Source of the DNA: Clostridia bacterium | GTDB lineage: Bacteria > Bacillota > Clostridia > Christensenellales > Pumilibacteraceae | Direction of reading: 5' to 3' | DNA: 64,000 nt | Assembly (NCBI GenBank): GCA_017500845.1 | Contig: JAFVXY010000005.1 | Location: forward strand, 57,246 to 121,245 | Shown here: piece after piece, positions 1 to 64,000 of the stretch | How the letters are laid out: every line of letters begins with the position of its first letter | How positions within the stretch are numbered: position 1 is the stretch's first letter | Made by a program: the position numbers and the translations under genes | Notes under the pieces: model-generated | What the model was told of the DNA's origin: nothing | Database searches by the model: none | Seen by the model: only the letters and a program-made list of their open reading frames with translations

Positions 1-996
1 TGCCTTGGCTACAAAAATGTTATGCTCTCTGATGCAATCAAGGACCAAACAGATAAGGTTATAAGCTTTTCTAACCTTTATTACAACGAGCTTCACTCTA
101 CTCTTGCTCAAACAATCTGCGATAAAACTCCCTTTACCAAGGTATACTTTTGCAGCAGCATAAGCGATACCCTATTTATTCTTGCGACAATGGTACGCAA
201 ATACTGTGTAGAGGCTAAGGACGAGCGTGACACTATTCTTGTAGTAACTGAATCCGAGGGTAGATACGACACCCTGCAAACGCGCGACCTTAACCTTAAA
301 ACCGTGCGCCCCGACATAACGGAATTCAAAAAAGCGCTTACCGACGACGTATGCGCGGTTATGTTCTGCCCCATTGAGGTTGAGCAAGGCGTAAGGCTTA
401 ATAAATATGAGTTCATTCTTTCCGCCTATGCACTTTGCAAGTTTAAAGGCACACTTGTGCTTTGCGACGAAACGGGCATAGGTCTTGGCAGAACAGGCAA
501 AATGTTCGCCTTCGAGCAGTACGGCGTTCAGCCCGATATAGTTTTGATTGCGCGCGGCATGGGTGGCGGTATTCCTATTGCGGCAGTGCTTTCTCGCGGC
601 GAAATCGCAACCACCCTCTCGCCGTCCGACCGTATAAACACCTCGAGCATTTCGTCCATCGCTCTTGCCACATCTCTCGTGGTAGTCGAGCGACTCAAAT
701 CGGGCATGCTTGCCGAGGTAGAAGCAAAGGGCGAATATCTTATAAACAAACTAAGCAAGCTTAAAAAGCACAACTTTATAGTGGATATTCGAGGAATTGG
801 ACTGGTTGCCGGCATAGAGCTTAAAGAAAATCTCAATGCCGCAAGAGTTGTTGGACAAATGGAAAATCTTGGCTTTTTGATTGATCAAACCAACCGCAAC
901 ACCTTGCGTATTACCCCGCCCTTTACTATTTCGGAACGCGAAATCGACAGCATGTGTGACGCATTGGCGCAAATCTTCGCACAAACAAATTTGTAA
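1..996 (+). CDS. Class-III (ArgD/GabT-like) aminotransferase homolog, 5' end cut by window edge; active-site positions degenerate
   Basis: Frame 1 is open from nt 1 (CLGYKNV precedes the tracked M at 22). Family blocks are present: SNLYYNE, CDETGIGLGRTGKMFAFEQYGVQPDIV, GGGIPIAAV, LRITPPFTISEREID. The PLP-lysine position reads LIARGMGGG (Arg, CGC at 553-555). Confidence 0.8.
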   Translation, partial: CLGYKNVMLSDAIKDQTDKVISFSNLYYNELHSTLAQTICDKTPFTKVYFCSSISDTLFILATMVRKYCVEAKDERDTILVVTESEGRYDTLQTRDLNLKTVRPDITEFKKALTDDVCAVMFCPIEVEQGVRLNKYEFILSAYALCKFKGTLVLCDETGIGLGRTGKMFAFEQYGVQPDIVLIARGMGGGIPIAAVLSRGEIATTLSPSDRINTSSISSIALATSLVVVERLKSGMLAEVEAKGEYLINKLSKLKKHNFIVDIRGIGLVAGIELKENLNAARVVGQMENLGFLIDQTNRNTLRITPPFTISEREIDSMCDALAQIFAQTNL

Positions 997-1020
997 AGTT
1001 AAAGAAAAATGTTATAACTC

Positions 1021-1051
1021 AAAAGCTCTCTTGTTTTACAAGAGAGCTTTT
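1021..1051. terminator. Bidirectional intrinsic terminator between convergent genes
   Basis: Perfect 13-bp stem AAAAGCTCTCTTG / CAAGAGAGCTTTT with a 5-nt loop. A/T tracts are built into the stem ends. Confidence 0.7.
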
Positions 1052-1054
1052 ATT

Positions 1055-1636
1055 TTAGTCGTTTGATTGCAATTTATCCAAAGATAAATAAAACGCATCT
1101 ATAAAGTTTTGCATAAAATATTGTACGCATTGCATATCCGCCTTATTAAGCGCGGCTAACTGACTTTCGAATGCGCTGTTATATTCGGGGTTGCCGGCGT
1201 TTATTTCCTCTATGCACTTGATGTATGCCGAAAGCTTGTCGGCATACTTTACCACCTTGTACTCGTCACTCGTCTTGTCGGTGATATATCCCTCCAGCTC
1301 GCACTTAAGCTCGGGCGGAAGCTGAGCAATGATTTTCTGCTCTGCCTCCGACTCAAGCTCCTTATAAGCAGTCGTAATGCTGCTATTAAAGTACTTAATG
1401 GGGGTAGGTAAATCGCCCGTAAGCACCTCGCTTGTTTCGTGATAAAGCGCAATCACGGCTGCTCGGTCGGCGTTAAGATTGCCGCCGAACAGCTTATTTT
1501 GTATTACGCACAACGAATGAGCAAGGAGTGCTACACAATGTGAATGCTCGGCAACGTTCTCGTTGAAGTTACTTCGCATAAGGCTCCACCTATTGATAAA
1601 CCTCATTCTATGCAAAAAAGCGTAAAATTTGTACAT
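1055..1636 (-). CDS. yfbR: HD-domain 5'-deoxynucleotidase (YfbR family)
   Basis: FINRWSLMR..ENVAEHSHCVALLAHSL, LYHETSEVLTGDLPTPIKYFN and KYADKLSAYIKCIEE closely parallel E. coli YfbR. ATG start at 1636. Confidence 0.9.
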   Translation of the reverse strand: MYKFYAFLHRMRFINRWSLMRSNFNENVAEHSHCVALLAHSLCVIQNKLFGGNLNADRAAVIALYHETSEVLTGDLPTPIKYFNSSITTAYKELESEAEQKIIAQLPPELKCELEGYITDKTSDEYKVVKYADKLSAYIKCIEEINAGNPEYNSAFESQLAALNKADMQCVQYFMQNFIDAFYLSLDKLQSND

Positions 1637-1639
1637 TTG

Positions 1640-3616
1640 TTAGTTGTTCTTTCCCTTTATAACCTTTTCGGTAACGGTAGCAACGTTTTGGGCAGTAAGT
1701 CCGTAGTAGTCAAACAATTTTTTTGCCGGAGCCGACTTGCCGAAGGTATCCATACATACGCAAGCGCCGTCCATACCAACGTACTTGCCCCACGACATGG
1801 ACGAGCCTGCCTCTACCGCTACTCTTGCGCGAACAGCGGACGGCAAAACGCTTTCCTTGTAGTTTTCGCTTTGCTCCTCGAAGAGTCTAAAGCACGGCAT
1901 CGATACTACGCGCACCTTAATTCCGCGTGCGTCAAGAAGCTTTTGAGCCTCAAGTGCAAGGCTAACCTCCGAGCCGCTTGCCATAATGATACCGGTAAAG
2001 TTCTTTGCATCGCTGATTACGTAGCCGCCCTTAAGTGCGTTTTCGCCGGACGAAGCAAGAATGGGCAAATCCTGTCTGGACTCGATAATGCAGGTCGGGC
2101 TGTTACCCTTAACTGCGCTGATATAAGCTGCCGCTGTTTCCTTAGCGTCTGCCGGACGGAACACGTCAAGTCCGGGCATAGCACGAAGTCCCGTGAGGTG
2201 CTCTACCGGCTGATGGGTAGGTCCATCCTCGCCTACGCCAATGCTGTCGTGCGTAAACACGTACATTACGGGGAGCTCCATCATTGCGCTCATTCTAACA
2301 GCGTTCTTCATATAGTCGCTGAATGCAAAGAAGGTGGATACGTAAGTTCTGAAGCCGCCGTGAAGCTGAATGCCGTTGGCAATAGCCGCCATAGCGTGCT
2401 CGCGAATACCAAAGTGAATATATCTGCCTGCGCCGTTCTCCTTAGAAAGCGAATCCTTGCCAAGCAATGTGGTAAGGTTAGACGGACCAAGATCCGCCGA
2501 GCCGCCAACAAGTCCGGGGATCATATCCGCAAGCTTATTAAGAACGATATGACCTGCCTTTCGGGTAGCCATCTTTTCGCCCTCGAACTCGTAAAGGCTT
2601 GCTTCGTCAATCTTTACCTTGCCGCTAAGGTCGGTAATGAGTTCCTTGTACTCGGCAGGATACTTGCTTTCGTATTCTTTAAGGAGCTTGTCGTGCTCAC
2701 ACTTGAATGCCTTTTTGCGCTCGATTATTTCTGCGTAATGTGCGCGAACCTCTTGGGGAACCTCAAACGCGCCGTACTCGTAGCCAAGCGCCTTTTTGGT
2801 TGCAGCAACGCCGTCTGCGCCGAGCGGGGCACCGTGACAAGCAGACATACCTGCTTTGGGGGAAGCGAAGCCGATTACAGTCTTTACTATAATAATGCTC
2901 GGCTTTTCCTTTTCTGCCTTAGCTTGCTGGATTGCCTTGCCGATAGCCTCGATATCCTCGCCGTTTTCTACGTAAAGCACCTGCCAGCCCATGGCCTCGT
3001 GACGCTTGCCTACGTCCTCACCAAATGTAATGCTGATGTTGCCCTCGATGGTGATGTCGTTTTTGTCGTAAAGCATAATAAGCTTGTTAAGACCAAGGTT
3101 ACCTGCAAGCGAAGCCGCCTCGTAAGCAATACCCTCTTGCAAGCAGCCGTCACCCGTAAACACGTAGGTGTAGTGGTCGATGATGTCAAGTCCGGGCTTG
3201 TTGTACTTAGCCGCAAGCATCTTTTCTGCCATAGCGAAGCCTACTGCATTTGCAATACCCTGACCAAGCGGGCCGGTGGACGTTTCAACGCCCGGGCAAA
3301 TACCGTACTCGGGGTGACCGGTGGTAATTGCGCCAAATTGGCGGAAATTCTTAATCTCGTCCATGCTTACGCCGTAACCGAAAAGGTGAAGCACCGAATA
3401 CAAAAGTGCCGAGCCGTGACCAGCAGAGAGAATAAATCTGTCCCTATCCATAAAATCAGGATGCGTGGGGTCGAATTTAAGGTGATTTGCATAAAGCTCG
3501 TACGCCATGGGAGCTGCGCCCAAGGGAAGTCCCGGGTGGCCGCTTTTTGCCGCTTCGATTGCGTCGATAGACAAAGCGCGTATTGCGCTGATAGACAACT
3601 TTTGAGTGTTATTCAC
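1640..3616 (-). CDS. tkt: Transketolase
   Basis: 658 aa with SGHPG, RDRFILSAGHGS, GPLGQGI, GDGCLQEGI and HDSIGVGEDGPTHQP motifs. GTG start at 3616 with AAGGAG 8 nt upstream. Confidence 0.97.
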   Translation of the reverse strand: MNNTQKLSISAIRALSIDAIEAAKSGHPGLPLGAAPMAYELYANHLKFDPTHPDFMDRDRFILSAGHGSALLYSVLHLFGYGVSMDEIKNFRQFGAITTGHPEYGICPGVETSTGPLGQGIANAVGFAMAEKMLAAKYNKPGLDIIDHYTYVFTGDGCLQEGIAYEAASLAGNLGLNKLIMLYDKNDITIEGNISITFGEDVGKRHEAMGWQVLYVENGEDIEAIGKAIQQAKAEKEKPSIIIVKTVIGFASPKAGMSACHGAPLGADGVAATKKALGYEYGAFEVPQEVRAHYAEIIERKKAFKCEHDKLLKEYESKYPAEYKELITDLSGKVKIDEASLYEFEGEKMATRKAGHIVLNKLADMIPGLVGGSADLGPSNLTTLLGKDSLSKENGAGRYIHFGIREHAMAAIANGIQLHGGFRTYVSTFFAFSDYMKNAVRMSAMMELPVMYVFTHDSIGVGEDGPTHQPVEHLTGLRAMPGLDVFRPADAKETAAAYISAVKGNSPTCIIESRQDLPILASSGENALKGGYVISDAKNFTGIIMASGSEVSLALEAQKLLDARGIKVRVVSMPCFRLFEEQSENYKESVLPSAVRARVAVEAGSSMSWGKYVGMDGACVCMDTFGKSAPAKKLFDYYGLTAQNVATVTEKVIKGKNN

Positions 3617-3654
3617 GATATTTTCTCCTTTTACTGTTTCTTATGTAATGGCGA

Positions 3655-5109
3655 CTATTTGGTCGCAAGTTTTTTTATTCCGTCAAGGTCAATGCCGAAC
3701 GGTGCCAAAAAGTCGCAGAGCATTGCCGCCATCTCCTTGAGTCCGCCTTCTACCTTGCTTTCGATATTTATAGGAATGATGGGGTCATGCACACTCATTC
3801 TTGCCATAAAGAAGCCCTGCTGTGTATTGACACGCACGCCCTCGTACGAGGAACTAAGATTGAATTTTTCCTTACCCCACTGCTCTAATGCGGCAAGAAC
3901 TGCCTTGCCCTTATCCTTCCAATCGTCACCGACCAGCTTAATACGCACCTCGGCCTCCTCTACGGGCATAACGAGATCGCTTATAAGGCTGTCGATTTCC
4001 TTACCCTGCTTTTTAAGCTTAACTGCATTTATCAAAAGCTTTACCGCAAGATACGCGCCGTCGTCGAGGAAGTAATTTTCCTTGAATGCGGCGTGTCCCG
4101 ACGTTTCGATTGCAAGCGGAGCGCATTTGCCCTCGGCGTTAAGTCCAACCGCAAAGTCTATAACATTGCGATATCCACGCTTGTACCTTATGTGATGACC
4201 GCCACGGCTTGCTATAAAATCAGCCAGTCCGTCGCTTGTTACCGAGTCGGTAACGATATACGAGTCGGGATATTCCTTAAGGAGTATATCCGAAATAAGT
4301 GCAATAAGTCTATTGCGGTTGATTTCTACACCCGACGAGGTAACGACAGCACTACGGTCAACGTCGGTATCGAAGATGATACCAAAGTCTGCCTTAACCT
4401 CTTTTACACGGGCAGAAATGCTTGCCATCGCATCCTTGTTTTCGGGGTTGGGCTGATGGAAGGGGAATCTTCCGTCCGGCTCGAGAAATTGTGAGCCGCT
4501 TACATCTGCGCCAAGGGGAGCCAAAATTCGGCTTGCAAAGAATCCACCTGCACCGCTACCTGCATCAACCACAATCTTGTAGCCGTCAAGTCCACCAGGA
4601 AGCTCGGCAAGAATTATACGCTTAATTTCGTCACAATAAAGACCGAGGTAATCGCCTTTGTTGATTTTACCCTCGCCGCAAAGCTTTTTCCCCTCGTCCG
4701 CATAGGTGAGAACAGTTGTAAGCTGCGAGGACGAAAGCCCTCCTTGTGTCGTAAAGAATTTGAGTCCGTTTTTGTCGGACGGATGGTGACTGGCAGTAAT
4801 CATAATTCCGCCGCCACAATTGGTTGCGTCAAACTTAGTCATCATAAAGATAGAGGGTGTCGAGCACAAGCCGCAATCAAATACCTCACAGCCGCTATCC
4901 CTCAAGGCGTTTGCAGCAATGTCCGTAAGCATTTCGCCCGTAAGACGGCTGTCGTGACCTACCGCAACTCTAAGCGGCATTCCCTGCTCCTTAAGCCAAA
5001 AGGCGAAGGCAGAGGCAATATCCGCTACAGCTTGAACCGTAAGATTGACGTTTTCTCCCATAGCGGTTCCGCGCACGTCGGTTCCGCTTTTCAGCGCAAG
5101 ATAATTCAT
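3655..5109 (-). CDS. Alpha-D-phosphohexomutase (phosphoglucomutase/phosphomannomutase)
   Basis: TASHHPSDKNG phosphoserine loop, FDTDVDR metal loop and ETSGH sugar loop. ATG with AAGGAG upstream. Confidence 0.9.
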   Translation of the reverse strand: MNYLALKSGTDVRGTAMGENVNLTVQAVADIASAFAFWLKEQGMPLRVAVGHDSRLTGEMLTDIAANALRDSGCEVFDCGLCSTPSIFMMTKFDATNCGGGIMITASHHPSDKNGLKFFTTQGGLSSSQLTTVLTYADEGKKLCGEGKINKGDYLGLYCDEIKRIILAELPGGLDGYKIVVDAGSGAGGFFASRILAPLGADVSGSQFLEPDGRFPFHQPNPENKDAMASISARVKEVKADFGIIFDTDVDRSAVVTSSGVEINRNRLIALISDILLKEYPDSYIVTDSVTSDGLADFIASRGGHHIRYKRGYRNVIDFAVGLNAEGKCAPLAIETSGHAAFKENYFLDDGAYLAVKLLINAVKLKKQGKEIDSLISDLVMPVEEAEVRIKLVGDDWKDKGKAVLAALEQWGKEKFNLSSSYEGVRVNTQQGFFMARMSVHDPIIPINIESKVEGGLKEMAAMLCDFLAPFGIDLDGIKKLATK

Positions 5110-5183
5110 ATTAGCTCCTTAGTTGATATTATAAAGACTATACCACATTTCAAAAAAAATTACAACTTATTAACGGCTAAAAG

Positions 5184-5212
5184 TTGAGTTTTTGTTAAAT
5201 ATGTGCTAATAT
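5184..5212 (+). promoter_or_regulatory. Sigma-A-like promoter upstream of nadE
   Basis: TTGAGT, 17-nt spacer, TAATAT, with TG at the extended -10 position (TGcTAATAT). Confidence 0.4.
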
Positions 5213-5262
5213 ATTTTTGCAAGGCGCACAAGCGCTATTTTATCATACAAAGGAGCGAAAAT

Positions 5263-6906
5263 ATGTCTATCGTTGTAACTCTTTGCACACCGCAAATCAA
5301 GCCGGGTGCGGTAAAATCTAACACTCAAAGTATACTTGCTTGCATCGCTAAGGCAAAAAAATCGGACGTTGTTGTTTTTCCGCGGCTGTGCATTACGGGA
5401 GCAACCTGCTCGGGAATGTTTAGTTATCCTCTCCTTACCAATGCGGCAGGTGCGGCGCTTGAGCAAATTGCGGCGGCGGGCGGCAACAAAACGGTGATAA
5501 TCGGATTGCCCACAGTAAAGGACGGAAAGGTTTTCGACTCCATTGCAATAATCAAAAACGGAACGACTGCCATATACTCGCCTAAAAAGGGCATGACCGA
5601 TATTGCCGCAAGCCCATTGTGCTACGGCGAGGACATTATTCCCGACCTTGACGAGGGCGGACTTAAGGTGCGTGTACTATCGGACATTGACGAAAAGGAG
5701 GCTATCGGCGCTGACCTTGTGATTATACCCACCGCCTACCCCACGTACATTGGCGGATTAGAGGACGTATTTAGTCGCGCAAAAATGCTTCGCTCGGTTG
5801 CTATCGTTAGCGCCGGCAAGGGTGAATCGGTAAGCGGAAAAATTATGAGTGGGGACAAAATCGTATGTACGCTTGGCAAAATTGAAGAATATGCAGGCTT
5901 CGACGAGGAATCGGTTACGGCTAAGCTGGGCGTTCCAAAGAACAAGCCCTTGCCGCCAAAGTCGCCTATGCGCGAGGTTTCACTTCTTCCGCAAAGCGAC
6001 GACGAGTGCGCCCAAATGTACGAGCTTATGGGCAGAGGCGTCCTTGGCAGAATGCGGGAAATCGGTACAGACAAGGTTATTTTGGGACTAAGTGGCGGAC
6101 TGGATTCTACCAACGTGCTGGTCGCTCTTACCATGGCGTTTGATAAATACAAGCTTGACAAAAAGAACATCATTTGCGTGACTATGCGCGGTGGTGCTTC
6201 GTCCAAGCGCACGCAAGACAACTCTGCCGCACTTATTGATGGCTATAAGGTTACATCGTACAATATTCCCATAGACGCCGCAGTTACCTTGCATATGCGC
6301 TCTATTGCTCACGAGCAAAAGGACGTCGTGTACGAGAACGCACAAGCTCGTGAACGCACCCAAATTTTGCTTGACCTAAGCAACAAGTTTAACGCCCTTA
6401 TGGTAGGTACGGGCGACTTGTCCGAAATCTGCCTTGGATTTTCCACCTTTGGCGGTGACCAGCTGAGTCAATACAACCCTAACTGCTCGATTACCAAAAC
6501 GGCTATGCGCAAAATGCTGAAATACTATACTACCACAAAGCACGCAAAGCCTGTAAGCAAAATAATTGAGGATATACTCTCTACCCCAATATCTCCCGAG
6601 CTATTAAGTGGTCAAGAAACAGAAGAGATCCTCGGGCCGTATAATATCCACGACTTTTATATTACAGAAATCGTTGCAAAGAAATTAGCACCCAAGGACG
6701 TAATGGAGGACGCCATCAACCAATTCGCCATAACTCCTCAAGCCGCCGAAAAATATATGAAGACCTTACTGAATAGACTTTTTAAGTTCCAGTTCAAGCG
6801 CAACTTCGGTCCTGACGGAGTACAGATGTTCCCATACGACCTCACTGACCTAATCGTTCGCTCGGACTTTTCTCCCGAGCTTTGGCTTGACAACTGCGGA
6901 TTGTAA
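5263..6906 (+). CDS. nadE: NAD+ synthetase with N-terminal CN-hydrolase-like domain (glutaminase residues degenerate)
   Basis: C-terminal synthetase domain with GLSGGLDS P-loop and ARERTQIL, GTGDLSE blocks. I place the start at ATG 5263, preceded by AGGAG at 5251-5255; the tracked GTG at 5203 lacks an SD. Confidence 0.9.
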   Translation: MSIVVTLCTPQIKPGAVKSNTQSILACIAKAKKSDVVVFPRLCITGATCSGMFSYPLLTNAAGAALEQIAAAGGNKTVIIGLPTVKDGKVFDSIAIIKNGTTAIYSPKKGMTDIAASPLCYGEDIIPDLDEGGLKVRVLSDIDEKEAIGADLVIIPTAYPTYIGGLEDVFSRAKMLRSVAIVSAGKGESVSGKIMSGDKIVCTLGKIEEYAGFDEESVTAKLGVPKNKPLPPKSPMREVSLLPQSDDECAQMYELMGRGVLGRMREIGTDKVILGLSGGLDSTNVLVALTMAFDKYKLDKKNIICVTMRGGASSKRTQDNSAALIDGYKVTSYNIPIDAAVTLHMRSIAHEQKDVVYENAQARERTQILLDLSNKFNALMVGTGDLSEICLGFSTFGGDQLSQYNPNCSITKTAMRKMLKYYTTTKHAKPVSKIIEDILSTPISPELLSGQETEEILGPYNIHDFYITEIVAKKLAPKDVMEDAINQFAITPQAAEKYMKTLLNRLFKFQFKRNFGPDGVQMFPYDLTDLIVRSDFSPELWLDNCGL

Positions 6907-6919
6907 AAAAAACATACAC

Positions 6920-6960
6920 AAACAGCCGTAAAGGAACCACCTTTGTGGCTGTTTTCTTTT
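6920..6960 (+). terminator. Intrinsic terminator after nadE
   Basis: Stem AAACAGCC...GGCTGTTT with inner AAAGG/CCTTT pairing, followed by TTTCTTTT. Confidence 0.7.
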
Positions 6961-6985
6961 ACGCTATTATCTTTTATCTAATGCA

Positions 6986-7020
6986 AAAGGGTGATTAAAA
7001 GACTATTTTAATCACCCTTT
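6986..7020. terminator. Perfect 15-bp hairpin (bidirectional terminator-like)
   Basis: AAAGGGTGATTAAAA, loop GACTA, then TTTTAATCACCCTTT. Confidence 0.55.
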
Positions 7021-7065
7021 ATGGAGAAAAGAGAAGAGTTATTTGTCAAGTATATAATGGCAAGT

Positions 7066-7094
7066 TTGCCATTGCTAACTCACACTCTTATAAT
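7066..7094 (+). promoter_or_regulatory. Orphan consensus-like promoter in a convergent intergenic region
   Basis: TTGCCA, 17-nt spacer, TATAAT. The palindrome ATGGCAAGTTTGCCAT (7057-7072) overlaps the -35. No CDS lies downstream on this strand. Confidence 0.3.
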
Positions 7095-7194
7095 ACTATA
7101 AAATAAGAACAATGTCAAGCAGTTAGCGGGGGCTAACTAAAAATATTTTTTATTTTTTTTCGCTTTTTTGTTTGCGAAAGTCGAATACGTGTGC

Positions 7195-9021
7195 TTACTT
7201 TTTTACAGTAAGAATCAAAACATTTACGTCTGCGGGATTTACGCCGCTGATTCTGCTTGCTTGACCGATAGTAAGCGGTTTGATTCTATTCAGCTTTTCG
7301 GCGGCTTCGGCACGCAAGCCCTTTACCGTTGTATAATCGGCGACAGTAAGCTGCATGTTTTCTAGCCTCGACTGCTCCTTGCGAGCCTTTTCCTGTCTAA
7401 TTAGGTAGCCCTCGTAGCGCAACCGAATAAATACGTCACGCACGGCGGGCAGACATAATCCGTCAAATACGTTGCTAACCTTAGCAAAGTCAACGGGCGA
7501 AAGCGCCGTTCGCTTTATAAGCTGCTCGGCAGTAAGCGTGCCTACATCCTCGGCGAGAATCTCGGCAACCACTGCCCTATCTATTTTGGTCGAAAGTCTA
7601 TTTTGCGCTTCCTCTATATCCCTTTGCTTTTGGTTGAACCTATCTATACGCTCCTTGCTTGCAAGCCCTACCTCTATTGCCGTTGGCGTAAGTCGCAAGT
7701 CGGCGTTATCCTGTCTAAGGCACAGTCTATACTCACTTCGGCTTGTCATCATACGGTAAGGCTCGTCGGTACCCTTAGTCACGAGGTCGTCTATCAAAAC
7801 GCCTATATACGAATTATCTCTGCCAAAAACGATTTGCTCTTTGCCTTCCAGCTTAAGTGCGGCGTTTATGCCTGCCACTATCCCCTGTGCCGCCGCTTCC
7901 TCGTAGCCGCTTGTGCCATTGATTTGACCGGCAAAGAACAAGCCGTCGTAACTTTTGCTCATAAGAGTAGCAAAAAGCGAGGTGGGGTCTATACAGTCAT
8001 ACTCTATGGCGTATGCGTCACGCATAATGTGAATGTTCTCGAAGCCCTCTATACTGCGATATACGTCAAGCTGAACATCAGCCGGTAGCGAGGTTGATAT
8101 GCCCTGAACATACATTTCTTGCGTATTCTGCCCCTCGGGCTCTAAGAAAAACTGATGACGCTCTTTATCTGCAAAGCGCACGATTTTATCCTCAATTGCA
8201 GGGCAATACCGTGCGCCTGCACCCACTACAAGCCCAAGCTTGCGTGCTGTAAGATCAAGGTTTTCCCTTATAATATCGTGCGTTGTGGAATTGGTGTATC
8301 CCAAATAGCAATTGATTTTGTTTTGGTAGCTATCTGTTAGTGTGCAGAAAGTATAAAGTCCCTCGTCCCCCTCTTGAACCTCAAGCTTGTCAAAGTCCAC
8401 GCTGTCACGCTTGATTCGTGCCGGCGTGCCTGTTTTGAATCTGCGAAGCTCGAAACCAAGCTGTGTAAGGCTGTCCGAGAGGTAATTTGAACGCATAAAC
8501 GAGGACGGTCCCTTTTGCTCCTTTACCGTACCCGTGATGATTTCCGATTTTAGATAGACGCCCGAGCATACGATTACGCACGGCGCATAAAAGGTTTGCT
8601 GCATGGTTTGTACGCCCACAACCTTATTATCGGAAGCCAATATACTTTTAACCTCGGCTTGGCGCAGGTACAAATTGGGGCAGTTTTCTAAGACAGATTT
8701 CATATAGCTATGATAGCCAAACTTATCCACCTGACCGCGCAACGACTGCACTGCAGGTCCCTTAGAAGAATTGAGCATACGTAACTGCAAAACATTGTTA
8801 TCTGCCGCCCTGCCAATTTCACCGCCTAAGGCATCGACCTCGCAAACTAAATGCCCCTTTGCCGTTCCGCCAATACTTGGGTTGCAGGCAAGGTAGCCGA
8901 TATTGTCAAGGCTGATGGACAGCATAAGAGTCTTGTGTCCCTTACGTGCAAGAGCAAGACCCGCCTCGATTCCGGCGTGTCCTGCTCCTATTACTATTGC
9001 TTCATATTGATTTTGAACCAT
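7195..9021 (-). CDS. mnmG: tRNA uridine 5-carboxymethylaminomethyl modification enzyme MnmG (GidA)
   Basis: 608 aa. N-terminal FAD fold [16 protein letters not shown], then [24 protein letters not shown] and a C-terminal GVNPADV helix. Confidence 0.97.
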
Positions 9022-9030
9022 TATTATATC

Positions 9031-10251
9031 TTACGACGAATGTCTTACATCGCTCCAAGCAAGCGTAACCTTAGCGTCGTTGTCGCCGTATGCGCGCATT
9101 GTGCCGCAACGTGCAAGCGTTTCTGCCGAGGGGAAAAGCATATCCAAGTACATATCCTTCCACGCCTCGTCAATATCGACCTCGTTAGAAAGCTCGGCAC
9201 TGTAGTCACTCTCAAGCTGACGGTATGCCTCTGCTACCGGGCTGATTGCTCCTGCATAAGCGCTGTTGGTCATAGCGATTTCCTTTTGGCAGATAAATTC
9301 AAGGAAGTATTGAGCCGCTTCTACATTCTTTGCGTACTTGCTGATAACGAAGCTATCGAGATAAACGTTGCCGCCCTCCTTAGGAACGACATACCAAAGG
9401 TTGCGATTACCCGCCTTCTCGTTGCCGTCAGCATCCTCGTAAGAGTTCATAACGTAGCCTGCGTCGCACGACCACATAAGCGCAACCTTGATTGACGAGC
9501 TACCTGCCGCCATCTCAAATTTAAGATCCTCGCCGCCCCAAATCTTGTTGAAGCCCCTTGCGGCGTTAAGAGCAGATTTTGCACGCTCGATAGCATTATC
9601 CGAAACGTCACCGTAAATACTTTGAAGCTTTGCCTTGTAAGCATCATTATAATCGGTAAAGCCGTTAGACAGCGAGCTAAGCTCTTCACGGTTTGCCCAG
9701 ATTGCCGCCGAGGTCATAGCCTCGCGAAGCGAATCCTTGTTTGCGCTTGCTTGGTTGTATTCGTTGGTGAAAATTGCCGACCAGCTGTCGATATGAGCGT
9801 TGGTCTTAGAATAGTCGTACATAAGACCAAACGTGCCGTACATATACGGAACGGAGTACTCCAAGGTGGGGTCGGATATTTTTGCAAGCTCTACGTAATC
9901 GGACATAAAGGTTTGTTCTACGTCAACACGCTCAACCTTTAGAAGCAAATTCTTTTTAATAAGCTGTTCTACTGCATAGTCGGACGGCATAACAAGATCA
10001 TAGTCTGCATGGTCACGCTCGACAGCAGTAATAATCTGCTCGACGGTATCAAAGGTCGTGGGAGTAACTACCTCTACGGTTTTGCCCGTTTGAAGTTCAT
10101 ACCATTCCTCAAATTCATCAAAAATCTCGTCGTCGATATATTCGCCGGGAATGTACATCTTAAGCTGCTCCTCTCTTTTCGTGCAGCCAACAAAGCTAAA
10201 ACACGAAATGCAAAGGATAATTGCAATAAAAACGGAAAATAATTTTTTCAT
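9031..10251 (-). CDS. potD: Spermidine/putrescine ABC transporter substrate-binding lipoprotein
   Basis: Lipobox FVGC after a hydrophobic signal peptide. PotD-like blocks and operon context with potABC. Confidence 0.88.
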   Translation of the reverse strand: MKKLFSVFIAIILCISCFSFVGCTKREEQLKMYIPGEYIDDEIFDEFEEWYELQTGKTVEVVTPTTFDTVEQIITAVERDHADYDLVMPSDYAVEQLIKKNLLLKVERVDVEQTFMSDYVELAKISDPTLEYSVPYMYGTFGLMYDYSKTNAHIDSWSAIFTNEYNQASANKDSLREAMTSAAIWANREELSSLSNGFTDYNDAYKAKLQSIYGDVSDNAIERAKSALNAARGFNKIWGGEDLKFEMAAGSSSIKVALMWSCDAGYVMNSYEDADGNEKAGNRNLWYVVPKEGGNVYLDSFVISKYAKNVEAAQYFLEFICQKEIAMTNSAYAGAISPVAEAYRQLESDYSAELSNEVDIDEAWKDMYLDMLFPSAETLARCGTMRAYGDNDAKVTLAWSDVRHSS

Positions 10252-10276
10252 TTCGTTCTCTCCTTGTGTGTTTTAT

Positions 10277-11119
10277 TTATTTGCCGAGCGGCTTAGAAGC
10301 AGATTGCTCCGCCTTGGCTTTTTTGTTTTTGATAATGTTGAATACGATAAGCACCACAAGCACTATCACGAAGATAATGGTACTAAGCGCGCGTATCGCG
10401 GGATCGAGGTTGCGTTTGAGGTTGTCGTAAACATACGTCGATATTGTATTTACACCACTCGTGCCTTTATTGAGGTTTGTAACGACGAAATCGTCAAGAC
10501 TGAGCGTAAACGCCAACGCAAAGCCGGACACCATTCCACCTATAAGCTGAGGCATAATTACCGTAAAGAGCGTTCGCATAGGTCGAGCGCCGAGGTCAAG
10601 TCCCGCCTCGTACAGGTTGGGATTTAGTTGATTTAATCTTGGGCTTACCGTAAGAATTACGTACGGCGTAGTAAGCACCGTGTGAGTAATAATCAGCCAC
10701 AGCACGCCCTTTTCGATGGGGATTTGAATTACGTCACGTAAGAATATTGACAAAAGCAAAAATCCTACTGCCGTAACGATTTCGGCGTTGACTACCGTCA
10801 CTTGCGAAACAAGGTTGACTGCCTTTTTTCCCTTACGCATATAGTACAATCCCACCGCCGTAAAGGTGCCGATAAAGGTTGCAAGCAATGCGCTTGCAAG
10901 TCCTATGCCGAGAGTATTAAGCGTTGCCTCCATCAGCAGGTCGTTTTGAAACAGTCTGCCGTACAGCGAGAACGTAAAGTCACCAAATCCGCTATCGCTA
11001 CCGATATTTCGCTCTGACGAGAAAGAATATACTATAATAAGCATTATAGGCAGGTAGATACTAATCAAAACTACCGCAAGGAATACCCAACGCAAAACAA
11101 GCCAAAGCTTCTTATTCAT
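10277..11119 (-). CDS. potC: Spermidine/putrescine ABC transporter permease
   Basis: 6-TM BPD-type permease with the EAA-like loop YEAGLDLGARPMRTLFTVIMP. Confidence 0.9.
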   Translation of the reverse strand: MNKKLWLVLRWVFLAVVLISIYLPIMLIIVYSFSSERNIGSDSGFGDFTFSLYGRLFQNDLLMEATLNTLGIGLASALLATFIGTFTAVGLYYMRKGKKAVNLVSQVTVVNAEIVTAVGFLLLSIFLRDVIQIPIEKGVLWLIITHTVLTTPYVILTVSPRLNQLNPNLYEAGLDLGARPMRTLFTVIMPQLIGGMVSGFALAFTLSLDDFVVTNLNKGTSGVNTISTYVYDNLKRNLDPAIRALSTIIFVIVLVVLIVFNIIKNKKAKAEQSASKPLGK

Positions 11120-11942
11120 TAGTACCTCCTTTTACAGCAGCCTTTGCACCTGCTTCACGCTTGCCAAACAAATTTCCTATAAACATCGTTGCAAACACGA
11201 GAATAAGCAGAACAAACGACATCGCCGAGCCGATTCCCCAAACGTCCGCATTTACAAACAGCTCGTGAATTTTTCCACCTATAATCGTGGTGTCCGTATC
11301 GCCGAGCATACCCGTGATTGCGTACGCGCTGAATACCGGCATAAATACCATCGTGATACCGCTGACTATTCCCTTTAGACTAAGCGGCAAGGTGACCTTA
11401 AAGAACGTTATTACGCTGTTAGCACCAAGATCGGTAGAGGCTTCGATATAGCTTTTGTCCATATCCATAAGCACTGTGTAAATGGGCAAAAGCATAAACG
11501 GTAAAAAGTCGTACACCATACCTATTATGGTTGCCCCAAAGCCGTAATCAATTCCGAAAATGCCAAGAAGCGATCTAAGCGCAATTATACGCAAAACGAA
11601 GTTCATCCACATCGGAATGATAAAAAGCAACGCAAGTATTACGTATTTATTAAACGGCTTTGATGCTAGTATTAACGCCGTCGGATACGCTATAAGCAAG
11701 CATATCACTGTGGTAAGAAGCGCAATGCCCACCGTTTTTAGCAGTAGCTTAAGGTTTCCGGCGGTAAGCACGTCCCTAAAATTATTTAGGGTAAAGCTTC
11801 CGTCCGTGTCCCTAAACGCATACACCAGCACGAGTATAAGCGGCAATACAACAAAAATAAAGCAGATTGCCACGTACGGAAAAGCAAAGAACGTTGGTCT
11901 AAAATCGTTACCCTTCCTAAGTGCAAGGTTTTTAAGCTTCAT
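11112..11942 (-). CDS. potB: Spermidine/putrescine ABC transporter permease
   Basis: EAA loop IEASTDLGANSVITFFKVTLP. GGAGG at 11952-11956 is 9 nt from ATG 11942 and 0 nt from the tracked ATG 11951, so I prefer 11942. Confidence 0.87.
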   Translation of the reverse strand: MKLKNLALRKGNDFRPTFFAFPYVAICFIFVVLPLILVLVYAFRDTDGSFTLNNFRDVLTAGNLKLLLKTVGIALLTTVICLLIAYPTALILASKPFNKYVILALLFIIPMWMNFVLRIIALRSLLGIFGIDYGFGATIIGMVYDFLPFMLLPIYTVLMDMDKSYIEASTDLGANSVITFFKVTLPLSLKGIVSGITMVFMPVFSAYAITGMLGDTDTTIIGGKIHELFVNADVWGIGSAMSFVLLILVFATMFIGNLFGKREAGAKAAVKGGTNE

Positions 11943-13425
11943 CGCCGCCATCCTCCGCTTGGTTTTCTTCTTCGGTTTCTTCTACAATAACTTCAAGGCG
12001 AAGCTTGCTTTTGTCAAGCTTGATGCCTACACGGTCGTCGATATCCCACTCGTCTGACGTGTCGATATAAAAGTCCTCGTCTGTGTCTGTATAAACCTGA
12101 ACCTGATAGTATCTTCCCTTATAAAGCGAACGTGCAACATTGCCGCCGATTTCGCCATCCTCCTCGTCGTCGGTAAGCTCTACCGCATCGAAGGGAACGA
12201 ACACCTTAACAGGCGTTCCGCGCTCGAGGTCTGTACTAATCTCAAACGTACCGCCACAGAAATCAACGGTGTTTTCGCCGCTAACCTCACCCACAAATTC
12301 ATTGACGGTACGAAGCTTTTTCATAATATGAATTCCGTCCGGCTCGATTGAAAGCTTTACTTTTTGACCAACCTTTGCCTCTATGGTGGACTGTACGGTA
12401 AACTCATAGCCGTTTGCCGTAATTTCCATCTCGTACCAAGTTCCCTTGAATACTGCCGAAAGCACGGTACCTGTAAGCTGACCCTTATCCGAATCCTCGG
12501 GCAATACCGTAATATCCTCGGGACGAATTACGAGGTCGACCTGCTCGTTTTTGGCAAAGCCCTTGTCCTCACATACAAATACGGTATCGAGGAATTTTAC
12601 CGAAAAGTCCTTTATCATTATGCCCGAAATGATGTTGCTTTCGCCAATAAAGTCGGCTACGAATGCGTTTGCGGGCTCGTCGTACACCTGCTTGGGCGTA
12701 CCGATTTGCTGAATAAGACCGTCGTTGAGTACAACTACCACGTCGCTCATGGTAAGCGCTTCCTCTTGATCGTGCGTAACGTAAATAAAGGTTATGCCAA
12801 GCTCCTTGTGCATTTTGGTAAGCTCGATTTGCATTTCCTTACGCATTTTGAGATCGAGTGCGCCAAGCGGCTCGTCAAGCAAAAGAACCTTCGGCTCGCA
12901 CACGAGCGCACGCGCAATTGCCACACGCTGCTGCTGACCGCCCGAAAGCGAGTTTACGTCACGGTGACCGTAGTCCTCAAGCCCCACAAGCTTAAGCGCG
13001 CGATTTACCTTGTTTGCTATTTCTTCCTTTGTGAACTTGCGGAACACAGGCACCTTTTCACCCTTGCGGTTAGTCTTTTCGCCGCTCAGGATCTTTTTAA
13101 GCTTTAGACCGTACGCCACGTTGTTGAATACGTTGAGATGCGGAAACAGCGCGTACTTTTGGAACACGGTGTTTACAGGTCGCTTGTACGGCGGAATGGT
13201 CGTTACGTCCTGACCCTCAACGTAGATTTTACCCTCGGTAGGCGCAACGAAGCCGGCTATCATACGAAGCAAGGTTGTTTTGCCGCATCCGCTGGGGCCA
13301 AGAAGTGTCACAAACTGTCCGCGGCGAATGTAAAGGCTAAGCTCATCTATTACGGTGGTATCGTCAAATACCTTGGTTACGTTTTTGACGTCAATAATCT
13401 TATCGATAACTCTTTGTTCTCTCAT
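11932..13425 (-). CDS. potA: Spermidine/putrescine ABC transporter ATPase with long C-terminal extension
   Basis: Walker A GPSGCGKTT, signature LSGGQQQRV, Walker B LLLDEP. At 497 aa it has an extra C-terminal region and an acidic tail. Confidence 0.92.
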   Translation of the reverse strand: MREQRVIDKIIDVKNVTKVFDDTTVIDELSLYIRRGQFVTLLGPSGCGKTTLLRMIAGFVAPTEGKIYVEGQDVTTIPPYKRPVNTVFQKYALFPHLNVFNNVAYGLKLKKILSGEKTNRKGEKVPVFRKFTKEEIANKVNRALKLVGLEDYGHRDVNSLSGGQQQRVAIARALVCEPKVLLLDEPLGALDLKMRKEMQIELTKMHKELGITFIYVTHDQEEALTMSDVVVVLNDGLIQQIGTPKQVYDEPANAFVADFIGESNIISGIMIKDFSVKFLDTVFVCEDKGFAKNEQVDLVIRPEDITVLPEDSDKGQLTGTVLSAVFKGTWYEMEITANGYEFTVQSTIEAKVGQKVKLSIEPDGIHIMKKLRTVNEFVGEVSGENTVDFCGGTFEISTDLERGTPVKVFVPFDAVELTDDEEDGEIGGNVARSLYKGRYYQVQVYTDTDEDFYIDTSDEWDIDDRVGIKLDKSKLRLEVIVEETEEENQAEDGGDEA

Positions 13426-13441
13426 TTGTTTGCTCCCCTTT

Positions 13442-13975
13442 TTAAAAATTCGGCGGACACGAAAGCCAAATAATTACTGCTTTGGTGTTTCCTACGTTCT
13501 TTATATAGTGCGTTCGGTCTGCTCTAAAGTAAAAGCTTTCGCCCTTTTTTGCCTCGAATTCACGCTTGCCTATGTGTAACTTGATTTTGCCGTCAAGCAC
13601 GTAGCCGAATTCCTCACCCTCGTGCGGAATATCGTGCTCGGTTTCGGCACCTACGCTAAGCTCGCACCTTATAGGCTCCATACGGTTTTTTTGCGCCGTG
13701 GGGACAAGCCAAACGATTTTACCGTGCTCGATTTGCTTTTCGAAATGGTCACCCTCGGTAAAGACAACCTGCTCGTCGTCGTCATCGCTAAAGAATTCGT
13801 TAAGACTGGTACCAAGCGCAATCAAAATGTCGTTTAGCGACGCAATTGACGGGCTGGTAAGATCGTTTTCGAGCTGGGAAATATACCCCTTGGTAAGCTC
13901 GCAACGCGATGCAAGCTCCTCTTGAGTAAGCCCCTTTTTGAGCCTTAGCTCCTTGATTTTTATGCCGAGTTCCAT
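13442..13975 (-). CDS. XRE-family HTH regulator with C-terminal cupin domain (PuuR-like)
   Basis: N-terminal HTH LKKGLTQEELASRCELTKGYISQLEN and a C-terminal cupin (GEEFGYVLDGK...FYFRADRTH). First gene of the pot cluster. Confidence 0.88.
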   Translation of the reverse strand: MELGIKIKELRLKKGLTQEELASRCELTKGYISQLENDLTSPSIASLNDILIALGTSLNEFFSDDDDEQVVFTEGDHFEKQIEHGKIVWLVPTAQKNRMEPIRCELSVGAETEHDIPHEGEEFGYVLDGKIKLHIGKREFEAKKGESFYFRADRTHYIKNVGNTKAVIIWLSCPPNF

Positions 13976-14000
13976 ATCTTTCTCCTCATATTCTCCGCAC

Positions 14001-14077
14001 TAAACAAAAAGTTTAGTGAGTTTGAGCAAAATAAACATAAAGTTTAATGGGTTTGATTTAGATAAACAAAAAGTTTA
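14001..14077. promoter_or_regulatory. Three phased inverted-repeat operators TAAAC-N5-GTTTA
   Basis: TAAACAAAAAGTTTA at 14001-14015, TAAACATAAAGTTTA at 14032-14046 and TAAACAAAAAGTTTA at 14063-14077. Centre-to-centre spacing is exactly 31 bp. Confidence 0.55.
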
Positions 14078-14152
14078 TTATTATTAAACTTTACATAATA
14101 TAACACCTATAGTCTTAGGTGTCAATTATTTTTATATACTTTTTACAAATAC

Positions 14153-14181
14153 TTGACTAATTTTTTTGAGTATGATATTAT
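14153..14181 (+). promoter_or_regulatory. Sigma-A-like promoter for the divIC-like gene
   Basis: TTGACT, 17-nt spacer, TATTAT. AAGGAGG SD at 14192-14198. Confidence 0.5.
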
Positions 14182-14208
14182 GTCACTGTAAAAGGAGGTG
14201 CGATACGT

Positions 14209-14487
14209 ATGAATAGCAAGCTTAGGGTAATAAAAATTGTTACGAGCGCGGCAATCGTTTTTATGTTTTTGCTTGTCGTTTCGCTGATTATCAATATTGT
14301 AAAAATAGCTAACGTAACCGCCACCGAAAACAAGCTTCGCGAGCAAATTGCCGAAATCGACCTTAAAATAGAGCAAAACGACGGCAATATCGCTCAGCTT
14401 AGCAGTAGCGAATATCTTGACTGGTACGCACGCGAATACCTTAACATGAAGGGTCGCGACGAGGACGCCTTTACATTTGAAGAATAA
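14209..14487 (+). CDS. Septum formation initiator (FtsB/DivIC-like) small bitopic protein
   Basis: 92 aa. N-terminal TM helix, coiled-coil segment (ENKLREQIAEIDLKIEQ), then the SSEYLDWYAREYLNM block typical of DivIC/FtsB. Confidence 0.75.
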   Translation: MNSKLRVIKIVTSAAIVFMFLLVVSLIINIVKIANVTATENKLREQIAEIDLKIEQNDGNIAQLSSSEYLDWYAREYLNMKGRDEDAFTFEE

Positions 14488-14493
14488 CACACA

Positions 14494-14519
14494 AGCCCGA
14501 GCGAAAGCGGGCTTTTTTT
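14494..14519 (+). terminator. Intrinsic terminator
   Basis: AGCCCG, loop AGCGAAAG, CGGGCT, followed by a run of 7 T. Confidence 0.6.
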
Positions 14520-14532
14520 GTAGGAGCAACCA

Positions 14533-15342
14533 ATGAATATTATAGATATAGGAAGTAACTCTGTAAGACTTTTTTGCGGCGGCAAAAAGACCGTAATCAC
14601 CACTCGCCTTGCCGAAAATATGCGTGGCGGTTTGCTTGCCCCTGAGTCTATAAATCGCACGGTGGATGCAATATCTTCTCTCAACGAGCAAGGCGGCGGC
14701 TCTTGCCTTGCCTTTGCTACCGCCGCTGTACGAAATGCAAGCAACAAGGGTGAATTTTTGGATTTGGTTTTTGCACGTACTGGCATAAAAGTGGACGTTA
14801 TTAGCGGTGAAAAGGAAGCCGAAATCGGTTTTTTGGGCGCAACCGAGGGAATTGGCCGAGCGGCTGTAATAGATCTTGGTGGCGCAAGCTGTGAAATAAT
14901 TTTTGGGGAAAGCGGCAAAATAAGCTATAAGCAGTCCTTTCCCTTTGGCTGTGTAAGCCTAACAGACAGATTCGGAAGCGACTACGAGCAAATTACAAAA
15001 TTTGTAAGCGACACACTTTGCGCTGTTCCGTATTTGCGTGTAAACAAATATATTGCCATCGGCGGCACGGCAACCTCGCTTGCCGCTATGAATTTGGGGC
15101 TATGCGAATACGACTCTATCAAGGTACACGGTTCTACCCTTACTCTGCCGCAAATCTCCTCGCTTATAGACGGCGTAATAGCGCAAAAGGACTACCCCAC
15201 CCTTTCGCCCATGCGCAGAAAGACGATTGGGCAAGGCGCAACCGCCCTTATTGCCACGATAAAGGCTCTTGGTCAAAGCGAGGTCGAGGTTAGCGAAAAG
15301 GACAACCTCGAGGGATATCTGCTTTCGCTAAATAAATACTGA
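14533..15342 (+). CDS. Ppx/GppA-family phosphatase (short form)
   Basis: N-terminal IIDIGSNSVRL, then ATAAVRNASN and DLGGAS ASKHA-fold motifs. 269 aa. Confidence 0.85.
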   Translation: MNIIDIGSNSVRLFCGGKKTVITTRLAENMRGGLLAPESINRTVDAISSLNEQGGGSCLAFATAAVRNASNKGEFLDLVFARTGIKVDVISGEKEAEIGFLGATEGIGRAAVIDLGGASCEIIFGESGKISYKQSFPFGCVSLTDRFGSDYEQITKFVSDTLCAVPYLRVNKYIAIGGTATSLAAMNLGLCEYDSIKVHGSTLTLPQISSLIDGVIAQKDYPTLSPMRRKTIGQGATALIATIKALGQSEVEVSEKDNLEGYLLSLNKY

Positions 15343-15449
15343 TTTTTATGAGCACCCTTCTTACGGTTTTGCAGTTTTTGACAGTATATTTTGCACAAAA
15401 AAACCTATACTAAGACTGTAAAACATAGCAAGGACGCAACTCACGACGA

Positions 15450-15474
15450 CTTCAGCCGTGGGATGCGGCTGAAG
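15450..15474 (+). other. 9-bp hairpin in the 5' leader of the 44-aa ORF
   Basis: CTTCAGCCG, loop TGGGATG, CGGCTGAAG. No T-run follows, so I do not call it a terminator. Confidence 0.35.
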
Positions 15475-15503
15475 CTAAATACATAATAAGGAGGGAGAGA
15501 AAA

Positions 15504-15638
15504 ATGGCAAATACCAGAAAGAGTGCAGGTAGCAACAAGACCACTACCAATAAGTCTAACAGCACCAAGTCGTGCGGCGCAAAGTCTAAGTCGAACACCA
15601 ACGCTAAGCGCACCAACACCACCAAGGACTGTAAATAA
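15504..15638 (+). CDS. Untracked 44-aa S/T/N/K-rich basic peptide
   Basis: MANTRKSAGSNKTTTNKSNSTKSCGAKSKSNTNAKRTNTTKDCK. Strong SD AAGGAGGGAG upstream and a terminator about 60 nt downstream. It is below the 60-aa cut-off of the ORF track. Confidence 0.55.
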   Translation: MANTRKSAGSNKTTTNKSNSTKSCGAKSKSNTNAKRTNTTKDCK

Positions 15639-15697
15639 TTACAGCTAAACTAAACAACGTAGGCGCATTTTACTTACATTTATAACAGCGCCAATAC

Positions 15698-15730
15698 AAA
15701 AAAGAGCAGATTTGTTTCTGCTCTTTTTGT
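15698..15730. terminator. Bidirectional intrinsic terminator
   Basis: AAAAAGAGCAGA, loop TTTGTT, TCTGCTCTTTTT. It lies between the convergent 44-aa ORF and the ECF S-component gene. Confidence 0.75.
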
Positions 15731-15784
15731 ATTTAACAGTCTTACTAATAGTGCGAGTTCGTATCAACTAAAACTAAATTTATA

Positions 15785-16342
15785 CTAATTTTGCTTTGCG
15801 TTTTCTACTCGGTACATAATCAAAGGCAAAAGTATCCATTGAAGCGCAAGTCCGAAGATTCCGGTCGAAATGCTAAGCCATATTGTCGCAACCGAAATGG
15901 CGCTATTAGCGAACAAATAAACTGCGGCAAGAATTGCTAACGCGCGAACAGCACGTCCTGCAATCTGAGCAATAACAACCTTATAAATAGTGGGCATTTT
16001 TACGTTTGCCAAAAGTCCCGTTGTTAGTCCGTACACGCAAAGCTCGATCATCATAAACGGTAGCATAGCTACGCCCGGCATAGCGGTCAATGCGAAGCTG
16101 ATAAGCGGACTAACAAGTCCTGCAATTGCCCCCGCGTACGGGCCCGCAAGCAAACCTACCAATAAAATGGGTAGATGCATCGGTAAAAACGTTTCGCCTA
16201 AAGCTGTACCCAAGCCTGAAATTGCACCCATTACATGAAAAATTTGAGGGATTGCTACTGCCGCAACAATTGCAATAAGAGTTGCCATTGTTTGAGCCTT
16301 AACCGAAAGCTTACGGTTTTGTTTAACAGCTGCATTTGTCAT
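15785..16342 (-). CDS. ECF-transporter substrate-specific (S) component, substrate unknown
   Basis: About 185 aa with 6 TM helices and Gly/Ala-rich helices typical of ECF S components. No ecfA/ecfT genes are adjacent. I prefer ATG 16342; the tracked start at 16348 is TTG. Confidence 0.75.
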   Translation of the reverse strand: MTNAAVKQNRKLSVKAQTMATLIAIVAAVAIPQIFHVMGAISGLGTALGETFLPMHLPILLVGLLAGPYAGAIAGLVSPLISFALTAMPGVAMLPFMMIELCVYGLTTGLLANVKMPTIYKVVIAQIAGRAVRALAILAAVYLFANSAISVATIWLSISTGIFGLALQWILLPLIMYRVENAKQN

Positions 16343-16445
16343 ACTCAATTTTCCTCCTATAAACTTTTCTTTGCATAAGCGGCAAGATTTTTTATGTCCT
16401 TGCCGCCTTTAATTTAATGTTTAATATGTTGTTTTTTCTGATAAA

Positions 16446-17759
16446 TTATATACCAAAAAGGTTGATAAGCTGCGGAACGAACACAAGCAAGATAAGCGCA
16501 ATGGGGTACGTTGCCGCATAAGCGGAAGCAACGTCCTCGCTTTCAGCTACCGAAATAAGCGAGCCGAGCGCCGGGGTGCTGGTCATACCGCCGGTAATCG
16601 AGCCGAGGTTGTTGAGAAGGCAAAGCTTGAACACAAATCTTGCAACGATAAAGCCCACGATCATGGGGATTAACGTCATAAGCACACCGTAAAGGAATAC
16701 GATAGGCGTTTCGGTAACAAGCTGGAGGAACTTAAGTCCTCCCTCGAAGCCCGAGCCCATAAGGAACAATACAAGTCCAAGCTCGCGGAAAACCTTAAGC
16801 GTATTGTCGGGAACAGCGAGCGAAACCTTGCCGCACTTGCCGAAGTGACCAAAGAGAAGTCCCGCAAGCAAGCAGCCACCCGTCGATGTAAGGTTGAATA
16901 CAATACTCTCGCTGAACTTGAAGCTTATGGAGCCAACAAGGAGTCCCAAAAGAACGGTGATAGCAAAAACGCACAAGCCGAATTTATCAAACGTAAAGAG
17001 CTTTTTGGGCTCTGCCACTACCTCTGCACCCTCGTCAATGTCTGCGCCCTTGGGAGTGCCCTGCTCTATCATAAGCTGACGCTCCTTATTCATATCCGCG
17101 CGCAAAATTTTGGGAAGAAGCTGAACGAAAAGCACTACACCGATTACGCCAAACGGATACGCCGCACCGTTTGCTGCCGCAACCATCTCCGCCTCGCTCT
17201 CGAATACGTTTTGTGCCGCCGAGAAGCCGGGGGTGGACGTAAGCGAGCCCATCAAAAGTCCCGTTGCCGTTGCCGCATCAATACTAGGGTCAAGAGCCGC
17301 AACGAGGATACAAACTACTGTACCCGTCACGATAACCACAACACCAAGCACGATGTATGCAACCGCCTTACTTTTGAAGTTGCGGAAGAACTTGGGCCCT
17401 GCAATAAGGCCTACGGACGTAACGAAAAGCGCAAGGCCGATGTTCTTTACAATGCTGAATGTGGACGAAGCCCACGTAAGCGAAAGAAGCGGCGCGCCGC
17501 TGGCATTAAGTCCAAACGTATCAAGAAGAGCCTCGTTGATGGGATCCTTAATAAAGGTAGTAAGGATACCCACCAAAATAGCCATAATAAACACTCCTGC
17601 AGAGCCGAGCGAAATGCCCTTTATTTTTATTCTGCCAAGGAGATATCCAAGCACCAGCACGAGGAAAATTCCAAACAAGGGGCTAACAAGCACCTTGCAG
17701 ATTTGGAACCACATTTCCTGAAAAAAGCTGAGACCTGCGGTAGAAAATAAACCTATCAT
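16446..17759 (-). CDS. AAE-family (YidE/YbjL/AspT/SucE-like) transporter lacking RCK_C domains
   Basis: N-terminal block FLVLVLGYLLGRIKIKGISLGSAGVF is repeated in the second half as VLLGLLVGSISFKF. The two halves are joined by a short charged linker. The start overlaps the sucD stop (TAATG). Confidence 0.82.
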   Translation of the reverse strand: MIGLFSTAGLSFFQEMWFQICKVLVSPLFGIFLVLVLGYLLGRIKIKGISLGSAGVFIMAILVGILTTFIKDPINEALLDTFGLNASGAPLLSLTWASSTFSIVKNIGLALFVTSVGLIAGPKFFRNFKSKAVAYIVLGVVVIVTGTVVCILVAALDPSIDAATATGLLMGSLTSTPGFSAAQNVFESEAEMVAAANGAAYPFGVIGVVLFVQLLPKILRADMNKERQLMIEQGTPKGADIDEGAEVVAEPKKLFTFDKFGLCVFAITVLLGLLVGSISFKFSESIVFNLTSTGGCLLAGLLFGHFGKCGKVSLAVPDNTLKVFRELGLVLFLMGSGFEGGLKFLQLVTETPIVFLYGVLMTLIPMIVGFIVARFVFKLCLLNNLGSITGGMTSTPALGSLISVAESEDVASAYAATYPIALILLVFVPQLINLFGI

Positions 17760-18664
17760 TATTTAACAAGGCACTTTTCGTAAATGCCTGCCTCCTTAAT
17801 AGCCTCGATAAGCGTTTCGCCAATCTTGTCGGGAGTGGGAGCAACCTTAATGCCGCACTCGGTAAGCGTTGCTACCTTGCCTGCAGCTGTACCCTTGCCG
17901 CCCGAAATAATCGCGCCTGCGTGTCCCATACGCTTGCCTGCAGGAGCCGTTCTACCGGTGATGAACGCCGCAACGGGCTTATCCTTCATGTTATCTCTTA
18001 TCCACTCTGCCGCATCTTCCTCGCCGCTTCCGCCGATTTCGCCGATAAGCACTACTGCGTAGGTGTCGGGATCATTCTTGAACTCCTTAAGCACGTCGAT
18101 AAAGCCCATGCCCTTGATGGGGTCGCCGCCGATACCTACTGCCGAGGACTGTCCAAGGCCTGCCTTGGTAAGCTGGTCTACAGCCTCGTAGGTAAGCGTT
18201 CCGGAGCGCGAAATAACACCGATGTGACCTTTTTTGTGGATACGTGCGGGCAAAATTCCTACCTTACACTCACCCGGGGAGATAAGTCCGGGGCAGTTAG
18301 GTCCGATAAGCTTGGTCTTTTTGCCGACCATATAATTCTTAACTCTCATCATATCCATAACGGGGATACCCTCGGTTATGCACACAACGAGGTCGAGCTC
18401 TGCGTCAATAGCTTCGATAATACCGTCTGCCGCAAAAGCCGCAGGAACATAAATTACCGAGGTGTTTGCGTCGGTTGCTTCCTTAGCTTCCTTTACGGTG
18501 TCAAAAACGGGAACGCCGAGCGTTTCCATTCCGCCCTTGCCGGGGGTAACACCTGCAACTACGTTGGTGCCGTAGTCAATCATCTGCTGGGTGTGGAACT
18601 GTCCCTGTCCACCCGTGATTCCTTGCACGATAAGCTTTGTATCCTTGTTGATTAAAATGCTCAT
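17759..18664 (-). CDS. sucD: Succinyl-CoA synthetase alpha subunit
   Basis: [26 protein letters not shown] and MGHAGAI (phosphohistidine loop). Confidence 0.97.
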
Positions 18665-18673
18665 ATTACCCTC

Positions 18674-19831
18674 CTAACCTGCCATTTCCACAGCTTTCTT
18701 TGCCGCAGATCTAAGGTCGTCACACGCATAAATTTTGAGTCCGGACTCCTTAAGAATTTCCTTGCCGCGCTCTACGTTGGTGCCGTCAAGACGAACAACG
18801 AGCGGAACGTTGAGACCAACCTCTCTTGCGGCAATTACGATACCCTCTGCAATAACGTCACACTTAACGATACCACCGAAGATATTTACGAGAATTGCCT
18901 TAACCTGCTTGTCGGACAAGAGCTTGAATGCCGCAGTAACACGCTCGGTAGTAGCTGTGCCACCTACATCGAGGAAGTTAGCAGGCTCTCCACCAAATGC
19001 GTGAATAATATCCATAGTTGCCATTGCAAGACCTGCGCCGTTTACCATGCAACCGATAGAGCCGTCAAGCGATACGTAGTTGAGGTCGTGCTGACCTGCC
19101 TCATACTCCTTGGGGTTCTCCTCGTGAATGTCACGAAGCTCCAAAATATCGGGGTGACGGAAGGTTGCGTTGTCGTCAAAGTTTACCTTGCCGTCGATAG
19201 CAATAAGCTTGCCCTCTTCGGTTTCTACAAGCGGATTAACCTCGACGAGCGAGCAATCCTTTTCGACAAAAAGCTTATACATATTCTTAAGCATAACGAT
19301 AAATTCCTTTACGTTAGCCTTGGGAATGCCTATACGATTTGCAACGTAGCGAGCCTGGTAATCCTTGATACCTGTAATGGGGCTTACAAGCTGCTTAACG
19401 ATAAGCTCGGGCTGATTAGCCGCGATTTCCTCGATTTCAGTTCCGCCTGCGCCGGATGCAATAATTACTATTGCCGCGTGCTCGTTGTCGATAGCAAGCG
19501 AGAGGTAATATTCCTTCTTAATATTTACCGCGTCGGTAACAAGCACCTTGCGAACAAGCTTACCCTCTGCGCCGGTTTGCTTGTTTACGATACGCATACC
19601 GATGATCTTTTCGGCAGCTGCCTCCACCTCTTGAATGGAGCGAGCAAGCTTAACGCCGCCTGCCTTACCTCTGCCGCCACAATGAGCCTGTGCCTTTACT
19701 ACGTACATAGAAGCGTTAAGCTTTTTTGCACACTCTACGGCTTGCTCTTTGGTTTCGGCAACGTAGCCCTCTTGGGTGGTTACGTTGTATTTAGCAAATA
19801 ATTCTTTTGCTTGATATTCGTGAATTTTCAT
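18674..19831 (-). CDS. sucC: Succinyl-CoA synthetase beta subunit
   Basis: [15 protein letters not shown]-grasp blocks, [11 protein letters not shown] and NIFGGIV. Confidence 0.97.
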
Positions 19832-19840
19832 ATAAACTCC

Positions 19841-20377
19841 TTAGATGTTTTCTGCAAGCTTTTGTCCTGCATGCAAAGCCTTGCGGTTGATTTCCTCGGT
19901 TCCCTTAGGGATCTGACGAAGAACAGCTGCCTCGAGGTCTTCCTTGCTTACAAGCTTCAAAATACCGTTGATTGCGGCAACGGCAACGATATTTGCCGTA
20001 AACGCCTTGCCAACCTCGGTCTTTGCGGTGTCGAGAATGGGAAGTGAATAAACCTTTTTTGCCTTTATGGCTTCGGGGACGGTAAGCGTGGAGTCTGCAA
20101 GTATTACGCAATCCTCGCCTGCTTCCACGCCGTACTTGTTAAGCGAAGCCTGAGTAAGCGCAAGCAAGAAGGTGGGATGAGTAACCTTGGTGAATCCGAT
20201 TTGCTCGTCGGATACGATAACCTCGGCTTTGCACATACCGCCACGAGCCTCGGGACCGTACGATTGAGATTGAGCCGTGTTTTTACCTGCAATAATAGCC
20301 GCCTCGGCAAGGATGATGGTGGCAAGGATAACGCCTTGTCCGCCCGAGCCTGCGAGTCTTATTTCCATCTTGCTCAT
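19841..20377 (-). CDS. korC: 2-oxoglutarate:ferredoxin oxidoreductase gamma subunit
   Basis: GSGGQGV, SYGPEARGG. Position in the kor cluster. Confidence 0.9.
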   Translation of the reverse strand: MSKMEIRLAGSGGQGVILATIILAEAAIIAGKNTAQSQSYGPEARGGMCKAEVIVSDEQIGFTKVTHPTFLLALTQASLNKYGVEAGEDCVILADSTLTVPEAIKAKKVYSLPILDTAKTEVGKAFTANIVAVAAINGILKLVSKEDLEAAVLRQIPKGTEEINRKALHAGQKLAENI

Positions 20378-21201
20378 TATCTTTCCTCCTTTCTTACTCT
20401 GTCGATAATCTTTTGATATTCCGAAGAGAACTCGGGGAAGTCGTTTTCGGCAATCTTACCGAGAATGAGCTTGCCTGCTTTCTCTTCTCTGGTCATCTTA
20501 GCAGCCTGCTCTACCGTGATGGTGTTGTCACGCTGATACTTCATCATATCTACAGCGCCGCCCTTTTTGTTCTTGCGACCGTAGTACGTGGGGCATACGC
20601 CTGCGCAATCAATAAGCGAGAAGCCCTTGTGCTTAATACCGTTTTCGATAAGCTTGATGGTTTGCTGTGCGTGATAAGCAGTACCCTTAGCAACGTACGA
20701 CGCGCCTGCGCCGGCCGCCAAAATCGCGATATCGAAGGGACGGTCGATGTTGCCGTAAGGAGCAGTCGTGCCAAGCTCACCCGTGGGAGTGGTGGGCGAA
20801 TACTGTCCGCCTGTCATACCGTAAATGTCGTTGTTAAATACGATAACCGTGATGCCGATGTTGCGGCGTGCGGCGTGAATAAGGTGGTTACCACCGATTG
20901 CCGCGCAGTCGCCGTCACCTGCGATTACGATAACCTCAAGGTCGGGACGAGCCATCTTTACGCCGGTTGCGAATGCGATTGCACGACCGTGCGTAGTATG
21001 CATGGTCTGGAAGTCCATATAACCTGCCGCGCGGGAAGCACAGCCGATACCCGAAACAAGGCAAACCTTTTCCTGGTCGATGCCGAGGTTCTTTACAGCC
21101 TGCGCAACGTCACGCATCAAAATTCCGTGTCCACAGCCGGGGCACCAAATGTGCGGAAGGTGCTCCTCTCTCATATATTTAAGAATAAGTTCGCTAGCCA
21201 T
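20377..21201 (-). CDS. korB: 2-oxoglutarate:ferredoxin oxidoreductase beta (TPP-binding) subunit
   Basis: WCPGCGHG, GDGD..AIGGNH and YGMTGGQ. I place the start at ATG 21201 (MASELIL), which overlaps the korA stop as TAATG. The tracked upstream extension lies inside korA. Confidence 0.92.
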   Translation of the reverse strand: MASELILKYMREEHLPHIWCPGCGHGILMRDVAQAVKNLGIDQEKVCLVSGIGCASRAAGYMDFQTMHTTHGRAIAFATGVKMARPDLEVIVIAGDGDCAAIGGNHLIHAARRNIGITVIVFNNDIYGMTGGQYSPTTPTGELGTTAPYGNIDRPFDIAILAAGAGASYVAKGTAYHAQQTIKLIENGIKHKGFSLIDCAGVCPTYYGRKNKKGGAVDMMKYQRDNTITVEQAAKMTREEKAGKLILGKIAENDFPEFSSEYQKIIDRVRKEER

Positions 21202-22331
21202 TATTTTACCTCCTCTACCGCTTTGATGATTTCTGCCGGAGTGATTACCGTGCCGTCTACCTTGCCTACAAAGCCAATCTTGCAATCCTTAACGATACGC
21301 TGAACCTCAAGCAAAATCTGTCCGTAGTTGTGCTCGGCAACGACGATGTTCTTAACCTTGGACGAAAGCGCCTTAAGCTGCTTTTCGGGGAATGGCCATA
21401 CGGTGATGGGACGGAAATAACCAACCTTTTCACCCTTAGCACGAAGCTCCTCGACAGCGGACATTACGCTACGAGCAGTACCGCCGTAGCAAACGATAAC
21501 CGTCTCGGCGTCATCGCAATATTTTTGCTCAAATTCAACGATATCGTCAACGTTGTTTTCGATCTTTTTCATAAGACGGGTTACAAGATTGTGTGCAACC
21601 TCGTTGCTGTTGGAGGGGAAGCCGTCCTCTGCATGTACAAGACCGGTGATGTTGTATCTGATGTCGTATCCCGTAAGGTGGAATCTGGGAACATCCTCGC
21701 CTTCGTTTACATGGTACGGAAGGTGCAATACGTCGGGACGAACCTTCATTTTACGCTCGATAATTTCTACCTCTTGCTCGTCGTCGATTTCGATACCCTC
21801 ACGAAGGTGTCCTACGATTTCGTCCATAAGGAAGATTACGGGAGTACGATATTTTTCTGCGAGGTTAAATGCCCTTATAATAAGGTTGTAGCATTCGGAT
21901 ACAGACGAAGGCGAAATTGCAATAATAGAATGGTCGCCGTGTGTACCCCAACGCGCCTGCATAACGTCACCCTGAGAGGGCGAGGTGGGAAGACCCGTCG
22001 AAGGACCGGAACGCTGTACGTCTACGATTACGCACGGAATTTCGGTAATGCAAGCATAGCCGATGTTCTCCTGCTTAAGCGAAAAGCCCGGGCCACTGGT
22101 TGCGGTCATGGTCTTTGTTCCTACCGCAGATGCGCCGATGATTGCCGCCATACTTGCGATTTCGTCTTCCATCTGAATAAACTTGCCGCCTACTTGCGGA
22201 AGTCTTACCGCAGAACGCTCGGCGATTTCGGTGGACGGCGTAATGGGATAACCTGCAAAGAATCTCATTCCTGCCTTGATTGCGCCTTCGACGCAAGCTT
22301 CGTTACCTTGCATCAAAACCTTATTCTTCAT
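21201..22331 (-). CDS. korA: 2-oxoglutarate:ferredoxin oxidoreductase alpha subunit
   Basis: GNEA..GAI.AG, FAGYPITPSTEI and TSGPGFSL. ATG 22331 lies 6 nt after GAGGAGG. Confidence 0.92.
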   Translation of the reverse strand: MKNKVLMQGNEACVEGAIKAGMRFFAGYPITPSTEIAERSAVRLPQVGGKFIQMEDEIASMAAIIGASAVGTKTMTATSGPGFSLKQENIGYACITEIPCVIVDVQRSGPSTGLPTSPSQGDVMQARWGTHGDHSIIAISPSSVSECYNLIIRAFNLAEKYRTPVIFLMDEIVGHLREGIEIDDEQEVEIIERKMKVRPDVLHLPYHVNEGEDVPRFHLTGYDIRYNITGLVHAEDGFPSNSNEVAHNLVTRLMKKIENNVDDIVEFEQKYCDDAETVIVCYGGTARSVMSAVEELRAKGEKVGYFRPITVWPFPEKQLKALSSKVKNIVVAEHNYGQILLEVQRIVKDCKIGFVGKVDGTVITPAEIIKAVEEVK

Positions 22332-22521
22332 CACGAACCTCCTCGATGTAAATAGCGTAGTCCGGGCATCTCAACTCGCACAAGCCGCACTTGATGCAGT
22401 CGTCGGGTTTTTCCACGGTAATCTTTTCTTTGACAACCTTAAGCACCTTTTTGGGGCAAAACTCTACGCAAATTCCGCAGCCCTTGCACCACGAAGGATC
22501 AACAACTAGTCTTTTAGTCAT
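22321..22521 (-). CDS. korD: 4Fe-4S ferredoxin-type delta subunit
   Basis: 66 aa with two CxxCxxCxxxCP motifs (CKGCGICVEFCP, CIKCGLCELRCP). Confidence 0.88.
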   Translation of the reverse strand: MTKRLVVDPSWCKGCGICVEFCPKKVLKVVKEKITVEKPDDCIKCGLCELRCPDYAIYIEEVRDEE

Positions 22522-22547
22522 ATAAAACAGCTCCTATTGTTTTTGTT

Positions 22548-22564
22548 AATATGGGCAGAATATT
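22548..22564. promoter_or_regulatory. Candidate LysR-type dyad (T-N11-A containing) in the kor leader
   Basis: AATATGGGCAGAATATT (AATAT-N7-ATATT), followed by a third AATAT half-site at 22573-22577. It lies between the kor and lysR starts. Confidence 0.35.
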
Positions 22565-22720
22565 CCCCGCCCAATATCAACCCTAACATTCTACCACAAA
22601 CCAAAGAAAATGTATAATGTTTTTGCGCTATAACACAACACTTTTATGGTTAAATCACCACAACCAAAAGACTGTGGATATATTTTTTTGAACAATTAAA
22701 TGGTTTAGACCAAAAATTTG

Positions 22721-22749
22721 TTGATTTTATGCGGCAAGTAAGCTATAAT
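22721..22749 (+). promoter_or_regulatory. Sigma-A-like promoter of the LysR gene
   Basis: TTGATT, 17-nt spacer, TATAAT. AGGAG SD at 22761-22765. Confidence 0.55.
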
Positions 22750-22771
22750 AGAAAGGAAAAAGGAGCACAAA

Positions 22772-23701
22772 ATGAACTTTTCTAACCTAGAATATTTTGT
22801 TACGGTCGCCGAAGAGCTTAATATAACCAAAGCGGCGGAAAGGCTTTATATTTCGCAACAGTCGCTATCAAACCAAATAATAAAGCTTGAAAACGAGCTT
22901 AACGTAAAGCTGTTTTCACGATCGCCTTCGCTAGCTTTGACGTATGCCGGCGAGACGTTGCTTAGACACGCAAAAAGCTTGCTTGACTCTCGCGACCAAA
23001 TGCTGAAGGAAATTGAGGACATAAAGGAAACCAAGCGCGGCACGATCAAAATCGGCGTTTCGCATACTCGAGGCAGAGTGCTTTTGCCCGACATTTTGCC
23101 ATCCTTCCAAGCAAAATATCCGCTTGTCGAGGTCAGCCTTGTCGAGGGCAACACCGAAACGCTGGAAAGCAAGCTTCGTCACGGCGAGGTTGACGTAGCA
23201 TTAAGCTTTGCACCACGCATTCAAGAAGGAATCGAAAGCGTCGAGCTTGTTACCGACAGACTTTTACTTGTCGTGCCTCATAAATTTATGGACGAGCTTT
23301 TTGGCGAGCAGGCTGACGCTATGCGTAAAAAGTTTACACATTCCGCCGATTTATCCGCCTTTAAGGATTGCCCATTTTTACTGCTTAACAAGGGCAACCG
23401 CATACGCACCCTGGTAGACTCTTGCTTTGAAAAAAACAAGATTACTCCCAATATCATTCTCGAAACCGAAAACACCGAAACGGCTTTTTCGCTTGCTCGC
23501 GTTGGCATGGGTATTACCGTATATCCCGCAATGTTTTTGAGCGGGGTGGGCACTGCCGCCGGCGAGGTGGACTTCTTCCCTATCATCGGCGAGGAAACGG
23601 CTACGCTTGTGGTAAGCTACGCGCAAGGCAGATATTTAAGCACTGCGGTAAAGGACTTTATAGATATTGCAGTAGGCGTTTGGCAACAAAGACAAATATA
23701 A
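22772..23701 (+). CDS. LysR-family transcriptional regulator
   Basis: N-terminal wHTH LEYFVTVAEELNITKAAERLYISQQSLSNQIIKLENEL and a C-terminal substrate-binding fold. Divergent from the kor-suc operon. Confidence 0.93.
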   Translation: MNFSNLEYFVTVAEELNITKAAERLYISQQSLSNQIIKLENELNVKLFSRSPSLALTYAGETLLRHAKSLLDSRDQMLKEIEDIKETKRGTIKIGVSHTRGRVLLPDILPSFQAKYPLVEVSLVEGNTETLESKLRHGEVDVALSFAPRIQEGIESVELVTDRLLLVVPHKFMDELFGEQADAMRKKFTHSADLSAFKDCPFLLLNKGNRIRTLVDSCFEKNKITPNIILETENTETAFSLARVGMGITVYPAMFLSGVGTAAGEVDFFPIIGEETATLVVSYAQGRYLSTAVKDFIDIAVGVWQQRQI

Positions 23702-23785
23702 CACCGGCACAAAAACGCCTATACGTACCTTTATTTTTTTGATATTTCATAATATCAAACACTTAATGTAATTACACTACGACAT

Positions 23786-23815
23786 AAAAAGGAGCAAGAA
23801 AGCTTGCTCCTTTTT
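23786..23815. terminator. Bidirectional intrinsic terminator
   Basis: AAAAAGGAGCAAG, loop AAAG, CTTGCTCCTTTTT. Confidence 0.75.
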
Positions 23816-23834
23816 GCTATTTCTTAATTTGATA

Positions 23835-24782
23835 TTACTTGTACTGTCTACGAACAAACAGATTTCCGTGTACCGTTTTGCGATAAAATTCAAGGCGGTT
23901 AGAAAACTCGTACACCAGCATATCCGGGTCGCTACGAAGCCTGAATATGCGAGGTTGCTCGTTGGCATCTTGCTCTAAATCTTCTCCGTCACGCCCCCAA
24001 CTGCTTTGGGTATCACGATCTGCTCTACCCCACGGGCTTACGCTTTCGTCATAACCTCTGTGCTGTCTTTGCGTAAAGTCAAACGAGACATCCTCCTGCG
24101 AATAATTCTCCTGTGGCTGAGTTTGCTCGTATTGAGGTTTAGAAAACTGCTGAGAAAAAGCTTGTTGAGGCTGCTCATATTGAGACTGAGAATAAGCTTG
24201 TTGAGGCTGCTCGTACTGAGGCTGAGGCGCAGGCTGAGCGTATCCGTACTGACCGTATTGCGGCGCACCGTACTGCTGTTGCGATGCTGACTGCGAGTAC
24301 TGCGACCCGAGGTACGGTTGATGTGCTTGCTCATACGGCTGTGCATACTGCGGGGGCTGCGGCATTTGCACCATAGGCTGCGGCGCGAGCTGTTGAACGT
24401 ATTGAGGCTGTTGAGGCACAGGCTGAGCAAATTCACCTTGCGGTATATTATCGCCTTCGTCATCTTCCTCGACTTTACGCTTTTTCTTTACCTCGGAAAT
24501 GCTGTAGCCAACGCCTTTTTTGCGTTTACGCTTTTTTGCCTCGTTATTGCTACGCACCATACTAAACCAAAGTGCTCCCAAAAAGGAAATAAACAATCCT
24601 ACGAAATAAACCGTGCCCGTATTTGCAAGCGGAACGTCAAGGAAAATAACCACGACTATAAGATACACCAAGCTGTAAAGCAAGGGCACCCAAAGTCCGA
24701 ACGCAAGAAGCAGCCACGCAACCACCCTTGCCACTCCGTCCACTATTTTCTTTAGTATTTTTAGTATCGCGCTGATTATCAT
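23835..24782 (-). CDS. Membrane protein with Q/P/Y-rich low-complexity repeat region
   Basis: Two or three N-terminal TM helices, a KKRKRKK patch, then about 130 aa of QPQYEQPQQA(Y/F)SQ-type repeats and a C-terminal globular-looking segment. The start overlaps the serS stop (TAATG). Confidence 0.72.
   Translation of the reverse strand: MIISAILKILKKIVDGVARVVAWLLLAFGLWVPLLYSLVYLIVVVIFLDVPLANTGTVYFVGLFISFLGALWFSMVRSNNEAKKRKRKKGVGYSISEVKKKRKVEEDDEGDNIPQGEFAQPVPQQPQYVQQLAPQPMVQMPQPPQYAQPYEQAHQPYLGSQYSQSASQQQYGAPQYGQYGYAQPAPQPQYEQPQQAYSQSQYEQPQQAFSQQFSKPQYEQTQPQENYSQEDVSFDFTQRQHRGYDESVSPWGRADRDTQSSWGRDGEDLEQDANEQPRIFRLRSDPDMLVYEFSNRLEFYRKTVHGNLFVRRQYK
24159..24230. repeat. Tandem 36-nt repeat inside the Q/P-rich CDS
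   Basis: AGCTTGTTGAGGCTGCTC recurs at 24159 and 24195. It encodes the QYEQPQQA(Y/F)SQ units. Confidence 0.7.
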
Positions 24783-26041
24783 TATCTTATAATATCCGTT
24801 CCCATATAAGGAATCAACGCTTGCGGCACGGTAACGCTACCGTCTGCGTTTTGGTACGTTTCGAGTATGGCGGCGGTCGTTCTGCCAACCGCAAGTCCAC
24901 TACCGTTGAGAGTATGGACAAACGCCGTACCGTTTTCGCCTCTGTACTTTATGTTCATTCTCCTTGCCTGATAGTCAAAGAAATTGGAGCAAGAGGAAAT
25001 TTCGACATATCTGTTGTAGCTGGGAAGCCATACCTCGATGTCGTAAGTCTTACCCGACGAGAAGCCGATATCGCCCGTGCAAAGCGAAACGACGCGGTAC
25101 GCAAGCCCAAGCTTTTGAAGTATAATCTCGGCATCGAAAGTAAGCGCCTCGAGCTCTGCCAAACTTTCCTCGGGACGCACGAACTTAACGAGCTCGACCT
25201 TGTTGAACTGATGCTGACGGATAAGTCCGCGTGTATCTCTGCCTGCGCTACCAGCCTCTGCCCTAAAGCATGCGGTGTATGCGCAGTACTTGATGGGCAA
25301 GCTGCTTGCGTCCAAAATATCGCCGCGGTGCATGTTGGTTACGGGAACCTCTGCCGTGGGAATAAGGAAATATCCGTTGTTCTTTACCGAGAAAGCGTCT
25401 TCCTCAAACTTGGGAAGCTGACCTGTACCGTACATGCTGTCGCGGTTGACCATATACGGCGGCATAACCTCGGTGTATCCACGCTGAGTGTGTGTATCAA
25501 GCATAAGGTTGATTATTGCTCGCTCTAATCTTGCGCCGAGGCCCTTATATACGGTAAATCTTGCACCTGCAATTTTTGCCGCGGTGGGCGCATCGAGAAT
25601 TTTGAGGTTTGCGCCAATGTCCCAATGGGGCTTAAGCTCAAAATCAGCCGTGCGCGGATTCCCCCAACGTCTTACCTCGACGTTGCAGGATTCGTCCTTA
25701 CCGACAGGGGTACTTTCATGCGGAAGATTGGGAATAGAAAGCACGGCTTCCTTTAGTGCCGGCTCGATTTCGGCGAGCTGAGCATCAAACTGCTTAATCT
25801 CCTCACCGAGCGCCTTCATTTTGGCAATAAGCTCGGTTGCATCGCCCTTGTTCCTTTTGATAACCGCAATTTCGTCGGTAACACGGTTACGCATTGCCTT
25901 TCGGTTTTCGGTTTCCACCAAAAGCTCACGGCGCTTAGCATACAATTCCTTTACGATGTCCACGTCATAGCTGCCGCTACGATTAGCAAGTTGTCTTTTG
26001 ACCTCTTCGGTATTTTCGGCTATAAACTTTACGTCAAGCAT
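24782..26041 (-). CDS. serS: Seryl-tRNA synthetase
   Basis: MLDVKFI N-terminus, coiled-coil arm, and class-II motifs ([30 protein letters not shown]). I prefer ATG 26041; the tracked start at 26047 is TTG. Confidence 0.96.
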
Positions 26042-26134
26042 AAACAAACCTTCTTTTAGTTAGTCGGACAAAAATACGCCCGCTTGCAACAATTATACAC
26101 CATAACGCCAACAAAATCAACATTTTTAGGTGAA

Positions 26135-27685
26135 TTAATTTAATAAAATGCATTTTGTTTTTAAAACCAGTATCAAAAGTGTTGCCGCGGCGGCTACCCC
26201 GGCAGTCAAAAGAGCAACGAGGTCACTTACATAAAGCCTTAGCACGAAATAAAGCGAAAACACAGCCGCAAAGCCGAATACACAAAATAGCGACTTTGCC
26301 TGCTTTTTGAAATAAAAGAACTTGCCAAACAGCTTTGTGGCGCAAACAAAATCAAGAAAAAAGGTAATCGTATAAAACAGCACGTTTGCAACCGCCGCCC
26401 CGTAAATTCCCATTATGGGAATAAGACCTGCCGTAGCCGCAACCTTTATACTTGCGCCTATAAGCAGATTGAATACCGGGGTTCTCGCTTTTCCTACTCC
26501 TTGCATCATTGCAGATGTCAACTGTATGCCGCCAAGGAAGAGTAAATTCACGCCCTCGATATGCAAAATCTTAGAAGCAACGGCGATTTCAGAGTCGGTA
26601 AGTCCACGCGAATACAGCAGGCTTAAAATGGGCTTTGGTGCAAAAACAAAGACTACGGTACAAGGAATTATTGTCAAAAGATACGTTGCCACGCTTTTAT
26701 CCACCACACCGTCCACGCACGTATGATTGCGATTGCACGCCGCTATACGAGGCAAAAGTGACGCGGCAAGCGAGATGGTAATTACCGTCGGCATATTAAG
26801 CAGTGACCCTACCGGGCCGTTGAAAACGCCGTAAAGAGCCGTCGCATTTACCTCTGCCATGCCACGCGCCTCAAGCAAGTTTACCACCAAAAAGCTGTCC
26901 AGCACCTGCGAGAACGGAAGCACGAGCGAGCCAAGCGTAACGGGAAGCGCCACTGTATAAATAGACCTTAGTATTTGCGCTGTGCGCACCGTTTTGGGCA
27001 TAACGGCGACGTCTGCCGCCGCTTCGGCTTGAAGCGTACCCTCTTGCTGTTTTTCGACAACAAAGGTAAATCGAAGTGCAAGATACATAAGCGCCACCGC
27101 CTCGGATAGCGATACGCCGAGTATTGCACCCATAACGCCGTACTCCACCCCATTGCCCACGAACAGTGCCGCAAAAATCAATCCAAGCGCAACCTTGACA
27201 ATCTGCTCGATAATTTGGCTGATACCGCTTGGAAACATATTGTGCATACCCTGAAAGTACCCTCGATAGCAAGCAATTAAGCCCGAAAAAAATACTGCAG
27301 GTGCGATTGCCGCGTACGAAAGCGCAGTCTTGGGATTGCCCTGTAAGGCGGCTATTCCATCACGCAAAAGAAAAAGAGCAAGTGCGGCAAATACACCAAA
27401 AACGGACAACCCTACTATGGTTATTTTTAATGCTCGTTTTGCTAAAGCGGTATCTCCGCTTGCCGTAAGCTCGCTGATGTACTTGCTGATTGCGGCAGGC
27501 ATACCGCCGCACCCCACCGCTAAAATAAGCGAATAAAGCGGAAAAATAAGCTGATACAGTCCCATTCCCTCCGCACCCAAAATATTGGTTAGCGGTAAGC
27601 GATAGAACATTCCTATCACCTTGCCTATTACGCCCAAAACGGCAAGCATTCCTGCCCCCGATGCAAACCTTTTCCACCTTTTCAT
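26135..27685 (-). CDS. MOP-superfamily flippase (SpoVB/MurJ-like polysaccharide biosynthesis protein)
   Basis: 516 aa, about 14 TM helices. N-terminal LGVIGKVIGMFYRLPLTNILGAEGMGLYQ is typical of the SpoVB/YtgP family. Confidence 0.85.
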   Translation of the reverse strand: MKRWKRFASGAGMLAVLGVIGKVIGMFYRLPLTNILGAEGMGLYQLIFPLYSLILAVGCGGMPAAISKYISELTASGDTALAKRALKITIVGLSVFGVFAALALFLLRDGIAALQGNPKTALSYAAIAPAVFFSGLIACYRGYFQGMHNMFPSGISQIIEQIVKVALGLIFAALFVGNGVEYGVMGAILGVSLSEAVALMYLALRFTFVVEKQQEGTLQAEAAADVAVMPKTVRTAQILRSIYTVALPVTLGSLVLPFSQVLDSFLVVNLLEARGMAEVNATALYGVFNGPVGSLLNMPTVITISLAASLLPRIAACNRNHTCVDGVVDKSVATYLLTIIPCTVVFVFAPKPILSLLYSRGLTDSEIAVASKILHIEGVNLLFLGGIQLTSAMMQGVGKARTPVFNLLIGASIKVAATAGLIPIMGIYGAAVANVLFYTITFFLDFVCATKLFGKFFYFKKQAKSLFCVFGFAAVFSLYFVLRLYVSDLVALLTAGVAAAATLLILVLKTKCILLN

Positions 27686-27764
27686 TAAAGGTAGTATGCT
27701 TATTTTTCACAGCAAAAAACCGCGATGCAGTCATAAATGCATACGCAAACAAATATAGTGTTAT

Positions 27765-28862
27765 ATGAAAAAAACCTTTTCGCTGGCGATGCTTATCGTC
27801 GGTACAATTATAGGAGCCGGCTTTGCCTCGGGCAAGGAAATCTCATCCTTTTTTGGAAGCAATATTTCGCCTCTGGTTGCGCTGGCGGTAGGCGTGGGTG
27901 TTTTTTTGCTGTGCTATCTGTTTTGCACGATCGGACGGCTGTACAAAAGCTCGGATTTTAGCAAGGTCAACGAGAAGCTTCTTGGCAAGCTTCATGTGAT
28001 TGCGGACGTGTTTTTGCTTTTAAACAGCCTTATCGTCCTATCCGGAATGCTGTCTGGCATGGACAGCCTTTTTGACACGATTCTTCCCATCTCGCCGGCG
28101 TATTCGGTTATAAGCGGAATTTTGTGCGCCATAATCGTATCTAAGGGCTTAAGCGGGTTGCTTAAAAGCAATAGCATAATAGTGCCGTTTATCATCTTTT
28201 TTATAATACTTATTTGTTGCTTCAATATAGGTAAGCCATCCTTTAGCCTTGCATTTTCGCCGTTCACCCTGCCGTCTGCCGTGCTGTACGTATGTATGAA
28301 TATTATGCTTGCCTGTACCGTCCTTACCACGGTAGACGAAAAGCCCAAAACGGTGCTTTGGGCTTCGCTTATTGCCGCCGCTATAATGACGGCGCTTATG
28401 CTGCTGATTATTCTTACACTCAACGGTAACGACACCTCCGCCGATATGCCGATGATTTCCATCGCCTCGTCCACGAGCAAGGTGCTTTATTACTTTGCCG
28501 TGGGGGCTGTGGCAATATCCATTTTTACCACGATGATGACGGCTCTTATCGGGCTGTCCTCGTGGCTTGCTCCACTTACGGGAAGCAAGGGATTTTCGGT
28601 GGCAGTTTCGCTTATAGCGGGAATGCTGGTAAGCAACCTCGGCTTCGAAAACGTGGTCGCCTACCTCTATCCCGTAATCGGCATTTTTGGATTTGTTTAC
28701 ACCGTGCTTTGCTCATTCTGCCTTTGTCGCCGCTTACTTGCGTCGAAGAAGTCTTTCGGCAAGCGCGACTGCAAAGTACATAATAGCGGCAAGAAAGCAC
28801 AGAATCACGGTGGACGTCATAACGAGGTCGAGCTTAAAGACCTGACCGCCGTAAATAATTAG
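27765..28862 (+). CDS. YkvI-family membrane protein
   Basis: The GTIIGAGFASGKEI N-terminal motif and 10-11 TM helices. The last 129 nt overlap the convergent permease gene. Confidence 0.8.
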   Translation: MKKTFSLAMLIVGTIIGAGFASGKEISSFFGSNISPLVALAVGVGVFLLCYLFCTIGRLYKSSDFSKVNEKLLGKLHVIADVFLLLNSLIVLSGMLSGMDSLFDTILPISPAYSVISGILCAIIVSKGLSGLLKSNSIIVPFIIFFIILICCFNIGKPSFSLAFSPFTLPSAVLYVCMNIMLACTVLTTVDEKPKTVLWASLIAAAIMTALMLLIILTLNGNDTSADMPMISIASSTSKVLYYFAVGAVAISIFTTMMTALIGLSSWLAPLTGSKGFSVAVSLIAGMLVSNLGFENVVAYLYPVIGIFGFVYTVLCSFCLCRRLLASKKSFGKRDCKVHNSGKKAQNHGGRHNEVELKDLTAVNN

Positions 28863-29525
28863 GTATCCGAGTCCCGCCCCCGACACAAGATATTCGCCCA
28901 TGATCGTACCTACCCACGCAAGTCCAACGTTGATTTTAAGTACGGATAAAAAGGTAGGAACAGCTCCCGGCAAAACAAGCTTAGTCAAAATCTGCCATTT
29001 GGATGCGCCCATCGAACGCAGTAACAAGATTTTGCCCTCGTCGGTAGCAAGCAAGCCGTTTAGCGCACTTATTATCGTTACGATTATGCAAATAAGCACG
29101 GTCATCATAACGATCGCCTTTGCGCCTGCACCCACCCAAATTATAATGATGGGTCCAAGTGCAATTTTTGGTAAGCTGTTTAGCACGACTATATACGGCT
29201 CTAACACCCTTCGCAAAAAATCCGACCACCACAATAGGACGGCTATGGCACACCCTAAAACGGTGGACACTATAAAGCCGATAATGCACTCGTAAAGAGT
29301 CGTCCAGATATGAGTCCACAGCCCCTGACTGCCAAGCTCGCCAAGCATTTTTATTATGCGTGACGGGCTGGAGGTAATAAAGCTGTCTATCCAATAAAGC
29401 CTTGCCGCAATCTCCCACAGTGCAATTAAAAACACCAGAAGAACCAGCTGAATAGCTACGATTTTTACCTTACGTCTTTTGCTCTTTTGTACAAATAACT
29501 CATGACCGTTCTTTAGTTTTTTCAT
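28734..29525 (-). CDS. ABC transporter permease (NitT/TauT family)
   Basis: BPD-type permease with loop LLRSMGASKWQILTKLVLP. ATG 29525 overlaps the ATPase stop (ATGA). Confidence 0.9.
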   Translation of the reverse strand: MKKLKNGHELFVQKSKRRKVKIVAIQLVLLVFLIALWEIAARLYWIDSFITSSPSRIIKMLGELGSQGLWTHIWTTLYECIIGFIVSTVLGCAIAVLLWWSDFLRRVLEPYIVVLNSLPKIALGPIIIIWVGAGAKAIVMMTVLICIIVTIISALNGLLATDEGKILLLRSMGASKWQILTKLVLPGAVPTFLSVLKINVGLAWVGTIMGEYLVSGAGLGYLIIYGGQVFKLDLVMTSTVILCFLAAIMYFAVALAERLLRRK

Positions 29526-30274
29526 ACACTCACTTCCTTCCAGACGGTGTCGAACCACTTGGTAAAGCCTGCGCTTTCGCGGCGCTTTAGTGGCGTCGGC
29601 GCGTCCAAATCTATAGTAAAGGTGCTTTTTACGGTAGCCGGTCGCTGAGACAAAACTACTATTTTATCGGCAAGACTTACTGCCTCGGAAATATCGTGAG
29701 TCACAAGCAAGGCTGTCTTCTTTTCGCTCTTTATTATCTTATGAACGTCGTTGCAAACGCTTAGCCTCGTCTGAAAGTCAAGCGCGGAAAACGGCTCGTC
29801 AAGCAGTAACAGCTTAGGCCAAAGCGCAAGAGTACGAATAAGCGCCGCACGCTGTCGCATTCCACCGCTGAGCTGATTGGGATAGTGCTTTCTGAACTCC
29901 CACAATCCGTACTTTTTTAGCAGTTCTTCGGCTTCCGCCCTCCTCTCTGCGTCAAGACTTCTTCTGATTTCGGGCCCAAGCAATACGTTGCGCTCTATCG
30001 TTCGCCACTCGAACAGCATATCACGCTGAAGCATATATCCCGTATCTGCACTCGGGCGGTCCACCACCTTACCCATAAGCGTAACCGTACCGCCGGTAGG
30101 CTTTATAAGTCCCGAAGCAAGAGAAAGTATGGTTGTTTTTCCGCATCCGCTGGGGCCAACCAGCGCAATAAACTCGCCGTCCTCCACCACCAGCGATAAA
30201 TTTTCGATAGCCTTTGTTTCGCTTTCAACCGTCTGATAAGTCAGGCTTACGTTATCCATTTTTAGTATTTCCAT
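29522..30274 (-). CDS. ABC transporter ATP-binding protein (NitT/TauT family)
   Basis: Walker A GPSGCGKTT, signature LSGGMRQRA, Walker B LLLDEP. Confidence 0.93.
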   Translation of the reverse strand: MEILKMDNVSLTYQTVESETKAIENLSLVVEDGEFIALVGPSGCGKTTILSLASGLIKPTGGTVTLMGKVVDRPSADTGYMLQRDMLFEWRTIERNVLLGPEIRRSLDAERRAEAEELLKKYGLWEFRKHYPNQLSGGMRQRAALIRTLALWPKLLLLDEPFSALDFQTRLSVCNDVHKIIKSEKKTALLVTHDISEAVSLADKIVVLSQRPATVKSTFTIDLDAPTPLKRRESAGFTKWFDTVWKEVSV

Positions 30275-30347
30275 ATCATTTTCTCCGGCTTTGTAAAGTT
30301 ATGAGTTTGCCCGTATTCGCCTTTTGGCGCAGGGCGCAAGCTGCGTC

Positions 30348-31337
30348 CTAAAGCTCCTTAGCGATACTGTTGTCTACTGCGAGCGAGAAATCCGCACGCT
30401 CGTCAAGGGTGCCCGCGTTTTGCATAATGTCCTGCAAGCTGTCAAACGATGCCTTGCTCATTACGGGCGAGCTACACCAAGCGTTGATGCTTAGGTATCG
30501 CTCTACCGACGATGCCATAAGCTGCTTGCTTTCGCCCGAGAACGAGGGTGCAAGCGCATCGGCAACCGCCATGCTGTCACTGCTAACGATAAAGTCGTAA
30601 CCCTTTTTTACGCAAGCAAGGAACTTTTTGACAAGCTCACGGTTTTCTTCGAGATAGCTTTTTGATGCCGAGAACGCAGTAAACGGTACGTCGCCTGCCG
30701 CCTCACCTACCGAAGCCACAATATAACCCTTGCCTGCCGCCACGAAATCACTTGCGGTAGGCTCGAACATCGTGCAGTAGTCAATACTCGTATCACCCTC
30801 GAATGCGCCCACCATCAAATCGAACGCCACGGTGGTGTCGAAGTTAAGCTGACTAAGGCTTAGCCCACCCAAAGTTTCCACTACGTACTGAAGCGTCATC
30901 GCCGGCACGCCGCCCGCTCTACCTGCAAGAACGTGCTTACCCTCAAGGTCGCTCCACTTAAAATCGGGTTCCTCGTTACGCGATACCAAAAAGGAGCCGT
31001 CACGCTGAGTGAGCTGACCGAATATAACAGGATAATCACGCTGACCCTCCACGTGGCAGTAAATTGTCGCCTCCGGTCCCATAAGCCCTATGTCTGCGCT
31101 TTTAGACGCGATTGCCGTCATAACCTTGTCGGCACCACCCGCGTTAGACAGCTCTATGGTTATGCCCTCGTCCTCGAAGTAGCCATTGTTGATTGCTACG
31201 TAAAGGGGCGCATAAAAGATACTGTGCGTAACCTCACTTAGGCGAATAACACCATCTTCGTCCGTCTTACAAGCGGTAAGAGTCATAGGCATAGCAAGCA
31301 TAAGCAAGCACAAAAACCAAACTGTAATTTTCTTCAT
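30348..31337 (-). CDS. NMT1/THI5-like ABC substrate-binding lipoprotein
   Basis: Lipobox LTAC and SBP blocks (SIFYAPLYVAINNGYFEDEG). ATG 31337 lies 5 nt after GGAGG; the tracked ATG 31349 is part of that SD. Confidence 0.87.
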   Translation of the reverse strand: MKKITVWFLCLLMLAMPMTLTACKTDEDGVIRLSEVTHSIFYAPLYVAINNGYFEDEGITIELSNAGGADKVMTAIASKSADIGLMGPEATIYCHVEGQRDYPVIFGQLTQRDGSFLVSRNEEPDFKWSDLEGKHVLAGRAGGVPAMTLQYVVETLGGLSLSQLNFDTTVAFDLMVGAFEGDTSIDYCTMFEPTASDFVAAGKGYIVASVGEAAGDVPFTAFSASKSYLEENRELVKKFLACVKKGYDFIVSSDSMAVADALAPSFSGESKQLMASSVERYLSINAWCSSPVMSKASFDSLQDIMQNAGTLDERADFSLAVDNSIAKEL

Positions 31338-31540
31338 AAATTCCTCCATTTATATTTGTCGAATAAGCAAGAACGCTTGGCTTTTTGCACGCTATTGCCT
31401 GACCTCGACTTATATTTCATACTATGCGATTTTAATTTTGCGTGTTAATAATTGTTGCTTTATTTGTTAAGCTGTGTTATACTTAGTAGGTTATTAAGTA
31501 ATTATTACTATCATCAACGATAAACGAGGACTAAACCTAT

Positions 31541-34192
31541 ATGAACAAAACGTACGAACCTCAAAGCTTTGAAAAACGAATTTACGACAATTGGCTGGAA
31601 AAGAACTATTTTAAGCCGACTGCTGACGGAAGCAAAAAGCCGTTTACCATCGTTATGCCGCCCCCGAACATTACGGGACAGCTTCATATCGGACACGCTT
31701 TGGACTGCACCATTCAGGACGCTATAATAAGATACAAGCGCATGATGGGCTTTGACGCGCTGTGGCTTCCTGGTACCGACCACGCCTCGATTGCTACCGA
31801 GGTTAAAATCGTCGAAAAGCTTGCCGAGGAGGGTCTTAGCAAGGAAGGCATCGGCAGAGAGGAATTTTTGCGCCGCGCCTTTGAATGGAAGGCTCAATAC
31901 GGCGGCAGAATCGTTGAGCAGCAAAAGCGACTTGGTCTTAGCTGTGACTGGTCCAGAAGTGCCTTTACCATGGACGAGCGTTGCTCTAAGGCTGTGCGCG
32001 AGGTCTTTGTAAATATGTTCAACGAGGGCACGATTTATCAGGGCGACCGCATAATCAACTGGTGTCCTCAGTGTAAAACCGCCATTTCGGATGCGGAGGT
32101 CGAATACGAAAGCTCGGCTTCGCACCTTTGGCATATCCGCTATCCGCTACAAGACGGTAGCGGCGAGGTTGTGATTGCTACCACACGTCCCGAAACGCTT
32201 CTTGGCGATACAGCGGTAGCCGTTCATCCGTCCGACGAAAGATATTCGGCGATGATTGGCAAGAGCCTTGTTTTGCCGCTTGTGGGTAGACTTATCCCCA
32301 TCGTTGCCGACGAATATGTCGAAAAGGATTTTGGTACTGGCGCGGTAAAAATCACTCCGGCGCACGACCCCAACGACTTTGAGGTGGGCAAAAGACACAA
32401 TCTACCCATCATAAACGTTATGAACAAGGATGCCACCATAAACGAGCACGGCGGAGTTTATGCAGGGCTTGACAGATACGAGGCTCGCAGCCGCATTGTG
32501 GACGACCTTAAAGCGCAGGGCTTCCTTGTAAAAATCGAGGATCACCTTAACAACGTAGGTCACTGCTATCGTTGCGGCAACACTATCGAGCCGCTTATAA
32601 GCAAGCAATGGTTTGTAAAAATGAAGGAGCTTGCCGAGCCTGCCATAAAAGCTGTAAAGGATAAGGACATTACCTTTATTCCCAAGCGGTTTGAAAAATC
32701 GTACCTCCATTGGATGGAAAACACCCAGGACTGGTGCATTTCGCGTCAGCTTTGGTGGGGTCACCGTATCCCCGTTTACTACTGCGACGAGTGCGGCGAG
32801 GTGTTTGCGGCAAAGGAAGATCCGCACTGTTGTCCTAAGTGCAAAAGCACCAAGCTCCACCAAGACGAGGACGTGCTTGATACGTGGTTCTCGTCGGCAC
32901 TTTGGCCGTTCTCCACTATGGGCTGGCCGGACAAAACGCCCGATCTCGATCTATTCTACCCCACCGACGTTCTCGTAACGGGGTACGACATTATCGGCTT
33001 CTGGGTGTCGAGAATGATTTTCTCGGGACTTAAGCATATCGGCAAAAAGCCGTTTTGCGACGTGGTTATTCACGGTATCGTGCGTGACGAAAAGGGTCGC
33101 AAGATGAGCAAATCGCTCGGCAACGGCGTAGACCCGCTTGAGGTAATCGACTCTGCGGGCGCAGATACGCTTAGAATTTCGCTTGTAAGCGGTATTTCGG
33201 CAGGCGGCGACATTAAGTATTCCAGCGACAAGCTTGAGGGCTATCGCAACTTTATGAACAAGATCTGGAATGCGGCAAGGTTCGTTTTGATGAACGCAGA
33301 GGGCTGCACTCCTGTCCCCATGGGCTCGTTTAACCTTACCGTTGCGGACAAGTGGATTCTTATTAAGCTTGTGGAATGCACCAAGCGTGTAAGTGAGCTT
33401 ATGGACAAATACGAGGTAGGTCTTGCGGCAACCGAAATTTACGAGTTTATCTGGAACGACTTCTGCGATTGGTATATCGAGCTTAGCAAAACCGAGCTTT
33501 ACAGCGACGATCAAGACAGACGCAACAACACGGTTACGGTACTACTGTACGTACTGCGAGAAGCACTTAAGCTTGCTCATCCCATTATTCCGTTTGTTAC
33601 AAGCGAAATTTATAATGCGCTTCCCAACAAGGATGCCGAGGATATTATGATCGCATCCTTCCCCTCCACCCAAGGAATTGTGACGGAAAAGGGTCTTATG
33701 GAGCTTCCCGAAATGTCGGAGCTTAACAAAATGAATGACGTTATCGAGCTTATCAAAAGCATTCGTGCTATGCGCCGCGAGATGAACGTAAGTCAAAGCA
33801 AGCGCACCTCCCTTTTTGTAAAGCCCATCGGTGGCGGCGACCTTATCGCAAGCACCTCGGCTTATATCGAAAAGCTTGGCGGCGGCAGTAGCCTTACCAT
33901 CGTTGATGCAGAGCCGACAGGCACAAATGCGACTGTCGTTTCGCCCATAGCCGAGGTTTTCGTTCCTATGCGTGAGCTTGTTGACGTAGAGCTTGAGATC
34001 GAGCGTCTTAACCGCGAAATCGAGGTTGTAGACAGTGAAATAGCACGCGCTAAGGGTAAGCTTGCCAATGAGGGCTTCGTTAAAAAAGCTCCGCCCCAAC
34101 TTGTTGCAGCGGAGCAAGAAAAAATCACCAAGTACGAGGAACAGCGCGTTATTCTTAAAAAGAGCTTAGACAAGCTGTTGCTTAACGACTAA
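31541..34192 (+). CDS. valS: Valyl-tRNA synthetase
   Basis: 883 aa with PPPNITGQLHIGH (HIGH), KMSKS and a C-terminal coiled coil. Confidence 0.98.
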   Translation: MNKTYEPQSFEKRIYDNWLEKNYFKPTADGSKKPFTIVMPPPNITGQLHIGHALDCTIQDAIIRYKRMMGFDALWLPGTDHASIATEVKIVEKLAEEGLSKEGIGREEFLRRAFEWKAQYGGRIVEQQKRLGLSCDWSRSAFTMDERCSKAVREVFVNMFNEGTIYQGDRIINWCPQCKTAISDAEVEYESSASHLWHIRYPLQDGSGEVVIATTRPETLLGDTAVAVHPSDERYSAMIGKSLVLPLVGRLIPIVADEYVEKDFGTGAVKITPAHDPNDFEVGKRHNLPIINVMNKDATINEHGGVYAGLDRYEARSRIVDDLKAQGFLVKIEDHLNNVGHCYRCGNTIEPLISKQWFVKMKELAEPAIKAVKDKDITFIPKRFEKSYLHWMENTQDWCISRQLWWGHRIPVYYCDECGEVFAAKEDPHCCPKCKSTKLHQDEDVLDTWFSSALWPFSTMGWPDKTPDLDLFYPTDVLVTGYDIIGFWVSRMIFSGLKHIGKKPFCDVVIHGIVRDEKGRKMSKSLGNGVDPLEVIDSAGADTLRISLVSGISAGGDIKYSSDKLEGYRNFMNKIWNAARFVLMNAEGCTPVPMGSFNLTVADKWILIKLVECTKRVSELMDKYEVGLAATEIYEFIWNDFCDWYIELSKTELYSDDQDRRNNTVTVLLYVLREALKLAHPIIPFVTSEIYNALPNKDAEDIMIASFPSTQGIVTEKGLMELPEMSELNKMNDVIELIKSIRAMRREMNVSQSKRTSLFVKPIGGGDLIASTSAYIEKLGGGSSLTIVDAEPTGTNATVVSPIAEVFVPMRELVDVELEIERLNREIEVVDSEIARAKGKLANEGFVKKAPPQLVAAEQEKITKYEEQRVILKKSLDKLLLND

Positions 34193-34279
34193 TCGTTTTG
34201 TCGCTTTTTTGCGCTAACGTATACTTACTTTTTGTGCAAAAGCTTATTTATTGTTGTATAAAACACTACGGAGGTAGTT

Positions 34280-36202
34280 ATGTCAAATAAAAGATTTATG
34301 AGTCTATTGTCCAAGGAGTTTCCGGACATAAAATCGGCGGCTGTGGAAATCATTAACCTTTCCGCAATACTGTCGCTTCCTAAAGGAACGGAATACTTCT
34401 TTAGCGACCTACACGGTGAGCACGAGGCGTTTATCCACATGCTTAAGGGCGCATCGGGCGTTTTGAAGGAGAAAATCGACTGGTTGTTTTCTGATTCTCC
34501 CGCGGAAGAAAGGGACGAGCTTACGACGCTCCTGTACTACCCCGAGCAAACTATTGCAAAACGTAAGGAATGTGACGGCTACGAGGAATGGCTTAGCGGC
34601 GTAATTATCAAGCTTGTAGCACTCACTAAAAACACTGCCAACAAATATACTCGCTCGAAGGTTCGTAAACGATTGCCCCAAGGCTTTGCTTACATAATGG
34701 ATGAGCTTTTGCACGCAGACGACGAGGCTAACAAGGAGCATTATTACAAGCAAATTCTTAAGTCGCTTTATGAAACAGGAATGTCCGAGGAGTTTATCAA
34801 GGAGCTTGCCCGCACGGTAAGTATTCTTGCAATCGATATACTTCATATCGTAGGTGACGTGTTTGACCGCGGTGCCCACCCCGACTACATAATGGACTAC
34901 CTTATCGGCTACGACAACGTAGACTTCCAATGGGGTAACCACGACATCCTTTGGATGGGTGCGGCGTTTGGTAACTGGGCAAGCATCGCAAACGTGCTTA
35001 GAATAAACTGCGCATACAATAACTTTGATATGCTGGAGATTGGCTACGGAATCAACCTTCGTCCCTTAAGCTCCTTTGCACTTCAAACGTACGCAGATGA
35101 CGAATGCAAATTCTTTACCCCCAAGGTGTTTGACAAAAACAAGTTCGACCCCGTAGACATGAAGCTTGCCGCAAAGATGCACAAGGCTATCAGCATTATT
35201 CAGTTTAAGGCAGAAGCTCAACTTATTTTGGCACATCCCGAATATCACGCCGAGGCAAGAGTGCTTTTGGATAAAATCGATTTCCAAAAGGGTACGGTAA
35301 AAATCGGCGACACCGAATATCCGATGCGCGACACCAACTTCCCCACCGTAGACCCGAGCAATCCGTTTGAGTTTACCGAGGACGAGTACGACGTTATGGA
35401 GCGTATTGCCGCTTCGTTTACAAGCAGTAAGCGACTTGACAGCCATATAAAATTCTTGCTAACGCACGGCTCGCTTTATACAATCTTTAACAACAACCTG
35501 CTCTATCACGGTTGCATTCCGATGACTATGGACGGCGAGTTTGAGCAGGTAGATATCGGCGGCGGTAAAACGCTTGCCGGCAAGGAATACCTCGACTATC
35601 TTGACAAAGAGGTTCGCCGTATCTATTACAGCGGCTGTAACGATAAGTTTGACGGACACCTGCTTTGGTACCTGTGGAGTGGCGGTAAATCTCCCCTCTT
35701 TGGTAAAAATACCATCACTACGTTCCAGCGTTTCTTTGTCGAGGACAAGGCAACCCACAAGGAACACACCGATCCGTATTACAAGCTGATTGCAAACCCC
35801 GAGGTTGATAAGCAGATCTGCAAAAAGATTCTTACCGAATTTGGCATTAAGTACGGCGGACACATTATTAACGGTCACGTCCCCGTAAAGCACAAGTCGG
35901 GTGAAAGCCCCGTAAAGGGCGGCGGCTTGCTGTACGTAATCGACGGAGGTATGGCTAAGTCGTACCAAGGCACGACGGGTATTGCCGGATATACACTCAT
36001 CTATAACTCCCGCTACTACGCGCTAGCACAGCACAACGCAAACGAGCTGATAAGCAACGAGGCTCCGTCCATTCAGGTTGTAGAATACACCGAGGGCAGA
36101 GTTACCGTAAACGATACCGACACAGGTGCAATGCTTCGTCAGCAAATCGAGGAGCTAAAAGAGCTTATCGCTTACTACGAATCTCGCAGATACGAAAAAT
36201 AA
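34280..36202 (+). CDS. fbp: Fructose-1,6-bisphosphatase class 3
   Basis: 640 aa with FFSDLHGEH and GDVFDRG metallophosphatase motifs. Length and N-terminus are typical of Firmicutes Fbp. Confidence 0.95.
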   Translation: MSNKRFMSLLSKEFPDIKSAAVEIINLSAILSLPKGTEYFFSDLHGEHEAFIHMLKGASGVLKEKIDWLFSDSPAEERDELTTLLYYPEQTIAKRKECDGYEEWLSGVIIKLVALTKNTANKYTRSKVRKRLPQGFAYIMDELLHADDEANKEHYYKQILKSLYETGMSEEFIKELARTVSILAIDILHIVGDVFDRGAHPDYIMDYLIGYDNVDFQWGNHDILWMGAAFGNWASIANVLRINCAYNNFDMLEIGYGINLRPLSSFALQTYADDECKFFTPKVFDKNKFDPVDMKLAAKMHKAISIIQFKAEAQLILAHPEYHAEARVLLDKIDFQKGTVKIGDTEYPMRDTNFPTVDPSNPFEFTEDEYDVMERIAASFTSSKRLDSHIKFLLTHGSLYTIFNNNLLYHGCIPMTMDGEFEQVDIGGGKTLAGKEYLDYLDKEVRRIYYSGCNDKFDGHLLWYLWSGGKSPLFGKNTITTFQRFFVEDKATHKEHTDPYYKLIANPEVDKQICKKILTEFGIKYGGHIINGHVPVKHKSGESPVKGGGLLYVIDGGMAKSYQGTTGIAGYTLIYNSRYYALAQHNANELISNEAPSIQVVEYTEGRVTVNDTDTGAMLRQQIEELKELIAYYESRRYEK

Positions 36203-36230
36203 CAAGCACTTATTGCAATATAGTGTAAAA

Positions 36231-36261
36231 AAGAACGGAATTAAAACTCCGTTCTTTTTTT
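36231..36261 (+). terminator. Intrinsic terminator after fbp
   Basis: AAGAACGGA, 8-nt loop, TCCGTTCTT, followed by a T-run. Confidence 0.8.
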
Positions 36262-36462
36262 CTTATTTGGTTTTACCAAAAAATGTAATTTTTACACGCA
36301 TTAGGCGTACTATGATTATAATGTATATTTGTATGTTAAAATGTACTATCTATAATAGTATACTTATAAATAATTGCTGCAAGAAAGCTATTATAATACG
36401 CATTTTTGCTTTGGCGTATTGAGTCAAAGCTGGGTACTAAAAACTACAAGGAGGAAATGAGA

Positions 36463-38631
36463 ATGAAAAAAAGTACCACACGTCGTGCATTACTGACAAG
36501 TGCTTTTGCTTTTATATTATGCATCAGTATGTTCATCGGCACAACGTTTGCATGGTTTACCGATACGGCAACCAGCGCAAACAATATCATTCAGTCCGGC
36601 AACTTGGACGTTGAGGTTTACTACGGCAACCCCGCTGACAAAAACAGCATCACCAACGTAAACACATTGTTCAACGACGTTGAACTGTGGGAACCGGGTG
36701 CTGTAGCTTGGGAAAATCTTACAGTTGTAAACGAAGGCAGCTTGGCACTAAAATTTAAGTTTACTATCAACTTTATGGACGAAAACTATATAGTTGGTAC
36801 AAACGCAAAGCTAAGTCAAGTATTGAAAATCGCCATCGTAGAGGGCGGCGTTAGTCAAACCGACCGCGCAACTGTTTTAGAAGAAGCCGGCGAAGGAGCA
36901 TTACTTAAAAACTTCATTGCAGGCGGATCACTTATCGCAGGTGAGTCCATTACATACGGAGTAGTAATTTGGTGGGAGCCGAGCGCTAACGACAATAATT
37001 GGAACGTTATCAACGGCAAGCAAACCTCGGACGGTCTTCCCTTGCACATTAATCTTGGCGTAAACGTTTCGGCTACGCAGATGGACTATGAGGAAGACGC
37101 GTTTGGTCCTGAATACGATGCAGGTCTTGGTGAGGTCTTAGTTTCCAGCTATGCGGAGCTTGTAGAGGCGCTTAAAGCAGGCGGCGACATAGGCTTATGC
37201 AACGACATCGAAATTGACGTTACCTCTAACGACGAAATCGCAGTTATCCCCGAGGAAATAATTGCTTCCCTTGACCTTAACGGATTCAGCCTTTATACAC
37301 CCGAGGGAGTAACTAATGTATATGCGCTTAACAATCGCGGCACGCTTACCCTACTCGACTCCGTAGGCGGAGGCTCGATTGACGCCCTTGGCATTGCTAA
37401 CGACTTTGGCAGCACCGACAATATCTCTGCTTCTCTTACCATTGACGGCGCTAATATCAACGGTGAGATTTACAACGAGGGCAACGTTACATTTGGTGCG
37501 ACAAACATAGCGCGCGCAACCTTGACCGGTAACGGCTCCTTCTATTTTGGCAGCGAGGACAATACAATATTTGATGGAGTTACTATCAGCTGCGGCGAAT
37601 ATTACCTTGACGACGGCAGAACGTATACATTTATAAACACCTCAATCACCGGCGGCACCTTCTATATGGGTGGCGGAAGTAGCTTCCAAGGAAAAGATGT
37701 AGGCACAGCCCCTGAATTATCAATCGAAGGCGGTGACTTTATTGACGTAAACCCTGCGGTATTAAATCCTGCTCTTGCAGAAGATAACTCTGAGTATATT
37801 GCAATAAACTACACTAAGTCGGCTGAACCTGTTAGAACTCTTACTGCAGATGCTGAGGTTATATACAACTCCACAACTCGCTATATTATAGCTGAGCGCG
37901 AAAATACGGTTATTCTTGAAGCCCCTGACTCGGTGTACGAGCAAATCAACACAAACTACACGGTAAAAACTGTTGCGGCAGGTAAGCTTTACGCCGAATT
38001 CTCTGCTCTTAGCGGTAATGATTTTAGCACGGTATATATTCTTCCCGGAACTTATAACGAGGCTACCACTCTTACCGTTACCTCCAGCATGGACATTATC
38101 GGTCTTGGCGACAAGGAAGATATTAAGCTAATTAAACAAAGCGTAAATGTAAAGAAGAGCAATAAAAACTCTAACCGCCATCTATTTAACGTTAACGGCA
38201 ATACCTCAGAGTATATACATGTTACCTTGCGTAATCTCTATTTAGACGCTAGTGCGGTAAACATCATAACAGACCAAACAATTGGTAATAAGGTAGATAA
38301 TGGTGCTCTACAAGCTATTCGCAAAGCTAAAGTTAAATGCTATGACCTAATGATAGCAAAAGGTAATAGCGGTGGATATTATGCTTTCTATGGAAACGGT
38401 ACTAACAAAGTAACAGGTGAATCCGTTAACTCAGCTTCTTATTTGTACCTCGAAAACTGCTCGGTAGACTCTAACGTTAAGAATAATCTAATAGAAACAA
38501 TGCCTGGTGGAGAATCACGAATCTTCTATAACAACTGTTATTATAACAACGGTCAAAGCCTTTATGACAATACCAATATCTACATCAAAAATCAAGCTAT
38601 GGCGGCTGATGATTGGGATTGGGTTAACTAA
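36463..38631 (+). CDS. Secreted TasA/CalY/camelysin-type protein with about 500-aa C-terminal extension
   Basis: Signal peptide ending in the SipW-class motif GTTFAWFTDT, then SGNLDVEV and LWEPGAVAWENLTVVNEGSLALKF, as in TasA/CalY. The C-terminal G/N/T-rich region looks beta-helix-like. ATG 36463 lies 8 nt after AGGAGG. Confidence 0.75.
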   Translation: MKKSTTRRALLTSAFAFILCISMFIGTTFAWFTDTATSANNIIQSGNLDVEVYYGNPADKNSITNVNTLFNDVELWEPGAVAWENLTVVNEGSLALKFKFTINFMDENYIVGTNAKLSQVLKIAIVEGGVSQTDRATVLEEAGEGALLKNFIAGGSLIAGESITYGVVIWWEPSANDNNWNVINGKQTSDGLPLHINLGVNVSATQMDYEEDAFGPEYDAGLGEVLVSSYAELVEALKAGGDIGLCNDIEIDVTSNDEIAVIPEEIIASLDLNGFSLYTPEGVTNVYALNNRGTLTLLDSVGGGSIDALGIANDFGSTDNISASLTIDGANINGEIYNEGNVTFGATNIARATLTGNGSFYFGSEDNTIFDGVTISCGEYYLDDGRTYTFINTSITGGTFYMGGGSSFQGKDVGTAPELSIEGGDFIDVNPAVLNPALAEDNSEYIAINYTKSAEPVRTLTADAEVIYNSTTRYIIAERENTVILEAPDSVYEQINTNYTVKTVAAGKLYAEFSALSGNDFSTVYILPGTYNEATTLTVTSSMDIIGLGDKEDIKLIKQSVNVKKSNKNSNRHLFNVNGNTSEYIHVTLRNLYLDASAVNIITDQTIGNKVDNGALQAIRKAKVKCYDLMIAKGNSGGYYAFYGNGTNKVTGESVNSASYLYLENCSVDSNVKNNLIETMPGGESRIFYNNCYYNNGQSLYDNTNIYIKNQAMAADDWDWVN

Positions 38632-38663
38632 TTAAGTCAAATCTTAATTGCCTTTTACGGCAA

Positions 38664-38697
38664 AAAGGGAGCAGGCAGAAAATGCTTGCTCCCTTTT
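38664..38697 (+). terminator. Intrinsic terminator
   Basis: AAAGGGAGCA...TGCTCCCTTT followed by T. Confidence 0.7.
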
Positions 38698-38722
38698 GTT
38701 TACAACCATACACGTTATCAAC

Positions 38723-38759
38723 AAAAAATCCGCAAAAGGAGCACTCTTGCGGATTTTTT
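38723..38759. terminator. Bidirectional intrinsic terminator (serves efp)
   Basis: AAAAAATCCGCAA, 11-nt loop, TTGCGGATTTTTT. Confidence 0.8.
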
Positions 38760-38778
38760 GCATTAAAAGTATTGATTG

Positions 38779-39339
38779 TTATTTTACTCTTTCCATATAG
38801 GTTCCGGTGCGGGTATCTACGCGGATCTTCTCGCCCTGGTTTACGAAAAGCGGAATCTGAATGTTGGTGCCGGTTTCGAGTTTTGCGGGCTTGTTGCCTG
38901 CCTTGGACGTATCACCCTGAATGCCCGGTTCGGTTTCAGCAACAACAAGCTCTACAAAGTTGGGAGCTTCTACGCTGAATGCAGAGCCCTTGTAGAAATG
39001 TACGGTAGCCATCATTTCTTCCTTGATGTATTTGAGCGCTTCGGCACAAACATCGTAGTTGAGGGGAACCATCTCGAAGGACTCCATATCCATAAAGTAG
39101 TAAAGGTCGCCATCATTGTACGAATACTGCATTTCCTTACGCTCGATGTGAGCAAGGGGGTACTTATCCGACGGGTTGAAGGTCTGCTCGAGAACCTGTC
39201 CCGTGATTACGTTCTTAATCTTAGCCCTTACGAATGCTGCGCCTTTGCCCGGCTTTACGTGCTGGAAATCCACGATAACATAAACCTTACCGTCTATTTC
39301 GAGTGTAATACCTTTTCTGAAATCTCCTGCTTCTATCAT
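38779..39339 (-). CDS. efp: Elongation factor P
   Basis: [44 protein letters not shown] prefer ATG 39339, preceded by AAGGAGG, over the tracked 39372. Confidence 0.96.
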
Positions 39340-39349
39340 AATTTCCTCC

Positions 39350-40384
39350 TTAGAGATTGATATTTTTATCAAAATTAGTCAAATTTAGTATGCCGTCTTC
39401 TTTTACGACGATTATGTCCTCTATTCTTACACCGCCAAAGCCGTCAATATAAACGCCCGGCTCGACTGTGATAATCATATTGGGCTGAAGCGTAACGCTT
39501 TCGTCGTATTGTACGCGGGGAAGCTCGTGAATTTCGAGCCCTATGCCGTGACCCGCAGGATGGCCGAAGACCTTGCCATATCCGTGCGAAATAATGTATT
39601 CTCGCGCATACGAGTCAGCTTCGTGACAGCTGATGCCTGCGCGAATATTTTGCAAGGCGTAATTTTGAGCCTCCAAAACTACGTTATGAATCTCTGCCAT
39701 CTTTTCGCCGGGCTGACCTACACAGAACGTCCTGGTCATATCCGAGCAATAGCCGTCCACCTTGGCACCCATATCAATAAGCACCATATCGTTTTTTTCC
39801 AGCTTACGCTTGCCGGTACGGTAATGCGGAATCGCGCTGTTTTCGCCAAATGCTACGATGGGATCAAAAGCCTTGTCCTCAGCACCAAGCATCAGCATTT
39901 CGTACAAAATATTTGCGGCAACCTCGCGCTCGGTTACACCAGGCTTAATCATTGGCACAACCTTACCCAGGGCTTTTTGCGATATCATTTGAGCGGCGGC
40001 AATCTTTTGAATTTCCTCCTCGCTCTTTATCGCGCGCATTTGAGCAATATAGGCAGAGGCAGGCTCGAAACGGAATGCCGAGCAAGCGCTGTAAAGACGC
40101 TGGAACTTTTCGACCGAGAGCGACTTGTCCTCGTAGCCTACCACCTCGGCATTAAGCCTTGTAAGCTGCTCATTGATTTTTTCGTACAATGCCTCAGGCT
40201 TTATGCAAATTACTTCCCAGTCCTCAAGCACCTTGCTTACGTAGCCGTAATAACGAAAATCCGTGATGAAAATTCTGGTGTCCTCGTGTATGATAACACA
40301 GCCAAACGTGGTATTTACTTTAGAAAAATATTGGCGATTTACGCTTGAAAGTATAACCAGCGTATCCGTATTACTACCGTTCAT
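39350..40384 (-). CDS. pepP: Xaa-Pro aminopeptidase (M24B)
   Basis: [25 protein letters not shown] and VEPGVY metal ligand blocks. Sits upstream of efp as in many Firmicutes. Confidence 0.9.
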
Positions 40385-40433
40385 ATCCACTCCTTTTTTT
40401 CACTACCAAATAAGTATACCATAAATTTTGCAA

Positions 40434-41270
40434 TTAGTAAACCTTTTTGTGACAGTTTTTCATAAATATTGCATCTTCTGCCATGGTAGAATCGGATTCG
40501 CACACGATATACGGCGTAAGACCGTACTCGTCTATCACCTCGGCCAGCGGCTGATACTCCGGGCCGTACTTGTCGTCGGCAAAGGTAAGATGCTTTATTT
40601 CGCCCGAAGCACCGTACATAATTTTAGAAAAATGTACATGCATATTCTTGGTCTTATATTCGCCCAGCTTGTTTAAGGTGAGGTCGATGATTTTTTTGTA
40701 ATCTTCTTTAGTTACCAAGCCGCCCTTAGTGTAGCTATTGATGTGACCAAAATCAAAGCATGGAATAAGCCTTTCGTCACACGTGCAAAAATCCACAACC
40801 TCCTCTACCGTACCTATTTGCCTGATTTTGCCCATGGTTTCGGCGGCAAGCAAAAAATCGCCCTCGAGAGTACTCATCATAGCCGCAATATTTTGTTTAG
40901 CAAGTCTTACCGCCGCATCGCGCGTAAGCTTTCCGCACGAAGCAGGATGAAAGACGACACGTCTACCGCCCATCTTTTTTACCGCCTCTATTGACTGGGC
41001 TATGTACTCAACCGATTTTTGTATCATTTCGGGCGAGGGATTGGCAAAGTTGGTGTAGTACGGCGCATGCGCGCTGATTTCGATATCGAAAGCCGCAAAA
41101 GCTTCCTTTATTTTTTGAGCCGTGGCGTCACCCATGGATACACCTCTGCCAAAAGAATATTCGAATGCGTTTAGCCCGCGCTCCGACAACCAAGCCGCCG
41201 CCTCGTAGGTGTGCTTGTGTCCCTCATCATAAAACGATTGAGAATTGCCCGACGGTCCTATCCTTAGCAT
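40434..41270 (-). CDS. Endonuclease IV-like TIM-barrel protein (AP endonuclease family 2)
   Basis: SAHAPYYTNFANP, VVFHP, AAETMG, FDFGHINS and VHFS match the order of the Nfo metal-ligand blocks. Confidence 0.78.
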   Translation of the reverse strand: MLRIGPSGNSQSFYDEGHKHTYEAAAWLSERGLNAFEYSFGRGVSMGDATAQKIKEAFAAFDIEISAHAPYYTNFANPSPEMIQKSVEYIAQSIEAVKKMGGRRVVFHPASCGKLTRDAAVRLAKQNIAAMMSTLEGDFLLAAETMGKIRQIGTVEEVVDFCTCDERLIPCFDFGHINSYTKGGLVTKEDYKKIIDLTLNKLGEYKTKNMHVHFSKIMYGASGEIKHLTFADDKYGPEYQPLAEVIDEYGLTPYIVCESDSTMAEDAIFMKNCHKKVY

Positions 41271-42115
41271 AATGCCTCCCTTACGTCCTTTTGTATTTGT
41301 TTATTTAACTCATTTCCGTCCGCAAATTTAATTATGGGTCGAAGATATTTTATAAACCTTACGGTAAGCTCCTTGCCGTACAGGTCACCGCTAAAATCTA
41401 TCAGCATAGGCTCGATTGTAACCGAGCTTTCGTCAAACGTCGGCTTTGTGCCTACGTTGGTCACCGCCACGTATTGCTTGCCGTCAAACGAAACGAGAGT
41501 CTTGTACACCCCCTGTTTTGGCAAAAAGCCGCCGTAGCTTACATTTGCCGTGGGATAACCAAAAGCCCGACCTACGCCTCGCCCCTTTACCACCTTGCCG
41601 CGAACAAAGAACGGCTCACCAAGCAGACTGTTTGCCCTATCTAAATCACCCGCCAAAAGGCTTTCCTTTATCCACGTAGTAGATACCTTTTTGCCATCTA
41701 CCGTGAATGGCGGTAAAATTTCACAACGTATATCTTTTTTTGATGCATACTGCGCCAAATCGTTTGCGTTGCATTCTGCGTTTACACCAAACGAATAATC
41801 ATATCCGCAGAAAAACGCTCCTATATCACATTTAGAGGTAAGCTCGTCTAAAAACTCTATACCTCTCTTTGTCATAAACTTACGGTCAAAATCGTCGGCA
41901 ATAATCATCTCGGCACCGTTTTTAGTAAGCAACTCCTTACGCTCGTCAAAGCCGTACAATTGCTTGGATCCAAAAAACTCGCCAAGGTCATTGCAAAAGG
42001 TATGCACCGCGGCTGTCATTCCGTTGTGTGCGGCGTGCTCTGCGTTTGCCTTAAGAAGCTGTCTGTGACCGATGTGGACGCTATCAAAAAAGCCTAATGC
42101 AACTGAAATTTTCAT
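41264..42115 (-). CDS. ribF: Bifunctional riboflavin kinase / FMN adenylyltransferase
   Basis: ALGFFDSVHIGH and a C-terminal kinase domain (GRGVGRAFGYPTAN, VTNVGTKPTF). Confidence 0.93.
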   Translation of the reverse strand: MKISVALGFFDSVHIGHRQLLKANAEHAAHNGMTAAVHTFCNDLGEFFGSKQLYGFDERKELLTKNGAEMIIADDFDRKFMTKRGIEFLDELTSKCDIGAFFCGYDYSFGVNAECNANDLAQYASKKDIRCEILPPFTVDGKKVSTTWIKESLLAGDLDRANSLLGEPFFVRGKVVKGRGVGRAFGYPTANVSYGGFLPKQGVYKTLVSFDGKQYVAVTNVGTKPTFDESSVTIEPMLIDFSGDLYGKELTVRFIKYLRPIIKFADGNELNKQIQKDVREALC

Positions 42116-42951
42116 GCTTCCCTCATGTACGTCTTTATTGCAAGCAAGCCGTCCGAGATTTCGCCAAGTCCAAACAACTCGCCCTTACAAAAAACAAGTC
42201 GCTTACCCTCGCCGTCCATCTTGATTTTTACGCCGTTGCATACCTTTACGTAATGCTCATCACTTAGGTCAAGGCGCTCGATTTCGGGCAATGCATCTTG
42301 CACCGAAAGCAGCTTTTCTGCCGAAAGTTCATCAAGCGTTACGCAATTTTCTATCCTGAACGAGCCGCAACGTATTCTTTTGATTGCCGTCATTATGGCG
42401 TAAGTACCCAGCCTATAAGCAAGGTCACGGCAAAGACTGCGAATGTACGTTCCGCTTGAGCAATGCACTCTAACGGTGATTTTGTTACCGTCCATCGAGA
42501 GTAACTCGTAGTCAAAAACCTCAACGCTACACGCCTTTAGCTGCACATCCTTACCTTGACGGGCAAGGTCGTAAGCCTTTTGTCCTTCAATTTTTTTTGC
42601 CGAATAAGCAGGTGGAATTTGACTCAGCTTGCCAACAAACTCCTTTATCGCCTTCTTGATTTCGGTTTCGCTCGGGATTCTGCCGCCCGAGGCGGTAACC
42701 ACACCCTCGCCGTCGAGAGTGTCGCGCTCCTCGCCAAAGGTAAATTCTGCCTCGTAAACCTTATCCTTAGATAGATAATAATCAAAAAGGCGGGTCGCCT
42801 TGCCCACGCCTAAAATGAGTACGCCCTCGCCTTGCGGATCGAGTGTCCCCATATGCCCAACTGCGCGAGTATGTAAAATTCGTTTTACCTTTACCACGGC
42901 GTCACTGCTTGTAATACCCTTGGGCTTGTATAAGTTGATAACACCCGTCAT
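42112..42951 (-). CDS. truB: tRNA pseudouridine-55 synthase
   Basis: GVINLYKPKGITS, GHMGTLDPQGEGVL (catalytic Asp) and IPPAYSAKK. Confidence 0.95.
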   Translation of the reverse strand: MTGVINLYKPKGITSSDAVVKVKRILHTRAVGHMGTLDPQGEGVLILGVGKATRLFDYYLSKDKVYEAEFTFGEERDTLDGEGVVTASGGRIPSETEIKKAIKEFVGKLSQIPPAYSAKKIEGQKAYDLARQGKDVQLKACSVEVFDYELLSMDGNKITVRVHCSSGTYIRSLCRDLAYRLGTYAIMTAIKRIRCGSFRIENCVTLDELSAEKLLSVQDALPEIERLDLSDEHYVKVCNGVKIKMDGEGKRLVFCKGELFGLGEISDGLLAIKTYMREA

Positions 42952-43886
42952 ATATCCAATCCATCGGTAATCGACTTGATTACCTTATCCAAAACGTCCT
43001 CGTATACGCCGAAGACCACACAGCCTGCCGCCTGAACGTGTCCGCCGCCGCCAAACACAGCCGCGCATTCAGCCACGTTGTAGCCCTTGCTTCTAAAGCT
43101 AACCTTAAACTTATGCTCGTCCTGTTGGCTCATACAAGCCGCAATCTGAACGGACCTCATATTCATGGCGTAGTCAATAAGACCCTCTGTGTCCGATATT
43201 ACGCATCCCGTTTCGGCAAGGTCGTTTGCTCTAACCGAAATTATGCAAATGCTGTCGTCCGCCAAAAATTTCATAGAGTTTATTGCTCGGGCAATAAGCT
43301 TGGTCTTGTTTTTTGTGGTGGAGCGATACAGGTTCTTGTTGGTTGTATACGCCTCAGCGCCAAGCTCCATAAGCTTTGCCGCCTTTTCGAATACATTAGC
43401 GGTAACGTTATTGTGCATAAAATGCCCGGTGTCAGTCGAAAGTCCGGTGTACAAATAGGTCGCCATAAGGCTATCTACCTTGCCAAGCGGCAACAAAACG
43501 TCAGCCAAAATCTCACACGTGCTTGACTTTTTGTGATTAACAAAGTTGATATCCGCAAAGCCATTGTTGGTGATATGGTGGTCGAATTGTATGCTTTTTA
43601 CCTTACCGAGCATCTTGCTGTATCTGCCCATTCTAAGCGCGTCGCCGCAGTCTACCACTATAAGCAAGTCGTACTTGTCGTGCGTTTGCTTGTTGATGCA
43701 GTCAAAATGCTCCATAAAGGAATAGTGCTGCGGTAAGTCGGAATCGTACATTAAGTCCGCACTTTTGCCCTCGTTTTGCACAAGCCTACGTAAAGCAAGA
43801 CCTGCGCCCAGACAGTCACCGTCCGGACGCATGTGTCCAACAATCAATATTTTGTTTGCCGCAGCAATGCTGTTAATCAGCTCCAT
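42948..43886 (-). CDS. nrnA: DHH/DHHA1 phosphoesterase (NrnA-like oligoribonuclease / pAp phosphatase)
   Basis: GHMRPDGDCLG, VVDCG, DHH, and the C-terminal GGGH of DHHA1. Confidence 0.87.
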   Translation of the reverse strand: MELINSIAAANKILIVGHMRPDGDCLGAGLALRRLVQNEGKSADLMYDSDLPQHYSFMEHFDCINKQTHDKYDLLIVVDCGDALRMGRYSKMLGKVKSIQFDHHITNNGFADINFVNHKKSSTCEILADVLLPLGKVDSLMATYLYTGLSTDTGHFMHNNVTANVFEKAAKLMELGAEAYTTNKNLYRSTTKNKTKLIARAINSMKFLADDSICIISVRANDLAETGCVISDTEGLIDYAMNMRSVQIAACMSQQDEHKFKVSFRSKGYNVAECAAVFGGGGHVQAAGCVVFGVYEDVLDKVIKSITDGLDI

Positions 43887-44220
43887 TCTTCTTTAATCCT
43901 TCAAGCAAAGCGTCAATTTTTTCACCGTACGCCATAGATGTATCGAGGAAAAAATTAAGTGAGGGCATGGTGCGAAGCTCTCTGTATTCGTTACGCAGCT
44001 CGTGCCTTATAAAGCCCGCACACTTTTTGAGTGCGGCAAGAGTTTCCTGAGCATCGCCGCCGTAGCAGCTTACAAATACCTTTGCGCTACCGAGGTCCTT
44101 GGACGTTTCTACTGCAATAACGCTTACCATCGAGGTGATACGCGGGTCCTTAAGACGGCGAATGATTTCGGAAATGCTCTTTTGTAATTCGCTGTTTACT
44201 CTGTCTATTCTAAAATTCAT
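43873..44220 (-). CDS. rbfA: Ribosome-binding factor A
   Basis: 115 aa. RVNSELQKSISEIIR..KDPR and position after infB. Confidence 0.93.
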   Translation of the reverse strand: MNFRIDRVNSELQKSISEIIRRLKDPRITSMVSVIAVETSKDLGSAKVFVSCYGGDAQETLAALKKCAGFIRHELRNEYRELRTMPSLNFFLDTSMAYGEKIDALLEGLKKNGAD

Positions 44221-44238
44221 CTTTTTCCTTGAATGGCT

Positions 44239-46806
<2,568 letters not shown>

Positions 46807-47130
46807 TTAAATTTCCTCCGACTTAATAAGTGAATAATCTTCTGTGATATAATTTATTATCGCATCTGCCATCTGCTTGTTGCAAATACCGATGACCTTG
46901 CAATTGTTTTTGTAAACGATGTCCTCGAGCTTGCGTGTCTTTGTTTCGACAATAAAAACGCCATCACGTTGTGCCACTTTTTTGACGCTTAGCTTTGCGC
47001 GCTCACTTAGTGTATGACAACACACTATAAGATATCTTTTGCGCTTGCCTTCGTCTAAGCTTTCTATCCCATAGATTATCTTGCCAGATTTTACAGCAAA
47101 GCCGATGAGCGAGGCAACCTTGTCATTCAT
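46807..47130 (-). CDS. ylxQ: L7Ae-family RNA-binding protein YlxQ
   Basis: LIGFAVKSGKIIYG and position between ylxR and infB. ATG 47130 lies after GGAGGTG. Confidence 0.85.
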   Translation of the reverse strand: MNDKVASLIGFAVKSGKIIYGIESLDEGKRKRYLIVCCHTLSERAKLSVKKVAQRDGVFIVETKTRKLEDIVYKNNCKVIGICNKQMADAIINYITEDYSLIKSEEI

Positions 47131-47374
47131 ACTGCACCTCCAGCTGTGCGTAAACTGCTTCGGGAACTTCACATCTAAAAGCCCTATTAAGCATCTTGCG
47201 CTTTTTTAGTTTATCCACACATTCCTTGGATTTGCACACGTACGCACCTCTGCCCGGTGCCTTGTCGGTAAGGTCAACCTTAATTTCGTCACCGTATTTT
47301 ACGACGCGCACAAGCTGCGACTTATCCTTCATTTCCCTGCAAGCAACGCACATTCTTTGTGGCGTGTTTTTCAT
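47123..47374 (-). CDS. ylxR: YlxR (DUF448) RNA-binding protein
   Basis: RMCVACREMKDK..L.RVV and GRGAYVC blocks. Confidence 0.88.
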   Translation of the reverse strand: MKNTPQRMCVACREMKDKSQLVRVVKYGDEIKVDLTDKAPGRGAYVCKSKECVDKLKKRKMLNRAFRCEVPEAVYAQLEVQYE

Positions 47375-48493
47375 TTAGTCAAGCTCTCCAAGTTCTTCCT
47401 CGAGGGGCTCGTCGTTAAGCTGCGGAGCTTCCTCGATGTTTTCGTATTGCATCTTCATATAGTTGCTGTACGACTTAACGTCGATTTTCCAACCGGTAAG
47501 ACGTGCGGCAAGACGAGCGTTTTGACCGTCTCTGCCGATTGCAAGGCTTAGCATATTGTCGTCTACGACTACTCTTGCGCTACGCTCTGCCTCGTCCACA
47601 ACCTCTACCATCGAAACCTTTGCCGGGCTGAGCGCGCGAGCTATAAACTCAAGCGGATCGTTATGCCACGGAATGATGTCGATTTTTTCGCCGCCAAGCT
47701 CGCTTACGATAGCGTTTACACGCATACCTCTGTTGCCGACGCAAGCACCTACCGCATCAACGTTGCCGTCCTCGGAGTAAACAGCCATTTTGGTTCTGTA
47801 TCCCGCCTCGCGCACAATGGACTTGATGCTGACAAGACCTGCGGCAATTTCTGGAACTTCGATTTCGAAAAGTCTTTTTACAAAGCCTGCTACGGTACGG
47901 CTTACTGTGATTTGCGGGCCACGGTTGCCTGCCTTAATTTTCTTTACGAAAACCTTAATTCTGTCGCCCACGTTGAAGCGGTCGGACGGAGCCTGATCCT
48001 GTTGCATAAGCAACGCCTCAAGCTTGTTGATTTCGACGTAAACGTTGCGTCCGTCGATACGGCGAACAACGCAAGTGATAAGCTCGCCTTCCTTTTGCGA
48101 AAGCTCGCTGTAAGCAAGCTCGCTTTCTACCTCGCGAAGCTTTTGCATAATAACCTGCTTTGCAGTTTGAGCCGCAATTCGTCCAAAGTCCTTTGCTACA
48201 ACCTTTTCGGCAACCTTGTCGCCAAGCTTGTACTTTTTGTCTATGAGGCGAGCGTCCTCAAGGCTGATTTGGGTATCCTTATCCTCAACCTCATCTACTA
48301 CTTCTAAGAACGCTATAATGTCGATAGTGCTCTTTTCGGGGTCGAGCTTAACCTCAACCGCCTTAGCGTCGCCGGTGTGCTTTTTGTAAGCAATAACAAG
48401 CGCCGTTTCCAAAGCTTCGATAAAAATTTCCTTTTTTATACGCTTAGTCGATTCAAGCTCCTCAAGCGCAAGAAAAAAGTCCTGACTTTTCAT
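47375..48493 (-). CDS. nusA: Transcription termination/antitermination factor NusA
   Basis: N-terminal domain, S1 domain (GELITCVVRR) and KH domains (GACVGNRGMRV, LAIGRDGQNARLA). Confidence 0.97.
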   Translation of the reverse strand: MKSQDFFLALEELESTKRIKKEIFIEALETALVIAYKKHTGDAKAVEVKLDPEKSTIDIIAFLEVVDEVEDKDTQISLEDARLIDKKYKLGDKVAEKVVAKDFGRIAAQTAKQVIMQKLREVESELAYSELSQKEGELITCVVRRIDGRNVYVEINKLEALLMQQDQAPSDRFNVGDRIKVFVKKIKAGNRGPQITVSRTVAGFVKRLFEIEVPEIAAGLVSIKSIVREAGYRTKMAVYSEDGNVDAVGACVGNRGMRVNAIVSELGGEKIDIIPWHNDPLEFIARALSPAKVSMVEVVDEAERSARVVVDDNMLSLAIGRDGQNARLAARLTGWKIDVKSYSNYMKMQYENIEEAPQLNDEPLEEELGELD

Positions 48494-48549
48494 TAGATTA
48501 TTCCTCCTTAAATAGGCGTTTTCGCCTTGGTCAAAATCTGATTATCCGA

Positions 48550-49008
48550 TTATTCAAATTTTACTAGCGGCCTTACGAACGCCGCCTTTGCACATTCTAT
48601 TGTAATTTCTTCTTCATCGCAAATTATGGTAAAGGTATTTTCCGCCTTTTCCTTAAGGACGCCCTCGTAAATCTTTTTGCCCTTAAGCGGTGCATACAGC
48701 TTTACCTCCACCTCTTCGCCGTAATTACGCTCGAAGTCGCGCTGAGTCTTGAACGGTCTGTCAAGTCCCGGGGACGACACGTTGAACGAGTACGGCTCGT
48801 CGCCCGTGGGATTAACCTCGTCAAGTATGGGGTCAAGCGCGCGGGAAACCTTTTCGCAATCGTCAAGGTCTACGCCGCCCTCCTTGTAAATGTACACCGT
48901 CAAGGTCATCTGTCCGTACTGCTTGTCGTATTCTACGTCCACAAGCTCGTAGCCCATGTCGGTAAGAGTGCCGCTTACTGCCTTTTTTGTTAACTCTACT
49001 ACGTTCAT
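48550..49008 (-). CDS. rimP: Ribosome maturation factor RimP
   Basis: GYELVDVEY, SSPGLDRPF. I prefer ATG 49008 over the tracked 49053. Confidence 0.92.
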   Translation of the reverse strand: MNVVELTKKAVSGTLTDMGYELVDVEYDKQYGQMTLTVYIYKEGGVDLDDCEKVSRALDPILDEVNPTGDEPYSFNVSSPGLDRPFKTQRDFERNYGEEVEVKLYAPLKGKKIYEGVLKEKAENTFTIICDEEEITIECAKAAFVRPLVKFE

Positions 49009-49138
49009 TTCGCTCCATAATGATTGAGAGCAAGCCGCAAGGCTTACTCTCATCGTGCTTAAATAACATAATTAGTATATCACAGCAAAATGCAAAATGC
49101 AACTGATTTTTATCACTTTTTACCAATTTGAGTTGATT

Positions 49139-50680
49139 TTACATCTTTTTTGATATCTCTTTGAATACTTTTGCCGTGGTTATCGTATCGGACAGCGCGC
49201 GATGCGCTTCCTCGTTGACAAATCCGAATTGCTTTGCCATATAGCCGAGGTTGTATTTTGCAAATTCGGGATGATATTTTTTTGCAAGAACCATAACGTC
49301 AAGCTGCTCGTTCTCAAAATAAATATTCATGGGCTCAGCTAAGCCGCGAAGCAACGGCCAGTCGTAATTAAGCGTGTTTTGCCCCACCATAATACAGCCG
49401 TAACAGAACTTGAAAAAGTCGGGCATTACGTCCTTTATAGTCGGCTTACCCTTTACCATAGCGTCGGTTATGCCGTGCACCTCGGTGCTTTTTTTTGGAA
49501 TAAGACATTCGGGGTCTACGAGGCACTCGAACGTTTCGGTAATGACGCCATCCTTTATTTTTACAGCTCCTATTTCTACTATTCGCGGATTTGTGTCGAG
49601 CAATCCCGTCGCCTCGAAGTCGTACACCACGAACTCCTTGTTAAGCAAAAACCTCGGGATTTCATCCTCTTGTCTAAAAATATCGTCCTGCTCGAAGCTT
49701 TCGTACGGTTGCGGAAATACGCACGTATATTTTTCGGGCAAGGACATCTTTGCGCGATTTATCTTGAACTCCTCGGGAAGCGTGCAAAGCGATACGTATC
49801 TTACTCGAAGCGACTTAGCAGTTACGCCGCGGAAGGTGTTCATTTCGATAGCGCCGTACACTACCACCTCTTTTCCGTCGCGAAGAAGCCTTATTTTGTC
49901 AAGCGTCTTTTTGGACGGGAAGTATATGCAGTCCACCGAGCCGGTAAAATCCTCCAGACGAAATTTGAAGAAGAACTTGTCCTCGGTGTCGCCCTCCTTT
50001 GGAGTGCGCTTGCGCTCGGTAAACTCCTTTATTCTGCCGCATAAAACTATGCCGTCCGTGGGCTTTGCGTCCACGATATAGCTTGGCTTTTCGTATATGA
50101 TTTCGCCGATAAACGGCTCAACGTTTTCCACCTTGATTTTTCTACCGCCCTCGTAGTCGTAAACGAGCTTTGTTTCGGGCAGCTCAAAAACGATTTCCTC
50201 ACTTTCGAGCTGAATAGGCTTTAGCTCTACCACTATTTTTTCGCAGTAGTGCGTAAACGCATAGGCGTTGATTTGGTCTAATATTTTTCGTGCGGTGATG
50301 TAGTCCGCTATTGTGGACGGAACCTCTATTTTTACGCGAACGCCGTCATCGGTGTACTCAAAAATAAAACTGCCGCTTTTAACATTGTTTTTTATTATGG
50401 GATGGTTTGCCAAAAATTCAAGCAGATTGTAGGTGAAGAACGCCTCGTCAAAGTAGCTCTTTTTAACCTTGAGCCTTACCTTGAAGGTCGTGCTTAAAAT
50501 CTCCGCCACCGCCTTAGTCAGCTCGGGGGTCTTTTTGTTAAGCTCGTCAAATCTACCCTCGGGACATACCAAAATAACCTCGAGCGTATTTTGCTTGATA
50601 TAAGCGTTTACGTCGGAAAGCTTAACGTCCGATAGATTTTCGCCCGTTCTTTCCTCTAAGCTGCTTAACAATTCATTCAC
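49139..50680 (-). CDS. PolC-like N-terminal/OB region fused to a DEDDh 3'-5' exonuclease; no PHP or polymerase domain
   Basis: Exo motifs FVVYDFEATGL, HGITDAMV, GQNTLNYDWPLL and HRALSDTITTAKVF. An OB-like segment is upstream (GIVLCGRIKEF...FKFRLEDFTGSVDCIYF...VVVYGAIE). The GTG start at 50680 overlaps the ispG stop (GTGA). The tracked 5' extension lies inside ispG. Confidence 0.8.
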   Translation of the reverse strand: MNELLSSLEERTGENLSDVKLSDVNAYIKQNTLEVILVCPEGRFDELNKKTPELTKAVAEILSTTFKVRLKVKKSYFDEAFFTYNLLEFLANHPIIKNNVKSGSFIFEYTDDGVRVKIEVPSTIADYITARKILDQINAYAFTHYCEKIVVELKPIQLESEEIVFELPETKLVYDYEGGRKIKVENVEPFIGEIIYEKPSYIVDAKPTDGIVLCGRIKEFTERKRTPKEGDTEDKFFFKFRLEDFTGSVDCIYFPSKKTLDKIRLLRDGKEVVVYGAIEMNTFRGVTAKSLRVRYVSLCTLPEEFKINRAKMSLPEKYTCVFPQPYESFEQDDIFRQEDEIPRFLLNKEFVVYDFEATGLLDTNPRIVEIGAVKIKDGVITETFECLVDPECLIPKKSTEVHGITDAMVKGKPTIKDVMPDFFKFCYGCIMVGQNTLNYDWPLLRGLAEPMNIYFENEQLDVMVLAKKYHPEFAKYNLGYMAKQFGFVNEEAHRALSDTITTAKVFKEISKKM

Positions 50681-51720
50681 TGATTTTTCTCCGCCAAAAT
50701 TTTTGAGATTAAACCTTTTATCTCGGGCAGTATGTCCGATTGGGGTACGGTTTTTACAACCTCGCCCTTGCAAAACAGTACCGCCTTGTCCTTGCCGCCC
50801 GCCACTCCGCAATCGGCGTTTTTTGCCTCACCCGGGCCATTGACAACACAACCCATAACCGCTACCCTAAGTGGAACCGTTATGCCGTCCGTAAAGCGGC
50901 GAAGCTCCCGTACCGTGCCCTCAAGATCGTAATTGCACCTCGAGCAGGTCGGGCATGAAATTAGCTCGCAAAAGTTTTTGTCAAGTCCAACACTTCTGAG
51001 TATATTACGAGCCGCCTTAACCTCCTCTACGGGGTCGCCCGAAAGCGACACTCTGATGGTGTCACCTATCCCCATGGCAAGCAAAGCGCCTATACCTATT
51101 GCCGATTTTAGTGTTCCGCCCTCAACGTCACCGCTTTCGGTCACGCCAAGGTGAAGCGGATAATCACACGCCTGACTAACTAAGCGGTTAGCCTCTATCA
51201 TCGTGCGAACGTCGCTTGATTTTACCGAAATCACTATATCTTCAAAGCCGTAGGAGCGCACCTTGTCCACACTTTTTAGCGCACTTTTCGCCAGTGCCTC
51301 GGCACCGCCACCGATAACGCCGCCCTCGAGCGAGCCGCCGTTTACGCCCACACGGATTGCCGTGCGATTGGCCTTGCAAGCCTGTACTACCCTTTTTACG
51401 CCGTCCTCGCCACCGATATTGCCGGGGTTTATGCGCACCTTGGCAAAGCCGATGTCGCTACACGCCACCGCAAGACGGTGATCAAACTGAATATCGGCTA
51501 CAAGCGGAACGTCAAAGCTTTTTATGTACTGCTTGCAAGCCTCGACCTCGGCATCGCTACTTACCGCAAGGCGAACGATATCGCACCCTGCGGCAACAAG
51601 ACGGCTGATTTGTTCGCCCGTTTTGTCTATGTCGGCGGTAGGCGTGTTAGTCATTGACTGAATGGTAACACGGCTTCCACCGCCGATGGGCGTATTTTTT
51701 ACAAAAACAGATTTTGTCAT
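50677..51720 (-). CDS. ispG: 4-hydroxy-3-methylbut-2-enyl diphosphate synthase
   Basis: IQSMTNT, ADIQFD, RINPGNIG and the C-terminal CPTCSRC...GCVVNGPGE cluster ligands. Confidence 0.96.
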   Translation of the reverse strand: MTKSVFVKNTPIGGGSRVTIQSMTNTPTADIDKTGEQISRLVAAGCDIVRLAVSSDAEVEACKQYIKSFDVPLVADIQFDHRLAVACSDIGFAKVRINPGNIGGEDGVKRVVQACKANRTAIRVGVNGGSLEGGVIGGGAEALAKSALKSVDKVRSYGFEDIVISVKSSDVRTMIEANRLVSQACDYPLHLGVTESGDVEGGTLKSAIGIGALLAMGIGDTIRVSLSGDPVEEVKAARNILRSVGLDKNFCELISCPTCSRCNYDLEGTVRELRRFTDGITVPLRVAVMGCVVNGPGEAKNADCGVAGGKDKAVLFCKGEVVKTVPQSDILPEIKGLISKILAEKNQ

Positions 51721-51724
51721 AACG

Positions 51725-52870
51725 CTATACGAAAATTAGGTTATATACGTCTAAAATGACGACTAAGGCAAGCAAAACAATAAGTCCTATAAAATGAATC
51801 ATTCCCTCTATATTTTGATCGATGGGCTTACCCCTTATCCATTCGATAACGGTAAACACCACCTTTGCGCCGTCAAGCGCAGGTATGGGAAAGAGATTGA
51901 AAAGTCCAAGGTTAGCGGCAATAAGCGGCATCAAAAGCAAGAAGTACGTCCAATTTTGCATACCGTAATTTGCCATTTGATTTACCGTACCTATGGGGCC
52001 CGAAACCTCGCTTATGGGCACCTTGCCCGTAATAAGGTCGCCAAACGCGCCGAGAATCATCCACGACAGCTCGGCGGTATAAGGAACGCAATACTTAAAC
52101 GCCTCGCCCACCGTCGCCCTTTCGTAAAGCAGTCCAACGCCCATACCTATTGCAGTAATGGGGGTGCCGTCCTCGTTGGTAACAGTCGTATCGTACTCGC
52201 GAATGCTTGTAGACACGGTCATTTCTTGTCCGTCACGAAGCACGAGAATGTCAAGAACGTCGCCCTCTTTTTTGCCCTCGAGTGCGTCCGAAAGAGTATA
52301 GTTAAAGTCGATTTCCTTGCCGTCAACCTCGAGAATTTTGTCACCGCTTTCTAACGCGCAAACGGCGGCGTTGTCAATACTTTGATATACCGTAGCGACG
52401 TTTGGCGTACTTGCGCCTGCTGCGACGATAAAAATGAACGCAAAAATAACTGCAGAAATAAGATTAAAAACACCGCCTGCCATAAGCACGATTATACGCT
52501 TCCATGGCGGCTGCTCATTGAATTTTTTTCCACGCAGATCGGTCTGCGTAGCTTGATTTTCTTCCTGATTGCTTTGTTCTCTTACTTCCGCACCCTCGGA
52601 TTTAGACTCGCTTTTTATCTTTTCGGGCGCGAGAATAGCCTCCTCGTCCGTTTCGCCTGCAAAAGCGCAAAAGCCGCCAAGCGGCAACGCACGTATGGAA
52701 AACACCTCACCGTTCTTTTTGGTCTTAGAAAAAAGCTTGGGACCAAAGCCGATAGCAAACTCGTCTATCTTAAATCCCAAAAGCTTGCCGGCAATATAAT
52801 GCCCAAACTCATGGATTGTTATCATTAGCAGAAGAATAAGTATAGCGACTATTATATAAAGGATTTTCAT
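51725..52870 (-). CDS. rseP: Site-2 protease RseP/RasP (M50)
   Basis: HEFGHY zinc motif, a central PDZ domain, and NLFPIPALDG. Confidence 0.92.
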   Translation of the reverse strand: MKILYIIVAILILLLMITIHEFGHYIAGKLLGFKIDEFAIGFGPKLFSKTKKNGEVFSIRALPLGGFCAFAGETDEEAILAPEKIKSESKSEGAEVREQSNQEENQATQTDLRGKKFNEQPPWKRIIVLMAGGVFNLISAVIFAFIFIVAAGASTPNVATVYQSIDNAAVCALESGDKILEVDGKEIDFNYTLSDALEGKKEGDVLDILVLRDGQEMTVSTSIREYDTTVTNEDGTPITAIGMGVGLLYERATVGEAFKYCVPYTAELSWMILGAFGDLITGKVPISEVSGPIGTVNQMANYGMQNWTYFLLLMPLIAANLGLFNLFPIPALDGAKVVFTVIEWIRGKPIDQNIEGMIHFIGLIVLLALVVILDVYNLIFV

Positions 52871-52882
52871 CTTTTCTGCTCC

Positions 52883-54007
52883 TTAATGACCGTATTTTTT
52901 TATTACTTCGTTTACCGTACTTTTATGCAATTCAATTATATCACTAAGCGTTGCGCCGTATACAATTTGGGCTGACGTCATAACGTTTTTTACAATTTCC
53001 GCTATGTCCGTAAAGGCAATTTTGCCTTGCATAAACAGCCTTACCGCACCCTCGTTGCTTGCGTCCAAAATTGTGCCCGACGTTCCGCCCTTTTCTATAC
53101 ACTCCATCGCAAGCCTTGGAGCAAAGAACACGTCTTCGCGCTTTGGCAAAAACGACAGCGTGCGATCGAACTCGAAGTCTTTTATTCCGCTTAGCCCTCT
53201 ATCCGGATAACTCAGCGCAACCGAAATGGGAAGTCGCATATCGGGCTGGGAAAGCTGAGCCATTACCGCGCCGTCGCGGAACACCACCATCGAATGAATA
53301 ATGCTTTCGGGGTGAATAACGTAGTCGACGTTTTTGGTGCCAAACAGCCATCTTGCCTCGATAAGCTCGAGAGCCTTGTTCATCATAGTTGCACTGTCTA
53401 CCGAAATCTTTTTGCCCATCTTCCAGTTAGGGTGGCGGATTGCCTCGTCGGGCGTTACGGTCTTTAGCTTGTCTATCGAATAAGTATAGTACCTGCCACC
53501 GCTTGCCGTAAGCACGATTTTTTGCACCTCGTCTGCCTTGCCTGCCCTAAGACATTGCCAAACGGCAGAATGCTCGCTGTCCACGGGAATAATTTGCGCC
53601 CCGCTTTTTGCCGCCATATCCATAATAATTTCGCCTGCCGAAACAAGACATTCCTTGTTTGCGAGCGCAATTTTTTTGCCAAGTCTTACGTAGCGTATGA
53701 GTGCAGGCAAAATATCCGTACCCACCGCACAGAACAAAATAACGTCGCAACTGTCGCACAGTGCATACGCCTCTTCTCCCGCCGCAAATTTGATGTTAGC
53801 CAGTTTGCCAAGCCCTTGTCTGTCGTAATTTGCGGTGCTCAATAATCCCACAGCCGAGGGGTGAAACCTGTTTGCTTGACTTATAAGCAAATCCAAATTG
53901 CTGTTTGTCACCAGCACCTCTGCCTTTAGGCACTCGCTTTGCGCTATAAGCTCCAGCGCTTGCGTACCGATTGAGCCGCCACTACCGAAAATTCCTACTT
54001 TTATCAT
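52883..54007 (-). CDS. dxr: 1-deoxy-D-xylulose-5-phosphate reductoisomerase
   Basis: GSGGSIGTQAL, LANKE, IPVDSEHSA and HPNWKMG. Confidence 0.96.
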   Translation of the reverse strand: MIKVGIFGSGGSIGTQALELIAQSECLKAEVLVTNSNLDLLISQANRFHPSAVGLLSTANYDRQGLGKLANIKFAAGEEAYALCDSCDVILFCAVGTDILPALIRYVRLGKKIALANKECLVSAGEIIMDMAAKSGAQIIPVDSEHSAVWQCLRAGKADEVQKIVLTASGGRYYTYSIDKLKTVTPDEAIRHPNWKMGKKISVDSATMMNKALELIEARWLFGTKNVDYVIHPESIIHSMVVFRDGAVMAQLSQPDMRLPISVALSYPDRGLSGIKDFEFDRTLSFLPKREDVFFAPRLAMECIEKGGTSGTILDASNEGAVRLFMQGKIAFTDIAEIVKNVMTSAQIVYGATLSDIIELHKSTVNEVIKKYGH

Positions 54008-54882
54008 ATTGCCATAAGAATCGAAAAATACAAGAAAATTACTACTGCGCCTACGATCATTCCGTCAATTCTGTCCATAATGCCACCGTGTCCGGGCAAA
54101 AGATTGGAATAATCCTTGATGCCCACAAGTCGCTTTATGTACGAAGCGAGTAGGTCGCCGACCTGCGTTGCCACCGAGCAAGCAAGTCCCACACATATAA
54201 AGTTGATGCAATTTGATGCACCGTTGCTAAGCGGACCCATGCCAAGTGCCGCACCCACTCCCGTCTTGGAAAGGAAGAACAAAAGAGTTCCTGCAAGCAC
54301 GCCGCCGATAAGACCGCCGATCGCACCCGAAATGGTTTTGTTGGGGCTGATTTTTGGGCACAGCTTTTTACCCTTAAGGGTGGTGCCCACAAAATAGGCA
54401 AAGGTATCGGTTAGCGGAGAGACTGCAAAAAGCATCAAAATCGCATTTGCTCTGTACGGCTCGTGCATGTGATTGAATCCCATCATATACATAAGCGCAC
54501 ATATTGGGTAAATAAGCACGAACATGGTACTTACCACGTTGTTAGTGCCTATGCTTTTGTGGAAAACGGACACGAAAACGAGTATAAGCGACATTACCAG
54601 CACAACGCTGAAAAACGTGGTTATACCGCCTATATCCCACACCTCTTGTGACACAACAAAGCCCGCATAGCCAAGCACTAACGTAACGAGCGCGATTGGC
54701 AAAACAGGCTTAGGAAACTTAGATCCTATTGCATTACTTACCTCGATTGCGGCAATGGTAGCAAGTGCAAGCACGAACACGTCAAAAAACACCCAATGCA
54801 CCAAAAGCGTAAGCAAAATTACGCCCACGAACACCGCAAAAATCAAGCTTCCTGTTATTAGTCTTTTTTTAAGATTGTTCAT
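54004..54882 (-). CDS. cdsA: Phosphatidate cytidylyltransferase
   Basis: Multi-TM protein with the C-terminal signature SYIKRLVGIKDYSNLLPGHGGIMDRIDG. Confidence 0.93.
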   Translation of the reverse strand: MNNLKKRLITGSLIFAVFVGVILLTLLVHWVFFDVFVLALATIAAIEVSNAIGSKFPKPVLPIALVTLVLGYAGFVVSQEVWDIGGITTFFSVVLVMSLILVFVSVFHKSIGTNNVVSTMFVLIYPICALMYMMGFNHMHEPYRANAILMLFAVSPLTDTFAYFVGTTLKGKKLCPKISPNKTISGAIGGLIGGVLAGTLLFFLSKTGVGAALGMGPLSNGASNCINFICVGLACSVATQVGDLLASYIKRLVGIKDYSNLLPGHGGIMDRIDGMIVGAVVIFLYFSILMAI

Positions 54883-55553
54883 TTACCAAAACGCCTATCC
54901 CTATTATAATATTCGTCAATTATCGCATTTAGCTCTTTGTCCGAAAAATCCGGCCAAAAGGTATCCGAAAAAAACAGTTCGGTGTACGCAAGCTGATACA
55001 GCATAAAGTTGCTTAGTCGCTTTTCACCGCCCGTGCGTACCAAAATATCCGGGTCCGGTTGACCGGCTGTGTACAAAAAATCGCATAACGGTCTATCGAT
55101 TTTGCTGTCCTTGTACTGCTGAGCCGCATAAATAAGCTCGTCCCTGCCGCCGTAGTTGAGGGCTATATTTACCACTCTATCCACTATATTTTGAGTGCGC
55201 CTTTGCACCTCAATTATCTTATTTTGCAAATCGCTATCAAAGTACGAAATGTCACCTATAACGTTTAGCCTTGCACCAAACTGCGACAAGTCGTCGGCAA
55301 TCGAATCAAGGTGCTCACGCATAAGCGAAATAAGCCCATCCACTTCGGATTTGTCACGGTTTTTATTTTCGGTCGAAAACGCATAAAAGGACACGTAAGG
55401 AATGGCGAGCTTGTTGCACGCTTTTGCTGTTCGCATCATTGCCTTAATGCCCTCTTTGTGTCCTAAATTACGCGGCAGATGGCGCTTAGAAGCCCACCTG
55501 CCGTTGCCGTCCATAATAAAAGCTATGTGCTTTATGGTTTTGTTAGATTTCAA
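54879..55553 (-). CDS. uppS: Undecaprenyl diphosphate synthase
   Basis: HIAFIMDGNGRWA, FSTEN and RTGGEKRLSNF. TTG start at 55553 overlaps the end of frr. Confidence 0.95.
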   Translation of the reverse strand: MKSNKTIKHIAFIMDGNGRWASKRHLPRNLGHKEGIKAMMRTAKACNKLAIPYVSFYAFSTENKNRDKSEVDGLISLMREHLDSIADDLSQFGARLNVIGDISYFDSDLQNKIIEVQRRTQNIVDRVVNIALNYGGRDELIYAAQQYKDSKIDRPLCDFLYTAGQPDPDILVRTGGEKRLSNFMLYQLAYTELFFSDTFWPDFSDKELNAIIDEYYNRDRRFGK

Positions 55554-56118
55554 GAATTTCCGCTTCCTTATCCTTTAATAATGCGTCAACCTTGGCGATA
55601 TAGCTGTCGAGCGTCTTTTGAACGTCTGCACCATACGTCTTTTCTTCATCTTCGGTGATAAGGCTATCCTTTTTGAATTTCTTGAGTACGTCCATAATGT
55701 CGCGACGCTCATTGCGAAGCGTAACCTTGCTGTCCTCCGATATCTTCTTTACCTGCTTGGTAAGCTCCTTACGTCGCTCTGCGGTAAGTTGGGGGAACAC
55801 AAGGCGAATCACCTTGCCGTCGTCAGACGGTGTGATACCGATATCGGACGCCATAATTGCCTTTACGACTTCCTTTACCATCGAGGTATCCCAAAGCGAG
55901 ATGCAAAGCATACGTGCCTCGGGAACGGTGATGTTTGCCATGCCCGAAAGCGGAGTGGGCGTTCCGTAATAATCAACAACAATCTTGTTGAGAATAGCGG
56001 GATTTGCGCGTCCGGCGCGAACTGCCATAAATTCGTTCTTCAAAAAGTCAAATGCTTTGTTAAGCTTTGCCTCGTATTTATCAAATTCTTCTTTTACCTG
56101 TGGGTTAGCTATTGCCAT
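55543..56118 (-). CDS. frr: Ribosome recycling factor
   Basis: RAGRANPAIL, VDYYGTPTPL and LTAERRKEL. Confidence 0.96.
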   Translation of the reverse strand: MAIANPQVKEEFDKYEAKLNKAFDFLKNEFMAVRAGRANPAILNKIVVDYYGTPTPLSGMANITVPEARMLCISLWDTSMVKEVVKAIMASDIGITPSDDGKVIRLVFPQLTAERRKELTKQVKKISEDSKVTLRNERRDIMDVLKKFKKDSLITEDEEKTYGADVQKTLDSYIAKVDALLKDKEAEILEI

Positions 56119-56213
56119 AATTTCCCTCCGTTGATGTATGTACTCTTATTATTATATCAAAAATATCGAATAATGACAAGCAAATTGATAGTTTGTTTGG
56201 CAAAATTGGTTGA

Positions 56214-56909
56214 TTAGTTTATAAGCGTACCTATTTTTTCGCCCATTCCCGCGCGAATTATGGAGTCCTTTTCGCCAAGACCGAATGCAATGATGGGAAT
56301 ATGGTTTTCCATACACATAGTGATAGACGTAAGATCCATAACCGAAAGACCTCTGTTCATTACCTCCATATAGGTAAGTTTATCGAACTTCTTTGCCTCG
56401 GGATTGGTGCGCGGGTCACTATCGTAAACGCCATCGATATTCTTTGCCATAATAAGCGCATCAGCCTTGATTTGTGCGGCACGAAGCGCGGCACCCGTAT
56501 CGGTTGTAAAGTACGGATTACCTGTTCCGCAAGCAAATATTACTATGCGCTTACGCTCGAGGTGCTTTTGCGCCTTACGCAAAATGAACGGCTCGGCTAC
56601 AACGTTGATATTGATTGCCGTCTGCACTCTTGCCGGCACGCCCTTAGACTCAATTGCATCGCAAAGCGCAAGAGCGTTTAGCGTGGTTGCAAGCATACCC
56701 ATATAGTCAGCCGTGGACCTATCCATATTCTTGCCCTGTCTGCCGCGCCAGAAGTTGCCGCCACCCACTACTATGGCGATTTCCGTACCTTTTTCGCGCA
56801 AAGCCACAAGCTGGCTGACCACCTTTTCTACCATTTCTTCATTCAAGCCGTTGCCGTCCTTGCCTGCAAGTGCTTCGCCGCTGATTTTTAGTAAGATACG
56901 TTTGTACAT
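56214..56909 (-). CDS. pyrH: UMP kinase
   Basis: YKRILLKISGEAL, VVGGGNFWRG and GTGNPYFTTD. I prefer ATG 56909, preceded by AAAGGAG, over the tracked 57020. Confidence 0.96.
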   Translation of the reverse strand: MYKRILLKISGEALAGKDGNGLNEEMVEKVVSQLVALREKGTEIAIVVGGGNFWRGRQGKNMDRSTADYMGMLATTLNALALCDAIESKGVPARVQTAININVVAEPFILRKAQKHLERKRIVIFACGTGNPYFTTDTGAALRAAQIKADALIMAKNIDGVYDSDPRTNPEAKKFDKLTYMEVMNRGLSVMDLTSITMCMENHIPIIAFGLGEKDSIIRAGMGEKIGTLIN

Positions 56910-56991
56910 TTTATTCTCCTTTTTATTTTGACCGTTAAACTGCCGTGCCGTAACAAAGCAAAGCAGTATGAACATTAGGGGCGCCCCCTTA

Positions 56992-57019
56992 AAAAAGTGG
57001 ACGCACAGCTGCGTCCACA
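56992..57019 (-). terminator. Intrinsic terminator after tsf
   Basis: On the minus strand: GTGGACGCA, loop GCTG, TGCGTCCAC, followed by TTTTTT. Confidence 0.8.
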
Positions 57020-57026
57020 TTCTTAA

Positions 57027-57953
57027 TTATTTATTCTGCATTTTAGCAATTTCTTCAGCAAAATTCTCGTTCTTCTTTTCGAGACCCTCGCCCATTACGA
57101 AGCGAGTGAACTTTTTGAGAGTGATATTTGCGCCGAGCTCCTTGCCGGTCTTCTCTACAAGCTGTCTGATGGTGATGGACGAGTCCTTAGCGAATTCCTG
57201 ATCGATAAGGCAAACTTCCTTGTAGAACTTACCAAGTCTACCTACGATCATCTTCTCGATAACAGCGGCGGGCTTGCTTGCGTTCTTCGGGTCGTTAGCG
57301 ATTTGTGCGCCCAAAATTTCCTTCTCGTGCTCAACAGCCTCTGCAGGAACTTCCTCGTTGTAGGTGTACTGCGGAGCGAATGCAGCAATGTGCATTGCAA
57401 TGTCGTGGCAAACGGTATTGAAGGTAGCGTTGTCGTTGAGGTTCTTGTCGGTTTCGATATCAAGCAATACGCCGATCTTGCCGCCCATATGAATGTAAGC
57501 CTCTTCCTTGCAGCCCTCCTGTCTTACGAATCTGCGGAAGGAAATCTTCTCGCCGATCTTAGCGGTAGCTGCGGTGATAAGCTCGTTAACGGTTTCGCCG
57601 CCTACCTTGGTAGCAAGCAAAACGTCGTTATCTGCGGGATTGGTTTCTACAACTGCTTTTGCGATTGCGGTAGCGGTATCGATGAACGCATCGCTACGAG
57701 CAACGAAGTCGGATTCGCAGTTAAGCTCGATAAGCGCGCCAACCTTGCCGTCAGCGGTAGTGTAAGCAACTACTGCACCCTCGCTTGCGATACGCGAAGC
57801 CTTTTTAGCTGCAACGCTGATACCCTGTTCTCTAAGGTATTCTGCAGCCTTATCCATATCGCCGTCGGTATGGGTAAGAGCCTTTTTGCAATCCATCATG
57901 CCTGCGCCCGTTCTTTCACGGAGTGCGGCAACGTCCTTAGCTGTAAATGCCAT
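57027..57953 (-). CDS. tsf: Elongation factor Ts
   Basis: LRERTGAGMMDCKKAL UBA-like N-terminus and the EF-Ts core. Confidence 0.97.
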   Translation of the reverse strand: MAFTAKDVAALRERTGAGMMDCKKALTHTDGDMDKAAEYLREQGISVAAKKASRIASEGAVVAYTTADGKVGALIELNCESDFVARSDAFIDTATAIAKAVVETNPADNDVLLATKVGGETVNELITAATAKIGEKISFRRFVRQEGCKEEAYIHMGGKIGVLLDIETDKNLNDNATFNTVCHDIAMHIAAFAPQYTYNEEVPAEAVEHEKEILGAQIANDPKNASKPAAVIEKMIVGRLGKFYKEVCLIDQEFAKDSSITIRQLVEKTGKELGANITLKKFTRFVMGEGLEKKNENFAEEIAKMQNK

Positions 57954-57967
57954 TATAATAATCCTCC

Positions 57968-58759
57968 TTATGCTTCGATAGCTTCTGCCGGCTCTTCGGT
58001 AGCAACCTGTGCTTCCTCACCCTTAGCCTTAGCAGCCTCTTCAGCTTCCTTCTGTCTCATAGCGGCAAGGCCTTCCTCGCCCTCGCGAGCCTCGATAACA
58101 GCGTCTGCCATTGCGCCTGCAATAAGCTTGATAGCTCTGATTGCGTCGTCGTTGCCCGGAATCACGTAGTCAACCTCGTCCGGATCGCAGTTGGTATCAA
58201 CGATACCTACGATGGGAATACCAAGGCTGCGAGCCTCTGCTACTGCAAGGTGCTCCTTCTTGGGGTCTACGATGAACAATGCGCCCGGCAAAGTTCTCAT
58301 TTCCTTAACGCCGCCAAGGTTAGCCTCGAGCTTGTCGCGCTCTGCGATGAGCTTTGCTACTTCCTTCTTGGGAAGAACGTTGAATTCGTTCATCTTCTCC
58401 ATCTGGTTGAGCTTGTTAAGTCTTTCTACGCGGCTACGCATGGTAACGAAGTTGGTAAGCATACCACCGAGCCAACGGTTGTTAACGTAGTACATTCCGC
58501 ACTTTTGAGCCTCTTGCATAATTGCTTCCTGAGCCTGCTTCTTGGTACCAACGAAAAGAATGGACTTGCCGGAATCTGCTACACTCTTGATAAAGTTGTA
58601 AGCTTCGTCAATAAGACCAACGGTCATTTCGAGGTTAATGATATAAATATCATTACGTGCGGTATAGATATACCTCTTCATTTTCGGGTTCCACTTTCTG
58701 GTGGGGTGTCCGAAGTGTACGCCTGCTTCGAGCAGTTGTTTCATAGAAACGATGTTCAT
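57968..58759 (-). CDS. rpsB: 30S ribosomal protein S2
   Basis: [19 protein letters not shown], and an acidic C-terminal tail. Confidence 0.98.
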
Positions 58760-58890
58760 GTGTTTTCCTCCTGTTTAATCCTCCCCTGCATCAACTCCGT
58801 TTTCCCCTCGCCAACTTGACAAATTTTTTGGACGAGGAACAGGAAACGAATCCGCTAGGGTGCGTATTACAAACGAAGGTAGTATAGCAT

Positions 58891-58938
58891 AAAAAAACCG
58901 ACTACGCAAACGTTTTTAATGCGTAATCGGTATTTTTT
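58891..58938. terminator. Bidirectional terminator-like hairpin downstream of the DUF1292 gene
   Basis: A7, then CCGACTACGC, 13-nt loop, GCGTAATCGG (one mismatch), then TATTTTTT. Confidence 0.6.
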
Positions 58939-58956
58939 GTAATTTTTTTGCGATTA

Positions 58957-59346
58957 TTATTCCTTATGGCAGCCGCAGTCGCAGTGGTCGCCCTCGCAGT
59001 CGCAATCTCCGTCACATTCGCCGTCGCATTCGCCATCGCAATCCTCACAGCCGCAGTCGCAATGCTCGTGAGCAGTTCTGAGATACTCCTCGAATACAGC
59101 GTTCATAAGCTCCTCGCTTTCTACGGGAACGATAAGCTGAGTTTCGTCATCCTGCTCCTCGAGCTTGCAGATAATAACCTCGTCCTCGCCGATTCCCTCT
59201 ACTTCCTCTGCGGGCGAAAGCAATACGTAAAAATTACCCTCGTGCTCTACGCAAGCTACCTCAACAAACTTGATGGGGTTGCCCTTATCATCGTAAAGAG
59301 TAATAAGCTCGTCATCGTCAAAAATTTCGCAGTTTTCGTTTTCCAT
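58957..59346 (-). CDS. DUF1292 (YrzB-like) protein with C-terminal Cys/Asp/Glu-rich tail
   Basis: The N-terminal 95 aa fit the DUF1292 pattern (ITLYDDKGNPIKFVEV....GNFYVLLSP....EVIICKL). It follows ruvX as yrzB follows yrrK in B. subtilis. The tail is CDCGCEDCDGECDGECDGDCDCEGDHCDCGCHKE. Confidence 0.85.
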   Translation of the reverse strand: MENENCEIFDDDELITLYDDKGNPIKFVEVACVEHEGNFYVLLSPAEEVEGIGEDEVIICKLEEQDDETQLIVPVESEELMNAVFEEYLRTAHEHCDCGCEDCDGECDGECDGDCDCEGDHCDCGCHKE

Positions 59347-59368
59347 AATTTTACACTCCTTTTAGGCG

Positions 59369-59791
59369 CTAATTTTGTGCCGCCTTGATTTTGTCGAGGT
59401 ACGTTTGCAGAATAATCTGAGCCGAAATCGTGTCTACCACTCGCTTGCGCTTGTCCCAACGCATCTCCGCCTCGTCCAGAACTCGCTCCGCGCTGACGGT
59501 AGTAAGACGTTCGTCAATAAGCTCTACGGGCAAGCCGCTTACCTTGCTTAGAACTGTACCAAGCTTACGCGTCTTTTCAGCACGCTCACCCTCGCTTCCG
59601 TCCATATTAAGCGGAAGCCCAAGCACAACAAGCGTCGCGCCAAGCTCCTTTGCCTTAGCGGACAGCATATCGACGTCGCCACGCATTCCGACAGATTTAA
59701 CCGTACCTACGGGTGAGGCAATTATACCAAGTGGATCGCTTACGGCAAGCCCGATTCGAGCATCGCCATAGTCAACAGCAAGAATACGCAT
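59369..59791 (-). CDS. ruvX: Holliday-junction resolvase-like YqgF/RuvX
   Basis: MRILAVDYGDARIGLAVSD, GLPLNMDGSEG and DERLTT. Confidence 0.93.
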   Translation of the reverse strand: MRILAVDYGDARIGLAVSDPLGIIASPVGTVKSVGMRGDVDMLSAKAKELGATLVVLGLPLNMDGSEGERAEKTRKLGTVLSKVSGLPVELIDERLTTVSAERVLDEAEMRWDKRKRVVDTISAQIILQTYLDKIKAAQN

Positions 59792-59967
59792 AAATACCTC
59801 CGACTGTATTATAACACAACTTTTGCCATTTGCAAACTGATTTTGGCAAAAATTGTATATCTAATAAAAAATGTTTTGCGGATTTTTGTCACGAGCGTGA
59901 ATTTGTACAAAACCGACGTATTACAAACAAAACGCTATTTTGATTTATAACTAAAATGTCCTTTTGC

Positions 59968-60672
59968 CTAATATTCCACGCTAAAGCTAATTTCGGGATA
60001 GCCGAACGAAAGCTCTGTTTTATTTTTCGTACAGTCCCACTCACGTGTTACTACTTTGTCGTAATCCGTAAAGGATACTATCAAGCCATTAATATAGCTA
60101 TAGTTTATAGGTTTACCCGTTTCTCTATCTATTTCTATATGGCTGTAATAATACCGCAAATCGGATAAAGCAATCCCCTCGTTTGCCGCCTTTTGTTTGA
60201 ATTTTTTTATGATTGTTGCAAAGCTTTTGTACAAGCAAAAGGACACCTTGTTCATTTTCTTTTGTTTGGTTACATTAAAAAAAAGTACCTTCTTTTGCTC
60301 CTCGGTGACAATGTCCTTGCAGGTGTAGCTGGGCTTATCCGAAAAAGAGAACACCGGCGAGCTTATGTTCATTTCACGTAACGTATTTTTCCAGTTATCT
60401 CTTTCCTTTCGTAGCTCCAAATCAGTCGTATAGTATATATCCTTATGTATATCCTCTATTTTATAATATCCTTTGATGACCCTCTTGCCGTTTTCATACA
60501 AAAACTCATCTTTTTTTGCCAAATCGAGAATGTGCTTTTTTAATTGCTCCACCATTTTTTCGGCGAGATTATCAAAATATCTTTCGCCAAATTTCTCTAA
60601 TTCTTTATAAATGGCTTCGGTATCGTTACGCTTATCGGTGGTATCCTTTAACTGCTGTAAAAAATCAGACAT
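59968..60672 (-). CDS. Hypothetical protein (234 aa), no recognisable domain
   Basis: ORF with AAGGGGG SD and its own promoter. K/E/Y-rich, with no TM segment or signal peptide. Confidence 0.7.
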   Translation of the reverse strand: MSDFLQQLKDTTDKRNDTEAIYKELEKFGERYFDNLAEKMVEQLKKHILDLAKKDEFLYENGKRVIKGYYKIEDIHKDIYYTTDLELRKERDNWKNTLREMNISSPVFSFSDKPSYTCKDIVTEEQKKVLFFNVTKQKKMNKVSFCLYKSFATIIKKFKQKAANEGIALSDLRYYYSHIEIDRETGKPINYSYINGLIVSFTDYDKVVTREWDCTKNKTELSFGYPEISFSVEY

Positions 60673-60704
60673 AATGCCCCCTTCATATCATATTTTATAG
60701 CTTC

Positions 60705-60733
60705 ATTATAGCGCATAAACGTTCAAAACACAA
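60705..60733 (-). promoter_or_regulatory. Sigma-A-like promoter of the 234-aa ORF
   Basis: Minus strand: TTGTGT, 17-nt spacer, TATAAT. Confidence 0.45.
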
Positions 60734-60802
60734 GTAAATTTTGCCGCACTTCAACGCAAAAAAAGGAACGGGCTATTGGACGGGGCTTTTGCGGAAAATT
60801 TT

Positions 60803-60849
60803 TAACCAAAACAAAAAGTCATTACAAGATTTTTCCAATAATGACTTTT
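60803..60849 (-). terminator. Intrinsic terminator after the 253-aa/45-aa bicistron
   Basis: 11-bp stem AAAAGTCATTA/TAATGACTTTT with a 14-nt loop, followed on the minus strand by TTTTGTTTTGGTT. Confidence 0.75.
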
Positions 60850-60870
60850 CTTTTGTGTCAATGCCGTATT

Positions 60871-61008
60871 TTACCACGGCTTATTCTTCTTTTTTTCCTC
60901 TGCGCGTTTTTTTGTATAATATCCTATAATAGCCGCCCTTTGCTTTTTCTTTGCTTCGGGGGTTCTAGCCTTGACGTATTTTCCTTTTCCAAGAGGTTTC
61001 TTTCTCAT
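60871..61008 (-). CDS. Untracked 45-aa hyper-basic peptide, translationally coupled to the upstream regulator gene
   Basis: MRKKPLGKGKYVKARTPEAKKKQRAAIIGYYTKKRAEEKKKNKPW (18 K/R, 3 E). Its ATG overlaps the upstream TGA (ATGA). GAGGAGG lies 7 nt upstream and the terminator follows. Confidence 0.6.
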   Translation of the reverse strand: MRKKPLGKGKYVKARTPEAKKKQRAAIIGYYTKKRAEEKKKNKPW

Positions 61009-61766
61009 TTTAGTTCCTCCTCATAAGAAATAACAGTATCGTATTCTTCATTTTCGTAGTATTGCTGTAATAATTCAACTAATTTATTACTTGGCTTGTA
61101 TTTCCTTTCAACCACGTACGAATCTCTTATCATACATAGCGGTATTGCTCCAATGACTCTGTTTGTCAAATCATATCCAAGCAAATAATTGCTTTGGTCA
61201 TAAGTAAAGCCGTAAACATAATGAAAGGCAAACATTCTGATTGATTTACCGTTTACGGTAGCGTGAAATATTTTTCCCGTTTCGCAAGCTTCAGCATAAT
61301 TATATAGCTCTTCGTCGAATGCTAACGCTTCCCTTTCGTATTGCGGAAGTCTTGAATATTCGTTCAAGAGTCCACGGATATATTCGGTCGTAGTTTGTCC
61401 CGTTATCTTTGTTTCGGATTGTTCAATCTCGTCAAACACAGCGTTTTGCTTCGTTGACGGTCTGAACCATATAACTTCCTCTAAATCTTGCAGTTCTGCA
61501 TCTGAAAAATACACTTTGTCTATTACCGTGTTTACGCACTCGTAAATTCTTTCAGTATCATCTCTTGCAAAGTCCTCGCTTAATATTCTATGTATTTCAT
61601 CGCGCCGCGACTTGCGAAAATGCAATAAATTAGGTATTAGCTTATTTAGGAGTCTGTTCAGATTAGGCTCTTTCCCCTTTTTTAAGAAACCAAACTTTTC
61701 AGCATCGTTTTGAAGAATACAAAGCACAAAATCCGACACGGATAACTTTATAATGGACGAAATCAT
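61005..61766 (-). CDS. Putative RHH-like / WYL-like transcriptional regulator (253 aa)
   Basis: The N-terminus IIKLSVSDFVLCILQNDAEKFG...EPNLNRLLNKLIPNLL fits a strand-helix-helix pattern. The C-terminus IRMFAFHYVYGFTYDQSNYLLGYDLTNRVIGAIPLCMIRDSYVV resembles the WYL-domain pattern (x-YL-x-GY ... R-[IL]-D/R-x). This is a motif-level call only. Confidence 0.6.
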   Translation of the reverse strand: MISSIIKLSVSDFVLCILQNDAEKFGFLKKGKEPNLNRLLNKLIPNLLHFRKSRRDEIHRILSEDFARDDTERIYECVNTVIDKVYFSDAELQDLEEVIWFRPSTKQNAVFDEIEQSETKITGQTTTEYIRGLLNEYSRLPQYEREALAFDEELYNYAEACETGKIFHATVNGKSIRMFAFHYVYGFTYDQSNYLLGYDLTNRVIGAIPLCMIRDSYVVERKYKPSNKLVELLQQYYENEEYDTVISYEEELK

Positions 61767-61783
61767 CTCATCACCTCAACAAT

Positions 61784-61918
61784 ATTTTACACTATGTAAA
61801 CCCAAATGTCAACTATTTAAGAATAAATATGATGTTTTGTAAACCCAAAATGAAAAAACATAGATGCTATTATTTTTAATTTATTCGTGATATAATCTTC
61901 TTGCAAGACAAAGTCTTG
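61784..61918. promoter_or_regulatory. Divergent control region: two promoters, a 14/15-nt direct repeat x2, and a 6-3-6 palindrome
   Basis: Minus strand: TTGACA (61812-61807), 17-nt spacer, TAAAAT (61789-61784). Plus strand: extended -10 TGATATAAT (61888-61896). Repeats TGTAAACCCAAATG (61795-61808) and TGTAAACCCAAAATG (61838-61852). Palindrome CAAGAC-AAA-GTCTTG (61904-61918). Confidence 0.55.
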
Positions 61919-61945
61919 ACATAGCTCAAAGGAGGTGATACAATT

Positions 61946-62257
61946 ATGAATAAGAAGCCTTACAAGCAGTTTTACCACGGAAAAGGGATTACAAATAAGC
62001 AGTTTGGACAAAAGCCTATGAAATGGTTTCCGTGGACATACCTTGATACATATAATGCCAAAACGGGAAAATTCCGTTCTAGAAGAAAATTCGGTTCTGA
62101 TGGTTGGGCATACAAGGATATGGACACCGCAGACAATCATAAACCCTACGACCACGTACACGACATACGCAAGGGCTATAGATTTGATGATAGAAAGCCG
62201 AACAAAGCAGAAAAGAAAGAATTCAAAAAAGCAAAAAAGAAAAGGAGATTTTTATAA
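61946..62257 (+). CDS. Small highly basic protein (103 aa), candidate toxin
   Basis: AAAGGAGGTG SD. About 30 K/R residues, with the segment GKFRSRRKFGSDGWAYKDMDTADNHKPYDHVHD and the tail KKEFKKAKKKRRFL. Confidence 0.72.
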   Translation: MNKKPYKQFYHGKGITNKQFGQKPMKWFPWTYLDTYNAKTGKFRSRRKFGSDGWAYKDMDTADNHKPYDHVHDIRKGYRFDDRKPNKAEKKEFKKAKKKRRFL

Positions 62258-62526
62258 TGATTGATTTAACAAAATATAATATTGATGATGACGATGTTCA
62301 TTTTCTTTTGCAAACCGAAGATTGGTGTATTAACGGACAGAGTGAAATAATTTTGGAATACAAAGGTAAATCCTTTGTTTTAGAGCCTCACGGTAAAGCT
62401 GTACGAGTTTATGCGTACGGTGAAGCTTTAGGAGATTATGAAAACTTTGATGATTTGTTGCTTAATTATAAAATAGACGACAAACCTCTCATTGAATTGA
62501 TAAAAGATTTGGAATACGGAGATTAA
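62257..62526 (+). CDS. Small acidic protein (89 aa), candidate immunity/antitoxin partner
   Basis: The ATG overlaps the upstream TAA (TAATG). About 21 D/E versus about 8 K/R. Confidence 0.72.
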   Translation: MIDLTKYNIDDDDVHFLLQTEDWCINGQSEIILEYKGKSFVLEPHGKAVRVYAYGEALGDYENFDDLLLNYKIDDKPLIELIKDLEYGD

Positions 62527-62836
62527 ATATTTATTTTTGACAAAAGAGCAAGCCGCATTTGACTAGTTAAATGTAAATGGACACGAACTCATATACAACT
62601 AAAAAAGAAAGCAAATCGGTTCGTAGCCAAAATGCTCTCTCTTTCTTCTGTTTGTAAAGCTTTTGCCGGCGCATAAGTGAAATTATGTTTTCCACTTCGC
62701 CGATGGCAAAAATTCATTGCTCACAGGATAATTCCACTTACTAAGTAAGCTTAACCTGCCCGTAAGTGCAAATTTAGTTATGCGTGTTCTCCGTTTTGGA
62801 TAACACGCTAAGCTGTTCCCTTTTTTGTTTTAAGTA

Positions 62837-63067
62837 CTACAATCCGTTGTTTTCGGGCTGACATTCACAGCCGCTGAAGCTACTTGCCGATTTATTTTCG
62901 CCGCAATCGCAGCCGCACTCACAGCCGCTGTTGTTGCTACTCATAACCGACTCCGCCTTGGACTTAATGTCGTCAACAACCTTTTCCGCCTTGGGGCACA
63001 TCTTAACCAAGAACATGCCGCCCACAAGTCCTAATCCTACGCCTAACGTAAAAGCAGTCTTAAGCAT
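62837..63067 (-). CDS. 76-aa single-pass membrane protein with C-x-C cysteine tail
   Basis: AAGGAGG SD. N-terminal Gly-rich TM helix (LGVGLGLVGGMFLV). Tail GCECGCDCGENKSASSFSGCEC. Immediately downstream of nifS-nifU. Confidence 0.72.
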   Translation of the reverse strand: MLKTAFTLGVGLGLVGGMFLVKMCPKAEKVVDDIKSKAESVMSSNNSGCECGCDCGENKSASSFSGCECQPENNGL

Positions 63068-63140
63068 AACACACCTCCTTTGTGTCTATTATGCACAAGC
63101 GTATGGCGTATTATGTAACACGTGGGATTGGAAAAAAATA

Positions 63141-63521
63141 CTATTTATTCTTCTTGTACTCGGTAAGGTAGTTGTTGATTGCCTCGCGGATAGCTTCCTC
63201 TGCCAATACCGAGCAGTGAATTTTTTGAGCAGGCAAGCCGCCAAGCTCCTCTACTACCTGCTTGTTGGTGATTTTAAGCGCTTCCTCGATGGTCTTGCCC
63301 TTTACCATTGCGGTTGTTACCGACGAGGTTGCAATAGCCGCCGCGCATCCAAAGGTCTGAAAGCTTACGTCCTCGATAACGCCGTCGTCGCTGATCTTCA
63401 TAAAAATCTTCATAATATCGCCGCACGAAGCGTTGCCTACCGTGCCGACTGCGTTTGCGTCCTTCATTTCACCTGCGTTTTGAGGGTTGGAAAATTCCTT
63501 TAATACTCTCTCGTTATACAT
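63141..63521 (-). CDS. iscU: Fe-S cluster assembly scaffold (IscU/NifU N-terminal type)
   Basis: GNASCGD, FGCAAAIA and KIHCSVLA give the three conserved Cys blocks. The start overlaps the nifS stop (TAATG). Confidence 0.93.
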   Translation of the reverse strand: MYNERVLKEFSNPQNAGEMKDANAVGTVGNASCGDIMKIFMKISDDGVIEDVSFQTFGCAAAIATSSVTTAMVKGKTIEEALKITNKQVVEELGGLPAQKIHCSVLAEEAIREAINNYLTEYKKNK

Positions 63522-64000
63522 TATTTATTGCCTCCAATATATTCTGCGTAAAGCGGCGACATGGCACGAAGCCTTTTTACTGCGCCGATAAGGGTTTCTA
63601 ATACGTAATCCACGTCCTCCTTGGTCGTATCCTTGCCGAACGAAAATCTGATAGAGCCGTGAGCCTTCTCGATGGGCAAGCCTGTTGCAAGCAAAACGTG
63701 CGACGGCTCTAACGATCCGGACGAGCAAGCCGAGCCGGACGAGCAAGCAATACCGCTTAGGTCAAGAGTAAGCAAAAGCGATTCACCCTCGATAAACTCG
63801 AATGCAAAGTTTGCGTTTTGCGGCAAGCGACTATCTCGGTGACCGTTGTAGACAACGAACGGGATATTCTTTTCGACCTCTTGCACAAAGTAGTCGCGCA
63901 AGCCCTTGATATGATTGTAGTTGGCTTCAAGTCCCTCGATTGCTTCCTCGAGCGCCTTAGCAAGTCCGACTACTGCGGGAACGTTGGTAGTGCCGCCTCG
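63521..64000 (-). CDS. nifS: Cysteine desulfurase NifS/IscS, C-terminal part (5' end beyond window)
   Basis: The frame is open to nt 64000 (RGGTTNVPAVVGLAKAL...). Active-site loop SSGSACSSGS and RFSFG. Confidence 0.9.
   Translation of the reverse strand, partial: RGGTTNVPAVVGLAKALEEAIEGLEANYNHIKGLRDYFVQEVEKNIPFVVYNGHRDSRLPQNANFAFEFIEGESLLLTLDLSGIACSSGSACSSGSLEPSHVLLATGLPIEKAHGSIRFSFGKDTTKEDVDYVLETLIGAVKRLRAMSPLYAEYIGGNK

Follow-up and report, generated by a model that had tools for sequence, protein, structure and literature searches.

WYL-domain proteins and small toxin modules of several kinds have been described that resemble parts of the locus reported here. WYL1 (RspWYL1, PDB 6OAW), an accessory protein of type VI-D CRISPR-Cas13d systems, carries two RHH motifs in its N-terminal domain, binds ssRNA in preference to dsDNA and boosts an RNase, and no role as a transcription factor is known for it (PMC6547453). 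The other WYL regulators considered here, BrxR, CapW, DriD and PafBC, combine an N-terminal winged HTH with a WYL barrel and a WCX domain. DriD is a WYL regulator that turns on a toxic nuclease. Among toxin modules, omega-epsilon-zeta has three components, namely a toxin, its neutraliser and a separate RHH regulator that binds short repeated promoter boxes. Type II toxin-antitoxin systems are operons of two genes, the antitoxin both neutralising the toxin and repressing the operon. MuF polymorphic toxins, with their immunity genes, are found in temperate phages (Jamet et al. 2017, PMC5576092).

The locus examined here holds a four-gene cassette, p253, p45, p103 and p89, for which we found no published description of the arrangement. 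The predicted N-terminal plan of p253, two RHH-type units followed by an Sm-like WYL barrel, is that of WYL1, and both proteins adjoin a nuclease effector (a candidate one in the case of p253) in gut Clostridia. There is, however, no detectable sequence similarity between the two, and p253 is shorter (253 aa against ~390 aa), lacking the C-terminal dimerisation/RNA-binding domain of WYL1. Neither Cas13d nor a CRISPR array adjoins p253, whose neighbours in the window are p45, p103/p89, p234, ruvX and nifU. The conserved 45-aa basic partner of p253 and the putative operator boxes have not been reported for WYL1. With BrxR, CapW, DriD-bapE and PafBC, p253 has in common a matching WYL barrel, a gene placed divergently beside the genes it would control, and operator repeats (putative here) in the intergenic region, but it has RHH-type units and no WCX, its cargo is an exchangeable two-gene toxin-immunity pair, and a conserved microprotein comes in addition. 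The cassette resembles omega-epsilon-zeta in its candidate toxin, neutraliser and separate RHH-type regulator with short repeated boxes; it differs in that the regulator has a sensor domain and is divergent, the toxin precedes the neutraliser, the toxins are unrelated to zeta, and there is a fourth gene, p45. Set beside type II toxin-antitoxin operons, the cassette has an overlapping basic/acidic pair; the pair is toxin-first, and no DNA-binding domain was found by Pfam in the acidic partners. Domains like p103 form the C-termini of Phage_Mu_F/Phage_min_cap2 proteins, followed by a p89-related small ORF in phage locus L150, but p103 itself is free-standing without the MuF part, lies on the chromosome and not among phage head genes, and has a dedicated putative regulator. 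Of the traits of polymorphic toxins, we see variable toxin domains in different protein contexts and a cognate partner, but Pfam shows no N-terminal trafficking domain.

An insertion beside a resident gene

The window is a 64,000-nt stretch of a contig from a Clostridia bacterium. Its GC content is 31-39% across 59800-62830 and ~47% elsewhere; counted in 300-nt steps, it is 0.31-0.41 from 59800 to 62800 and 0.43-0.55 in the flanks, so that the AT-rich islet described in the first-pass annotation is there. By segment, GC is 0.353 in the cassette, 0.362 in p234, 0.381 in 62527-62820 and 0.473 in the remainder of the window. All five ORFs called in the islet are real (Table 1), and the members of both overlapping pairs, p253/p45 and p103/p89, share an ATGA start/stop overlap.

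Table 1. Positions of features in and around the insertion, numbered from the start of the window
Feature	Position	Strand	Remarks
p234 ORF	59968-60672	-	ORF confirmed
Left junction segment of insertion	60678..60870	-	p45 terminator hairpin and promoter now driving p234
p234 promoter (TTGTGT, 17 nt, TATAAT)	60733..60728, 60710..60705	-	inside left junction segment
p45 terminator hairpin	60802-60861	-	-22 kcal/mol, z -4.5
p45 ORF	60871-61008	-	ORF confirmed
p253 ORF	61005-61766	-	ORF confirmed
Divergent control region	61767..61945	.	between p253 and p103
p253 promoter (TTGACA, 17 nt, TAAAAT)	61812..61807, 61789..61784	-	control region
Putative operator boxes, two direct copies of TTGGGTTTACA	61795-61805, 61838-61848	-	comparison of ~50 loci
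Toxin promoter, extended -10 TGaTATAAT	61888-61896	+	conserved -10 at 61891-61896, comparison of 50 loci
Hairpin at toxin mRNA start	61904-61918	+	arms conserved across loci
Toxin RBS	61930-61935	+	control region
p103 ORF	61946-62257	+	ORF confirmed
p89 ORF	62257-62526	+	ORF confirmed
Composite non-coding element	62541..62825	+	right end of insertion
Three-hairpin part	62541-62661	+	also adjoins the cassette in L004, L011, L012, L013 and L015
Gut-1-like part	62668-62825	+	sub-threshold Rfam Gut-1 matches

To place these genes, we considered cassette-free relatives (L064-L068), in which the gene order is nifU, p76, 138 nt, p234, ruvX. Their flanks are 95-98% identical to those of the window, and homology to them ends at 60677 and restarts at 62821, so that 2143 nt in the window stand against 138 nt in the relatives. 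Because the relatives keep p234 without the cassette, p234 is resident and 60678-62820 is an insertion. The AT-rich stretch is therefore a composite of a resident gene and an inserted 2.1-kb segment, whose core (60871-62526, 1.66 kb) is the four-gene cassette. This agrees with the original description of the stretch as accessory DNA, but the idea of a single five-gene system cannot be kept; likewise, the ORFs of the three proposed self-contained units are real, but the first and third units form one cassette sharing a control region, and the second is the resident p234. The protein p234 has only three homologues (89-100% identity) among 5.8 billion proteins, and lies between p76 and ruvX in the relatives. 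It had no family match in sequence searches of Pfam, NCBIfam, PADLOC, PHROGs or PDB. With a dN/dS of 0.25, against 0.05-0.08 for ruvX, it is a lineage-specific, fast-evolving resident gene outside the mobile cassette.

At the left junction, the strong terminator predicted downstream of p45 is present as an 18-bp AU-rich hairpin with a U-run, as is the p234 promoter proposed in the same annotation. The promoter block weakly resembles the promoter of the relatives (36 of 78 positions match, against 26.5 +/- 2.9 in shuffles), and the left end of the insertion is accordingly placed between 60678 and ~60750. Aligning the 138-nt empty site globally with the insertion was uninformative, and a metagenome scan with RuvX for more empty sites returned distant relatives alone (<=54% identity). 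The composite element at the right end is collinear with L029 9012-9360 (77% nucleotide identity), and the predicted fold of its minus strand has an energy of -39.6 kcal/mol (z -3.4); it is possibly one or more small RNAs or a terminator block. No Rfam family reached its gathering score in the window, and sub-threshold matches to Glutamine-II and snoR38 were set aside as weak or chance, the sub-threshold Gut-1 match being treated likewise. No tRNA genes were found in the window.

The cassette is mobile and travels horizontally. It is present in 52 GTDB species, represented by Christensenellales-like gut MAGs, and its neighbourhood differs in almost every one: only 26 of 1485 locus pairs have a flanking protein in common. 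Its AT content is above that of the host in 47 of 47 loci. The 138 nt at the insertion site were substituted without target-site duplication, and Pfam, PHROGs, repeat and junction checks found no recombinase, duplication or terminal repeats of note, which bears out the reported lack of an integrase or transposase. We considered a prophage or phage vehicle and rejected it, as tblastn of p253 and p89 against phage genomes gave no match, and scans of viral contigs with p253, p103 and p89 gave one weak partial match or none, p253 being absent. In none of ~55 loci does a gene for a large effector lie next to the cassette.

The constant half: p253, p45 and the control region

None of the five islet proteins reached a curated Pfam, NCBIfam or PADLOC family, and PDB sequence searches with all five gave no usable match. 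The description of these proteins as orphans thus stands as regards named families, but not as regards homologues: p253 has 335, of constant length, p103 has 109, and p45 is found in ~50 species, leaving p234 as the one near-orphan. The PADLOC-DB v2 defence models gave zero matches to six proteins at E<=1, so the cassette has no link to any validated defence system.

For p253, WYL was not among the matches of an hmmscan against Pfam-A at E<=1, and no PDB chain was matched at the sequence level; its assignment consequently rests on predicted structure. In the AF2 model (pLDDT 87.8, pTM 0.84), RHH-type beta-alpha-alpha units take up residues 6-65 and 97-138, and a helical linker connects them to an Sm-like WYL barrel (165-222). 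The best Foldseek match is WYL1 (6OAW; E 5e-8, TMq 0.60); next come the WYL domains of DriD, PafBC, BrxR and CapW (probability ~1.0, rmsd 1.9-2.8 A over ~82 residues). On this model p253 resembles WYL1 in having a pair of RHH-type units together with a WYL sensor barrel, as had been guessed at first pass, and the correspondence of its domain plan to the published WYL1 N-terminal domain plus WYL supports its reading as a regulator. AbiGi (PMC4012209), an Abi protein that contains a WYL domain and is about as long, was considered as an identity for p253, but neither PADLOC nor Pfam gave a match. The protein is acidic (pI 5.0).

The 45-aa micro-ORF suggested as a partner of p253 proved to be real and conserved. 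Translationally coupled to p253, it lies 3' of that gene in essentially all of ~50 species; its product is very basic (pI 10.6) with the conserved motif (Y/F)VKAKTPEA(R/K)KKQKAAIAxYYxKK, and had no match in family databases or PDB. We predict that p45 is a nucleic-acid-binding partner of p253.

The control region between p253 and p103 retains 69-78% nucleotide identity even between loci with unrelated toxins. Two direct copies of an 11-mer box, with no other occurrence within the 64 kb, stand at fixed positions in ~50 loci, at -80 and -36 from the p253 start and 43-44 bp apart, with a third, inverted box at -104. The boxes overlap the spacer of the p253 promoter, and their core varies in concert between copies and clades (GTTTACA, GTTGACA or GTAGACA). 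Such co-varying 8-bp boxes at fixed spacing bear the mark of a protein that binds DNA sequence-specifically, for which p253 is the sole candidate. On the toxin side, the hairpin at the start of the mRNA has conserved arms (CAAG/CTTG) and variable inner pairs; in the window itself it is weak (-8.9 kcal/mol, z -0.5). A TTGACA-17-TACAAT found 5' of p103 by promoter scan was rejected as the toxin promoter, as the comparison of 50 loci puts the -10 elsewhere (Table 1); the TTGACA of this scanned promoter belongs to the conserved hairpin, as its 3' arm.

The exchangeable half: p103, p89 and their replacements

The product of p103 is basic (pI 10.2), with conserved residues including RRK, D58, D60, H70 and H72, and is modelled (AF2 pLDDT 87) as beta-rich with a C-terminal helix. 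Pfam has no family for it, and no PDB fold matched it significantly; a likeness to the PT7 DNase (8OWU) was not significant (Foldseek E ~1, no profile match). A profile search gave 81 clusters, the distant members being C-termini of proteins with N-terminal Phage_Mu_F or Phage_min_cap2 matches, and a search of BFVD matched a phage "minor capsid protein" (TMq 0.60). From these relationships, p103 is a candidate toxin, a free-standing copy of a MuF/minor-capsid C-terminal domain. The p89 product is acidic (pI 4.2) and matches phrog_3711 (E 2.9e-8). In the one phage locus examined, L150, an 82-aa ORF 3' of a MuF protein with a p103-like domain has a C-terminal motif in common with p89 (hhalign E 2.8e-5, probability 74%). 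Since the type of p89 also tracks the type of toxin across loci, it is the candidate immunity protein or antitoxin.

The toxin position is filled by at least five unrelated families of small basic proteins, and an acidic partner specific to the family goes with each. One alternative toxin scores above gathering for EndoU_bacteria in Pfam; DUF4258, for the commonest alternative type, was set aside because its matches, in 3 of 20 members and with a best E of 0.003, stayed below threshold. Toxin and immunity protein may be 78% and 75% identical where the regulators are 52% identical, and the toxins may be unrelated where the regulators are 89% identical, so cargo and platform have had separate histories. 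The cassette thus consists of a constant half, p253 and p45, and a variable half, the divergent pair. The basic/acidic pair singled out at first pass behaves as a toxin-immunity pair, by co-variation, the EndoU variant, the MuF-type C-termini and the p89-like phage ORF.

A candidate regulated toxin-immunity module

We think it probable, though with some reserve, that the cassette is a WYL-regulated intracellular toxin-immunity module, similar to toxin-antitoxin or abortive-infection systems, that stabilises itself while spreading horizontally. p253 would bind the boxes inside its own promoter and beside the toxin promoter, and so would regulate itself and control the toxin-immunity operon. By analogy with DriD, CapW, BrxR and WYL1, the WYL barrel may sense a signal of nucleic-acid type, for instance ssDNA or ssRNA from phage infection or DNA damage, and the signal would then alter toxin output, in one direction or the other. 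The toxin would act within the cell that makes it and is probably a nuclease (one variant is an EndoU, and p103 has a D..D/H.H metal-type motif); it would arrest growth unless titrated by the immunity protein. p45 would probably either provide a basic nucleic-acid-binding surface for the acidic p253 or bind the conserved 5' hairpin of the toxin mRNA. The acidity of p253 and the preference of WYL1 for ssRNA over dsDNA weigh against p253 as a transcription factor. A role against phage may be suspected. In a bolder version, which we regard as rather improbable, p253 and p45 would make up a universal "plug-in" platform: a WYL1-like sensor of nucleic acids, which the basic microprotein completes in trans, would license any toxin-immunity pair that recombines in just after the fixed promoter, hairpin and start codon.

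A purely selfish addiction module, a three- or four-component toxin-antitoxin element on the pattern of omega-epsilon-zeta that serves retention and spread with neither defence role nor external signal, would account for an element that is AT-rich in every host, inserted at scattered sites, and present or absent between near-identical strains, for the combination of toxin, neutraliser and separate RHH-type regulator, and for the lack of a match among the PADLOC defence models. It is nevertheless rather unlikely in our estimation, as a conserved WYL sensor barrel and a conserved microprotein exceed what such a module needs, the WYL regulators studied so far answer nucleic-acid signals in damage or phage responses, and single-copy chromosomal sites leave little for addiction to work on. 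We also considered that p253 might be no transcription factor but a post-transcriptional accessory, binding ssRNA together with p45 and presenting substrate to, or licensing, the neighbouring nuclease toxin as WYL1 does for Cas13d, with p45 taking the place of the basic C-terminal domain on which RNA binding by WYL1 depends. In structure p253 indeed matches best, over its whole length, a protein that binds ssRNA, is averse to dsDNA and enhances the activity of an RNase (PMC6547453); p253 is acidic and without that domain, and p45 is highly basic; an EndoU RNase is among the toxin variants; and a hairpin is conserved at the 5' end of the toxin mRNA. Co-varying boxes at fixed helical spacing, in and between both promoters, point instead to DNA binding, and toxins unrelated in fold are unlikely to be activated through a single conserved protein-protein interface, so we hold this explanation to be quite unlikely. 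That the small toxins are released or exported against competitors, with p89 shielding kin, is very improbable despite the toxin domains common to polymorphic toxin families (MuF C-termini, EndoU_bacteria), the toxin-then-immunity order and the diversified cargo, for the toxins are stand-alone proteins of 100-170 aa with no signal peptide, LXG, RHS, MuF or other trafficking domain, and no secretion genes are linked to the cassette in any locus.

As a candidate regulated toxin-immunity module, the cassette offers a defined, easily cloned unit of 1.66 kb that couples a sensor-type regulator to interchangeable toxins, and its ~50 natural variants separate the fixed parts (regulator, microprotein, operator boxes and 5' hairpin) from the cargo. 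p253 would be, as far as we could find, the first WYL1-like protein outside CRISPR, and could help to explain WYL1-type sensing, while p45 adds to the few microproteins whose genomic partner is clear. The sequence relationships of p103 also suggest a likely toxin role for a MuF-associated C-terminal domain not covered by Pfam. The hosts are Christensenellales-like gut bacteria, almost entirely uncultured. Should the plug-in platform prove true, WYL1-Cas13d would be one case of a wider set of WYL1-type switches for RNA- or DNA-degrading effectors, and the cassette would amount to a new system of abortive infection, complete in itself and widespread among uncultured gut Clostridia.

Composition, empty site and spread of the insertion

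The stretch between ruvX-DUF1292 and the nifS-nifU operon, described in the first-pass annotation as an AT-rich islet, is clearly so, with a GC content of 0.31-0.41 across 59800-62830 against 0.43-0.55 in both flanks (300-nt windows). By segment, the values are 0.353 for the four-gene cassette (p45, p253, p103 and p89; proteins are named by their length in amino acids), 0.362 for p234, 0.381 for the right non-coding part and 0.473 for the remainder of the window. All five reported reading frames were found in place, and in searches of Pfam, NCBIfam and PADLOC none of the five proteins reached a family. No Rfam family at its gathering score and no tRNA was found in the window. A sub-threshold Glutamine-II riboswitch match in the p45-p234 spacer is probably due to chance. 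The strong terminator reported 3' of p45 was recovered as a hairpin of -22 kcal/mol (z -4.5), which reads as a convincing intrinsic terminator. In the NCBI MAG annotation p253 appears as locus tag IKC48_01600, a 169-aa product of an internal GTG start; this call omits the entire N-terminal ribbon-helix-helix (RHH) part. In the window the 253-aa frame is uninterrupted over its full length and agrees with all homologues.

Features of the AT-rich stretch and its neighbors (window coordinates unless an offset is given)
Feature	Position	Strand	Description
DUF1292 protein beside ruvX	58957-59346	-	unusual Cys/Asp-rich tail at its end, HCDCGCEDCDGECDGECDGDCDCEGDHCDCGCH
p234	59968-60672	-	
Glutamine-II riboswitch match	60717-60780	+	23.4 bits, gathering score 33; strand opposite p45 and p234
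p45	60871-61008	-	
p253	61005-61766	-	
p253 promoter (predicted)	61812..61784		TTGACA-17-TAAAAT, near-consensus
First box	-36 from p253 start		8 bp, G(G/A)T(A/T)(G/T)ACA; within p253 promoter spacer
Second box	-80 from p253 start		direct copy, 43-44 bp upstream of the first
Third box	-104		inverted, TGTCTACC; in most clades; abuts toxin promoter -35
Toxin operon extended -10	61888-61896		conserved; TGaTATAAT in the window
Inverted repeat CAAG...CTTG	very start of toxin transcript		
p103	61946-62257	+	
p89	62257-62526	+	
Three-hairpin non-coding element	62541-62661		palindrome GCATTTGAC..GTTAAATG; short middle hairpin; long AGAAAGAGAGA/TCTCTCTTTCT hairpin with T-run
Structured non-coding element	62668-62825		
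p76	62837-63067	-	downstream of nifU

The islet had been taken as a single unit, and this did not survive comparison with relatives, since an empty site exists in which p234 is present. Only three homologues of p234 were found among 5.8 billion proteins. The contigs that carry them (L064-L068, cassette-free relatives) match the window at 93.5-98% identity in both flanks and have the gene order nifS-nifU-p76-p234-ruvX-DUF1292-S2, with a gap of just ~160 nt between p76 and p234. In the ruvX-nifS interval, whose comparison among relatives the first-pass annotation had suggested, these contigs lack 2143 nt and retain p234. Homology to them ends at 62821 and restarts at 60677, so that 60678-62820 (2143 nt) in the window replaces 138 nt of the relatives. 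The left end is uncertain by ~70 nt, because the p234 promoter block is possibly a much-diverged homologue of the promoter in the relatives. Neither a target-site duplication nor a terminal repeat was found at the junctions. The dN/dS ratio of p234 is 0.25, against 0.05-0.08 for ruvX, and by sequence comparison p234 is a real, comparatively fast-evolving gene. Contigs of the same species from independent metagenome assemblies (L001/L002 and L003) break within the islet, at 60236, 60560 and 61932, which fits strain-level presence or absence of the cassette misleading assemblers. The neighboring p76, kept at the same position in L064-L068, combines a single hydrophobic helix with a tail rich in Cys (CECGCDCG...CECQ); it has no assigned family and could partner the Fe-S assembly operon by binding metal.

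At its right end (62541-62825) the insertion is non-coding and composite, and this segment is collinear (77% nucleotide identity) with one adjoining the cassette in a distant genome, L029. Copies of its three-hairpin part adjoin the cassette, in the orientation opposite to that in the window, in five other loci (L004, L011, L012, L013 and L015), and the L029 homologue lies downstream of p45; compensatory changes occur in 6 of 32 predicted pairs. The second part ends exactly at the insertion junction. On the minus strand it has a predicted fold of -39.6 kcal/mol (z -3.4) and gives a weak match to Rfam Gut-1 (RF01706; 28 bits, gathering score 50), and its counterpart in L029 likewise stays below threshold at 31-33 bits; the element may be related, in diverged form, to this orphan gut-metagenome RNA motif.

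Homologues of p253 number 335, all from uncultured Clostridia and of constant length (252-254 aa), and are 60-89% identical among the matches listed. When each GTDB species was represented by a single genome, p253 was present in 52 species, mostly Christensenellales-like MAGs of ruminant, rabbit and human gut origin. At the nucleotide level, the window and other loci are homologous over exactly 60867-62515, between the stop codons of p45 and p89. Any flanking protein is held in common by only 26 of 1485 locus pairs, and in all 47 loci compared the AT content of the cassette exceeds that of its host (mean GC 0.34 against 0.47, with hosts ranging from 0.31 to 0.63). Both results point to horizontally circulating DNA. 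No carriage by phages was evident in the collections searched. In L012 a tRNA gene (6806-6879) lies ~370 nt past the immunity gene of the cassette, an arrangement that the window and most other loci do not show.

A constant platform and its control region

A p45 homologue follows p253 in essentially all loci of the 52 species, with the conserved motif (Y/F)VKAKTPEA(R/K)KKQKAAIAxYYxKK; this micro-ORF is therefore a real gene. Its product is very basic (pI 10.6) and p253 acidic (pI 5.0). An AlphaFold2 model of p253 built from 37 homologues is confident (pLDDT 87.8, pTM 0.84) and predicts two beta-alpha-alpha units (residues 6-65 and 97-138), linker helices, a five-stranded barrel (residues 165-222) and a final helix. 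The top Foldseek match in the PDB is 6OAW (E 5e-8, TMq 0.60, 269 columns), the structure of the Cas13d accessory protein RspWYL1, followed by the WYL domains of DriD, PafBC, BrxR and CapW (probability ~1.0, rmsd 1.9-2.8 A). RspWYL1 carries two RHH motifs in its N-terminal domain, an Sm-like WYL domain in the middle and, C-terminally, a domain for dimerisation; it binds ssRNA and boosts Cas13d RNase activity (PMC6547453). The p253 model reproduces the first two parts and lacks the third. At the sequence level, Pfam and PDB searches gave no link between p253 and WYL1 or other WYL proteins.

The 179-nt intergenic region between p253 and p103 is 69-78% identical even between loci with unrelated toxin genes, and its features were read from an alignment of ~50 loci. 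The core of the boxes varies in step among the copies, being GTTTACA in the clade of the window, GTTGACA in L007 and GTAGACA in ~35 other loci, and the 11-mer TTGGGTTTACA, the box of the window, occurs nowhere in the 64 kb but at the first and second boxes. Such a pattern is what operators co-evolving with a sequence-specific DNA-binding protein should show, and p253 is the only candidate binder. The box within the p253 promoter spacer argues for autorepression; the one next to the toxin -35, on its upstream side, could serve repression or activation. In the CAAG...CTTG repeat the outer pairs are fixed, and the inner pairs and loop length vary, with compensating changes.

Exchangeable cargo

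In nearly all loci the genes for a small basic and then a small acidic protein lie upstream of p253 and divergent from it. The basic proteins belong to at least five unrelated families. The family in L020 and L060 exceeds the gathering score of Pfam EndoU_bacteria (30.2 bits against 25.3), and the commonest type has a sub-threshold likeness to DUF4258. For p103 itself, no Pfam family and no significant relative of solved structure was found. A profile search of 1.84 billion representatives found 81 clusters of the p103 family, the nearer ones being stand-alone proteins of ~105 aa and the distant ones the C-terminal domain of longer proteins. Three of these long proteins match Phage_Mu_F (P0302) or Phage_min_cap2 (P0305 and P0289) at their N-termini, and the motif RR.YG.DG...D.D..DH..P..H...H.HDW is common to the p103 clusters and the MuF/minor-capsid C-termini. 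Judged by these matches, the long proteins are MuF polymorphic toxins of temperate phages (PMC5576092). In agreement with this, the p103 model has a TMq of 0.60 to a phage "minor capsid protein" in BFVD.

One such context is the phage head module of L150 (3001-4625), comprising a terminase, an SPP1 portal, a MuF-type minor-capsid-2 protein and an 82-aa ORF. The MuF protein, located between the portal and scaffold genes, has a p103-like C-terminal domain that belongs to no Pfam family, and the 82-aa ORF overlaps the 3' end of its gene by 4 nt and has a C-terminal motif in common with p89 (hhalign E 2.8e-5, probability 74%, 28 columns). This domain and ORF are likely a toxin-immunity pair, and their likeness to p103 and p89 implies that toxin domain and partner move together between contexts. 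Alone among the five islet proteins, p89 matched a PHROG (phrog_3711, E 2.9e-8, function unknown).

Cargo and platform have separate histories. Between L018 and L019, p253 is 69% identical, the toxin 96% and the immunity protein 92%; between the window and L027, the values are 52%, 78% and 75%. In L024 and L025, p253 is 89% identical and the toxins are unrelated.

Proposed working and relation to known systems

Directly established are that the cassette is mobile, that its WYL1-like protein comes with a conserved microprotein, that the boxes on both promoters co-vary and that the cargo is exchangeable. We favor, with somewhat better than even confidence, a WYL-regulated intracellular toxin-immunity module. 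In such a module p253 would bind the boxes, autoregulate and gate the toxin operon, and its WYL barrel would sense a nucleic-acid-type signal, by analogy with DriD, CapW, BrxR and WYL1. The p89 protein would neutralise the toxin, and p45 would either give p253 a basic surface or bind the toxin-mRNA hairpin.

In function and form the cassette is nearest to WYL1, to the defence- and toxin-gene regulators of the wHTH-WYL kind, to three-component toxin-antitoxin systems of the omega-epsilon-zeta type and to MuF toxin-immunity pairs, and it misses defining features of each. Compared with WYL1, to which the predicted fold of p253 is closest, the cassette has no Cas13d and p253 no C-terminal domain. 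In place of the wHTH-WCX parts of the wHTH-WYL regulators, p253 is predicted to have RHH units. No toxin of the cassette is related to zeta, and a fourth gene is present. Unlike MuF toxins, those of the cassette carry no trafficking domain, nor any export signal, and so would act within the producing cell. Among rival readings, a purely selfish addiction module seems unlikely to us, an RNA-level accessory in the style of WYL1 a little more so, and an exported weapon highly improbable. The arrangement was not found described in a full-text literature search, whose coverage is incomplete, so that an earlier description is possible. A specific anti-phage role, which the first-pass annotation had proposed, is held with clearly less confidence than the reading that we prefer, in which these gut Clostridia would harbor a WYL-regulated toxin-immunity module acting inside the cell.

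Follow-up and report, generated by a model that had tools for sequence, protein, structure and literature searches.

A probable stand-alone toxin-immunity gene pair of uncultured gut Clostridia, related to C-terminal domains of polymorphic toxins

Results

Two overlapping, conserved genes of opposite charge

Two genes overlap on the forward strand of the window, that is, of the whole stretch of 64,000 nucleotides that was analysed. We refer to them as the putative toxin gene and the putative immunity gene.

61946-62257, + strand: putative toxin gene, 103 aa (ATG at 61946, TAA at 62255-62257)
62257-62526, + strand: putative immunity gene, 89 aa (ATG at 62257, TAA at 62524-62526)
61929-61935, + strand: Shine-Dalgarno (SD) sequence AAGGAGG of the 103-aa gene, 10 nt 5' of its ATG

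The genes meet in TAATG, one base being common to both. The 103-aa protein is basic (30 K+R, 11 D+E, pI 10.2) and the 89-aa protein acidic (21 D+E, 8 K+R, pI 4.2). The initial annotation had described such a pair of basic and acidic frames sharing TAATG, with about 30 K/R and 21 D/E residues and an SD ahead of the first; coordinates, residue counts and SD are all borne out. The central segment singled out there, GKFRSRRKFGSDGWAYKDMDTADNHKPYDHVHD, comprises residues 41-73 of the 103-aa protein.

Both genes are real and conserved. Homologues number 109 for the 103-aa protein and 150 for the 89-aa protein, almost all of equal length, and the two genes adjoin each other in every one of the 30 related loci examined, which all come from MAGs of uncultured gut Clostridia/Christensenellales. 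Metatranscriptome contigs from close relatives cover the two genes together, and thus the pair is transcribed as a single RNA. The surrounding DNA is an AT-rich island with numerous short alternative ORFs on both strands, a setting in which frames may arise by chance or be mis-called, but the likelihood that this happened here is practically nil: the more than 100 full-length homologues per protein with conserved lengths, the confident structure predictions (pLDDT 87 for the toxin and 95 for the immunity protein) and the existence of RNA contigs rule it out.

Both proteins remain below the cut-off of every Pfam, NCBIfam and PADLOC model, in single-sequence as well as in family-wide scans. A PHROGs scan yields a weak C-terminal match of the 103-aa protein to phrog_18811, annotated as 'toxin', and a match of the 89-aa protein to phrog_3711, a family of unknown function. 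PDB sequence searches using single sequences and profiles returned nothing relevant for the two proteins or for the 253-aa protein encoded beside them.

A low-GC cassette with a divergent candidate regulator

The pair and its neighbours lie in an island of distinct base composition.

59800-62800, no strand: low-GC island, GC about 0.35 versus about 0.48 in the flanks (composition profile)
59369-59791, - strand: ruvX, bordering the island
59968-60672, - strand: unrelated 234-aa ORF within the island
60871-61008, - strand: very basic 45-aa ORF (18 K/R, pI 10.6)
61005-61766, - strand: gene of a conserved acidic 253-aa protein, candidate regulator, divergent from the toxin gene

On the side opposite ruvX the island is bordered by a small Cys-rich ORF/iscU-nifS. 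In closer relatives the pair is found within a four-gene low-GC cassette that includes the divergent 253-aa gene and the 45-aa ORF. The 253-aa gene adjoins the toxin gene in 18 related loci and is missing from more distant ones. The 45-aa ORF, which overlaps the stop of the 253-aa gene and has no Pfam match, is located directly downstream of it in 15 related loci (54-92% identity, tblastn); the 234-aa ORF is conserved with the cassette in none of the related loci. No mobility gene was found for the cassette, and four gut DNA runs, whose contigs are fragmentary, contained no informative joint of an empty insertion site. In four related loci (L004-L007) the stand-alone gene comes after large surface-type proteins and a transposase.

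The 253-aa protein has 335 homologues, none of them with a Pfam domain, and matches no model of Pfam, NCBIfam, PADLOC or PHROG and no PDB sequence, whether searched as a single sequence or as a 27-sequence profile. Read by eye, its sequence pattern suggests an RHH-like N-terminus and a WYL-like C-terminal beta region (residues ~165-225). WYL regulators carry a WYL domain (PF13280), generally with an HTH at the N-terminus. Of the earlier description of the pair as divergent from a WYL-like regulator, the divergent and conserved gene stands, whereas the WYL assignment finds no match in Pfam or the PDB.

Operator-like repeats, candidate promoters and translational coupling

The intergenic region and the end of the toxin gene carry the following elements.

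61784-61812, - strand: promoter-like TTGACA-17-TAAAAT of the 253-aa gene (consensus scan, 11/12 matches)
61795-61806, + strand: operator-like direct repeat, copy 1, TGTAAACCCAAA, in the spacer of the 253-aa promoter
61838-61849, + strand: operator-like direct repeat, copy 2, TGTAAACCCAAA, 43 nt from copy 1
61888-61896, + strand: P1, extended -10 TGATATAAT, read directly from the sequence
61904-61918, + strand: leader hairpin CAAGAC-AAA-GTCTTG, folded in the window
61916-61944, + strand: P2, hypothetical nested promoter TTGACA-17-TG-n-TACAAT (11/12 matches with TG)
62242-62247, + strand: SD AAGGAG of the immunity gene, in invariant K-R-R codons of the toxin tail

The position of the 253-aa promoter is kept across the intergenic alignment. 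The operator-like repeats co-vary with two clades of the 253-aa protein: the second clade has TGTCTACC in both places and, in addition, an inverted copy, GGTAGACA. This co-variation suggests a role of the 253-aa protein as a DNA-binding regulator of the cassette.

P1 is not called by the two-hexamer promoter scan; its pattern, TGnTAnAnT, occupies the same alignment position in 14 of 14 loci, and its predicted start near 61903 would give the toxin-immunity mRNA a leader of ~42 nt. The stem of the leader hairpin is lengthened elsewhere by compensatory sequence (CAAGGTAA/TTACCTTG in L032, CAAGGAA/TTCCTTG in L028); Rfam and tRNA scans of the island gave nothing over threshold. The -10 element of P2 abuts the toxin ATG and the toxin SD sits in the P2 spacer, the pattern CTTGAC(A/T)-N17-TGATATAAT being kept in all 14 loci. 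Transcripts from P2 would lack the toxin start codon and would encode the immunity protein only. The RNA contigs of relatives start +24 and +36 from the toxin ATG, none covering the ATG or the leader; because contigs rather than reads were used, these starts are weak evidence for P2.

The sequence AAAGGAGA is present in the final toxin codons of 14 of the 15 readable loci, and the remaining locus has AAAGGAGG. An immunity SD inside toxin codons, together with the TAATG overlap, indicates translational coupling.

The same two domains occur in polymorphic toxins and their downstream genes

The initial annotation had likened the 103-aa protein to C-terminal modules of LXG/Rhs-type toxins and proposed looking for it at the ends of larger proteins. 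That search was positive. The family profile aligns with the last ~70 residues of several larger proteins, namely MuF/minor-capsid toxins of phages, an orphan toxin with an Rhs core, a phage toxin of the PT-TG type and one PG_binding_1 protein. Aligned with 28 carrier C-terminal domains, the stand-alone family reaches a probability of 99.8% and an E of 1.4e-27 (hhalign). The likeness holds for Rhs, where the Rhs_assc_core carrier is an orphan located behind a complete Rhs-barnase/barstar pair; no LXG or WXG carrier was seen among the fusions found. LXG and PT-TG fusions exist for PT7, a domain that is possibly related to this one (see below). Two carriers belong to cultured phages: gp25 of Tadhana joins PT-TG to the toxin domain and is paired with gp26, and gp30 of the Clostridioides phage phiCDKH02 joins MuF to the toxin domain and is paired with gp31, its C-terminal ~90 residues matching the toxin profile at E 8e-24. 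In BFVD the toxin model finds its fold matches among minor-capsid proteins of Siphoviridae and phage proteins (TM 0.59-0.61, probability 1.00). Judged by these profile alignments, the 103-aa protein is homologous to C-terminal domains of polymorphic toxins. MuF polymorphic toxins are known from temperate phages (Jamet et al. 2017, PMC5576092). Homology to phage structural proteins had been named beforehand as an argument against a toxin; such homologues exist in a formal sense only, because the homology covers the toxin extension of MuF proteins and not the structural MuF domain.

The stand-alone form was absent from the IMG/VR viral contigs and INPHARED phages searched. No second copy of the toxin domain was found within the 64-kb window, which was searched for the domain and not for carrier domains. 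P0287, considered as a toxin-immunity fusion, was dropped since BLASTP shows no significant similarity between its C-terminal part and the 89-aa protein.

The immunity protein shows a parallel distribution. Behind Rhs, MuF, PT-TG and PG-binding toxins stand small acidic ORFs that are related to the 89-aa family (hhalign 94.5%, E 7e-8); hmmsearch with the immunity profile gives E 1e-16 and 8e-10, the latter for the 82-aa gp31 of phiCDKH02. At the level of these comparisons the ORFs downstream of stand-alone and carrier toxins are homologous to one another, and the earlier proposal that the 89-aa ORF is an immunity-type partner gains support from relatives that stand behind MuF, Rhs, PT-TG and PG-binding toxins. 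The family shares a conserved C-terminal motif, F-x-s-x-D/E-L-L-x4-I-x-G-K-x-L-x-E-L. The predicted structure (pLDDT 95) is a small alpha+beta fold for which the PDB fold search gave no credible match, and Pfam gave none among 22 family members. Regarding DNA binding, the protein has no HTH, RHH or AbrB match and its fold has no DNA-binding match. Divergence of toxin and immunity protein is correlated (r 0.82), the immunity protein changing faster.

Fold of the toxin domain and its relation to Ntox24 and PT7

The AF2 model of the toxin (pLDDT 87) is an all-beta domain with seven strands and one C-terminal helix, its core formed by residues ~25-85. Conserved residues are D34, G41, R46, R47, G53, D58, D60, H70 and H72; D58, D60, H70 and H72 are invariant in the alignments of the 103-aa family and of the carrier domains, and of the tyrosines Y36 is nearly invariant and Y68 variable. 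A 24-residue N-terminal extension and the K/R-rich C-terminal helix lie outside the catalytic core and both are conserved; they could act as a signal for export or packaging.

The Pfam search for toxin clans proposed in the initial annotation gave no match at cut-off, and led to sub-threshold Ntox24 matches for carrier C-terminal domains. Ntox24 (PF15529) is all-beta with conserved Y, H and H (Zhang et al. 2012, PMC3482391). Its model matches 8 of the 28 MuF/Rhs C-terminal domains in consistent register, with a best E of 6.3e-5 and scores of 11.8-21.2 bits, all below the Pfam gathering threshold of 24 bits; the 103-aa protein itself and 23 family members give no Ntox24 match at E<=5. Through its carrier-borne relatives, the 103-aa domain would be an indirect, sub-threshold relative of Ntox24, a family predicted to act as RNase, for which the literature searched holds no experimental data.

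The top PDB fold match of the toxin model is the PT7 DNase-immunity complex 8owu (Foldseek). Its chains 8owu_B and 8owu_C rank 1-2 of 350,542 chains, the match being weak (E 0.5-0.6, probability 0.77-0.84, TM 0.40-0.44). Comparison of PT7 with the 103-aa family by hhalign is weak too (probability 56% with a single sequence, 25-36% with a 4-sequence profile; P about 1e-4 to 8e-4), in a register that is constant throughout; with the MuF/Rhs subgroup the probability is only 1-2%, and HMMER profiles miss 8owu at E<=10. PT7 of Bacillus cereus is a proven Mg-dependent DNase whose structure, 8owu, was solved with PIM7, and its essential residues are D37, H47 and H73 (bioRxiv 10.1101/2021.10.19.465003, for the residues the supplement primers). 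D37 and H47 align with the invariant D60 and H70 in the motif D-x2-D-x4-Y-D-H-V-H, with identical spacing; H73 is without a counterpart, because the 103-aa family has no His after H72. PT7 and the toxin model alike resemble the SdgB/TarM beta domain. On the strength of the models, the 103-aa domain may be remotely related to PT7, and the Mg-dependent DNase activity of PT7 suggests what the chemistry of the 103-aa toxin might be.

Discussion

We consider it likely that the two genes form a stand-alone toxin-immunity module, with an origin in, or common ancestry with, polymorphic-toxin cassettes, and that this module is regulated, intracellular and of the nuclease type. We infer toxicity, nuclease chemistry, neutralisation by binding, the role of the regulator and the cellular role as follows. 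The 103-aa protein would be a small basic all-beta enzyme domain with an Asp/His cluster (D58, D60, H70, H72) and R46/R47, most likely a nuclease acting on DNA or RNA. The 89-aa protein would be made from the same mRNA through translational coupling and would most likely neutralise the toxin by binding directly across its basic active-site face. In this lineage the pair appears to sit in a horizontally acquired four-gene cassette, in which toxin-immunity transcription is probably controlled by binding of the 253-aa protein to the TGTAAACC repeats flanking the divergent promoters. As the 103-aa protein has no trafficking domain, an intracellular role is the most likely one: a regulated addiction or abortive-infection module whose toxin hits the producer if immunity falls short.

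An alternative is delivery of the domain to other cells, as in its larger relatives. The pair might be an exported interbacterial weapon, leaving the cell by phage particle, T7SS-like system or lysis, with the N-terminal 24 residues or the K/R tail as signal and the immunity protein shielding producer and kin; alternatively it might be a spare cassette, a reservoir that recombines onto MuF, Rhs or PT-TG carriers. All larger relatives of the domain are delivered toxins of these three kinds, PT7 likewise exists both as a 78-aa stand-alone ORF and as a PT-TG/LXG fusion, and the extension and basic tail are conserved though they lie outside the catalytic core. The surface-type proteins and transposase ahead of the stand-alone gene in L004-L007 and the fast divergence of the immunity protein, as in competition systems, point the same way. 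Yet SD, start codon and a conserved promoter region belong to the toxin gene itself, unlike in typical orphan cassettes; a second domain copy in the 64-kb window and shared pre-toxin sequence are both absent, no IMG/VR viral contig or INPHARED phage has the stand-alone form, and the pair travels with a dedicated regulator and not with a secretion gene. We therefore regard export or a spare cassette as unlikely. That the 103-aa protein is not toxic at all, but a nucleic-acid binder (histone-like, a regulator or a packaging factor) that has lost catalysis, with the 89-aa protein as chaperone or DNA mimic, is very unlikely. Such a binder would account for the extreme basicity, the K/R-rich C-terminal helix, the failure of curated toxin models to reach cut-off and the weakness of the PHROG match, and would agree with the in-frame stop in the toxin gene of L020 and the existence of shorter homologues. 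It is at odds with the Asp, His and Arg residues that are invariant in stand-alone and fused forms and make up a compact motif, as expected of an active site more than of a DNA-binding surface, and with the strict pairing with a fast-evolving acidic partner, a toxin-immunity signature; a nonsense mutation in the toxin gene beside an intact immunity gene has the look of a decaying toxin gene.

A more specific version of the intracellular module is a polymorphic-toxin nuclease domesticated in gut Christensenellales, in which the 253-aa protein, as sensor-regulator, gates P1, the one promoter able to yield translatable toxin mRNA, and P2, a constitutive sigma-A promoter, gives immunity-only transcripts. 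This version is rather doubtful. If true, the P1/P2 layout would be a new wiring that keeps a toxin silent yet inducible, for example for abortive infection. Upheld, the layout with its separate regulator, co-varying operators, SD in toxin codons and possible immunity-only promoter would be relevant to the regulation of TA and defence systems.

At present the result is a solid gain in annotation rather than a new principle: the catalogue gains one unannotated toxin family and one unannotated immunity family, a new family within a known kind of system and no new kind of system. The two domains are common to chromosomal stand-alone cassettes of uncultured gut Clostridia and to MuF toxins of Clostridioides and gut phages, and occur also in PT-TG/Rhs toxins of Paenibacillus phages and other bacteria. 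The prediction that Ntox24-like domains also occur in TA-like modules dates from 2012 (Zhang et al. 2012, PMC3482391), and the pair offers a concrete, testable example of it, as well as a possible bridge from Ntox24 to PT7, a solved Mg-dependent DNase.

The pair combines traits of several known systems. As in MuF toxins, the domain is followed by an immunity gene that abuts or overlaps the toxin stop codon. There, however, it forms the end of a head-morphogenesis protein of ~460-520 aa that is encoded beside the portal gene and presumably packaged or injected, whereas here the 103-aa protein has its own start, 24 extra N-terminal residues and a KAKKKRRF tail, and the pair resides in a chromosomal cassette with a regulator. 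Ntox24 is all-beta with conserved His, to which the predicted all-beta fold with H70 and H72 may correspond, and is likewise found on MuF and Rhs carriers; it is also found on T7SS carriers, and its partners are Imm50 or Imm53, neither of which is matched by the 89-aa family (22 members, Pfam). With PT7 the pair shares a small toxin, all-beta in the predicted model, that is encoded as a stand-alone ORF or at the C-terminus of PT-TG proteins, for PT7 also of LXG proteins, and is followed by an acidic immunity protein. The immunity proteins themselves are unrelated (89-aa alignment versus PIM7, hhalign probability 0.1%), PIM7 being absent among the top 50 fold matches listed for the 89-aa model.

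To count as an orphan cassette, the pair would be expected behind a full-length toxin gene, with pre-toxin sequence in common and, as a rule, no translation signals of its own. We reject this label since signals for both translation and transcription belong to the gene itself, namely SD, ATG and a conserved promoter region, and its neighbours are regulator-like and housekeeping genes. Type II TA systems are bicistronic operons of a small toxin and a small protein partner, to which the overlapping genes, the embedded SD and the shared RNA contig correspond; the gene order of the pair is toxin first. In such systems the toxin halts growth of the cell that makes it, and a labile antitoxin binds and neutralises it. 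The antitoxin of those systems has a DNA-binding domain and autoregulates, whereas the 89-aa protein has no detectable domain of this kind, so the pair is not a classical autoregulated type II TA system, and regulation probably lies with the separate 253-aa protein. The omega-epsilon-zeta system of pSM19035 is a three-component TA system with a separate regulator. Here the putative regulator is a divergently encoded protein of 253 aa, accompanied by a basic 45-aa ORF, and the toxin is unrelated to zeta kinases; in both, the partner has no DNA-binding domain and a separate protein apparently exerts control through direct repeats in the promoter region, which in our pair are putative.

A conserved pair of overlapping genes

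The 103-aa and 89-aa proteins probably constitute a toxin and its immunity protein. Their reading frames are arranged as the initial annotation had described, a basic and an acidic ORF in which the string TAATG is common to the stop of the first and the start of the second, and the ORF list and the sequence agree with it exactly.

61946-62257, plus strand: ORF 1, toxin, 103 aa, ATG at 61946, TAA at 62255-62257
62257-62526, plus strand: ORF 2, immunity, 89 aa, ATG at 62257, stop at 62524-62526
61929-61935, plus strand: Shine-Dalgarno sequence (SD) of ORF 1, AAGGAGG

The strong SD it had noted before the first ORF is likewise in place, and its estimates of about 30 K/R and 21 D/E residues stand, composition giving 30 for the 103-aa protein (pI 10.2) and 21 for the 89-aa protein (pI 4.2). 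Homologues of the two proteins (n=109 and n=150) occur on common contigs and in nearly all cases measure 102-108 aa and 88-91 aa, respectively. At 30 of 30 related loci, nine from encoding-contig look-ups and 21 from species-representative genomes, an acidic ORF of the 89-aa family (78-94 aa) comes immediately after the toxin gene; immunity ORFs overlooked by tblastn were recovered by direct ORF inspection. All hosts are uncultured gut MAGs (Clostridia, Christensenellales, Candidatus Scatosoma), their sources including deer, humans and rabbits. Both genes are real, and their pairing is obligate. Because the immunity SD (AAAGGAGA; AAAGGAGG at one locus) is coded by invariant Lys-Arg-Arg codons at the toxin end in all 15 readable loci, where stop and start overlap or lie a few bases apart, the arrangement indicates that the two genes are translationally coupled. 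Part of the invariance of the 'KKRRF' tail is therefore imposed at the nucleotide level. In metatranscriptomes of the bovine gut, contigs of close relatives span toxin body, gene junction and immunity gene as a single RNA.

The toxin homologue of a Clostridia MAG from a Hadza gut (L020:4716-5030) is interrupted in frame by TAG at codon 16, next to an unbroken immunity gene, a state that a costly toxin would lead one to expect. Several database homologues of the toxin are only 73-84 aa long, starting near the position of Met25; both observations could reflect decay of the toxin or a shorter version reduced to the core.

The pair lies in a low-GC island of about 3 kb (GC about 0.35 vs 0.48), with ruvX on one side and iscU/nifS on the other. 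Two minus-strand Cys-rich ORFs flank the island, one of 129 aa (58957-59346) with the C-terminal end CDCGCEDCDGECDGECDGDCDCEGDHCDCGCH, the other of 76 aa (62837-63067) containing a single hydrophobic helix and the motifs CECGCDCG...GCECQ. Just 3' of the latter, an element of about 45 nt (62757-62812; also 62706-62780, minus strand) reaches 176-764x depth vs 2-6x around it in contigs from four gut DNA runs, overlaps a sub-threshold Rfam Gut-1 RNA match (28 bits vs a gathering score of 50), and looks like a short sequence common to many abundant gut organisms. A sub-threshold Rfam match to the Glutamine-II riboswitch aptamer (60717-60780, plus strand; 23.4 bits vs a gathering score of 33), lying where the 234-aa and 45-aa ORFs leave a gap, is probably chance.

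The probable toxin domain in larger proteins, and its partner

No curated model in Pfam, NCBIfam or PADLOC attains its cut-off on the 103-aa protein. A full HMMER search with the family profile through 1.84 billion representative proteins yields about 60 stand-alone relatives and a weaker group (E 1e-5 to 1e-3) in which the domain always occupies the extreme C-terminus of larger proteins.

Carriers of the domain found in the HMMER scan
P0296, P0305, P0309, P0321, P0286: phage MuF/SPP1-gp7/minor-capsid-2 proteins
P0314: Rhs-associated core protein (TIGR03696, 1.5e-16)
P0318: PG_binding_1 protein

The C-terminal domains of 28 carriers align with the stand-alone family at an hhalign probability of 99.8% (E 1.4e-27), with the common motif PNS-x-D ... 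G ... RR-x-(F/Y)-G-x-(D/N)-G ... D-x-D ... H-x-H. The Rhs-core carrier P0314 is an orphan toxin behind a full Rhs-barnase/barstar pair, the MuF carriers are flanked by portal and scaffold genes, Paenibacillus phage Tadhana gp25, annotated 'toxin', joins a PT-TG pre-toxin domain to a domain of this type, and the MuF protein gp30 of Clostridioides phage phiCDKH02 ends in one. These contexts confirm the larger carriers as polymorphic toxins. The search for C-terminal copies that the initial annotation had proposed thus finds them on MuF, Rhs-core, PT-TG and PG_binding_1 carriers. AF2 models the 103-aa protein with confidence (pLDDT 87, pTM 0.75) as seven beta strands and a C-terminal helix; among viral folds the model best matches Siphoviridae minor-capsid and phage proteins (TM 0.59-0.61).

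A textbook Rhs locus (L012:1-4268, CP188820.1) opens with a full-length Rhs, whose C-terminus is a barnase-type Ribonuclease, and Barstar, and continues with an orphan Rhs-core that bears the 103-aa-type domain and a 73-aa immunity ORF. Among distant relatives (L004-L007, JGI/ENA contigs, 1-7100), three large genes, of 1057 aa with Flg_new repeats and of 621 and 712 aa without any Pfam match, directly precede the pair, and an HTH gene and then an rve transposase come after it, possibly a separate context linked to surface proteins.

Small ORFs also follow the carrier toxins: 73 aa after the Rhs orphan, 75 aa after the PG-binding protein, 82 and 86 aa after two MuF proteins, and gp26 after Tadhana gp25 and gp31 after phiCDKH02 gp30. 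They have F-x-s-x-(D/E)-L-L ... I-x-G-K-x-L-x-E-L in common with the 89-aa family and match it by hhalign (94.5%, E 7e-8) and hmmsearch (1e-16 and 8e-10). The partner family is therefore constant across four carrier architectures, Rhs, PG-binding, MuF and PT-TG, the strongest computational argument that the 89-aa protein would serve as cognate immunity. AF2 models this protein with very high confidence (pLDDT 95); sequence and fold searches of the PDB gave no credible match, and no Pfam family covers it. Across 18 loci toxin and immunity divergence correlate (r 0.82, to which phylogeny contributes), and mean identity is 41% for immunity vs 58% for toxin, a faster divergence typical of immunity proteins.

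Likely chemistry

Ntox24 (PF15529) is matched by 8 of the 28 carrier domains in the same register (profile positions ~17-74), below threshold at up to ~21-24 bits; the 103-aa family itself gives no match to that model. Ntox24 was guessed to be a metal-independent RNase (Zhang et al. 2012, PMC3482391), and no experimental work on it was found in the literature searched. In the PDB fold search the toxin model best matches the PT7(Bc)-PIM7 complex, 8owu (E 0.5, probability ~0.8, TM 0.40-0.44). PT7, of 78 aa, is a non-specific, Mg-dependent DNase of novel fold, whose toxicity is abolished by D37A, H47A and H73A (10.1101/2021.10.19.465003). Spacing is identical between R-I-D-x-P-D-K-V-T-K-Y-D-H-V-H of PT7-type sequences from Bacillus plasmids and K-D-M-D-T-A-D-N-H-K-P-Y-D-H-V-H of the toxin, which places PT7 D37 on toxin D60 and H47 on H70. 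In this register hhalign support is modest (probability 25-56%, P 1e-4 to 8e-4), and hhalign does not back it for the MuF/Rhs subgroup vs PT7. Unlike PT7, the 103-aa family has no counterpart of H73, and PIM7 is unrelated to the 89-aa protein by hhalign. Given these nearby families, a nuclease acting on DNA or RNA would be the most likely activity, a reading we accept a little more readily than we doubt; the protein's very high basic charge and its K/R helix fit a nucleic-acid substrate.

A four-gene cassette and its putative control region

At loci with closer toxins (at least 57% identity) two divergently transcribed genes precede the pair; both are absent from more distant pairs (L004-L009, L030, L033-L037). 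One encodes an acidic, highly conserved 253-aa protein with 335 homologues, among which, as for the protein itself, a domain search gave no match. The initial annotation called it a WYL-like regulator, a membership that Pfam does not bear out; an RHH-like N-terminus and a WYL-like C-terminal region are impressions gained by reading the sequence. The other, an extremely basic 45-aa ORF (60871-61008, minus strand) with 18 K/R, overlaps the stop codon of the 253-aa gene and is kept wherever that gene occurs (54-92% identity); it is a real micro-protein of the cassette. The neighbouring 234-aa ORF does not belong to the unit. Cassettes occupy different chromosomal sites (rlmL/glnA in L001, ruvX/iscU in the window, adjoining rpsB in L029), which together with low GC indicates horizontal mobility; no mobility gene was identified, and a search of four gut DNA runs, with contigs too fragmentary for an informative joint, turned up no empty site.

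Features of the unusually conserved 179-bp divergent intergenic region
Near-consensus promoter of the 253-aa gene
Two direct repeats TGTAAACC(CAAA), 43 nt apart, one within the spacer of that promoter
61888-61896: P1, extended -10 element TGATATAAT
Leader hairpin, its stem longer at other loci through compensatory sequence
Toxin SD

In a second clade of 253-aa proteins (~53% identity) both repeats are TGTCTACC, plus an inverted copy GGTAGACA. The repeats thus co-vary with the 253-aa protein, which makes it the probable cassette regulator.

A second promoter pattern, P2, CTTGAC(A/T)-N17-TGATATAAT, is kept in 14 of 14 loci as a textbook extended sigma-A promoter whose -10 abuts the toxin ATG and whose spacer holds the toxin SD. 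If P2 fires, transcripts would begin at about codon 2-3, from which immunity could be made and toxin could not. This conservation is ambiguous by itself, since CTTG also forms the hairpin's 3' arm in the leader and the stretch from SD to ATG would be AU-rich in any case. In assembled contigs (7-10x depth) from four bovine metatranscriptomes compared with the closest locus, L017, the two longest start +24 and +36 from the ATG, one stopping 7 nt beyond the immunity stop, and none covers the toxin ATG or leader, though the 253-aa gene is covered. These starts fit P2, and contigs may also break at conserved or variable boundaries; we rate P2, a predicted promoter, as slightly less likely than not to be real.

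Where the probable toxin may act

Because the toxin lacks a trafficking domain, has expression signals of its own and comes with a putative dedicated regulator, our best guess is an intracellular toxin-antitoxin (TA) or abortive-infection module, one to which we give nearly even credence. The toxin would then serve cassette addiction or regulated suicide, for example abortive infection. The chief alternative is export of the small toxin, or a part in the recombination pool of polymorphic toxins; all its larger relatives are delivered toxins, and its conserved N- and C-terminal extensions, as yet unexplained, could be signals for export or packaging.

The kind of system is already known, polymorphic-toxin C-terminal domains with immunity proteins occurring also as TA-like stand-alone versions, a form anticipated for Ntox24 in 2012 (Zhang et al., PMC3482391). 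New here are two unannotated families linked across stand-alone, MuF, Rhs and PT-TG contexts, and a four-gene cassette with a co-varying putative operator and possibly a nested promoter.
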